Source: Craspedostauros australis (lineage: Eukaryota). From it: 46,434 bases of DNA. Every line of letters begins with the position of its first letter. Position 1 is the stretch's first letter. Below the pieces are notes generated by a model, which was not told the origin of the DNA, made no database searches, and saw only the letters and a program-made list of their open reading frames with translations. Of the stretch, positions 1 through 46,434 are shown in pieces. Location of the stretch: positions 1-46,434 of the forward strand of contig JALAGF010002467.1 of assembly GCA_030167865.1 (NCBI GenBank), read 5' to 3'. The position numbers were made by a program, and so were the translations under genes.

Positions 1-1504
1 TGTTGATGTGATCTGGCACGTCGCAGATTCACGCATATTGATGTGACTGCAATTGTTTTGAAGTATCTCCAACGCATCCGCACTATGCATATTCAGGACG
101 AAGACCAATAATGCATGGAAGATGCAGTGCATAGACTATCAAAAGACACCCTGGCAAATGGGGCACGCCAGCAAGTTGGAAGCATATGAAGGAACATCCG
201 AAGCAGGTAGGCAAGTATATCAAGAATTGGAGGCTGTACAACCGTAACGAGCAGGATTGCGCAAAAGGGGCAAGATCCAGATCGAAACGTGGATGGGATA
301 CACGACTCATAACGATCCATTGAGTCGATACGCTTAACGGGACTAAGATCGTGACTCGGGATAGGGGCGCGCCAGCCTCGCCAGTTATGAAATTATGAGC
401 CACGCAAACACCTCCAATACCGAGTGACACACGACAACAACACAATGGTCGCGCCACAACGCCCACACGGAACTACACAACGGCACATGTGTGCCAACCA
501 CGATGACCCGTAACAACGAGCAGCGCCAAAGTCGCTGCTCACCACCAAACAACGAGCAACGCCGGAATGGTTTCGGCCACGGCGCACCCCCTCGCCGCCA
601 AATCCGCGGTTACGAACACTCACAACTCCGACATACATAGTCGATACATGTGCCAGAGTTGTCCCTGTTTGGGTCGTGTGAGCGTGCACGACACGCAACA
701 AAATTGTTTCTGCCACGAATAGTAAGACCCGCGCAGTCACGGATTATGGCTCCGAGTTCACTTCTTCTTGTGGCCAATTTTCTCGCATCGACAGGATTCA
801 AAGACGAGAACATCTTCGGTCTTCCATGATGGTCGTGTTACGGGATTCTTCATCGTGGAACTCCTTCTATGCTCTTGGTGACACGAGGGTTGAGGCTGTC
901 TCTACTCTGTTGGAGCGGAGCAGAGTGTTCTATTTCAACGTTGATTCAACACGGAGATGCAAGATAGATGCCGCCTTCCTCCTTCATCACCATGGCCATC
1001 GCCATCATCGTCGTTGTCGTTGCCGTTCTTCTTGAGAGGTGTCACGACACAAGATCGTGTGAAATCTTCAACCCCTGGTTCCGATCGTGTACTCCACAAA
1101 ATGAGAACCGTGGACAAAATTGACCACAGCGCAAGGACAATTTGAACACAGCATGCTTTCGTCCCAGAGACACCTCTTCCATTCGTGAAATGCCTGGTCC
1201 TCTCGTGGGAAGACCAGAACCGGGACAGACCCCCGAGCCATCACTGGTGGATCTTTTGCTCGAGGTGATGTGTGGCATGGATCCGCCTGTTGGTTGACTA
1301 CTACTATCAGGCCAACAACAACACCAACAACAATGCCAACAAGACCAAGAACAAGACCAGAGGAGCACCACGAAGGAAGGAGTTGAACACCAAGAAGAGA
1401 GCAAGAAAGCGAGAGCAAGAGCAACCAGGCATCAGGTCATCCCCAAACGTGGACTCAGCCTCTCCCACCCATCAAGCAAACGGGAAGCAGCACAGGGAAG
1501 AACC

Positions 1505-2323
1505 ATGACCAATCCCCATGACCCATCGAACACTCATCAAAGGTCCGCCCGAGTGGGCATGGCATGGATCGTCGGGCTATGCGCAATGTCATGTATTGCC
1601 TCGTCATCCGTGACTCCGGTCGCAGGCTTTCTTCCTTCGTTCAGTTCCTCACCGAGAGATGCATCACGCCATCACACCTTGGCTTTCACGCACACGCACA
1701 ACAATGCAGTACCCACAGCATCGAGGATACCTTTACTGCATCACAAGACACCCTTTCTATCACAGCTGCCTTCATCTTCAGCAGCATCTTCAGCAGCAGC
1801 AGCAACACAGAGAACGCAATTGCATTCATATGCATGCATCCAAAGAAGTGGACAGAGTTCCATTTCGACATGTCTGCTTGCAAGGAAGAACGATGACGAT
1901 GCTGGTGGTAGTGATGGTGATGGGGAAAACAACCTCATCAACACAGAACTGGGGAGGAGGCAGGCGGACGATGAGAAGAACGAAGTCAATGAAAGTGCCA
2001 ACGACAACACTCCTCGCGAAATGACACCGTTCCGCGACGTGTCTCCCAGTGTTTCGCTGCGCATAGCGGGTGCGCTGATCACTTCCGCCTTCCTCATCGT
2101 AGCATTGCTGAATCTGCAAGACGGCGCCGGACCATACTTTGCATTCGAAAACCCGGCCGAATACTTCGACGTGGACATGTACATGTCGCTGAAGAGCATC
2201 CTCGAGCCGCCGGCAGATTCGTACTTTGGCGGTGACGGATACGGCAACGAGATCATGGAGCTGCCTGCTTTGACGCCCGCCGAGCAGCTCGTTGGATCCA
2301 TCTTTGGTCCGCCTCGCAGATGA
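1505..2323 (+). CDS. Hypothetical, probably plastid-targeted single-pass membrane protein (start may be ATG 1559)
   Basis: Intronless 272-aa ORF. Hydrophobic signal (MAWIVGLCAMSCIAS...VAG-FLP, ASAFAP-like), Ser/Ala/His-rich transit-like stretch, acidic linker, one TM helix (IAGALITSAFLIVALLNL) and a C-ending-codon-rich C-terminal domain. Confidence 0.7.
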   Translation: MTNPHDPSNTHQRSARVGMAWIVGLCAMSCIASSSVTPVAGFLPSFSSSPRDASRHHTLAFTHTHNNAVPTASRIPLLHHKTPFLSQLPSSSAASSAAAATQRTQLHSYACIQRSGQSSISTCLLARKNDDDAGGSDGDGENNLINTELGRRQADDEKNEVNESANDNTPREMTPFRDVSPSVSLRIAGALITSAFLIVALLNLQDGAGPYFAFENPAEYFDVDMYMSLKSILEPPADSYFGGDGYGNEIMELPALTPAEQLVGSIFGPPRR

Positions 2324-3490
2324 ATGCGTTGGTCGGTATGTCCTGGAACAGGAGAGTACTCTCGTAACAACAAATGTTGACGGTTCGGCACAGCACCAAG
2401 CAGAGCTACTGCACTGCGGATCTGAAGCGGAACGGAACGAAATGGAGTGAAATGCAATGCAACGCAATGATCTCCGCTGGAGCGGACGTGACACTCCCAA
2501 TACGAGGAGGACGCTCTTTTGCTGCATTGCATCTCTTGTTCCCATTGCACAATGGTCCATGATGGTCACTCTTCGTGACGATCCATTCAAACATATTATA
2601 GTCTGGATGCGCATCCCAATGCAAGCACGAAGTCTTTACGAGCACATATAATAATAAGGAACGTAGATTGCCACACCCATAGGTTCATGATTGTCTGATT
2701 TCGACTTTCGAAGATACCAATTGTGAAGTACTCCTTTGTATATCTGGATCATGGTACCTTCAAGTACCATTGTAGAAGGTCTGTCAGTCATTTCTCATGC
2801 ACGCAGAGAGCGGCGTATCGATTCGTGGATACAGTGGAAGATACCAGATTTTTCATTGGCGAATTGACGTGTTGGTGGACCACGTAGTCACAGCGCGAAC
2901 ACACACACGCACGAAGTTTGTTGTGTGACGGGGACTGCAACGAATCTCGCCGTGTGCTTCTGTGGTCCATGGAAATCTTTTGCCGGCGGTCACTCGTTGG
3001 CTCACGTCTGCACGGAGAGCGAGAAGCGGTTGGATTGCTGTCGTCGTCTTTTCTTTGTTGCTCTACGTTTTCTGTATTTTCCACACGCAAGTGAGGGGTT
3101 GTATTACGTACTTCGCATCCTCCGCAACAGACAGAAGAGCGAGTTGAGTGATGCATGTACGTACTCGTAGTTCGTTGCCCGCGCACGGGTTTCGTGGCTG
3201 ACACGGATGAATGACACCACCTCGATGAAGAGGGCGACGTTGCACCACACCACACCACACCACCCCACACCTCACCACAACACTCACACCACGACCGTTC
3301 TTCCGTCCTTCACTCTCGTGTACGTACACGCCCAAACACCACCAAACACACAACGCAGAACGCACGACGCGCAACGCACTGTTCTACCTGTTGTACACAA
3401 CGCACCAATCTGCAACATCCACAGAAGCCACCATCAAATCATAAAATCCAGAATTCCTTCTATTCTCCCCCCAAAACAAAAGCAGTCATC

Positions 3491-4684
3491 ATGAAGTTCA
3501 CCCTCTCCATCGCTGCCATGACCATGGCCTCCGCCGCCGCCTTCGCCCCATCGGCCTTCATGCCAAAGGGCCTTAACGGCGTCCCAGCCTCCACCAGCAG
3601 CCTCAACATGGCCCTTGCTGAGGGACAGACACCAATCGTCATCGGTGTCGCCGCCGACTCTGGCTGCGGAAAGTCCACCTTCATGCGCCGTCTCACCTCC
3701 ATCTTCGGAGGAGACGTCGTCGGACCACTCGGAGGCGGATTCGGAAACGGAGGATGGGAGACCAACACCCTCGTCTCCGACCTCACCACCGTCATCTGCC
3801 TCGATGACTACCACTTGAACGACCGCGGCGGCCGCAAGGTCTCCGGCCTCACCGCCCTCAACCCAGTTGAGAACAACTTCGACCTCATGTTCGAGCAGGT
3901 CCAGGCCCTCAAGGACGGAAAGACCATCGAGAAGCCAATCTACAACCACGTCAACGGAACCCTGGACACCCCAGAGACCGTCGAGCCAACCCCAATCATC
4001 ATCTTCGAGGGTCTCCACCCAATGCACGACGAGCGCGTGCTCGACCTCCTCGACTTCACCCTCTACCTCGACATCTCCCCAGAGGTCAAGCTCAACTGGA
4101 AGATCCAGCGCGACATGGAGGAGCGCGGACACTCCCTCGAGTCCATCATGGCCTCCATCGAGGCCCGCAAGCCAGACTTCGACGCCTTCATCGACCCACA
4201 GAAGAAGGACGCCGACATGATCATCGAGGTCCTCCCAACCGACCTCGACAAGGAGGACAAGAAGACCCTTCGCGTCCGATGCATCCAGAAGAACGGCGTC
4301 CAGGACTTCGACCCATGCTTCCTCTTCGACCAGGGCTCCACCATCAGCTGGACCCCATCCGCCGACAAGCTCTCCTCCCCAGCCCCAGGCATCAAGCTCG
4401 CCTACGGACCAGAGTCTTACTTCGGAAAGGACTCCCAGGTCGTTGAGATGGACGGTACCTTCGACAACATCCAGGAACTCGTCTACGTCGAATCCGCCCT
4501 CAGCAACACCAAGACCAAGTTCTACGGAGAGCTCACCCAGGCCATGCTCGCCCTCGCCGATGCCCCAGGATCCAACAACGGAACCGGCCTCATGCAGACC
4601 CTTGCTGCGTTCGCCATCCGTGACCTGTACGAGAAGAAGGCCGCCATCGCCAAGAAGACCGCCGAGGCCGCCGCCTCTGCCTAA
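3491..4684 (+). CDS. PRK: Phosphoribulokinase, plastid precursor (Calvin cycle)
   Basis: Signal peptide + ASAAA-FAP cleavage motif; P-loop AADSGCGKST; VICLDDYH; EGLHP; KIQRDMEERGH; PGSNNGTGLMQT. Extreme highly-expressed codon bias. No introns. Confidence 0.98.
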   Translation: MKFTLSIAAMTMASAAAFAPSAFMPKGLNGVPASTSSLNMALAEGQTPIVIGVAADSGCGKSTFMRRLTSIFGGDVVGPLGGGFGNGGWETNTLVSDLTTVICLDDYHLNDRGGRKVSGLTALNPVENNFDLMFEQVQALKDGKTIEKPIYNHVNGTLDTPETVEPTPIIIFEGLHPMHDERVLDLLDFTLYLDISPEVKLNWKIQRDMEERGHSLESIMASIEARKPDFDAFIDPQKKDADMIIEVLPTDLDKEDKKTLRVRCIQKNGVQDFDPCFLFDQGSTISWTPSADKLSSPAPGIKLAYGPESYFGKDSQVVEMDGTFDNIQELVYVESALSNTKTKFYGELTQAMLALADAPGSNNGTGLMQTLAAFAIRDLYEKKAAIAKKTAEAAASA

Positions 4685-5526
4685 TTTTGCAGCGCACCAG
4701 GCAATGAACAAAATCGACTTGACGGCAGACACTGCTCCCATCATGATATGCTACGAGTAAGTATGCTGGCCTCGCATTCTAAACTAGCAGCAACAACGGC
4801 TGCGGAACACAATCGAGATTAACTTTTAGGAACATCAGCAGTTTGCCGTCATTCAATTCAACCTCAACACATCAATGATACGTTCATGGTAGGTGAGGAA
4901 ACTCCACCAATAGCATGGCCATTGCATCCGCGCGCGACTCTCGATGAGAGCGGATGAGCTATGGATGCTCCGCCGAGGCTGACAGCAAGGTGCGAGAGTG
5001 GCCAAACCGATTGAGCTTGATGAATTGCACACATTTCGGGCATCCACCAACTACACAGGGCAGTACTTCTGCCGATGCTCACAAGGCGGTGTCAGTTCCA
5101 CATCTCTTTTCTTCATCATTGCTCGTTGAGGCTTCTCATCGTTCATCTTGATTGCGTTCGGGTGTCATGGGGTCTTTCTCATCTTTGCCTCTCCTGCCAA
5201 CTTCAATCTCGCGCGAGGCGCGGAAGGCGCGAAGAGGAAGGAAGGAAGGCCAGACGGAAATGGATGATCGGCCATCAACGAAATTCGATGCAGAGCGATC
5301 CATCACAGAAGGTTGGTCGATTGGTTGATTGGTTGGTTGATGGATTGGTTGATAGATTTTAGTGGGTGTCTCTGCACGATCTGTGATCACAAACACAATC
5401 ACAATCACAAACAATACAAGTATTCTTCGTTGCTGCATACTCGTGCTCCACGAAGATAATACGTATCAATACAAGACGAGTAGAAACATCGCTTTGGTGA
5501 TTCGTTCGTTCATTCATTCATTCACC

Positions 5527-7081
5527 ATGGCAAAGAGGATGCTGATGAAGGTGACCATCAGAAGCACGCTGTGCACATTGATGTGCATGGCGATGATTGC
5601 TGCGAATGATCGGAACGTAGAGGTCTCTGCCTTTGCGCCGTATCCATGCCTACGACCAGCGACACGGATCGCTCCATCAACTGTGCTCCATGCAGGTGGC
5701 TTTGGTGGATCCGGCAAGAGCAAGGGATCTGCCTCCAAGAAGAAGAAGAAGGCCAAACAACAGAAGAAGGGATCGAGGTTGGCAGACACGCTGGCGGACA
5801 AGCCGCGAGCATCCAAGCCATCCTCCAACATGCCGTTCGTGCGGGACGAGCAGGACAAGTTCTTGGAAGAGCTGTCGCAAAAGGCCGCCAACACCTGCAT
5901 CGGCAAGGCGGTCGCCAGTTCGCCGTTGCCGCCTGATGAAATCGATACCTTCTGGCAGCTCATGCCGTCCTTGCTCAACGCGCGCTTCCCCAACATCGCC
6001 GATGCGGATCTGCGGCGCGTCGCAGGTATGCTCGAGCACACGCTGAACCCGGACAAACCATTGGAAGATTCGATCGTCGATGATCCTCACCGACCTCACG
6101 AAGAGATCCATGCTTACATGCCAGGGTTGGGACCCACGAAGCCGTTCCATGATCCCAGCCAGCTCGAGTTCTGTCAGCTTCTGCATGACAACTACGACAT
6201 TATCTGCCAGGAATACGAAGCGCTGCTGCAAGACAAGGAAGATCGGTTCCAATCCGTCACCAGCATGAACTACGAGAGCGGATGGAAGACCCTGGTCTTG
6301 TTTTACAATGGGCATCGCATTCCCAAGTTCCCGTACCATCTCTGTCCCACGACCACCAAATTGTTGGAGACCATGCCCTTGGCCGGCCGCATCGCAGGCT
6401 TCAATCGGCAGCAGCCCAACTCCGGCATTCCCTTGCACAGTGATGGCAACAACATGTGGCTAACCTGTCAGATGGGCGTGTACGTTCCAGAAGGTACGAG
6501 GTGTTCTTGCTTGTGCAGTTTGTTTATTTGTTTGCTTGGCTACGTTCGTTTTCATTGCATGGTGTGTTTATTCGCACTCTGCGCACTGATGTCTGTCATG
6601 GAGTATGTACGAGGAGGCATCACACGATGCGTTCTCATCTTCAAGCTGCGTGCAACCAACGCCACACTATCTCACACTGTTCCAACTCCTTTCTCTCTCC
6701 TTCTCTGTCTGCCTGTCTCTTTCGTTCTCAACGGTCCTGATTCCATCGTATCGATTATACTGCTCTAAACTTCATCTGGACGCACACACGCAATGATGCA
6801 CACGATGATATGGCACATCGTCAGGTGAGAAAGCATCCATCCGGGTTGGTCCCATCACGCGGCATTGGAAGAAAGCGGAATGCTTGCTCTACGACACGAC
6901 CTACGAGCATGAGACCATGAACGAACACCCAACGCAAGAGCGTGTCGTGCTGCATGTCGACTTCTTCAACACGTTGGCGATGACGCCCACCGAAATCGAA
7001 GTCATGCAGTACATCTACAGTCTGCGCGAAGAATTCCTCAAGGCTGAGGGTGTGTCGAAGGTGGGGCAGCAGATACTGTAG
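5527..7081 (+). CDS. Aspartyl/asparaginyl beta-hydroxylase-domain (2OG-Fe(II)) protein, plastid-targeted; exons 5527-6493 and 6825-7081
   Basis: Signal + VSA-FAP motif. Iron ligands IPLHSDG and YEHE, plus ERVVLHVDF. A GT-AG intron at 6494-6824 joins ...VPEG|EKASIRVG...W...LLYDTTYEHE in frame. Confidence 0.88.
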
Positions 7082-7272
7082 AGCTGGATAGGATCACAAT
7101 GAGTCAAATAGAGAGCATCGCACTATACTCGTTGTATGGTACTCTTCTCAACATTCATATTCTTACGAATAATCTGCCACTGCATTCGAAGGTATCAGCT
7201 GTGGCATACGGTAGTTCATCTCAACAGGCCTTGCGGTTGCGCTTCTGTAACATCACTCGAACGCGGCTTTCT

Positions 7273-9327
7273 TTAGTCATCTTCATCTGCTTCATCGTCA
7301 TCGTCTGCTCCTCCCTCTTTTTCTTCTTCTTCCTCCTCCTTTTTGACGGTCACTCTCAGACCAGTGTTCTTTGCGAAGCCTGCCTCCTTCAGAGTCTTGG
7401 ACAGTGGAGAGGCTTCTTCCTCCTCATCCACTCCACCATCGCCGTCGCTCTTTGTCTTCTCCTCCCACCCAAATGTTAGCTTTCCATTCATGGTCGTTAA
7501 CACGACGGTTTCGCGTTCCATCTCGTGCATGCCGTCCACCCAATTGAACAGCACTTCCACCTGCGTATCCGGCGCGAAGCGACGCTTGTCCATCCGACCG
7601 TCCGCGAATCGCAGTGCCACGGTCTTACCATCGTCACCCTCGTATGGATCGGGCAAATTCTGCTTCAGCTCCTCACGCCTCGTCGCGATCTCCAGCAGGC
7701 GTTGCTTCTCGCGCTCGGCCTGTGCCTTGCGTTCGGCCTCAGCCTCTTCTTCCCGTTGCTGACGTTCGTTGTCATTGACGATGCTTTCCTTGTATCCCTC
7801 CTTGCGTTCTCCCAAGAAGATCAGCTCCTGTCGCGACTTTTGGAGGATGTGGTACTGTTTCGCAGATCGTTTGCGCAACGCGTTGAGCCATCCTGCCATT
7901 GTGTCGACATCGGGAGGAGGAGAGCAATGATGCTGCGCCAAGACACGCGGGAAGATCTTGGCATTGGGGTCGAGCCGCTGCTTTTTGTTCTGCTTGTGTT
8001 GAGTGCAGAATAAAGATAATATCAGCAAGAAGAGGAGGTGGATTCAACAGCAGCGGTAAGGGAGTGGTTTCACAGAAGTGAGAAATGGCAACAATGGACA
8101 GATCAGAGTGGACAACTCTTGGAAACATCTTTCGCAGCACGTTGCAAATGAAGAGAGATGGCATCACTACCACCGTGCGGGGACAGAGATGCTGCATATG
8201 CGTACCTGCGCTGGATAGACGACGGCCAGAATCGGCTTCTTACCACCCTTGTCCGAGGTTGGCTTGACCTTCATTCGTTTCATTGCTGTCACCGCCTCTG
8301 AAGACCCCGCCTTTGCGCTCCAAACGTAGTAACTTCCAGTTTCTCCCGTTTTGCGTGCCTTCTTGTTGGACATCTTGGACACCTTCTTGCTGAGGATGCT
8401 CCGAAGGGCTGCCGTGTCATCATTGGGCTTCGAAGCAGGTTTCCTGGACGGGATGAAGACCAGGAGCATGCGCGCCTCCTTGCCTGCCTTTTCCAGCGCG
8501 TCCTGAAAATTTCCACTCAAAACTGACATTCCATCGCGCTTATCAGGCACTGCGTATGCCTTGCTGAGATACGATCCAAAGTCCTGCATCGGTTGTGCTG
8601 ATGGTTGTCGCGATTGTTCCTCTTGTGGGAGGTCTTCGAATTTATCGTCATTGTCTTCATCATCGTTGAGGGCTGGCTTCTTTGTTGCCTTCTTCTTCGC
8701 TGCCTTGGTCTTCGTCTTCTTCGTCGTCTTTTGCTTTGCTTTGCTAACATCGCTGCCGCCTTCTGAGTTTGTTATACCCGAAGCACCCGCTTCATCATCG
8801 TCATCTGGTGTGAACATTGCTTTCACCATTCGCTTCGTGACCTTCCAACATGATTCAATCATCCTGACGACCACGCTCTGGTTGGTGTCTTCTCCATCAT
8901 CTCCATCTTCTGCATCCTCATCATCATCACTTTGCAAGGCAGCCGAGAATGCTCGTTTAAGCGCCTTGAAGGTCTTGATGCTGTAAATCTGAAGCTGCGT
9001 TGCTACCAGACTCACGCTCTTGATGCCCAGCTCCGTAACCATCTCAACTGCAGTTTGGCTGCCGTCCTCTTCCTCCTCTTCTTCGCTGTCGGATTCGTCG
9101 TTCTCTGTATCATCATCATCCGTGGCACCACCTCGGGCGATCCGTTGCCACGTCGCCTTTGATGACTGCAAGTCAAACTCGCCAACAGCCGATACAGGCA
9201 TGCTCGTTCGCGACGCAATCTTGAAGGCTGAAGCAGACTGTATCTGCCCATGCAGACAGCATTGCATCGTTGCAATTGCCGCCAACAGCAGCAGCAATGT
9301 GGGGCATCTTCTGTTGTTCGTCAACAT
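7273..9327 (-). CDS. UAS/UBX-domain protein (FAF1/UBXD8-like Cdc48 cofactor) with N-terminal signal peptide; exons 9327-8206 and 7989-7273
   Basis: UAS-like segment (FQDALEKAGKEARMLLVFI...YYVWS...PILAVV), coiled coil, and C-terminal UBX (VALRFADGRMDKRRF...VLFNWV...TLKEAGF). Phase-0 GT-AG intron at 8205-7990. Confidence 0.85.
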
Positions 9328-9903
9328 GCTGTGGCTTCGTTCTTGCTGTCTCGATTGTTGCGCGTCAAGCTATCACTGTGCTGCCCCTGCTGATCCAACT
9401 TTGCTGTTGTTACTGTTGTCGGATGTTGTGGAGATGGCAGAGAATCCTTGTTGTCGTCCCTTGGACTGTTTGTCTGCACTGTCTGTTGTTGTTGTGGTGG
9501 TGGGACGTGTTGAATCAGATTGGATCCACCATTTGCTCCAGTACGACTACGAGAACACCTTCGTTTCCACGTGGAATGGATCTTCGAAACGTGACAGACT
9601 GTCGGCAACATGGGTATCTTCACAACTCAACTCGACACCACGCAACGAATGTAGAGCAGACCACTTGCATGATACTTGCAGAGAAAGAACATTTGTAATC
9701 GGTAAATGCCTCTCTAGAAAGCATCATTCCATCGCTCCATGCCCCCTGTGGAGCACAAAGCTCATCCCTGCTTCTATCTCGAGAGAGTTTGTGGAAATGG
9801 TAATGCCATCTACACAGACACGTGATGCTTCCACACATATGATACTCAAATTGCATGCCGACTTCTCTAATTCCAACTTGGTCACTGCCACCGGCAACAA
9901 CTA

Positions 9904-11229
9904 CTACTGCTGATAGAATGCCTCTGGAAACTGCTGCGTGGCTTCATGGAACCACCCTGCCAGGGCCGTCCTCGTGCCGTTCTTGATGGTCTCCACTTGG
10001 TGAGGCAGCATCACGGAGTCGAACACCACCAGCGACCCTCTCTTGGGCGCGATATCGTCAACGATACTTCCTTCTGGTTGCTGACCCTGCTGCCAACCAC
10101 CCCGATCTTCCAACAGAACAAAGCGCTGCGCCAGCTCCTTCGACAAGAACAGAGTGGGACCATTTCCACCGGCACCATCAGCACCACCTTCGCCACTGTT
10201 GGTGTTGATGTGCTCGGCAACGCTCTTCGCATCGTGCTGCGACCATGCCAGAATGAAGTCGGCAGGTGACACGCCTTGCAAACCATCATTCAACCACGGC
10301 CTGGTGATGTACCGTCGCTCCTCCTGCCCGTCGCCATTCCTGTCGTCGACCGCGTACAGGATGCAATGCGGCTCCTGTATGGTGCCTTCCGCGACGATCC
10401 CGATCACGGGATGCCAGCTGTCCAAGTATACAGGATGCGATTGATGATCGGTCTCTGCCAGCAGCCAACCCACCAGGAGGTTGCCATCGTGCGTCGAGTC
10501 CACGGATTTCGACAGCGATCGCTGGGGGAAGCTGCGCAGGGCGCCGCCGTTGGTTTCCAACTGCCAGTCCTCGTCGCTCAGATAGATCAACCACGACAAC
10601 GATCGCCGACTCGGCAGCAGCCAGCCCTTGGCGCCCTTCAGCTCCTCATGCCGTTCGTCCATGTGCCGTGGCAGGCTGGCACCCACTTCGGATTTGGAAT
10701 AGTAGCATTCGTGCGACAACGACACGTCTCCGATCGTCGGTCGGTTCAACGCCTTCTGCAACGTGAGCTGCAGATTCCGGATCAAGGTCGGAACTTCGCC
10801 GTCGTCCCTGCCCTCCAGCGCTTTGATGAACCACGGCACGACGCAGACCGTGCGATCGGTGTTGGTGAAGGATTGATTCTTCATGGAGGTGTCGGACAGG
10901 CCCTTGCGTTCGAAGCTACCGCCGCGCTCCAAATCCGAGACTTCCTGCAGAAGGGATCGGACCTGTGCTTCTGTGAGGAACGACTCATGCTGATACACCC
11001 TGCCGGAATAGATCCTTTCACGCAATTTCGGAATGTCCAGGATGCTGTGATTTGAATTCACGTTGGCGTTCACATTGGCGTTCACATTGGTGTTCACATT
11101 GGTGTTAGCATGAGCATTTGCGTTGTTGCTGTCGCCAGTAGACAAGGCCGACGCGGCTGCCAACAGCTGAACAGCGACGATCGTTGCCGTCAACCACGAC
11201 CATCCATTTCTTTGTCGCTGCATCATCAT
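9904..11229 (-). CDS. 2OG-Fe(II) oxygenase (prolyl-4-hydroxylase/EglN-like family) with signal peptide
   Basis: HxD motif (LPRHMD), RSLSWLIYL, GGALR, PKRGSLVVFDS, distal His (LPHQV) and RTALAGWF. Hydrophobic N-terminus. Confidence 0.88.
   Translation of the reverse strand: MMMQRQRNGWSWLTATIVAVQLLAAASALSTGDSNNANAHANTNVNTNVNANVNANVNSNHSILDIPKLRERIYSGRVYQHESFLTEAQVRSLLQEVSDLERGGSFERKGLSDTSMKNQSFTNTDRTVCVVPWFIKALEGRDDGEVPTLIRNLQLTLQKALNRPTIGDVSLSHECYYSKSEVGASLPRHMDERHEELKGAKGWLLPSRRSLSWLIYLSDEDWQLETNGGALRSFPQRSLSKSVDSTHDGNLLVGWLLAETDHQSHPVYLDSWHPVIGIVAEGTIQEPHCILYAVDDRNGDGQEERRYITRPWLNDGLQGVSPADFILAWSQHDAKSVAEHINTNSGEGGADGAGGNGPTLFLSKELAQRFVLLEDRGGWQQGQQPEGSIVDDIAPKRGSLVVFDSVMLPHQVETIKNGTRTALAGWFHEATQQFPEAFYQQ
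11059..11106 (-). repeat. Coding 12-bp repeat giving an (N-[AT]-N-V)n tract in the 2OG oxygenase
   Basis: Tandem ttcacattgg[ct]g units encode ANTNVNTNVNANVNANVN. Confidence 0.8.
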
Positions 11230-11711
11230 CGTCGTGCCTTGTTTGATCCCATGCGTCTTCTTTGTACGATGACTCGCTTGACTGGAGGAAATGCGTGCCT
11301 CCTCTCATTGAATGAGTTGTGGGGAGTGTAACACGAGCTCCGAGTCCGATCATAGTGCTGTGTTGGTTCCTATCATCTTCTGTGGCAAAAACATGAGCGG
11401 GAAACGCGTCAGCAGCAGAACCGTCTTGTTTTGGCTTCCAACGTTGTCGTCTGTCCATGCATCCGTAAATACGCCAAAACCCATCGTGAGAGAACGTGGA
11501 AGAAAGCGCGAAGCCAACAGTGGCGTGTTTGGGAACGGCATAACAACGAAGGCGGCGAGGGAAACAACACAAACGCAACATCGCAACACAAACCCCAAAG
11601 ATCGCTCGCACCTTGTCACAACACTGAAACAAGAAGAGAGAAGAGAGAAGAAGAAAAGCAATAGAAATAGCACCGACAGCAACAATAGCGACAATAGCAA
11701 CAATAGCAACG

Positions 11712-12314
11712 ATGGATCAGCAGCTTTCACAACTCACGCCGCAGCAGCGCCAGGCTGTCATGATGCAGGCACAGCAGGAGGCCAACCAGCGGATCATGCA
11801 GGACATGATTCAGAAGATGGTCAAGACTTGCTTCACCAAGTGCGCGGGAACATCTGTGAGTCAGCCATCTTCGACGTTCATTCTGTCGTTCATTGCACCT
11901 GGGCAGGAATGGAGAATGGTGACCTTGGCGATGGAGTCAGTGATAGCGTCAGTGGCAGCGTCAGCAACGACTATCTCAGGAAGAAGCAATCGATGGAATC
12001 CATTGCCATGCTTGGAGAAGGCACTCCCATCATGATCTGCTCATCTTCCTTCCTTGCTTGCTTCCTTCCTTCCTTTCATACTCATGACACTCGCTCACCA
12101 TGTAATTCGCTCCATTCCATTCTCCATCGCATCCCATCCCATTACAAAACGACTCCCTCAATGATCATACTCTTTGCTCTACTCAAACTCGATTCCGCAG
12201 GGAGACCGATTGGACAGCCGTGAGCAATCCTGCCTGGCGTCCTGCCAAGACCAATACCTGGAGACGAGAACGCAGGTTCAGCAGGCTTTGGAACAGCGAC
12301 AGAACAGCATGTAA
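11712..12314 (+). CDS. TIM13: Mitochondrial intermembrane-space small Tim chaperone (Tim13-like); exons 11712-11855 and 12201-12314
   Basis: Splicing the GT-AG intron at 11856-12200 gives an 85-aa protein with a twin CX3C motif: ...KMVKTCFTKCAGTS|GDRLDSREQSCLASCQDQYLET... Confidence 0.85.
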
Positions 12315-13164
12315 AAATGTGGCAGATGGAGGCTTGCAATCATATCCACGTGTGTTGCTTGGTGATCCAGCAGAAGAACTTGCATCTCGAACCATTGGCA
12401 AGGTGTAATGTCTCGTCATGCTTCTCTCACAGAAGCGGAATCCTCGATGATTTCTTGTGAACACAGCATGGCGTTCATGAAAGGATTGCACTGCGCAGCC
12501 AGATTATTGTTCAAAGTGGTGCATACATCAATGCAACCGTTTGCAGTGGCAGCGATGTGCACAGTCAAAACTCCATCACCACGACCTCAGTCAAGGCGAC
12601 ACCAACAAATACTCAAATAGAAGCTGCAAGAGAGTACTCCGTTCCGATATCCTCGTAGTCAACGTCTCTTGATCATGAGCAGCAACCGCTCGAGTCAGAT
12701 GCATGAATCATTTGAGCGGAGTAGAGTAACGTGGAGTCAGGTCCACCCATCACACCATTACCAACGCGCTGTCTGTTGCCCTTTTTTGTGTGGAGATACA
12801 CGCTAATCGCTTTAGTGTAGAGCAACGTGTCGTCAAACTGTTCGACGAACTTCTCTTCCACACGACACATCGTTGGTCTCACGGACACGGTTTGTTCGTT
12901 TCGATCTTCTTTCTTTGCGTACTGCTCTCGCGAACGAGCGAACAAACGAGAAGACAAGGAAGAGAGACAAGGCAGGGAGACCTCGACCATGGCGCAACAG
13001 TGAACGGCACGAACCATCGCCCCTTGTATCTTTTTCGTCGTACAAAAACAAGGAGAGAATGAGAAACCCTCCGAGAGAGGCGAAAACACAGCACAGCACA
13101 GCACGACTCAAGAGACAAGCAGCCACGGCAACAGCCACGGCAACAGCAACACTCGCAGTGCACC

Positions 13165-16100
13165 ATGAGCACGAATCCTTTCGATGGCGACGTGTCGTCA
13201 TCCGCAGGGAGACGAACCAGCCGGCTGCGGCCCGGCTCCGGCAGGCCGAGAGGAGTCCCGCGGCCCAAGGCTGAAGATGCGGAACCGGCGATCTGGGCAG
13301 CCAGGAACGTGGAATGGCCGATCCCCACCGCGCTGAGCCTCAGCAACTACCAGAAGCTGCAGCAGACGAGCCGCCAGGCTGGATCGCAGCTGGGCATTGC
13401 GGAGCAGTCGTCTTCGCACGATACCAAGGCGGCGACCTCCAGCGGAGACGACCAGGCCAAGACGGACGAATCCTACTTCTCGGGCATCCTCAGCAGGGTG
13501 CTCAGCCCCACCGTGGAGACGCCCGGCGAGCAGGAGGGAACGCAAGGCAAGGAAGCGACGCATGCGCTGCGTCCGCCTCGCAAGGCCTGCGTGGCGACGG
13601 CCAATTCGTGGATGGTGGCAGCCTTCGAAGTGCAGGGCGACGAGCCGCCATTGCGCTTGGTCAGCCGGTGGAACGTCCGCAGAACCAGCGGCGTGGATCA
13701 GTGGATGGCCTTGCCACCGCCGGTCAACGGCGACGGCCGCATCGCGCACGTCTTCTGCGATCCCACGGGCTGCCACACCCTCGTCAGCGCTCGCAACGGA
13801 GAGGCCTACTACCATCACTCGTCCGTGCGGTACCTGCAGAAGCTCTCCGGCTTCGGTCGCAACCCCGATGGCTCCTGGCCGACCCTGACGAGCGTCTCCG
13901 CCACGCAGGTCGCGCAGGAGAATGTCAACAGCAGCGGCAAGACCTCGACCAACGCCTCCAGCATTCAGAACGGCCTGTCGATCGGATCCTACGTGACGGC
14001 CATCGCCTGGGACAGAGAGCGCGGCACGGAGGGGTCCAGCAAGACGGTGCTGCTCGGCACCGATTCCGGTGAGATCTACGAGCACGCCTTCATGTCTCCC
14101 AGCTCGACGCAGAGCGATGACAGCAAGAACAAGTTCACGCAACCTGTGCTGCTGCATCAGCTCAATTCCGACGGCGCCGTCACAGGGCTGGCATTCGAAC
14201 GCCTGCGCGCGGGATTGCTCGTGATGTGCTGCACTTCCGGACGCGACAAGCGGACCCGCTTCTACACATTCTACTCGGCCAACAACAACTCCTTCCGCAT
14301 GGCATTGGCGGACGAATCCTATTCCTCGTTGGTGGAGCTCCCGGGCAGCGTGGATTGCGCGGAGCTGCGCATTTGCAACGATCAAATCAGCATGGGCACG
14401 GCGACGGGCATTTACTACGGCACCATCGACCGGCAGCTGGCGGGTCCGGCATTCCTGGGCGGGGCCTTGATCATGGATTCTGGCATCCTGCCCTTCAGAG
14501 ACTCCAACATCCCGGTCTCGACAGCGCTCACGCCGCATCACATCATCACCCTCTCCGACAACAACGAGGTCCGCTTCATCAACCGTGTCGCGCAGAAGGT
14601 CATCCAGAAGGAACGCGTCGACTGGGTCTCCCAATCCACATCATCCAGCATCGATGAAACTCGCATGGGAGTGGGCGAGCTCATCATGGACATCCGCCGT
14701 CCAGATCAGGTCTGGTTGCGCAAAGGCAGGAACCTCGTTCATATCTCGCCCACGCAGGAGGATCGCGATGTGTGGAAGTTCACGCTCTTCAAGGCCCTCG
14801 CCATGACCGTGCGATCCTCAGCAACACCACCCCCTGCGGCGGACAGGGGCGGTGTCACCGCTTCCACCACGACGCTGCTTTCGGAGGAGGAGAAGGCGCA
14901 AGAAGGACTGTTCGAGCAAGCCAAGCTCTTGTGCACAAATGCAAGCCAAAAGGCCGTGGTGACGGCAGTTCGTGCCGAATACCATCTCTCGCAGGGTCGT
15001 GCCGAGCTGGCGGCAAAATACCTTGCTCAATGCCCACCCGTTCTGGAGCCCTTCGCCAATTCTGCTATCCGTCTGGCGCTGCCCATGCTCGGCATCGACG
15101 ATCCGCATTCCTACGGCCGATCGCAGAACGCCAAGGAATCTCTCAAATCCAACACGCCTCTGATCACCTACCTGTCCGACAAGATGCGCGTTGCCAAGAA
15201 CAACGACGACAAGATGTCGTGCACCATGATCGGGGCCTGGCTTACGGAGCTCCATCTCCACCAGCGCGAAACCGAGGCATCGGCCAAGCAAGGCCTCACC
15301 ACCTTCCTCACAAGTCAAGTGCAGAACATGGATGCCAAAACCATCATGAAGATCCTCAGTTCGCACGACGTCAGCGCTGCAGAATGCGCCCTGTATGCAG
15401 CCTCCAGCGGCGATCTGGCCACCGCCATCAATGCCGCATTGCACATCGGGACAGGCTCGAATGAAGGCGTTGCGGACGCTTTGCGCATCCTGAACAATGC
15501 ACCTTTCGAGCTGGCGGAACCGTTGTACTACAAGCACGCGCTGACCTTGCTATCACGCGCACCGGTCATGGCAGGCAAGTCCTTCCTCTCGCGCTACACG
15601 CACGGCCTCAGCCCAACTCGAATGCTTCCATCCCTCATGCAATACGAGCGGCTTCGCGCGGAAAGGGCGGTCTCGCGCAAGATCTCGAACGTGCGCGGCA
15701 TGTCGCAGTACGGATCCGACAAGAGCAGACCGAGAAACGGCAGCATAGGAGGCGTGGAAGAGTCCAAGACGATGGAGAAGATCGAGGTTGATGGTCCCGA
15801 AATGGCACTGGCCAGCGGCGGCAGCGTCGAAATCGAAGTCAAGGTGATGAATGCTGCGAGCGCCTTCGTTGACGATCCCAACATAACGGCACGCTACCTC
15901 GAGGGTGTCATCAAGCTGGGATGTCGCAGCAGCGCGATCTACAGCTTCCTCATCTCACTTTACGTCAAACTCAACGACGAAGAACCGCTGTACAAGTTCC
16001 TTTCGGAGCATTTGCCTGGAGCAGCGGCAGTGGCGGATGCATCCCGCAGAAGTGGGTTGCATGGCCAAGACGGACTTTCGGGTCCGTTGGACATGTCGTA

Positions 16101-16941
16101 CGCGTTGCGTGCCATCCTGGCCACAGGACGCCACTTCCGTTCCGCCATCAAGCTGTACATGGGATTCGGTATGAGACAGCAGGCGGTTGAGCTCGCATTG
16201 AAGGTGGATCCGTCGTTGGCCCGTGAGCTGGCGCAGGACAGCGTCGAGCTCGACGAACGCAAGCGTCTCTGGTTGATGATCGCCAAGAACGCAGCATCGG
16301 AAGGCGTCGACACTGGTGAGATCGACGTCGTCTCCAAGGTCGTCTCGGTGCTGCGAGACTGCGGTCCGGATGTTCTCTCCATTGAAGACGTGCTGCCGTT
16401 CCTGCCAGATTTCGCGCAGATTGATCAGATCAAGGACGAGATCTGCGAGGCGCTGACGTCGTACTCGTCGAAGATCGAATCATACCTGAAGGAGATGAAC
16501 GATTGCGATCAAACGTGCGACTCGCTGCGAACGGAGATCCAGCGACTGAGAAATCATCGCATGGAGATGAAGGCCAACGCGCGATGCGCGATCACGAACA
16601 AGACGGTCCTCAATGCCGGCGAGCCGTTCTACGTCTTCCCATCTGGTTTCGTCGTGCTGGAAACGGCGCTGAAACGGGAGGTCATGCCACATTTGAACAA
16701 CCGCCAACGCACACGCGTCGCGGAGATTGAAAGAGAGGTCAGGAACACGTCACGCAGTGCGATTTATTCCGAAGCCGCTATCGCCAAGCTGCAGACGGAG
16801 CTGGATGGTTTGATTGCCGCAGAATGCCCTTTGACCGGGTCCATCATGGTGGACAGCATCGATCGGGGATTTGATGCCGATGGCGACTTCTCTGACTTTG
16901 GCGATCAGCAGAATGGACATGAATTTGTAGCTCACGTGTGA
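13165..16941 (+). CDS. VPS18: Vps18/Pep3 (HOPS/CORVET core subunit)
   Basis: N-terminal beta-propeller (HVFCDPTGCHTLVS, VLLGTDSGEIYE), E-DRDVWK, clathrin-repeat solenoid, LSIEDVLPFLPDF...IDQIKDEICEAL, and C-terminal FYVFP...ECPLTGSIMVDSID. Intronless, 1258 aa. Confidence 0.93.
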   Translation: MSTNPFDGDVSSSAGRRTSRLRPGSGRPRGVPRPKAEDAEPAIWAARNVEWPIPTALSLSNYQKLQQTSRQAGSQLGIAEQSSSHDTKAATSSGDDQAKTDESYFSGILSRVLSPTVETPGEQEGTQGKEATHALRPPRKACVATANSWMVAAFEVQGDEPPLRLVSRWNVRRTSGVDQWMALPPPVNGDGRIAHVFCDPTGCHTLVSARNGEAYYHHSSVRYLQKLSGFGRNPDGSWPTLTSVSATQVAQENVNSSGKTSTNASSIQNGLSIGSYVTAIAWDRERGTEGSSKTVLLGTDSGEIYEHAFMSPSSTQSDDSKNKFTQPVLLHQLNSDGAVTGLAFERLRAGLLVMCCTSGRDKRTRFYTFYSANNNSFRMALADESYSSLVELPGSVDCAELRICNDQISMGTATGIYYGTIDRQLAGPAFLGGALIMDSGILPFRDSNIPVSTALTPHHIITLSDNNEVRFINRVAQKVIQKERVDWVSQSTSSSIDETRMGVGELIMDIRRPDQVWLRKGRNLVHISPTQEDRDVWKFTLFKALAMTVRSSATPPPAADRGGVTASTTTLLSEEEKAQEGLFEQAKLLCTNASQKAVVTAVRAEYHLSQGRAELAAKYLAQCPPVLEPFANSAIRLALPMLGIDDPHSYGRSQNAKESLKSNTPLITYLSDKMRVAKNNDDKMSCTMIGAWLTELHLHQRETEASAKQGLTTFLTSQVQNMDAKTIMKILSSHDVSAAECALYAASSGDLATAINAALHIGTGSNEGVADALRILNNAPFELAEPLYYKHALTLLSRAPVMAGKSFLSRYTHGLSPTRMLPSLMQYERLRAERAVSRKISNVRGMSQYGSDKSRPRNGSIGGVEESKTMEKIEVDGPEMALASGGSVEIEVKVMNAASAFVDDPNITARYLEGVIKLGCRSSAIYSFLISLYVKLNDEEPLYKFLSEHLPGAAAVADASRRSGLHGQDGLSGPLDMSYALRAILATGRHFRSAIKLYMGFGMRQQAVELALKVDPSLARELAQDSVELDERKRLWLMIAKNAASEGVDTGEIDVVSKVVSVLRDCGPDVLSIEDVLPFLPDFAQIDQIKDEICEALTSYSSKIESYLKEMNDCDQTCDSLRTEIQRLRNHRMEMKANARCAITNKTVLNAGEPFYVFPSGFVVLETALKREVMPHLNNRQRTRVAEIEREVRNTSRSAIYSEAAIAKLQTELDGLIAAECPLTGSIMVDSIDRGFDADGDFSDFGDQQNGHEFVAHV

Positions 16942-17262
16942 TCTCCCAAACAATGCTTCCTTGGATACTTTCTCTTCTGACAAGTGATGAGAATGGGCAG
17001 GCGCATGATGCCGCAACACAAGCAGACCACCGCCACTACTGTGCTCGCACCAGTAGTACGATACATATTGTCAAAACTATCATGATGTATTACATTATAT
17101 ATTCGTTGGTAGTGGTCCAATGTCATTGTGGACAATGGCGCTGCGCCAATAAGTCAACAATGAGAGGACTGCACATGTTGGAGACAGTGTTCTACTCGCA
17201 AAACACTGTTGAATAGTGGTACGAGTCGAGGACCACTCTTGCATCCGAAGGGGTTGTCTGCG

Positions 17263-18465
17263 CTATTGCTGTCGATCTTTCATCAGCTGCTTTGCCGAGA
17301 AGCGCTCAAATTGATGCTTGCAATGCGATGTCTGTTCCAAGGCATGCTCCGCATCCTTGCAGGGTATTTGTTCGCCTTCCAGCAAGGGCGAGAGGACTGG
17401 CAGTAATCTTTTCGCAATCGGCGTTGCGGCCGTCATGGGGTCCCCGACGGTGGGGCATTCATCCTGACCTCTCAGATACCCATTGACGATTCTGTCAATC
17501 TCCTTTCGCAGGTCGTGCACGGCATCCTCATCCTTGTTGGATACCATGATGATCTCCAAGGCCCGCAGTTGACGTTTGATGTTGGTGACAGCCAACGCGA
17601 CGCCTTCTGACAAGGTGTCTTCGCTATCCGACTGCCGCAACTCTTCGTCCGCTTTCCAATTTCCCAAGAACTCAGTCAGCGCATCCTCCACCTCAATGGC
17701 ATCATCCATGATCTGATCCAACGTGAGCGTCAGGACGGGTATCTGATCGCCCGCCTTGCGCGTGATGCTGCAGTGCCATTCCATCAAGATCTCCGCCGTT
17801 TGCTGAACATCCGCCAACGACATCGCTGGAAAATGCCTGACTTCGTCGTCGGTCATCATGGCCAGCAACACGTCGCCGACCGCGAGCAGCAGCGGCAGGC
17901 TGACGAAGTGCACGATGAGAGAGTACTCGGCAGCATCGCCCTCCGCATCGCCGTTCCCACCCCCGTCGTTGTCGCTTTTCCATTTTAACGGAAGGTTGCT
18001 CGTTGGCATCACCTGGATATCGGGCGCATCGCCACCGCCTTCCGCGGAGTATTTCATGATGAGGAACTGCTTGAGATACTCCAAGCACAGCCTGCCAAAT
18101 CTGCCCGGCGGTATCAGCACTCCCAGCTTGATGGGGTTGTGGGAATGGGGTGGAGCGGTGCAGTGCTCCGTGTCGTGACACACGTGCAACGCGTGCAGGA
18201 CGGTTTCGTCGAAACGATTGTCCAGCCAGAGCTGGGACGAGCTGAGGGAGTCGACGTCCACTTCGCCGTTGGCGGAATCTGCCGCATCCATTCCATCTCC
18301 CATCAGCAAGCCGGGGGACACCGCCTGCCCTCTCTGCACATCGAGTCCGCGCTCGACAAGGAACAGCTGGAACAGGGATGCCAGCACCACCCAGCAGACG
18401 ATCAGGATCAATCCAATGAGGATCGGCCTCGAGGATCCCTTGAGTTTGAGCATGGGTTGTGTCAT
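17263..18465 (-). CDS. Hypothetical type II membrane protein, possibly with a degenerate sulfotransferase-like fold
   Basis: Open 400-codon frame from ATG 18465. Short basic N-tail, TM anchor (ILIGLILIVCWVVLASLFQLFLV), stem and globular domain. Confidence 0.7.
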   Translation of the reverse strand: MTQPMLKLKGSSRPILIGLILIVCWVVLASLFQLFLVERGLDVQRGQAVSPGLLMGDGMDAADSANGEVDVDSLSSSQLWLDNRFDETVLHALHVCHDTEHCTAPPHSHNPIKLGVLIPPGRFGRLCLEYLKQFLIMKYSAEGGGDAPDIQVMPTSNLPLKWKSDNDGGGNGDAEGDAAEYSLIVHFVSLPLLLAVGDVLLAMMTDDEVRHFPAMSLADVQQTAEILMEWHCSITRKAGDQIPVLTLTLDQIMDDAIEVEDALTEFLGNWKADEELRQSDSEDTLSEGVALAVTNIKRQLRALEIIMVSNKDEDAVHDLRKEIDRIVNGYLRGQDECPTVGDPMTAATPIAKRLLPVLSPLLEGEQIPCKDAEHALEQTSHCKHQFERFSAKQLMKDRQQ

Positions 18466-19122
18466 ATGTTTGCTGCACGAGCGCTTGCAGAGGGTTGGCT
18501 GGACGAATAGCAGCTGGATGTGCGAGCACAAGGACTACCTCTGCAATGCAGGCATGCTCGTACGAGTAGTCGTAGTGGAGGCAATAGTAGTAGCCATCGC
18601 TGGTGGAGGTTTGCCCCTGGCTGGGTCCTCGAGGACGGTTGCTTTGGACATCTCAGAACTCGCGCTTTGGTGTCAGTTGGTGGCGATTCCTGGGCGATGA
18701 TTTCGTGTCGTTTTTGGTCGTGGTTGTGTCCTCATTCAGTTCTATTTCTATTTACAGGCATAAATTTAAGTGTGGAAATGGTCAAAACAAAACAGAAGGA
18801 GTAATTTCGTGCTGGTTTCGACAAATAGCGTTCTGCACGTCCAGCGATTGAGAGTAATGACTCATACGATTCTAATTCTTCGACCAAAAATCGTGGGATT
18901 GCACCGTGTTGAGATCATCATGTGCCCAATTGACCATGACAACAGCGATGATCACAGGAAGACACGGAGATACGGATACTCTGTGAGAAGAGGGAAGCAA
19001 CAGGGAGCAACTGCCGAAGACTCCACCAATACCTCCATCAATACCTCCATCCGCACCTATTATACGTGCATGTACCATCATTCGTAGAATATCAGCATCT
19101 GCATCTACATCTGCATTTTGTC

Positions 19123-22100
19123 ATGACTAGCTTGAACGACAATCACAGCCGCGATGGGTCGCTGGGCGTGAGCATGCATCGGGGCTCGAAGCAGGGCAAC
19201 AGCAACGGCAATGGCAGGGGCAGAGGCGAAGTGGCCACGATGGGTTCACCGATGCTGCGGCAGTCCTTCCCAGCTGCGATCCTGGACCCTGCGCAGCAGC
19301 TGTCGGCGCTGCGTGACAACCATTCGGCCTATTCCGCAGTGGCAAAGTCCTGCCTCCATCTCAGCCAGTACGCAGGCAACGGAAGCCACGCGTCGTCGGA
19401 GGACACAGGGTCGGTTCAATTCAGCTCCCTCTTTCATGATACCGCCTACGCAGAGACGATGAACACGGTCTTTGCAGCGCTGATGGAATGCATCAAAACG
19501 CACGATGACCGACGCGCACGAATAGCGGCCTCGCGAACCCTCGCATTTATGGCCCGCAGCACGTACGCTCGCATCCGGCATTCGCCTCACCTTTTCGCCA
19601 TGCGAGAGTCCGTCGTCAATCGCCTTGAGGATGATGTGGGGACCGAAGTCCCGACGGCCTTGTGCACCGCCGCTCTGGATGATCCAGACGAGGGTGTGGC
19701 GGCCACCGCGTTGGAGTCCTTGGGAATCATGACTCTATCGTCGCTCGACACGCCAGGGACCTTGGTGGAAGATGAATTGACCAAGGAGATACTGAGCCTC
19801 ACATCTGCCAAGGCAGCACCGCACGCGCCGACATTGTCGCAGATCTCCGACGAGGATCCCACAATCCCGCAGACCGAGCTGCAGAGCCGCATCTTCGGGA
19901 ATGTCATCGCGCCCCGTTTGTTGCAGCTGGTTTGCAGGGCCACGGCGTTCGAGTCCTTCAAGAATGTCGAACGCATCCTACCCATGCTCACGGCCAGCTT
20001 GGTGCACCAATCCAAGGTCATGCCGCTCAAAGGCTTCGGGATGGACCGCACCACCCACACCAAGCGTTGGGGAGAGCTGGACTTTGTGTCCATGGTTGAT
20101 GACATCATCAACGATTTGCTCATCCCCATGATGCGCTCGCACCATGCCGGCCACGTAGCCAAGACAGTTGCGCTCTGCACCATCCGATTGATCCATGCGT
20201 GCCCGCAGGCCTCCTGGATCGAACAAGCGTGCCAATGGACCTTGCTTGTGCTGCAGGAAGATTACGCGATGTCACGGGACACCGAGGCGCGCATGAGCTG
20301 CCTTGCGGCGATGCTCATTTGCTGTCGTGCGCAAGACATCGGAACGCGGTCGACAGCTCTTCGTTTCATCGCAGAGAAGCTCATCTCTGACATCCCATCC
20401 ACCAAGATAGCACCGCCCAACATCTGCAGTGCAGGACTCATGCTGCAAGCCAGAGGTGTGTCGCAGTATCGAATTCCAGCAAGGGCGGCGTTGCTGGCAG
20501 AAATCTGCTTGTCATTCTTGGTGGACGGACAGGGCGGTGCGGCAATGCAAGACACTACCAACCACAGCAAGGCATTCGATGCATTCATGAAGTCGACAAC
20601 TTTCGCCAAAGCTATCAAAGAGACGCAGGATGGCAAGCCAACGGCCATTCGTGAAGAGATCATCCTTGCATTCTGCATGGCAGCCGTGGGAGTGGGCCGT
20701 TCCTACAGACAGCCACGAAATAGCAAGAAATCCGGACACCTGGTAGTCACTTCATCGCAGGAGAACTTTGATGAATGGCAACGCATGTCCGTCTCCATCC
20801 TCAATGCCTTCGAGACCTGCGTTGGATGGGGATCGTCTCCATCGTACATGGAGGAAGAGATTACGCTGACAGTCGCGGCCCAGGCCAGCTATGTGCGCCT
20901 TGTTCAGGAACTGCTGCACGGATCGGGTCTTCTCGGCAGTGTCTCGGTGTCGCTGCGCATGGCACCGACGGCCTCGCCACCTAACATGCTGTGGGATCAG
21001 ATGGAAGAGTCAGCAGCCTTCCTTGGTCGGTTCGATGCGGTTGGATCGTCCACGTTCATGCCGGAGCCTATCTCATCGCTCCTGCACAAGTTGGTGCAGA
21101 AGGAAATCAAAGGTCAAGGCATCGTTTCGCATCATATGCGCCTCTTTCTGTTGTCGTTGGCGGCAGATTCCTGGGTCCAGGCCAGGTATCACGCCATCCA
21201 AGGCGATTACAACTCCAGCGGCTCACAAGCATCGATATCCGCAAGTGACATTGATCTCAAGGGCGCCAAGGATCTTCTGCAGGCGCTCTCGCCACGCCGG
21301 GTCTTCAGCAAGGTGGTGGAGAGCCAGAAGGGCGAGTTCGAGCAATACACAAAGAAGAAGAAGGAGCTCTACAAGAAGTACGCTCAGGATACGGTCACGG
21401 TCTGCGTTGCGTGCATCGAGAATATTGCGCTGAGCGCATGCGACTGGAGGAAACGATTCGGCGCAAGCGATGAGACAAAGCAGATTCTGACGTCTTCGGT
21501 CATCTCGTTGCAAGGCAAATCCGGTGACGCAGAGTCTCAGGCTCCCGTCCTGCCTGTCTGCCAAGGAGCCATCGAACGCATTCAGGCGCAGTTCTCCAAC
21601 CCGGATGCGTCGAATCCGGACGCACTCTCGCTATCACCTCTCGTGACGAACGTCAACGAGCTGGAACGCAGACCCGTGGTGACAGCGGCGCGATCGCAGC
21701 AGGGGCCCGATATGTACAAGCGAGGGTACCTAACCCAGATGCTGCGGCAAGTGATTGCGGGCCGCATCGATCAGGCAACGTTATCACTGCCCACTGTATA
21801 CTCGCTGAATGCACCAGTCAGGAAACAGAACTTCCTCAGACTCAGCACGCCGCCACTGCCCGAGCACCGAATTTCTCCTGTATCGATGGAAAACATCCCA
21901 AGGTTTGCGTGGCTGTCAAACGTCTCGTCTGTGACGGGTGGTTCGGATGCGTCGTCAGTCATGCTGGCATACTCGATGCGCCGCAATCTCCGCTACGATG
22001 GCGAGAATGAATTCCGGCTCAGCGTCTCCATGCGGCTTCACAACACAACGCCCGTTGACATCGAAAACGGCGTGCGGTTGCAAGTGGGTATCGCGCAGGA

Positions 22101-23010
22101 AGATACAACTTCCAGCTTGGATGCAGAGGATACGCTGTCTATGGAGATACTGGAAGCGTTGAGAAAGGCAGACGAAGCAGCGACGAGTGAAAATGTCGCA
22201 TCGTTGTCGGCAACTACAACGTACAAGCACGAATTGAAGGCCGGCGATCACATCACGTGGGATGTATGCCTGGAGACTTTTCCATTGCATGGAGTGCTTT
22301 CGTTGCACCCATCGATCGTCTATCGTGACATTGAAGTAGAGCAAGCCTCCAGCGATTGGCAAGATGAAGAGAAGAAGGACAGCGACAGCAGCAAAGCCGA
22401 CTCCACCGACAAGGGCAAGGCAGCATCAGGTGAGAGTGGCGGCAACAATGACAACAGCAACAAGAATGGCGACGATGAGGTCGCCAATGTTGTATTTTAC
22501 GGCGAATCGTTGAGATTATCCCCGTTGATCGGTGTGCAACCCTGTCCCTTCGTCTTCTTTCGTGATGGCAGCGGCGACATCGAAACTTTCCGGTTCCTGT
22601 GGTCCAGAATGCCGCATCAAATACACCCATTGCGATTGGTCAAGTACTCTCAAAGCGAAACAAGTGCGGACGATGAGAACTATCCAGTTCACAACGACGC
22701 AAGGCGAATCGCCGCGATATCATCCGTGCGGTTCGGAGGTGAATCCATCCCCCGAGGCCAAGTCACGCGGCTCTGGGCCTTCATGTCGCTGCAAGGGCAG
22801 CGCGTGTTTTGCGTGTTGGCGCATTCTGCGGAGGCCGGGTCTGCCAAATCCAGCAGTGGCATGGAGCCGACGTTGCACATCCGTTCCGATGATGTTCGGC
22901 TGATGCAGTGTCTGGTGGGGACCAAATGGGCCCGCGCAGCGACCGTGTCGGCGTTGGTGCCGCACTTGCAACCAGCTCCGATCAAGGAGACCTCCAGAGG
23001 CTCCGTGTAA
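19123..23010 (+). CDS. Large HEAT/alpha-solenoid + appendage protein, TPLATE/beta-COP-like adaptor large subunit (tentative)
   Basis: Intronless ORF of about 1295 aa from the first ATG. HEAT-like repeats (ALDDPDEGVAATALESLG). C-terminal appendage motifs VTGGSD...RLHNTT...VRLQVG, FRFLWSRMP and LHIRSDD. The CDS itself is secure; the family call is tentative. Confidence 0.65.
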   Translation: MTSLNDNHSRDGSLGVSMHRGSKQGNSNGNGRGRGEVATMGSPMLRQSFPAAILDPAQQLSALRDNHSAYSAVAKSCLHLSQYAGNGSHASSEDTGSVQFSSLFHDTAYAETMNTVFAALMECIKTHDDRRARIAASRTLAFMARSTYARIRHSPHLFAMRESVVNRLEDDVGTEVPTALCTAALDDPDEGVAATALESLGIMTLSSLDTPGTLVEDELTKEILSLTSAKAAPHAPTLSQISDEDPTIPQTELQSRIFGNVIAPRLLQLVCRATAFESFKNVERILPMLTASLVHQSKVMPLKGFGMDRTTHTKRWGELDFVSMVDDIINDLLIPMMRSHHAGHVAKTVALCTIRLIHACPQASWIEQACQWTLLVLQEDYAMSRDTEARMSCLAAMLICCRAQDIGTRSTALRFIAEKLISDIPSTKIAPPNICSAGLMLQARGVSQYRIPARAALLAEICLSFLVDGQGGAAMQDTTNHSKAFDAFMKSTTFAKAIKETQDGKPTAIREEIILAFCMAAVGVGRSYRQPRNSKKSGHLVVTSSQENFDEWQRMSVSILNAFETCVGWGSSPSYMEEEITLTVAAQASYVRLVQELLHGSGLLGSVSVSLRMAPTASPPNMLWDQMEESAAFLGRFDAVGSSTFMPEPISSLLHKLVQKEIKGQGIVSHHMRLFLLSLAADSWVQARYHAIQGDYNSSGSQASISASDIDLKGAKDLLQALSPRRVFSKVVESQKGEFEQYTKKKKELYKKYAQDTVTVCVACIENIALSACDWRKRFGASDETKQILTSSVISLQGKSGDAESQAPVLPVCQGAIERIQAQFSNPDASNPDALSLSPLVTNVNELERRPVVTAARSQQGPDMYKRGYLTQMLRQVIAGRIDQATLSLPTVYSLNAPVRKQNFLRLSTPPLPEHRISPVSMENIPRFAWLSNVSSVTGGSDASSVMLAYSMRRNLRYDGENEFRLSVSMRLHNTTPVDIENGVRLQVGIAQEDTTSSLDAEDTLSMEILEALRKADEAATSENVASLSATTTYKHELKAGDHITWDVCLETFPLHGVLSLHPSIVYRDIEVEQASSDWQDEEKKDSDSSKADSTDKGKAASGESGGNNDNSNKNGDDEVANVVFYGESLRLSPLIGVQPCPFVFFRDGSGDIETFRFLWSRMPHQIHPLRLVKYSQSETSADDENYPVHNDARRIAAISSVRFGGESIPRGQVTRLWAFMSLQGQRVFCVLAHSAEAGSAKSSSGMEPTLHIRSDDVRLMQCLVGTKWARAATVSALVPHLQPAPIKETSRGSV

Positions 23011-23082
23011 ATGAAGGAAAGTTCGGATGCCGTACGTACTGGTGAACTAGCGACGATCAGTATGCGTGATGTACTCCAGAAA

Positions 23083-23101
23083 AGAGAGAGAGAGAGAGAG
23101 A
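23083..23101. repeat. (AG)n microsatellite
   Basis: About 9 AG units downstream of the 19123-23010 gene. Confidence 0.85.
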
Positions 23102-23364
23102 TGTATTTGTGAGTCGGCCCATGAGCTGAGTATTCAACTATTATTTGAGCCATTCAACTGTACAACTCGACGGTATTCGACTGAATCATATTGAGCTCGA
23201 TTGATTGAAACTGGACTTCATCTTGCCGTTGCGGGGCTGCGTTGGACGCACAACTCGATGGTATCCTCCTGTTGTATTAAGACTATTGTAAGAGCATATC
23301 CGATTTAGCATTCGCACATTCGTGCCACAACGAAAAAGGAAACACGATCGCTGCCTGGTCTCTG

Positions 23365-24960
23365 CTAAATTCTTTCCCCCACATTCATCTTATCCATCAA
23401 CCGTTTCAAACTGCGTGGAGAGTTGAATGTTGGGTGAATGACTGTGCCGCCAGAATGGTCCGCATCGCAAAGAATGAAGTCCGGATTGATTCGAAGTTGC
23501 CGTCGGCGCTGTTTCTTGGGTGGCTGTTGTTGCTGTTGCTGTTCTTGATTGGAGCGGCTGCTGTTGGTGGGTACCAGAATCCGAGTGACCTTCTTGCCAT
23601 TTCCAGATTTGATCTTCTTCTTTTGTGCCAAAGGGCGCGCAGAAACCTTATTCTGGTCTGGTCGTTTCGGGTTGGAGGTGGACTGCGTTTGGACTTGGTG
23701 CTGGCCATCAGGTTTACCTCCCATCTTGAGGCAAGCAGCCTCGAACCCAACCGCGGCGACCCAGATAGTTGCATCCTGGGACAGAGGTTTATGGTCGATT
23801 GGTTTGATGGTGGATTGGCGTTGAGAGAGATGCGTGGAATGCAACGCGCTTGATGGAGCAGAGCCAACATTCATGGATGGCGGGTCCATGATTTGCAGCC
23901 ATACTGGCACAAGGGAGTAGATGTTTCGAAGATGAGAGGAAAGTGCCGTTGCTGTATCATTCGGAAACAGTTTAGTGATATCCGAGAATATGAGCACGCA
24001 TGCTGGCGATTCGGCAATTGATTCTTGGTTGAGACGATTGGATGCGACCTGTGCTGCCGCATTTCGCCCCTTCAGGATGCCATGGATGTGCTTGTGCAAC
24101 GCATCTGCCACGCGCAAGCACTCTTTGAGGCTGCCTGATCGATGAACATCGCGTGCACTATCTTCTGTTTCGATGGCCATTGAGTCAGCGGGAGGATTCG
24201 GCTCACGGCTCTGCTTCCCGACAGCTGCAGTTGTCGCTGCTTCTTTTTGAGCTCGAAGATTGCTGGTGCGCTTGGAGGCCTCGATGCCGCGCATCTCACG
24301 CAGACTCTGGCGGACACGGCGGCTAGTTTGCGCGCTGACGCCATTCTCCTCCGCTTCCTTCCCGAGTCTTCTCATCTCCTTCCGTCGATTGCCTTGGAAT
24401 GGATGCAAGGTGAGGTACATGGTTCCATTCTCCCCATCTTGCTGCTGCTGTGGTTGCTGTTGCTGATTAGTGTTCGTCCGTCCAGCCACTCCAGCACGCA
24501 GTTCCGCGATCGCATGATGCACCGTCTCAGCAAACCTGTACAAAATCCCATCGCTCACGCAAATCAGATCGTGCCACATCCTGCAATCTCTCGCAGCCAG
24601 TTCGGGAGGCACTGCGACTTGGCTTGTCAAATGTTGCTGCGTTGATGTTGATGTTGATGTCGATGTTGACGGTTTGGGATCAGGCAAGGTAAGCTTGGAG
24701 ACCAAAGTCCGGAATTCAGCGAATGTCATGCGATGACCTGTGGTGCTTTGCAGGAAATGAGGTAGCAGCTTCCCCTCCAGCTTCAGCAGGCATTGCGTCT
24801 CGATGGCGATTTTCACCTTGTCATCATCCTTCGTTGCGTTGCTCGTTGTGGTGCCGTCGCCCTCCTGGCGTCGTCTTCTCTTGCCGCGCCCATTTCGTGG
24901 TGACTCCGTGACCTCCTTCGGCCGACGTTTCCCATTTTCTGGCTTGGGTGACTGCATCAT
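23365..24960 (-). CDS. Hypothetical nuclear protein, weak resemblance to CDT1 winged-helix domains
   Basis: Open 531-codon frame from ATG 24960. Basic NLS-like clusters (GKRRRR, KKQRRR) and globular segments separated by Q/S/T low-complexity linkers. Confidence 0.6.
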   Translation of the reverse strand: MMQSPKPENGKRRPKEVTESPRNGRGKRRRRQEGDGTTTSNATKDDDKVKIAIETQCLLKLEGKLLPHFLQSTTGHRMTFAEFRTLVSKLTLPDPKPSTSTSTSTSTQQHLTSQVAVPPELAARDCRMWHDLICVSDGILYRFAETVHHAIAELRAGVAGRTNTNQQQQPQQQQDGENGTMYLTLHPFQGNRRKEMRRLGKEAEENGVSAQTSRRVRQSLREMRGIEASKRTSNLRAQKEAATTAAVGKQSREPNPPADSMAIETEDSARDVHRSGSLKECLRVADALHKHIHGILKGRNAAAQVASNRLNQESIAESPACVLIFSDITKLFPNDTATALSSHLRNIYSLVPVWLQIMDPPSMNVGSAPSSALHSTHLSQRQSTIKPIDHKPLSQDATIWVAAVGFEAACLKMGGKPDGQHQVQTQSTSNPKRPDQNKVSARPLAQKKKIKSGNGKKVTRILVPTNSSRSNQEQQQQQQPPKKQRRRQLRINPDFILCDADHSGGTVIHPTFNSPRSLKRLMDKMNVGERI

Positions 24961-25533
24961 CGTGCTGTCGCTCCTCCTTCGCACGGTTTTGCATCGATCT
25001 TTGGAGCGTGGAGCACTCCGCGTTGTGCGTCTCTATTCTATTGCGTACGACTATGGCACACTCTATTCGTGTCTGCGTTTGTGTAGGTATGGTATGGCAC
25101 ACACGATCCTGAACTGAAGCTGCTGCGATACCGGAGACGTGCCTTCCTCACCAACGCCTCTGGTGTTGAGATTGCATCCAGACGAGAGTTTGGACGTGTT
25201 TTGTGGTCACTCACCTGTGATCTTTTGGGTTTGGTTGCGCGAGTCCGACGCAGATTTTCGTGATGGAAATTCCGACGGCGAACAAAAGTACTTCCTCTAT
25301 AGTACCGAAAGCGACCGCTGGTCGTGAGAGAATACGCTTCATTTAGTACTGTAACTTCTGTTACCACCATGTTGTGCGAACAGCACCATGACGGCTCTCG
25401 AACCACAAGAAGGGGTGTAGCGGAGCACCTGGCCATTGCGTTACCATTCAATTCCAAAGCTATTGTATTAGAGTATTGCGCGGCATTATATGTTAGAGAG
25501 CATGGGATGCTGCTGCTGCTGATACCCGCCGCT

Positions 25534-27384
25534 TCATTTGGATGACTTTGATTGGAAGAAGGAAGTGATTGGCTTCGTGCAACTCGCAGCGCGACTGACA
25601 TCGCCTGTTCGGGCGCGCTTGGCTTGGTGCTGCTTGGTGGAAGCAGATGATTGAGCCACCATGCCAGATGATGCGGAATCCGTCTCAAACAGATGTTGCT
25701 TGGCATCTTCAAAACCTTCGGCGCCAGTTCGATAGCGATGGGACCATTTTGTCGAGATGGATCGACCATCCCTGTCTGGCTTGTCGCCCCAGCCGAAGCA
25801 CCACAGAATGCCGCTGTAGCTCGGCGGGGACAACCCGTCCAATGCGAAGCGGTCATTCAGACAGCACATTTGAAACAGGATGGCATCCGCGCTGTTGCCC
25901 GGAACGTCCGCCATCCAATGCACCGCCGTCTTGCCCCACGTCATGCGCGCGTTGTTGTGGAGCTCGCCAGTTTCGATGAGGTACGATTGCATCGCATTCC
26001 ATGTTGCATCGGCGGAGGTCGCACTTTCCAGCTGTTCGTACAAAGAAACCGCAGCAGGACCAACCGGAACGGACGTTGTTGATCCGTGTCCATCCGCATG
26101 GGATGGCCTTGATAGCTTCTTCTGTTTCCCACTCAGAAACGACACTGACCATTCAGGCAAAATCTGCGATCGATGGTATAGCGGCGTCGCAAAGGAATGG
26201 GCATAGCCATGTTCACGCCACTTCACAGCCTCTTCCAAGAACTTGTCGCAGCCTACTGCAAGCCCTGTCCTATTGGCTTTGGCGTCCCATACCTGCGAGA
26301 TGACGTCGAAGATGGAGAGAATCCCCAGATTCAAGTAGCATGACGCCCGGCTGACTGCATGCACGAGGACGATCTGATTGCGACGCTTGGCGTAGTTCTG
26401 CAAATGGTACTGCAGGAAGTCCTTCCATCGCTTCTTGGCACATGCTTCGGATCCGTGAGTTTGTGGAGATGGCGGAACTGATGTGTCCACGCCGTACTCC
26501 TTTCCGACTGTCATGACCCATTCCTTTGGAACCGTTGCCAACAATTCATCGGCTGTCCACGGGCGCTTGGATGGCGCGATGTTTTCGACCCTTCTCCAGT
26601 TCGGCGGGATGGCATCCAGTATGGTGGTGCAGATGGGATCGGAGTGTTCTCGCGACAGCAGGAAGAAACCCTTGGGTAGCTTTATTTCTAGGATCGGTGC
26701 GTCGAGAGAACGGTCACGTACAGCGCTGTACACCTGGCTGCGGCGTCCGGCGTTGGTGTTCTTCTCCCACATCCATGCCTTCTTCGGCACGCCATTAAAG
26801 TACATGACGCCGTCCTTCTGCTTCACGAACTGAAGTTTGATCCGCGGTGGAACTGTCGTGCTTCCGTCCACCGTCCACATGGCAACGTCCGCCCCGATGC
26901 AGGCCTTCGCAACACGTTGGACGCAGGTCCGGAATGGTGCCACGAAGGGTTCGTCCGCCACGACGGCGGCTGCTTTGTAGACCAGCTTGAGATGATCTGG
27001 CGTGCGTGCTCCTGGACCATGAACGCGGATGGCGACCCCTGCACCGTGCTCCTCCCATTGTCGGCAGCAAGATTGCAAGGCCTCCAAAATGAAGGCGTAC
27101 CGTCTGGCAGTATGGCAAATGGCCTTGCCGCCGACGTGTGAACGACCCGGTTCGAGGTGCTCGTCATCGAGGACGGTGCACAGCACCAGCACGTTGCACT
27201 GCAGTTGGTTTGCCAATCGGCAGGCAAGCGCGAAGCCTGGATTGTGACGCTGGCGCAGCACGACGGTGGGAAGGTACAGAACGAACGATCTGCCAGGTTT
27301 CACTGACGCTGTCGAACAGTACAGCATCCTGTCAGCCAACGTCGACGGCAGCGAAGCCATGAACTGAGGATGGTCGAACGCCAT
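25534..27384 (-). CDS. Class II CPD photolyase-family protein
   Basis: N-terminal LRQRHNPGFALA / RYAFILEAL; SRASCYLNLGILS; FLEEAVKWRE; DATWNAMQ...GELHNNARMTWGK...W; LNDRFALDGLSPPSYSGILWCFG..DKP. These match the class II FAD-binding region. Confidence 0.9.
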   Translation of the reverse strand: MAFDHPQFMASLPSTLADRMLYCSTASVKPGRSFVLYLPTVVLRQRHNPGFALACRLANQLQCNVLVLCTVLDDEHLEPGRSHVGGKAICHTARRYAFILEALQSCCRQWEEHGAGVAIRVHGPGARTPDHLKLVYKAAAVVADEPFVAPFRTCVQRVAKACIGADVAMWTVDGSTTVPPRIKLQFVKQKDGVMYFNGVPKKAWMWEKNTNAGRRSQVYSAVRDRSLDAPILEIKLPKGFFLLSREHSDPICTTILDAIPPNWRRVENIAPSKRPWTADELLATVPKEWVMTVGKEYGVDTSVPPSPQTHGSEACAKKRWKDFLQYHLQNYAKRRNQIVLVHAVSRASCYLNLGILSIFDVISQVWDAKANRTGLAVGCDKFLEEAVKWREHGYAHSFATPLYHRSQILPEWSVSFLSGKQKKLSRPSHADGHGSTTSVPVGPAAVSLYEQLESATSADATWNAMQSYLIETGELHNNARMTWGKTAVHWMADVPGNSADAILFQMCCLNDRFALDGLSPPSYSGILWCFGWGDKPDRDGRSISTKWSHRYRTGAEGFEDAKQHLFETDSASSGMVAQSSASTKQHQAKRARTGDVSRAASCTKPITSFFQSKSSK

Positions 27385-27986
27385 GGCGTACTAGTCCTGC
27401 TCTATTCTATGCTGTCCTGCGGATTCCGTTCGACGTTGGAGACAAGACCATACTTGTGCAAGTATGTACCTATAATACCAGTGAATGCCCAGGTCTCTCT
27501 GTTTGCATGTTCCTCTCTGGCCTCCGTCGTGTCATGTTGCGGAGTTGTGATGTAGATCATCGTGCGTGTGTGTCGCTTTGCCTTCGTTTCCAAAAATGAA
27601 TCAGAGAAGGAAGGTATCTTTAGTACCGACAAATATCTCAATACTGTACCACATGAAGCATGTACTACTCAGGAGGTATGTCAATATGACGTCACCGACC
27701 GTGTTCGCTCACAAATTTCGTACGTGTCGCGTTGATTGGCTTCAACAACGCCGATGACAAGACGGAAAGAAAGAGGCGAAAGACACAGAAGGCAGCTGCG
27801 ATCCAAACTGAGCAATGGAGAAGGAGTTGACGTCGACGAAGAGAAGAGAAGAAAGCGAGAGCAATGGACAGAATGCTTCTCTCTTCAGAGAGTATGTACA
27901 CCTGTCCACACAGCCACAAAAAGAAACAGCGACCTCCATCGGCGTCATCAGTGTAGCTGCCAGGTGCCCACTTCAACAACTTCATC

Positions 27987-28983
27987 ATGCAAACCATTGC
28001 CCAAGTCTCTCTCCTGCTGCTGGTGGCGGTCATCTGTTCATCGGTCAGATCCACCTCAGCATTCGTTGCTACGAGCACATCTGGTGGTGTTTCCACACAG
28101 CTCGCAGCCGAATCTAGCAATGCCAACCGACGTGCCTTCCTGGGTGCGATGGGAGGCATCGCCTCTGCAGTCGCCACCACCAACGCACCGGCCTTTGCCG
28201 AGCAGGCCAAGGAATACCGACAGGGCATCGAGGTGAACGCCTTCAACGGATTGATCTTCAACTACAGAGGTGGTTCGTTCAATGGATTGGATGAGGATGA
28301 TCTGGCGGAACCGTCGGTGACATACTCCGAATTCAACCGACGATTGAAGGCTGGCGAGGTTGCCTTTGTGGAGTTCATGGCACCGTAAGTTCTGGGCTGG
28401 TCTTCTCAAACGTTGTAGAGCGGAGCGGAGCAGAGTGGAACGTACAATACTCGGTTCATGCCCTATGTGGGATGACATCAAATTGCTCTGCAGAGCACTG
28501 AGCAGCGTTGCTCATTGGATGTTTGCTTGGTTTCTACGACAGTTCCAATTCGGGCATTGGAAGATCTTGTGCAAAGCAGAAATACAATACAACTGTTCTG
28601 CAATTGGACCACATGTGACCAACCTGCCACATGCATCTGTGTATCCGTACATCGCGTGCTAACCTCCCAATAATTGCCCCATCTCTTCTATGTTGAATGC
28701 TCGTGAACATTCATTCATTTGTCTTCGTGCTCGACGGCAATCCTTGCATCCCCGCTTTTCATTTCTTTCACGCAACAGAGACGGTGATGCCGCCTACGTG
28801 ACATTCAAGGCAAGCGAAGCCGATGCCACCCCCAAGCCAATCCGCATCGGCGAAGGATACCCAATTGAGCAGCACGATGGATACTCGAGTCCCATGTTCT
28901 GCGTCAAGACTGTCGCGAAGGCAGGCGTGCCATACAAGTTCACGGTGCCAGGCATGGCCAAATTCCAGGCGATGGCCAAATAG
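27987..28983 (+). CDS. Thylakoid-lumen-targeted small protein with an FtsH lumenal-domain-like segment; exons 27987-28384 and 28779-28983
   Basis: Signal + STSA-FVA, transit peptide, twin-Arg thylakoid signal (NRRAFLG...APAFA). GT-AG intron at 28385-28778 joins FMAP|DGDAAYVTF in frame. Confidence 0.75.
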
Positions 28984-29286
28984 TGGCATTGTGCACCCAC
29001 AAGCGGGCTTGGCGGATGCAGACAGTAGTGCGCCTGCATGCACAGACAATCAGATGATGATATCCATTTGAGTTCCATGCAAGTGGTCGTAACACGATTT
29101 GGTGGCAGTATCCGTAATGTAGAGCACTCTACTCTACGTCGCTACAGGACGCAAACTCATTGAAGTCAAATAGTACTCGTCGCATTGTCGGAAAAGTAAC
29201 AAAGGTCGAAAACTATCATACTTTACAGTAGTGCTCTAAGGAGTATTCGATATGGTTCAAAGCCACTCCAAGCTACGTCGACGCCA

Positions 29287-30984
29287 CTACGGCCGTTGTA
29301 TCCGATCCGCCATTTCTAAAGACAGGTGCTTGAGATCGGCTTGGATATCGTGCGTGATGAAGTATTGGTCTTCGCGCGCTTCCTCGATACCGAGCAGCAA
29401 TTCATTCAACGGCAGATTGGCGGCAACCTCCTCCTCCTCTCCTATCATGTCACTGTTCTGCTGCCCGCCTTCCTCCTTGAGCGTGTGGTAGACGTGACAC
29501 GGCAATTCTAACTTGAGATTGTTGTAGGCGTCGCCTTCGCACACAACTATGTCGACCTGCAACGACACGGTGCATTCCACAATGTCCGTCGACAGCGTGC
29601 AGGGCGCATCCAACGGCAGCAGCATGCTGGCGCCGACCCGATCCGTCATGCCGGGTTCCACAAGGGAATGGCACGTATCAAAGACGAAGGTGCGAGTCTT
29701 TTGGGTCTTGCGATTTTCGTAGACAGCCTTTTCTTCGCCGTGCAGGCAGGCGCTGACCTGGTAGCAGGGGATCCATTCGTCCTGGACGTGGTGCAGGTGC
29801 TGCGGGAAATCCCATTTGAGATGGACGCGGGAGCCGGGTATCATTTGAGAGCCGCCGACGACGGTGAGGACGCAGACGGGACGGCCCTCGTGGTTGGAGA
29901 CGCGCAGGGTCTGAAAGTCCGTGGCTCTGGGACGCAACGTGGATGCCGAAGAGATGGTCATCTGTCCTTGCGGTCGATGCTGGTCGGTGGGGGAGATATG
30001 CAGAGGGAGACCTATGGAATGCGCGATGCCGGTGCAGTTGCCGACCTTGAGACGACCGCTGGTAATGCGACGGTTACCGTCGGCGGGCGACGGCAGCTGG
30101 GTTGTGGAGGGGCTGGAGAGGAGGATGAAGGGCGTCTTGATGACCTTCTCTTGCGTGGGCGACTTAATGAGGACGTCGACGGAGTAGAAGTAGCGGCATG
30201 TGGTGGAGACGATGGTGTGCGGCAGATCGTTGGGTATGTCGACGCGGAATGTGTACGCCAACTGCTGAATTTGCTGCTCCTGCAGCGGCTTGTGATGTCC
30301 GATGGTCCGCTCCTCCAAATCGAAGACCTCGAGGCCGTTGGTGACCCAAAATACTACTGTGTCGCTATCCCCCGCCGTCAGCAAATCAGCATCGTAGCTC
30401 TGAAGGAGAGACTGGATGAGGGGATGCTTGCCATATAGCTTGGCGTACTGCGCAACGTTGTGCCATCTGGGATCGATGCGACAGCATCCAACGGCGAAGA
30501 CCGTGATGGAGGTGAGGGCATCGCGCAGCGAGTAGTCCGGGTTGGAGGACGACGTGACGCCAGGTGGTGGCGTGACGCGCAACGTGCCCACGACGCTCTG
30601 GCCCATACGGTAGCTCGATCGCGACAGCACGACCTCGAACTTGGGCAGTTTGGTGCTTTGCTGGGCATGCAGGGATTGCTGGAGTTGGGGCGTCTGCTGT
30701 TGTGGTTGTGGCCGTGGCCGTTGTCGCTGTCTCTGTCGTCCTTTGTGTTGCTGCGCGCTTGACGTCGATGATGTCTTTGCATCTCCCGGTGCGGCTACCG
30801 TTGCCACAGCCTCTGCCACCTTCCTCGTGAGCGTGATCGAGGAACGATCCAGCGACATGAGCTTGGAGGAGGCTGAGCCGTCGATGGGGCTGTTCTGCCT
30901 TGCGAGATGCGCCGAATTGGTTGGAGGCCTTGCCGGTTGTGATCCTCTCGACCTGCCTGCTGGTGGTTTCTTCCTTCTATCCAT
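29287..30984 (-). CDS. RGP1: Rgp1 family protein (Ric1-Rgp1 Rab6 GEF subunit, arrestin-like fold)
   Basis: ATG 30984. Arrestin-like segments: YRMGQSVVGTL, YTFRVDIPNDLPHT...RYFYSV, PCYQVSACLHGEE, LPLDAPCTLSTDIVECTVSLQVDIVV. Confidence 0.7.
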   Translation of the reverse strand: MDRRKKPPAGRSRGSQPARPPTNSAHLARQNSPIDGSASSKLMSLDRSSITLTRKVAEAVATVAAPGDAKTSSTSSAQQHKGRQRQRQRPRPQPQQQTPQLQQSLHAQQSTKLPKFEVVLSRSSYRMGQSVVGTLRVTPPPGVTSSSNPDYSLRDALTSITVFAVGCCRIDPRWHNVAQYAKLYGKHPLIQSLLQSYDADLLTAGDSDTVVFWVTNGLEVFDLEERTIGHHKPLQEQQIQQLAYTFRVDIPNDLPHTIVSTTCRYFYSVDVLIKSPTQEKVIKTPFILLSSPSTTQLPSPADGNRRITSGRLKVGNCTGIAHSIGLPLHISPTDQHRPQGQMTISSASTLRPRATDFQTLRVSNHEGRPVCVLTVVGGSQMIPGSRVHLKWDFPQHLHHVQDEWIPCYQVSACLHGEEKAVYENRKTQKTRTFVFDTCHSLVEPGMTDRVGASMLLPLDAPCTLSTDIVECTVSLQVDIVVCEGDAYNNLKLELPCHVYHTLKEEGGQQNSDMIGEEEEVAANLPLNELLLGIEEAREDQYFITHDIQADLKHLSLEMADRIQRP

Positions 30985-31379
30985 GTTGCTGTTGTTGCTA
31001 TCGTCGTTGCTGCTACCCTTGATGTGATTGTGCAAGGGAAGGGGTTGTTGTAATTGCTGTGATTGCTGTGATTGTTGTCGAGCGGTTTGGCAATTGGCGT
31101 TGAGATGTGTCTGCCAAAACTGTCGAAAAACAGGGGCAGAGGGGTGTTCTCGATCAGCCACCAACCTTCCTCGTGAATTCTTCGATCTTCCAATACCTAG
31201 CCGGCTGCCCACGATGGAGATGGGAAGTTGTCGGTGGGAGCATACAAGCACCACTCATGCATGCTCTCCTCTCTATCACAATGCTATTATATTATTCTAT
31301 ATAATACAATTAGATGAACAGCTACTCTCTCCAGAGACCATCACATAATCAAAGCATCGGAATAGTCGTTTGTTCGTAT

Positions 31380-31418
31380 TGTACACATTGTATTGTACAC
31401 ATTGTGCTGTACACATTG
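31380..31418. repeat. 14-bp-period tandem repeat with core TGTACACATTG x3
   Basis: Copies start at 31380, 31394 and 31408, in the 3' flank of the carrier gene. Confidence 0.85.
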
Positions 31419-31566
31419 AATTGAGCATATTGTAGTGCACCGGAGAGTAGGTATGTTCATTCGTTCTGTTCATAGTTTACTTTGTACAGTGGATTGTGCT
31501 GCATTGCAACAACCAATGCAGTAGCATCATACCATACCATGCCATACCACAATGTATTCCACCATG

Positions 31567-32994
31567 CTACGACAAGGCGCGGTTCTGCATGGCCTTATGA
31601 ACGACGGTCAGTATCTGCTCGTACGTGAGGAACGTGAAGGCCGCCGTGAGGACAGTTTGCAATAGCTTGGCGCGCATGCCGGTGAACAGACTGCGCAGTC
31701 CACCGTTGCGGTAGAGCTGGATCAGGCAATCCAACGTGCCGTCGTAGCTGGTGTGCGTGGACTTGTCCAGCCGCAGCACCGTCTGCGCCAGCTGCAGAGG
31801 GTACGTGAGGATGGTGGCGATGCCCTTGGCGGTGGCGCCCAATGTGAAGGCCTCGATCGGCGTGAGCGATGTGCCTCCGTTGCTCGACATCGCCTTTGCT
31901 GTCGCCATCATGGCGCGCGCGGCGAGACGGCGGTTCTTCAGCTGCTCGTAGCAGAAGAACTGGATGATGGGGTTGGAAACCAACAGCAACGACGCAGATG
32001 TTCCGTTCCACATGTGCTGCAGTCCTTTCTGTTGCACCATGTGAATCAATTCTCGCAGGAGGTTGTTGGTCTCCGTCTGTCCAGTCACGATGGCAATGTT
32101 GACCACCCAAAGCGGGTTGGTGAGCAGGACGTTGCCGATCCCGGCCAAGCATGAGGTGATCAAGGATGCTATCGCCGACGATCGTTGCTGCTTGCGGTCG
32201 GCCACAAAGAGCATGGCCTTGATCAGGGCATGCAAATAGAAGAAGACGAATTGGCTCGTCGCCAACGTGGCAATGATCGGTCCAGCACCTTGGTAGAGCT
32301 GGCCATTGCTGCTCAATCTGTGCAGGGCTTGGAGCAGTCCCTGCTTCTTCGTCGCATCATCCTGCGTCGACGAGGCGCATGCAGAGTCATCGGATGGGTT
32401 TGTGTCGTCGCACGATGGATCTTCCTGCTGTTGCTGGTGATGATGACCATGAGAATCATGATGGCGACTGGAGGAATTGGAAAGCGGTTCGTCTTGCTGC
32501 ATAGGATCGCTGCTGACAGTGGACGTCTGGTTGATGTTGGTGACTTCATCCCACGAAAACACAGAGCCCTGCGATGGCATCTGGAGGCTGTTGTCGTCCT
32601 CCGGCACGAGAGGTGGGAGCTGGTCATCTCCCGGTCTCTGCTCATCCTCCTCCGGCTGTTGTTGTCGCTGCGCTAGATCTGACACGTTGTTCATCTGCAC
32701 GTTGGTGGAGGTGAGAAGGTCGGCCTGAAGACCGGAGATGCACAGATCGTCGTCATCGTTGCCGTCGATGGCGCTGCTGGTAGGACTTCCGTCGCTGCTG
32801 TTTCCATCGACGTCCCGTCCGTCCGCCGATGATACCTGCGGTCGATCAGAAGATACCCTGGATGCCTGCGCTTGGAGGTCGATCCTGGCGCGTTCCAGCG
32901 GATAGAACAACAGCATCGCCATCGCCGATCCCACCGCTCCACCCATGGCATGGGCGATTGGCGGTGCCGCCGCTGCATGCCCAACGGGTGACAT
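31567..32994 (-). CDS. Mitochondrial-carrier-family protein, peroxisomal PMP34/SLC25A17-like (adenine nucleotide/CoA carrier)
   Basis: Three carrier repeats with signatures YPLERAR, NPLWVVN and YPLQLAQ. LLLVSNPIIQFFCYEQLK and GMRAKLLQTVLTAAF are typical of PMP34. Confidence 0.88.
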   Translation of the reverse strand: MSPVGHAAAAPPIAHAMGGAVGSAMAMLLFYPLERARIDLQAQASRVSSDRPQVSSADGRDVDGNSSDGSPTSSAIDGNDDDDLCISGLQADLLTSTNVQMNNVSDLAQRQQQPEEDEQRPGDDQLPPLVPEDDNSLQMPSQGSVFSWDEVTNINQTSTVSSDPMQQDEPLSNSSSRHHDSHGHHHQQQQEDPSCDDTNPSDDSACASSTQDDATKKQGLLQALHRLSSNGQLYQGAGPIIATLATSQFVFFYLHALIKAMLFVADRKQQRSSAIASLITSCLAGIGNVLLTNPLWVVNIAIVTGQTETNNLLRELIHMVQQKGLQHMWNGTSASLLLVSNPIIQFFCYEQLKNRRLAARAMMATAKAMSSNGGTSLTPIEAFTLGATAKGIATILTYPLQLAQTVLRLDKSTHTSYDGTLDCLIQLYRNGGLRSLFTGMRAKLLQTVLTAAFTFLTYEQILTVVHKAMQNRALS

Positions 32995-34117
32995 TGCTGA
33001 TTATGGTGGCTCTGCGGTGACGGCGCTCAACTCAGAGGTTCGGATGCCCCGATGTTGGTCACTGCGACGGATTGTCACTGAGAACGCCAATGACGGCGCG
33101 AATGCAATTTGAGCTGCACGCAGGTTGGAGTCTTTGGGTTGTCGCGAACCAATCGAAGCGTGATCGTATTATTGTTTGTGGCTGTGGACCTTGATCTGAG
33201 TGCGACTGCTCCAAATGAACAAGCAACAGCAGCAACAGCAGCAACTCCGAGTCCAACACTCCTCGAATGCTCCCACCAATGATCGATGTAGCTCGCACGA
33301 GTGTTGGTAGAGTGCGATCTACTCACGCAATACCCCTATTCGCACTTGGATCCGCACCTCGTACGTCGATGATCCGAAGAGGTGATGGATGGTTTGATGA
33401 CGAGGGACAAGAGCAGACGAATTCAAATGAGAACACAAGTCCTTGTGCGAGGTACGAACTCCTCTCTCGAAAGAAACGTGGAATGGCTGATGACATCGCG
33501 TTCCTGTCGCTGTTGTCGCCCACGATGCGAATTGCTTCCACGGCAATTTTCGGACCTTGGCATCAGAGACATTAATCGCCACCAAGACAAGTCCAACGAA
33601 ATTGCAATTGTTTGCGTGCCTTGTCCAATCACCTCTCTGGTTGAAGTTCTGATCGAATCTAACCTAGTCTATGACTCATATGACCTCATCATCACCAATG
33701 CGACTCTCATGACGTCACGCAACATCCATCAACACACAACGTGGAAGCAGGCACGTGTTTGGTTCTCTCCGATGTTCGCAGAACAACCAGCCACAGCAAC
33801 AATCGCGCACAAGAGTGATGAGCATCAGCCATCACTGCCACCGACACTCGCCACCCACCACAGAACAGCACCAAAAGAAGAAAGATCCCAACCGGACAAG
33901 CAACAGCCACGCCACCACCACCACCAACACCGCCATCGTCACTACCATTAACAGCAGACTGCTTTCGCTACGAGCGGAGAGAGGTCGAAAGCTTCGTCCA
34001 AACAAGGACGATGCAACGACAGTGAGCATGACCCCCACCAGTCCGCCATGCACACGTCGAGGCAGACGCATACTCGTTCGTGCGCGGGGGAGAACAGGGA
34101 GATGGGACTTCATCTCC

Positions 34118-36100
34118 ATGCAGATCCAGATGCAGATGTTTCTGTTGTTGATCGTGATGGCAGCATGCCTTCCGATTGCCACCAAAGCCTTCACGGTGTC
34201 ATCGCCAACCCCACCTCTCCCCTCTCGATGTTTGTCCCATCAAACCACCAGTTGCTTTCATCCTGTACAGATGCAACGAAGAAGAATGCATCCAAGAATA
34301 CAATCTACACACTGCTCTCGCCACAATCAACGACCCCACGCCATCCATGCAAGCATAGACGATGCTTGCGACAGCGACGCCTTTGCGAATGACGAAATAC
34401 CGTTCGATGATGATTTCGATACCGATGTGGTAGAGTACGGGTACGATGGCACTGATATCGTCGTCTCACATGTCGACCACCAGTACGAATACGGCGACAA
34501 CGATGTTCTTCCAGATGCGTACATGGATGACGACGATCTGCTTCAGCTCAATGGGATTACGTTCGTGCCCATCAACCAGCTTTCCCGATCGGACAGCAAC
34601 GGCAGCAGCATTGGTCAGGATGACGACTATGGTCTCATCGACGACGACGATGACGACAGCGATGTTGACGGGCGAACGTTTGCGACGCATGGCAATGCCA
34701 CGCTACCCCGCTTGGTCAATGGCACGATCCCCGTCATGCCACTCAAGGAGTTCCGCCAACTCTCATCCAACCTCTCCTACTTTTACCTGCGCGATGAGGT
34801 AGGTTTGTCAGAGGATATCATGTGGAAGATCACCATGGAGGCTGGATCGTCGTTGACGATGACAGCGGCCAATATCCGCAGAAAGATCGATGCCCTACGC
34901 AATGGCATGGCTCTGTCGGACGAAGACATTCGCATCATCATCGCCAAACAACCGACGCTGTTGCATCTCAGCGCAGAACACAACATCGCGATCAAAATCA
35001 GATACCTGCAGCAGAACCTCAACCTCTCCAAAAAGGACCTGCGCATGATAGTCGTCAAATTTCCAGCCATCCTTTGCTACGCCATTGACAACCTCGAGCG
35101 CAAGATGAACTTCTTCCTCAAAACCATGAAGTACAGCAACGCAGAATATCGACGTCTTCTGCTCAAGGAACCGAACATCATGGGAGCAGCCGTCCAGACG
35201 GGGCTGAGGCCGCGCGCGGTGTTCCTGGTGCGAGAAATGGATTTCCCGCTTGACCAGGTCCGAAAGCTCTGTCTGGCACACCCGCGTATTCTCAAAATGA
35301 GCCTCGACAACAACCTCCGGCCCAAGCTGATCTTCTTCTTCATCCTCACGCTGCACATGCAACCACAGGAAGTCCTCAAGCTCCTATTGAAGTACCCCCA
35401 AATCCTCGACTACAACCTGGAGAATCACATCCGACCCATGACGCGATTCTTCCTCAGCCTGGATCTGAGCGCTCACGAAATCGCGCGCATGCTGCTCAAA
35501 TACCCCAAACTCACCACCAACGCCCTTCCCAAGATCAAACGCGTGGTGGGATATCTGCGATACCAGCTTGGTCTGGAGGCTGCCGACGTGCGCCGGATGC
35601 TGTACCAATCACCGCAAGTCGTGGGATTAACAACGACCAATCTGCAAGGCAAGGTGGAGTATCTGGAGAGCGTGTGCCCCTCCATCCGCAAACTCATCGT
35701 GGGCGCGCCCACTGTGCTGCACCTCAGCCTGGACAACAACCTCCGCCCCAAGATTGATTTCCTGAAACAGTATCTGGGCGATGAGGAACTCAGCGCCGTG
35801 CTGGAATCCTTGCCACCCTTGCTGGGATACTCCTTGCAGAATCGCATCAAACCGCGTGTGGAGGCCATCGTCGCGGCCAACGTTCCCGTAACCGCGGTGA
35901 CGGTCGCAATGCCGCTGGCACAGGCCAAGTTCGAAGGCTGGTTGTCTCGCAAGGCAGAGAAGTTGGCGCGTCTTGCAGAAGAGAATGCAAAGCAGATCGG
36001 TGTTGACGACCGGCCACCGAAGGTTGAACTGTCACAACAAGAGGAGATGGGTGACAGCAACGGATCCAGGATCAAGCACTGGACTCGTGAGCGTCGTTGA
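34118..36100 (+). CDS. mTERF-repeat protein, probably plastid-targeted (alternative start ATG 34028)
   Basis: Signal peptide ending TKA-FTV. About 10 mTERF repeats (e.g. HPRILKMSLDNNLRPKLIFF, YPQILDYNLENHIRP, PTVLHLSLDNNLRPKIDFL). Confidence 0.9.
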   Translation: MQIQMQMFLLLIVMAACLPIATKAFTVSSPTPPLPSRCLSHQTTSCFHPVQMQRRRMHPRIQSTHCSRHNQRPHAIHASIDDACDSDAFANDEIPFDDDFDTDVVEYGYDGTDIVVSHVDHQYEYGDNDVLPDAYMDDDDLLQLNGITFVPINQLSRSDSNGSSIGQDDDYGLIDDDDDDSDVDGRTFATHGNATLPRLVNGTIPVMPLKEFRQLSSNLSYFYLRDEVGLSEDIMWKITMEAGSSLTMTAANIRRKIDALRNGMALSDEDIRIIIAKQPTLLHLSAEHNIAIKIRYLQQNLNLSKKDLRMIVVKFPAILCYAIDNLERKMNFFLKTMKYSNAEYRRLLLKEPNIMGAAVQTGLRPRAVFLVREMDFPLDQVRKLCLAHPRILKMSLDNNLRPKLIFFFILTLHMQPQEVLKLLLKYPQILDYNLENHIRPMTRFFLSLDLSAHEIARMLLKYPKLTTNALPKIKRVVGYLRYQLGLEAADVRRMLYQSPQVVGLTTTNLQGKVEYLESVCPSIRKLIVGAPTVLHLSLDNNLRPKIDFLKQYLGDEELSAVLESLPPLLGYSLQNRIKPRVEAIVAANVPVTAVTVAMPLAQAKFEGWLSRKAEKLARLAEENAKQIGVDDRPPKVELSQQEEMGDSNGSRIKHWTRERR

Positions 36101-36432
36101 TATGACATACAGTGGGGGTGGTGGTGATGGACTTGAGAAGGTGCATACACGTACGAGCATGTAAGGTACATGCGTAGACTACATGCAAATGTCCGTGCAT
36201 TCATCTGCTCTCACAGCAACTGCATCATGGTAGATATCATACGAGTATATCATATCCCTGAACAAATCACCATGCCATTTCGATGCATGTGAGAACAAAG
36301 GGTTCTCTGCCATAAGCACGAGAAAACGTCCTCTATTGTATTCTACTCCAAACTTCCACATCGTTCGATAGAGTCAAAACTCAGTTTGCATTCATTCAAT
36401 TCTGCATCGAGCCGTCGGACACTCAAATGATG

Positions 36433-37090
36433 TCATATCCCCACCCGTTTCGCGTTGATTTGGCTCTGTATCGATGCCTTGATCTTCTCACCCACTTCAT
36501 CTGGTATGCTATTGTGCGCTGGGATCTTGTGTGCCTCCGCAACCAGCTCTCCGTATGTGACGCCGGAGATGCCGTTGCTGTTGTTCTGAATCGCCACCTT
36601 GGCGCTGTAGATCAGATCATCTCTCCATTGTGCGTCGGCCATCAGAGATGCGTACAACTGTTGTTGCATTCTGAAGTGGAGTATCGTTTTGTTGAATGGG
36701 ATGAAATCGAAGTGAATTGAATTAGGCTCCGAAGAACGGCAGCAACATCAGGTCCGATGGTATCAAGATACGGGGTCCGTTGATAGGTATTGCATGTTTT
36801 CGTATAGTATGGGTGGGGGTGAGTTCTTGGGCCATGACAGAGATAAAGAGGCCAGCACATCACATCACATCACATCACATCACATCACAACATGACAGAC
36901 ACATCGTTCCATTCTTCTGCAAACACACGTCCCCCACCAACATGCTGATTCGGGCGTAGAATAGAACGGAGCAGATGACTCACCTCTGCCAGTCTCCGTT
37001 CATCTTCAGCTCATTGACGACCTCGATTTGGAGGTTTTTTTCTTCCGACGACGGCTTGGGCCGCTTGCTTCTCCTCATTTCGTTCGTCAT
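36433..37090 (-). CDS. ENY2: ENY2/Sus1 (SAGA DUB module / TREX-2 subunit); exons 37090-36984 and 36670-36433
   Basis: Spliced product MTNEMRR...ELKMNGDWQR|MQQQLYASLMADAQWRDDL...VTYGELVAE...IPDEVGEKIKASIQ matches the ENY2 pattern (GWRD, VT..ELV.E, VPDEV). GT-AG intron at 36983-36671. Confidence 0.75.
36856..36889. repeat. (CACAT)n microsatellite in the ENY2 intron
   Basis: About 6 tandem CACAT units. Confidence 0.9.
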
Positions 37091-37483
37091 GTTGTATTGT
37101 TACAGGTCGTTCCTGCGAAAGTAATGTTGCATTCGAAATATGATATTATATGATACCAAGGAGCAAAGGTGTCTGACGGCAATGCAATGGAATACTCTCC
37201 AAGACCGGAAACTGGGGAGAATGCGCCAGACGAGCTGCAGACGAACGACAGTCGCGCCATGGTCGACCAATCTCACGATCCTGGCTTGGTGCTGCATTTC
37301 CTGGTTTCGAAACGTTATGCAGGCGTTAATCCACGCGATACCATCGTTGTCGACTCACTGGACCGTTTCGGATGCCGATTTGTTCCTCTCATTTTTCTGA
37401 ATTTTCGTGGAATCCTGAAAGTGTTCCACGCACACGGTTCGAGACGATGGTGGCCAACCGGTACCCCCCTCCCAACCTCTCGA

Positions 37484-37538
37484 CATCCATCCACCCATCC
37501 ATCCACCCATCCATCCACCCATCCATCCACCCATCCAT
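37484..37538. repeat. 12-bp minisatellite (CCATCCATCCAC)x~4.5
   Basis: Tandem copies directly visible between the divergent ENY2 and carbamate kinase genes. Confidence 0.9.
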
Positions 37539-37680
37539 CGTTCATCCTCCATTCTTCGTGGTATCATAATTATTGCTCCCAATACGCTGGCAATCAAGCA
37601 AGGACGCAGGAAAGACGGCAACCAAGACAACGATCTCAACCCTGAACATCAACCTCGCTTCCACTTCCCCCAATTACAAC

Positions 37681-39232
37681 ATGATGCTGTCAAGGACCTT
37701 TCAACCATTGCAAAAAAGCATCACGCGCCGATTTTTGGCCGCACCTGCATCCACTTCCAGCACAAAAGCGTCGGAACCCTCCACTGCAGGATCGGATCTT
37801 GCAAACAAGAAGCTGCGGTTGGTAGTGGCGGTTGGTGGCAATGCTCTGCAACGTCGTGGGGAACGTCTCACTATCGAGAACATGCTCAAGGCAGCTGCCG
37901 ATATGGCACCCACCATGGCGAAGTTGACGAGGAAGCACGAGATTGGTAGGTGCATGATTGTCGATGGCTGTGTGACCGTTGCCGTCAATGCTGGTGCTGT
38001 TGATTTTGCATTGTGCTGTGCTGCGATGCGATCGCATAACATTCTAACATTGCTGTGCTGTACTCGCACATTCATGCTCACCTTCAAATTCAGTTCTGAC
38101 GCACGGAAATGGTCCGCAGGTTGGAGAATTGGCTTTGGAACGTTCCGGTGCCACATTCGATGTGCTGGGAGCCGAAAGTATGGGACAAATCGGCTTCGTT
38201 TTGGCGCAGGCCATGTCGTCGAACGGTGTGACGGCCGTCCCAATCCTCACGCAGGTGGTCGTCGATGCCTACTCGGATGCATTCAAGGATCCCACGAAGT
38301 ACGTTGGTCCCATCTACGGCCCCCACGAAGCGCAAGCCTTGCAGCAGTCGTTGGGGTGGACGATCAAGCCGGATGGTGAATACTTCCGCCGTGTTGTACC
38401 ATCACCAGGGCCGCTCGAGATCCTGCAAATTGATGCCATCAAGACGTTGTTGGAGCATAATCCATCCGTGCTACCTATCGCCTGCGGTGGTGGCGGTGTG
38501 CCCGTGTCACGCATTCCGGCCAATCCACAGACGTTGCAGGGCGTAGAGGCCGTGATTGACAAGGACGCATGCGGCGCCAAACTGGCGACGGAATTGGAAG
38601 CCGATGCGTACATTATCCTCACAGACGGTGGCGGAATCTGGGAGAACTTTGGCAAGCCCGACGCTAAAGAAATGTCTGAAGTGACGCCGGAATATCTTCT
38701 GGGAACCAAGGTATGTATTCTTTTGCCCATTTTGATGTTTGGTGAAATCGAGATAGCAGGCCTGCTATGATCAGTCTTGCAACTGGAAATGAAATTGGAT
38801 TGTGCTTCGACGGCAACATCTGGGTGTGGTTTTACGTTGATTCCGTCGTGAACACCTCTCGTATCTCCCAGCCACCCCTGCGTCATACCTTGAATCGTGT
38901 GTCCTGTCTTGGAGCGCTCCATTCTTACGTACTCAACGCATCAACCTCTTCTCTTCTTTTACTCCTACCATCGCCACTACCACGGAACACAGGCTGGCAA
39001 AAAATTCCCAGGATCGATGGGTCCGAAGATTCAAGCCGCCATTGACTTCGTCCAGCAGTCGAAGCGACCTGGTGCTTGGGCAGCTATCGGCGATCTGAAG
39101 GATGTTGCGGATATCCTCGCGGGTAAAGAGGGCACCGTGGTGAAGACGGATGTCAGCGAAGGCGTTCTTTGGCGCGCTGGCAAGAGCGGACCAGGTCGCA
39201 AGGAGACCAAGGAACCACCGGCACGGGCGTAA
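37681..39232 (+). CDS. Carbamate kinase, mitochondrial precursor; exons 37681-37945, 38094-38710 and 38993-39232
   Basis: Mitochondrial presequence (MMLSRTFQPLQKSITRRFLA). Motifs VVAVGGNAL, LTHGNGPQVG (restored by splicing), PTKYVGP, FRRVVPSP, EAVIDKD and GSMGPKIQAA. Confidence 0.95.
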
Positions 39233-39807
39233 TCGCGGTGATACGTAGTCGTAAGCTTCATAAATATTCACAGATGCAACTCCCCGAAATCATAATCTTG
39301 AGCTTAGTCTTTCCTTGCAGGTCACCAGGGTCTTCCCAACCCGGTAATCCAGAAGAGGCACCATTGTATCCGAGTCATGCAGAGTATTTCATGGACAGAC
39401 AGGCCAGTTTGAGTCGCTCACGCCATGCCGATACCGATTCGAAAGCCAGGATGGAAGAACAAGTCTATCAAGGAAGACAAGGCGCGAACTTCTCGCTTGA
39501 GTCATACGAGTCGCACGACGCAAACCACAAATTGTTCCGGGACACATCACCACCAATCCAAACTGGATCTGGCAACATGCGAAAGGATGCAATTTGCTCC
39601 AACACATCACATCACACGACACCACACCAACTCTGGACATTGTCAACCACAAGAGCACAATCAATACAATTCGATACCCAGTCATATAATACTTGCAAGA
39701 GCACCGTCCTGCCACTCTCCAGCCGATCGGCAGCATCGGCAACAATTACATCAACAAACAAGCAAACGCTGCAAATCGGAGCGCGGCAAATCACGACCTG
39801 ATCAAAG

Positions 39808-40965
39808 ATGATGATCACCAGATCAGCAGTGTGCCTGCTCGTGGCATCCTCTCTGGCGCAAGCGTCGGCGTTCGTCGTGCCATTGGCTGGAAGATATTCC
39901 CAGCAGGCCACCGGCAGCAGCAGCAGCAGCACAAGCAGTCTTTCTGCTGATTCTGGAACGCCGAAGGGCCCAGCCGGAAGCTTTTTCAATCCCATCCCTG
40001 ATGATGCGGGCAATGACGACGACAGCAGCGGCAAGGAAGGCGAGGCTGAGGGTGCCACAAGCCAGAGCAACGATGATAAACCGGAGGGGGACATGGAAGA
40101 TGAACTCTTTCAAGTACTGAGACAGCGCAAGGGGGCAGCCAAAGTTTACAAGCCTTCCACGATCAAGGGTGTGCCAACATCGAAAGCGACAGGTGAGAAT
40201 CCAAGCACATGCTTGCTGCCTGTTGAAGCGATTGCATGTCGCAGCACCATTTCATTTTGTGACCGTATTGAAACCCTATCGATTATCCTTTTGGATGATT
40301 TGACGGAGTTGCTTTGATAAGATGATCATGCCCTGCATAATGGTCGAAGAGCTTGGGGCATTCATCTTCAGATATCAAATGCCAACAAACAGATCAGTCA
40401 TCTGAAGCATTCTCACAAACACTGTCATCCTTGATGTATGGTATCATGCATACGACCTGCGACACTCGATTGCCACGGGGGTTCGTCAAACGCACATGAA
40501 TACATCCGTATATGCATTGTATTCGCCCATGCATGTGTCCATGTGAACTTCACGTCAACAGGATTCGGAGCACCGAAGAAGACGTCGTCGAAACCGTACG
40601 TGGCAATAGGACCACCCGACAAACGGGTTAATGATCCAACAAAGCCTGAATACGACGACCAAGGATACACGCTTTATTCTGACGAGAAGACTGGAGAGAA
40701 ATCGCGTGTATTCGAAGCGCTTGTGGACTACCCTTGCATTTTCACGATGAAGATTGTGGGCGCCAACGAGGGTGCATTCGTGGAAGAGATGGTCGCCTTG
40801 GTGGCCGAAGCCTGCGAAACGGAGCTTGCCAACGTCACTCATTCAACCAGAGTGATGGGAAAATGGATGAGCGTGACTGTCAAGACACCCATCCAAAGCG
40901 CTGAGATGCTGTACTCCCTGTACGCAAAGGTCGATCAGGATCCAAGAGTGAAGTTCAAGTTTTGA
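39808..40965 (+). CDS. DUF493/YbeD-like domain protein, plastid-targeted; exons 39808-40192 and 40562-40965
   Basis: Signal + ASA-FVV. C-terminal VDYPCIFTMKIVG...GKWMSVTV...EMLYSLY..VDQDPRVKF is the DUF493 pattern. GT-AG intron at 40193-40561 is in frame. Confidence 0.85.
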
Positions 40966-41777
40966 ATATGGCGTGCAGTATCTGTTGAAGATATAATGCA
41001 TTGAATGCTTCTCAGCAGCACCTGCATCTTCTGCTGCTGCGATTGCGATTGCAGGCAACGGCAGTTACGATGGTATGCACGTTTGTCCGAGTGGTATGGT
41101 GCTCTCCGTGCATAAATTGTCTACCAGAGTCAGAGCTTCTTGGGTAGAGATACGTACACGTGGCAAGCATTATACATTCTTTGTTTGCGTGTTTGCGTGA
41201 TTGATTCATTGCTTGCTTTATTGATGATCCAGATTTGAAGAAGCAGAATCGTCGGCCCTGTCTGGCCAGAACGTTCTACGTGTACTGCGGTGCTATACTC
41301 GTCTTTATTTCAATACTCTGGAGAGTAGTCCAACATTGCACGGCACGGTCATCCACGGACAGGTCGATGACGGCAAAGCAACATTCCATCCCGCGTGCTC
41401 CATGCTATTATGCGAATGGCACATCACAGAATACTGTGTGACATTTTTTCGCTTTCGCGGAAGTAAAGTGTTATACTGAGTATCGACGTTTGCATGAGGC
41501 CCAGCAGACCGCGGGTCGCTACCTCAGCTTTCGCGTAATTGCATGGCATGGCATGGCACGTGAAGTACTCGTGCGGGTGTCCGTACCCGCAGGTACTCCA
41601 CCAGCGTGTATATGTATTTGAATTTGTTCTTTGAGCAGAGTACGGAGAACGCGAGCACAATAAAAGAGAAGTCAAGTCACGCTGTCACAAATGGAGCACG
41701 GTTCTCCATGGCAGCTCATCGATGGTTGACCTGCTTCCTCCCTTCATCGTCCGGCAACCATCTCGTCGTGTTCAGAT

Positions 41778-43743
41778 CTAGTCCTTTCCTCTGGTCATCA
41801 GGGCCTTGACGTACTTGGTCAGCATGACATCAAGCTTCGACTCAGGATCGTACAAAGGGTTGATCTGACCTTCCTTGACGCCTGAGAGGAGGTGGTTGAC
41901 ATCGCGGTGTTCTGCCTCGTCGGCGCGCACGGCATACATCAAGTCCAGTACGGTTCCTGTCTCACCGAGCTTCCAGTAGGCACGGGCGATCTTGGGTGGT
42001 TGTTCGGTGCGCCATGCCGCGAGCTCGTTGTCCTCCGGTGCATTCTCAATCGCCTTGATGATCTTTGTGTATGTGGAGCAAGCCTCCTCTTCGACGTAGC
42101 CGACGAAACGGTGGCAGAATGCCGGGCTCAGGATGTATGCGGTGGTGAATGCGAGGCCGAAACCGAACTGGCCCACGATGACGGCGGCGCGCAGGGTCAT
42201 GCCTGGATCCTTCATTCGGACGAATGTCAGCAAGTGCATGCTGTGGAACATGGTCAAGTAATTAGAGTCCATAGACCAGGCGTGCGTTCAGGAACGCCGT
42301 CGTCAATCCAAGCAAAATTCGTGAGAGAGGGTGTGAGACGGCATCAGTGAGCAGACCGCAGTCTCCTTGTTCGAGATTCGATCGATCGACTGCCGCTTCG
42401 CTCGTTCTTTTGTCCATCCACAGAACGAATTGGATCTGTCGAGCGGAGCGCAGTCCACTTGTGTCGCAAGCACGCACCACACAAGCGCGCCAACGAAGTG
42501 AAAAGCCAAGCATACATTCACAGGTTTGGTGTATGCAGCGGGATAGAAACACTCGCACTCAGATATCCGTAGAGCAGGCATGACGGAATGGAGAAAAAGA
42601 GTCAAGCAAGTGGAGGTGAAGTAGACGTACCGTTCATTGTTTGCCTCTTCGAGGAAAAGCTGCATGTAGCCACCATCGGCCTTCATGGTGCGAAGAGAGC
42701 GGAAGTGTCTCACGATGGCCTGTACTCGTATGTTGACGAGACGATAGAGTTGCACGGCAGAATCAGATGGTGACAACCGAGAAAGGGCAAAAGCAGGGAG
42801 AATGCAATCAAATGTGTACACATGGGAGATCGATAATGATGAGATTTGAGAATGCAAGGACAGTGCATGCCAGCATAAGAGCGTCATGCAGCGATGAACA
42901 TGCCATGGTGCTGCAGGACGCGACGCAACAAAAGCATATCGCAAGGTTGTCAACGCATCTTTCACTTACAGCAACCATCCCGGGGACCGCAGCGATCGTC
43001 TCGAGGTAGATTGTGCGGTTGAGCACGTTGTTTGCGGTGATGTTGTCGCTCCTCCAATTGGTGGCGGCATCGAAGAGGACACGCACTCCTTTGACGGAGT
43101 TGTACGCCATCTTGTCGATGATGCCCTTTGGCTCGACATGGGTGAGCTTCACATCGAGCTCCTCTGTCGTGTAATGTCCGTGAGATTTGCCAAGGTTGAT
43201 GAACTCAACGCCATCTCTGCCGATGCCCAGCGGATGACGTCCACTCTCACGGAAGTGCTGAGTGTGGTCGTCGTCCGTCGAGGTGGAGATGCCTGAGACG
43301 GCGCCTCGGTCGGCTACACGGTCGATGGCTTCGATGAAATTGTCAAAGCGAACAGAGCCTCCTGCCTTGGCGGCGTAGTAGAGCTCCCCGATCTCGACGA
43401 CTTCTTCATCGGTGAAGACGTCACAGTGTTTGTGCAGGAGCTGCTTCAGCTCTTCGGCATCCAAACGTCCGTTGTTGTCCTTGTCGACCGCCATGAGCTC
43501 CGCCTTGATTTGACGCACCATGCTCTTGTCGAGCGACTTGAGGGGTCTCTCGACGAAGCCGGGGACATTGTCAACAGTTGGCGCTGCTTGCGCGGAGAAG
43601 GGTCGGAAAGAGATGGCCGAGGCTGGTGCTGCGGCGTTGAAAGACTTGAGGGAAGAGGACCTGAAAGCGGTGGCACCAAGACGGAGCGTGCTCCGGCTGG
43701 TTGACAGCTTCGTCAGGCGTTGGACAGCGGTGACGGAGAACAT
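41778..43743 (-). CDS. AOX: Mitochondrial alternative oxidase with N-terminal EF-hand; exons 43743-42970, 42719-42631 and 42240-41778
   Basis: Mitochondrial presequence. Di-iron motifs LETIAAVPGMV, EEANNERMHLLTF (restored by splicing), FVGYVEEEA..TY and RADEAEHRDVNH. EF-hand DKDNNGRLDAEEL. Confidence 0.95.
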
Positions 43744-44505
43744 GGTTCAAGGTTTTTGCTTTTTATGACGATGCAAGACAGCAATTTGTCGCGTTCCAAT
43801 CGAGGTGGGTGAGTCGGCTCCACCCTCACTGTTGGGTCTCTGCAGTTGTGGTCGTTCGCATGACCGTATCCGTTTCCTTCCACCCGCAATTGCGCTCACA
43901 CTTCCGGCCTGCGCGAGGGGGAATTCCATGGAAAGTTGGCCTTGTATTTTCCTCTTGCGTTCGCATCTTCGTGGGCCGGATGAAGCGATCCTTGGCCATT
44001 TGGTGTTCGCGTTTCTCGGACTTGAAACACCTGTCCAATGCAAACCGAAGCATTCTTCCACATTCGGCGAAAGACGAGAAGCGGAGATGACCAGGGCACC
44101 ACGTGGGCAACCAAATGCAAGATGACAGTCACGCTGCTTCGGACGATGCGATAAAGTTTGACGCCACCACCATCCTGCCCCTTGAAACAGCATCTGTGCG
44201 GTGATACGGATGGCATTGGTGGGTGGACATGTTGAAGAACTTGTTCAGCGACGATCTTCCGATTTCTCAGGTTCTCTTTTGTTGTGTCCAGCTTCCACGA
44301 CTGAAGAGCAGATTGGCTGAATCCCAGAAAATGATGACGGACTGTGGGAATGATGCGGTCTATGGAAGGTGAAAGCTTTAGAGCATTCACGTTAGCCTTT
44401 CGCCCAGGTAGTCTTTCTTGGATCCAGGCATCCAAATGTTCACACATCCATGCGCCATGCATCGACACGCTGTGGCGAGCAACGTCGCCGTTCACGGTGC
44501 CGCGA

Positions 44506-45294
44506 TCAAATGAAAAAGAGCCGAACCATGGCGCCTCCAGCTGTCTGCAAGTATTCTGGGTTTGTGTCGGCCAAATGTTCGATACCCACGACCTCACAGT
44601 TCGCTTGTTGGTACATCTGGATCTCGTCGGACGGGTGTTTCAGCACAAATTCATTCGCAAGCGTCTTCCAACCCTCTTCACCGTCCCTGTACGTGCCAAC
44701 TCCAACCACAGAATGGCCTTTGCGAGGGACGCCCGTCGCCATAGCTTCAACGGCTCCGTACGCTTTGGTGTCAGCAGCCTTGAGTTCCGCCAGCGCTTCG
44801 CTTGTTTCTTCTCCTCTCAAGCAAGCCGACACCCACTCGCAGAGCCCGGCCAATGATGCGAGCGCCTGGGGCTGAACGCCCTGCGATGAAGAATCTTGAA
44901 GCGCCGCCTGCACCAACGGCTCTCCAATCTTGACGAGAGGAAGGTGATCGTGAAAGCTCCTGGCGCCGAACATCATATTCCGGCTGCCAATGATCGCGCC
45001 AACCTTTGACGGCACATCCTGTGCGGTATGGTAATCGGCGGAAGCCTCCGGAGGCACCAGCATGTACTGCGATGGCTTGGTGTAATCATCGCCGCCCTGC
45101 TTGACGACCACATATGTCTCCAGAACTGTTTCCAGAGACGGCGGGGAAGACGACGCAGACACTGAAGCCGCTCGGCTGAACCACCGCAACGTCGTCTGTC
45201 CTTGAATGCCCTGCTGCAGAACCTGGCTGTTACCGCAGTGACAGCCAAGAACGCACAACAGCCTCCTACCCCGACCCACTTGTGACATCATCAT
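44506..45294 (-). CDS. Hypothetical protein, probably mitochondrion-targeted
   Basis: ATG 45294, 262 codons. Arg/Ser-rich presequence-like N-terminus (LRWFSRAASVS) and a globular C-terminus (GVPRKGHSVVGVGTYRDG...GIEHLADT...AGGAMVRLFF). Confidence 0.72.
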   Translation of the reverse strand: MMMSQVGRGRRLLCVLGCHCGNSQVLQQGIQGQTTLRWFSRAASVSASSSPPSLETVLETYVVVKQGGDDYTKPSQYMLVPPEASADYHTAQDVPSKVGAIIGSRNMMFGARSFHDHLPLVKIGEPLVQAALQDSSSQGVQPQALASLAGLCEWVSACLRGEETSEALAELKAADTKAYGAVEAMATGVPRKGHSVVGVGTYRDGEEGWKTLANEFVLKHPSDEIQMYQQANCEVVGIEHLADTNPEYLQTAGGAMVRLFFI

Positions 45295-46434
45295 GAAAAG
45301 GTTTGCGAAGTGAGGTGTCTCGAGGAATGAAGCAACGGCAGCGGGGATGGATGCAACGGTTGGGGACTTGCGACGGCTTGGTCGTCGTTGGCGTGTGGTC
45401 GTTGACCTGTATCTTGGTGATGGATTGTGGTTGTGTTGTGTGTTTGCACACTCTTTGTCCGTCCCAAGCGAACGAAGTCGAATACCAGTCTGACCGTGTG
45501 TCCGCGCGTACGTGTTTCTCAACTCTATTGTGAACACAACACGGAACTCGACTCCATTATTTTTGTAATATTGTAAAGGAAATGATAAATCACCCGAATA
45601 TCTTGAAACGTGATTGACGATTCACAACTAGCAATGGATACGGGATTGGCTCGTTCTGGTGCAAATAAAGAAACATTACAAAAGCCTGGCCAACCATCCT
45701 GCCCTCTTTTTGTGCAGTTGGACACCCCCAAAATCGCGAACCGCAACGAAGAACGAGGATCTTTGCCTCGTCAGCCGGTTGGGCGCCGCTGTTGCCACCG
45801 ACATCGGAACGAATCCATCATTCATCATCAACCTCCAACTTTGGCTCCCCGCGCGAAGTGCAATACCAACCATACCAAGATGATGATGCAGGCGCCGTCA
45901 CAACCAAGATGCCGCCTCGATGCCGACTGGGCGAACAGGTGGCAAAGCAAGAGCCAGAAGGTGTGAATGGAGAAGCATCTTTGTTGTAATACATGTGGCC
46001 CTTCAATGGTGTCCCCGCACATCAGTTTTGGATATCTCCCACATTGGCGCGAAAAGGAAGCATGATGACATTCCTGAGCCGATGGCAATGACAGGGGGTT
46101 GGCTGGACGGGCATCGGCAGCCGAGGCAAGACATGGACAGCCCATCCAGCTCCAAGCGCATCTGCTGTTCTTCGCATGCGCCGTACATACACACACGCAC
46201 ACCAGTACGGACTGTTCTCCAACATCCCTCCGACTCTGCTGTGTGCTCCCGATCAATATCGCTACGGGTTTCTGCCATCAGAGCAGAGATCTGCGATCCC
46301 TTCGCCCATCAAAAGCAGAGGAGAAACGAGGGCATAGGCGCCAACCCATGCGATGAGCACGAAGTAGTACAGAAGAAGCAGACCAAAGTCATCGCTCATT
46401 GTCCATCGCACACTACCCATTGTCCATTGCTCTG

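Follow-up and report, generated by a model that had tools for sequence, protein, structure and literature searches.

A candidate TPLATE-like coat subunit with adaptin/COPI architecture in the diatom Craspedostauros australis

The window analysed here is the whole 46,434-nucleotide contig JALAGF010002467.1 of Craspedostauros australis (assembly GCA_030167865.1). It contains a gene for a large protein, P0001, which in structural models is built like a large subunit of the adaptin/COPI type, i.e. a solenoid trunk followed by a bilobed appendage. We consider P0001 a probable diatom orthologue of TPLATE, which in TSET is the large subunit of the beta type. TSET itself is ancient and related to the AP adaptor complexes as well as to the COPI F-subcomplex. 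An earlier reading of the DNA, made without database searches (the sequence-only reading), had proposed a divergent TSET large subunit; the adaptin/COPI architecture is borne out by the models, while the TPLATE identity is favoured only, by way of similarity in the ESM Atlas. Because diatom TPLATE was already reported in 2025 (PMC12167817), the gene is a sound annotation and not a discovery, and it opens no new system.

Gene structure and domain organization

According to the ORF list and its translation, 19123..23010 (+) is a single unbroken ORF of 1295 codons plus a stop, with zero internal stop codons. The frame opens upstream at a GTG and spans 19066..23010 (+); its first ATG, at 19123, yields exactly 1295 aa, in agreement with the earlier estimate of about 1295. 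In the alignment, the N-terminus of P0001 matches the start codons of the homologues, and the gene thus appears to be intronless and complete. Judged by sequence comparison, the ORF is a real coding frame and no chance frame, since full-length homologues abound. The following features were delimited:

19123..23010, + strand: whole coding sequence, apparently intronless, 1295 aa plus stop, P0001 (ORF list, translation, full-length collinear homologues)
19123..19437, + strand: N-terminal stretch, residues 1-105, of low conservation, rich in Gly/Asn/Ser and probably disordered (conservation, pLDDT)
19438..21786, + strand: predicted alpha-solenoid trunk, residues 106-888, HEAT-like repeats (AlphaFold2, HEAT_2)
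21787..21921, + strand: low-confidence linker, residues 889-933, about 45 residues (pLDDT <50 in model m2f2fce3ebd45)
21922..22347, + strand: appendage beta-sandwich, residues 934-1075 (model strands, Foldseek, VIA, conservation)
22348..22479, + strand: acidic/Ser/Lys-rich disordered insert ahead of the final sandwich strand, residues 1076-1119 (pLDDT, conservation)
22480..22521, + strand: final sandwich strand and platform junction, residues 1120-1133 (model strand 241-247)
22522..22974, + strand: appendage alpha/beta platform, residues 1134-1284 (model, whole-ear alignments, conservation)

The motifs quoted in the sequence-only reading are all present in P0001 in the order stated. From residue 937 onward the protein reads 'VTGGSDASSVMLAY...RLSVSMRLHNTT...VRLQVG'; 'SIVY' is followed by the acidic/Ser-rich insert and then by 'VVFYGESLRLSPLIGVQP...FRFLWSRMP', in which FRFLW corresponds to residues 1156-1160, and 'LHIRSDDVRLM' comes after this block.

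Predicted fold of the trunk and appendage

An N-terminal helical solenoid and a two-part C-terminal appendage had been proposed from the letters alone, and the AlphaFold2 models show both. The trunk model (m2c4131153158; pLDDT 85.5, pTM 0.89) is helical nearly throughout, with one small beta hairpin at about residues 427-452 and another at about 529-542. It began after residue 80, and residues 81-103 have a pLDDT of <50; the mean top-residue frequency of residues 1-105 is 0.33 in an alignment of 48 family sequences. Pfam HEAT_2 matches residues 119-201 with an E-value of 0.012. The fold matches of the trunk are generic HEAT/ARM solenoids: an AP-3 trunk model reaches a Z value of 13.7 and is tied among them, and importins, SF3B1 and CAND1 match equally well as adaptins. 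As modelled, the trunk is thus a generic solenoid and not specific to adaptins. The linker behind it carries the motif N-[WP]-L-R-L-x-x-P-P-L-P (residues 903-913, 21829-21861), which, judged by eye, recurs in many sequences of the 48-member alignment.

The appendage was modelled with AlphaFold2 (m2f2fce3ebd45). Its sandwich opens with a 'TGGSD...AY...N-x-T' block in which S941 and D942 are conserved in at least 90% of the sequences and N974 is invariant. The acidic insert has a pLDDT of <50 at model residues 197-237 and forms the internal conservation minimum of the protein (top-residue frequency 0.24; 0 of 44 columns at 0.8 or above). The platform consists of helices and strands at model residues 255-405, mostly with a pLDDT of 82-95, and contains the block 'QPCP.VFF...GD...FRFLW', where P1140, F1145, D1152 and F1156 are conserved in at least 90% of the sequences and W1160 is invariant. 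The C-terminus of P0001 lies 11 residues past the last platform strand.

A Foldseek search with the appendage gave 15 matches at E ≤ 0.001, which were COPI coats and ears, AP-2 ears and the Fanconi core complex. The COPI, gamma-COP, AP-2 alpha and beta2 ears were found at E-values from 1.6e-6 to 9e-4, the top match being the COPI coat entry 9qpq_H (E 1.6e-6). With VIA, the three top matches covering both lobes were the ears of alpha-adaptin (Z 11.7, 210 aa, rmsd 4.8), of AP-2 beta2 (3h1z; Z 11.0, 209 aa) and of gamma-COP (Z 10.2, 230 aa). They differ by no more than about 1.5 in Z, which amounts to a tie, so the appendage fold cannot tell COPI from AP ears. The whole-ear alignments with the alpha, beta2 and gamma-COP ears span model residues 26-403. 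The best whole-domain matches of the appendage are thus COPI and AP-2 appendages. The bilobed fold is the same as in the AP-2 alpha, AP-2 beta2 and gamma-COP ears, but over the 209-230 aligned residues identity is just 8-11%. P0001 also differs from the solved ears by a helical insertion (model residues 120-137), by the 44-aa disordered insert within the sandwich and by the orientation of the lobes (rmsd 4.5-6.9 Å).

A family of diatom homologues

The protein search with P0001 returned 28 proteins at E ≤ 0.001; 27 of these are 32-55% identical to the query and cover 87-98% of its length. In a full HMMER profile scan, 173 of 1.84 billion representatives matched at E ≤ 0.001, 88 of them at E ≤ 1e-30. 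In BLASTP, the homologues are collinear with P0001 from the trunk through the C-terminus. All homologues with an organism name come from diatoms, both pennate and centric, with one protein per named diatom genome encountered; a Phaeodactylum sequence was not among the named homologues found. Names were looked up for 26 clusters among the 150 listed of the 173 HMMER matches, and these were diatom or unnamed metagenome proteins only. No named adaptin or bona fide TPLATE was found among them.

In the Pfam scan, P0001 and 27 close homologues were searched at E ≤ 10 and 34 distant ones at E ≤ 0.1. Adaptin_N (PF01602), Coatamer_beta_C, Coatomer_b_Cpla and the other adaptin families matched none of these 62 members, and profile searches of the PDB sequences gave no adaptin match at E ≤ 10. 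The plant TPLATE clusters in the ESM Atlas likewise lack a common Pfam family, and a missing adaptin match is therefore no argument against TPLATE. Because the diatom family goes unseen by Pfam and by HMMER searches of large databases, its named members are called 'hypothetical' or 'uncharacterized' (UniRef entries from Thalassiosira, Cylindrotheca and Nitzschia, for example, read 'Uncharacterized protein'). The sequence-only reading had described the protein as unannotated-looking, which holds with the exception of one automatic UniRef name, 'AP-5 complex subunit beta-1', given to the Cyclotella atomus homologue UniRef100_A0ABD3PFI7.

Relationship to TPLATE

The orthology with TPLATE is suggested by the ESM Atlas. 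After its own family, the clusters nearest to P0001 are plant 'protein TPLATE' clusters at 0.91 and 0.90 (205 and 202 of 256 features shared), and for a 50%-identical homologue (P0012) both plant TPLATE clusters lie at 0.89; the recognition values of the two queries, 2016 and 1758, are under the tool's mark of 2300, where its high scores are weak evidence. For both queries beta-COP clusters come next (0.88-0.84), together with AP-3 delta (0.84-0.82). Among the Atlas neighbours listed there was no cluster of gamma-COP, of alpha, gamma, delta or epsilon adaptins (AP-3 delta excepted) or of SH3-bearing, TASH3-like proteins.

In its 'TGxSD...AY...NxT' block, and in having a charged insert ahead of the last sandwich strand, P0001 resembles beta-COP and plant TPLATE. 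P0001 shares with Arabidopsis TPLATE (At3g01780) the order of a solenoid trunk followed by a sandwich and platform appendage, as reported for the plant protein (PMC7909872) and seen in our models. The lengths are similar (1155-1165 aa in the plant clusters, 1295 aa in P0001), and neither the plant clusters nor the P0001 family has a common Pfam family. However, P0001 has about 100 aa of additional low-complexity sequence at its N-terminus as well as the 44-aa acidic insert, and it is missing the C-terminal anchor that is described as plant-specific (PMC7909872). Mutation of sandwich and platform is reported to abolish complex assembly in Arabidopsis TPLATE (PMC7909872), and the invariant and near-invariant residues at the start of the sandwich and at the sandwich-platform junction of the diatom family fit this report.

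The sequence-only reading knew of no characterised TSET in diatoms and would have counted one as a notable system. The novelty of a diatom TSET did not stand: Penot-Raquin et al. (2025) report that diatoms have TPLATE, TCUP, TSPOON and TTRAY, whereas only TSAUCER is missing, which their dedicated searches did not find in any diatom (PMC12167817). TPLATE was detected in 266 of 330 AP1-positive stramenopile libraries (81%), diatoms included, with Phatr3_J54511 as the Phaeodactylum tricornutum protein (PMC12167817); a widely conserved diatom family such as that of P0001 is therefore to be expected. The P0001 family is found across diatoms, as is published for TPLATE (PMC12167817). We found no experimental study of diatom TSET in the literature, and the 2025 survey is computational.

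By analogy with TSET of Arabidopsis and Dictyostelium, P0001 may assemble with TCUP, TSPOON and TTRAY and may have an endocytic role. The trunk would pair with the second large subunit and cradle TCUP, the medium subunit, by its longin domain. The sandwich and platform appendage would fold back as an interaction hub for the outer TTRAY (WD40-solenoid) and for accessory endocytic proteins, and the complex would work at the plasma membrane in the formation of endocytic vesicles.

Alternative identities

It is unlikely, although the name of the Cyclotella atomus protein says so, that P0001 is diatom AP-5 beta, i.e. the AP5B1 orthologue; AP-5 is a late-endosomal complex that works with SPG11/SPG15, and AP-5 beta is its large subunit of the beta type. 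The cluster to which that protein belongs (P0117) matches the profile with an E-value of 4e-67 and is collinear with P0001, and AP-5 beta is described as a notoriously divergent solenoid with a very short linker, sandwich and platform and no clathrin-box hinge (PMC3191125). The linker of P0001 is likewise short in the model (about 45 residues). Yet its trunk is longer than that of AP-5 beta, and its 1295 aa exceed the range of about 740-1100 aa given for beta-type subunits (PMC3191125). Pfam contains families specific for AP5B1. No such family was among the Pfam matches of the 62 members (E ≤ 0.1 to 10, depending on the member), and AP-5 beta was absent from the matches listed for the 30 nearest Atlas clusters of either query, where TPLATE and beta-COP were found. 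A single named homologue carries the AP-5 name, which suggests a lone automatic prediction and not a signature of the family.

We regard it as slightly less likely again that P0001 is a second, unrecognised adaptin-like large subunit of diatoms, distinct from Phatr3_J54511 and acting as a stand-in for TSAUCER or as a lineage-specific coat subunit. The gap left by TSAUCER despite dedicated searches (PMC12167817) would be filled in this way, and a family unseen by Pfam and by HMMER against named proteins could have been overlooked by standard surveys. Against this, the Atlas neighbours are of the beta type (TPLATE, beta-COP), with no TASH3-like cluster and AP-3 delta only at 0.84-0.82 among the matches listed, and each named diatom genome encountered contributed just one protein. 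With TPLATE present in 81% of the stramenopile libraries (PMC12167817), the simplest reading is that the widespread family is that TPLATE. More doubtful still is the extension that the P0001 family functionally replaces TSAUCER, so that a duplicated beta-type subunit would make the TSET core of diatoms complete, in which case the linker motif (N-W/P-L-R-L..PPLP) would be a candidate docking site for partner subunits.

The sequence-only reading had held that the protein is not a true beta-COP, and we agree that it is no canonical one. P0001 has the domain order of beta-COP, a subunit of the COPI F-subcomplex, with COPI coat as the best Foldseek match of the appendage and beta-COP as the second-nearest Atlas group, and the 'TGxSD...AY...NxT' and 'FRxxW' motifs are common to both; it is, though, about 330 aa longer. 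Least likely of all, if not far below the preceding proposals, is a beta-COP paralogue that has diverged strongly, or else a solenoid protein of other descent whose ear-like domain arose by convergence or was acquired independently, with a role outside AP/TSET-type coats: the beta-COP clusters at 0.88-0.84, the equally good trunk matches to importins, SF3B1 and CAND1 and the ear-like sandwich and platform modules that Foldseek and VIA also found in the Fanconi core (7kzp) and in BBSome subunits speak for it, but the canonical beta-COP Pfam families are absent from all 62 members scanned, a separate canonical beta-COP cluster exists in the Atlas (972 aa, commonest taxon Bacillariophyta), and to our knowledge both ear lobes in the correct order directly after a long solenoid occur only in AP, COPI and TSET large subunits.

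Implications

The automatic labels of this family, TPLATE-like and AP-5 beta, are in conflict. If the TPLATE reading is true, diatom TSET would gain a clean gene model for its hub subunit, intronless, full-length and with the domain boundaries marked. The map of trunk, linker motif, sandwich, acidic insert and platform may then aid the design of tags and truncations.

Gene and neighbourhood

The gene under study is uninterrupted for 1295 codons at 19123-23010 (+), counted from the first ATG in the ORF list and translation. The sequence-only reading had described a protein of about 1295 aa with a series of motifs, and every one of these was found in its product, P0001, in the order given there. 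An in-frame GTG 57 bases 5' of the ATG can be disregarded because the starts of the homologues coincide with the ATG position. The window has a GC content of 50-59% and is ordinary diatom nuclear DNA. The genes nearby are typical eukaryotic ones (a Vps18/Pep3 homologue, a mitochondrial carrier, an mTERF protein and an alternative oxidase), and no coat subunit was found among these neighbours. The following features are considered here:

19123-23010 (+): gene of P0001
17263-18465 (strand opposite to the P0001 gene): flanking gene
23365-24960 (strand opposite to the P0001 gene): flanking gene
13165-16941 (+): 1258-aa ORF, Pep3/Vps18 beta-propeller domain (E 1.1e-28), HOPS/CORVET tethering subunit
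29287-30984 (-): 565-aa ORF, similar to Rgp1 (E 4.6e-4) and Arrestin_C (E 6.8e-4) only weakly and below threshold
42808-43743 (-): one ORF with an EF-hand pair and an alternative oxidase (AOX) domain

The placement of Pep3/Vps18, an endolysosomal trafficking gene, 2 kb upstream of the P0001 gene is probably coincidental. The 565-aa ORF may encode Rgp1 of the Ric1-Rgp1 Rab6 GEF, and the combination of EF-hands and AOX domain suggests a calcium-regulated AOX or PTOX-like protein.

Conservation and distribution of the family

The P0001 gene is real and conserved. A word-indexed search yielded 28 proteins at E <= 0.001, 27 of which span 87-98% of P0001 with 32-55% identity; searches of this kind delivered close pennate-diatom relatives only, and one with a broad alignment brought no further proteins. 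In a HMMER profile scan of the full set of 1.84 billion representatives, 173 proteins reached E <= 0.001; for 144 of them E was 1e-10 or lower, and for 88 it was 1e-30 or lower. A BLASTP search with P0001 against the 124 fetched proteins that are 900 aa or longer matched every one, with trunk and C-terminal region collinear and identities down to about 20-23%. Wherever the source names an organism it is a diatom, both pennate (Cylindrotheca, Nitzschia, Pseudo-nitzschia, Epithemia, Amphora and the araphid Thalassiothrix) and centric (Thalassiosira oceanica, Cyclotella atomus). The nearest relative is only 55-56% identical to P0001, so the DNA probably comes from a raphid pennate diatom close to the Bacillariaceae that has no entry of its own in the databases. 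Some homologues derive from transcriptome collections (MMETSP, EukProt), and the family is therefore expressed in other diatoms. For the P0001 locus no RNA record is listed; a contig of one run, the kind of which is only guessed as RNA, is identical to 22092-23200, which does not show that the locus is expressed.

Six homologues of 1208-1228 aa (P0024, P0025, P0051, P0054, P0055 and P0063) stop at the equivalent of P0001 residue 1160, just past the FRFLW block, and have no platform. They probably reflect gene models cut short at an intron in metagenome contigs and not a real short form.

Trunk and appendage structure

A long solenoid directly followed by a sandwich/platform ear is known only from the large subunits of AP, COPI and TSET complexes. 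Structure models confirm this adaptin/COPI/TSET-type architecture for P0001, and it is on the succession of solenoid and ear, not on sequence, that the superfamily placement is based. P0001, 34 distant and 27 close homologues had no Pfam match beyond sub-threshold HEAT-type repeats (HEAT_2 in 9 of the 27 close homologues) and scattered chance matches, so the family does not match the canonical beta-COP and AP-type profiles. Among PDB sequences, a single-sequence phmmer search with P0001 found 0 matches at E <= 10. A profile built from an alignment of the family (A1) retrieved only nup85 (E 0.068) and a broader one (A4) only SAS-6 (E 0.45) and an AAA ATPase (E 2.9), with no adaptin in either case; we read these three as chance matches.

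Residues 81-891 were modelled by AlphaFold2 from a 64-sequence alignment as a confident alpha-solenoid (pLDDT 85.5, pTM 0.89). Fold searches with the trunk (Foldseek, VIA wide and a VIA second look) were uninformative, with generic HEAT/ARM proteins on top: importins, SF3B1, CAND1 and designed repeat proteins tie with the AP-3 trunk model (7p3x_A, Z 13.7) at Z of about 13-14, a range that is non-specific for helical repeats according to the tool's own warning. AP-1 (4hmy_A) appeared at Foldseek rank 41. The modelled trunk also contains two small beta hairpins at protein residues ~427-452 and ~529-542 (model 347-372 and 449-462), an unusual feature for adaptin trunks.

The C-terminal part with the appendage (residues 880-1295) was modelled by AlphaFold2 from 27 sequences. 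The model begins with a disordered linker, the beta-sandwich that follows is broken by a short helical insertion, and within the acidic insert 41 residues (model 197-237) fall below pLDDT 50; the alpha/beta platform lies mostly at pLDDT 82-95. Foldseek returned 15 PDB matches at E <= 0.001. All belong to COPI (the leaf 9qpq_H at E 1.6e-6, the gamma-COP ear in 1r4x and 1pzd, and further coat entries such as 5nzr and 5a1u), to AP-2 ears (beta2 in 2iv9 and 1e42, and alpha) or, with two chains, to the Fanconi core complex. An independent fold scan of 48,161 chains with VIA-align was topped by three matches covering both lobes. The alpha-adaptin ear aligned over 210 residues with Z 11.7 and rmsd 4.8, the AP-2 beta2 ear over 209 residues with Z 11.0, and the gamma-COP ear over 230 residues with Z 10.2. 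Most other matches covered only the sandwich, about 100 residues. The helical trunk with a two-part appendage proposed from the sequence is thereby upheld as an architecture. The fold matches of the trunk are generic and not adaptin-specific; the appendage best resembles COPI and AP-2 ears.

In 48 aligned sequences with a mean column identity of 21%, invariant or near-invariant residues were found at the start of the sandwich (S941, D942, N974) and at the sandwich-platform junction (P1140, F1145, D1152, F1156, W1160). The otherwise disordered linker carries the motif N-[W/P]-L-R-L-x-x-P-P-L-P at residues 903-913 (21829-21861), which by eye is kept by the majority of the pennate homologues in this alignment and by many of the centric ones. 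Its proline-rich part is similar to SH3/WW ligands, and it may be a docking motif.

Assignment to a subfamily

We favour the view that P0001 is TPLATE, which is probable but unproven. The main competing candidate is AP-5 beta, in which a short linker joins a solenoid to a full appendage (described in the domain account of Hirst et al. 2011, PMC3191125). P0001 has all three in common with it, and architecture alone can therefore not separate the two.

Names were looked up for 26 clusters among the 150 listed of the 173 profile matches, and none tied the family to a named TPLATE, AP or COP protein; they comprised diatom species and 'hypothetical', with a single instance of 'AP-5 complex subunit beta-1'. 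The latter is the UniRef name of one Cyclotella atomus homologue and speaks for AP-5 beta, while Thalassiosira, Cylindrotheca and Nitzschia homologues are listed as 'Uncharacterized protein'. In the ESM Atlas feature search, on the other hand, the clusters next after the family's own were plant 'protein TPLATE' (0.91 and 0.90 for P0001; 0.89 and 0.89 for P0012, a 50%-identical homologue), followed by many beta-COP clusters (0.88-0.84) and then AP-3 delta. For neither query was an AP-5 beta set among those displayed for the 30 nearest matches.

Both pointers are automatic, of language-model type and in disagreement, and we treat them as leads and not as tests. We gave more weight to the Atlas because a second family member reproduced its result, because a TPLATE orthologue should have TPLATE as its nearest neighbour and beta-COP as the next, and because the total Pfam silence of the family fits plant TPLATE, the Atlas clusters of which have no common Pfam family, better than AP-5 beta, for which Pfam holds dedicated families. 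Identity with AP-5 beta is unlikely.

Diatom TSET and the proposed role of P0001

According to the sequence-only reading, a TSET in a diatom would be a notable system; its novelty has been superseded by the survey of 742 algal genomes and transcriptomes of Penot-Raquin et al. 2025 (PMC12167817). Its passages on stramenopiles report TPLATE in 266 of 330 AP1-positive libraries, describe diatoms with 5 of the 6 TSET subunits and identify the TPLATE of P. tricornutum as Phatr3_J54511; according to the preprint's account, TPLATE had not been detected in Thalassiosira pseudonana by a survey of 2014. The same passages report no TSAUCER in diatoms, dedicated HMM searches included. It is very doubtful that the P0001 family closes this gap as a second large subunit. 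No experimental study of TSET in diatoms came up in our literature searches.

Returning to TPLATE, the sections of Yperman et al. 2021 (PMC7909872) on its domains describe a trunk, a sandwich/platform appendage and a plant-specific anchor, and report that mutations in sandwich or platform abolish complex assembly. Beyond the fold, we infer every step of the mechanism for P0001. As a TPLATE orthologue, it would use its trunk to bind the partner large subunit and the longin domain of TCUP, and its appendage would fold back into a hub at the plasma membrane on which accessory proteins and the TTRAY subunits assemble. Such a hub role would fit the near-invariant residues at the sandwich start and the sandwich-platform junction.
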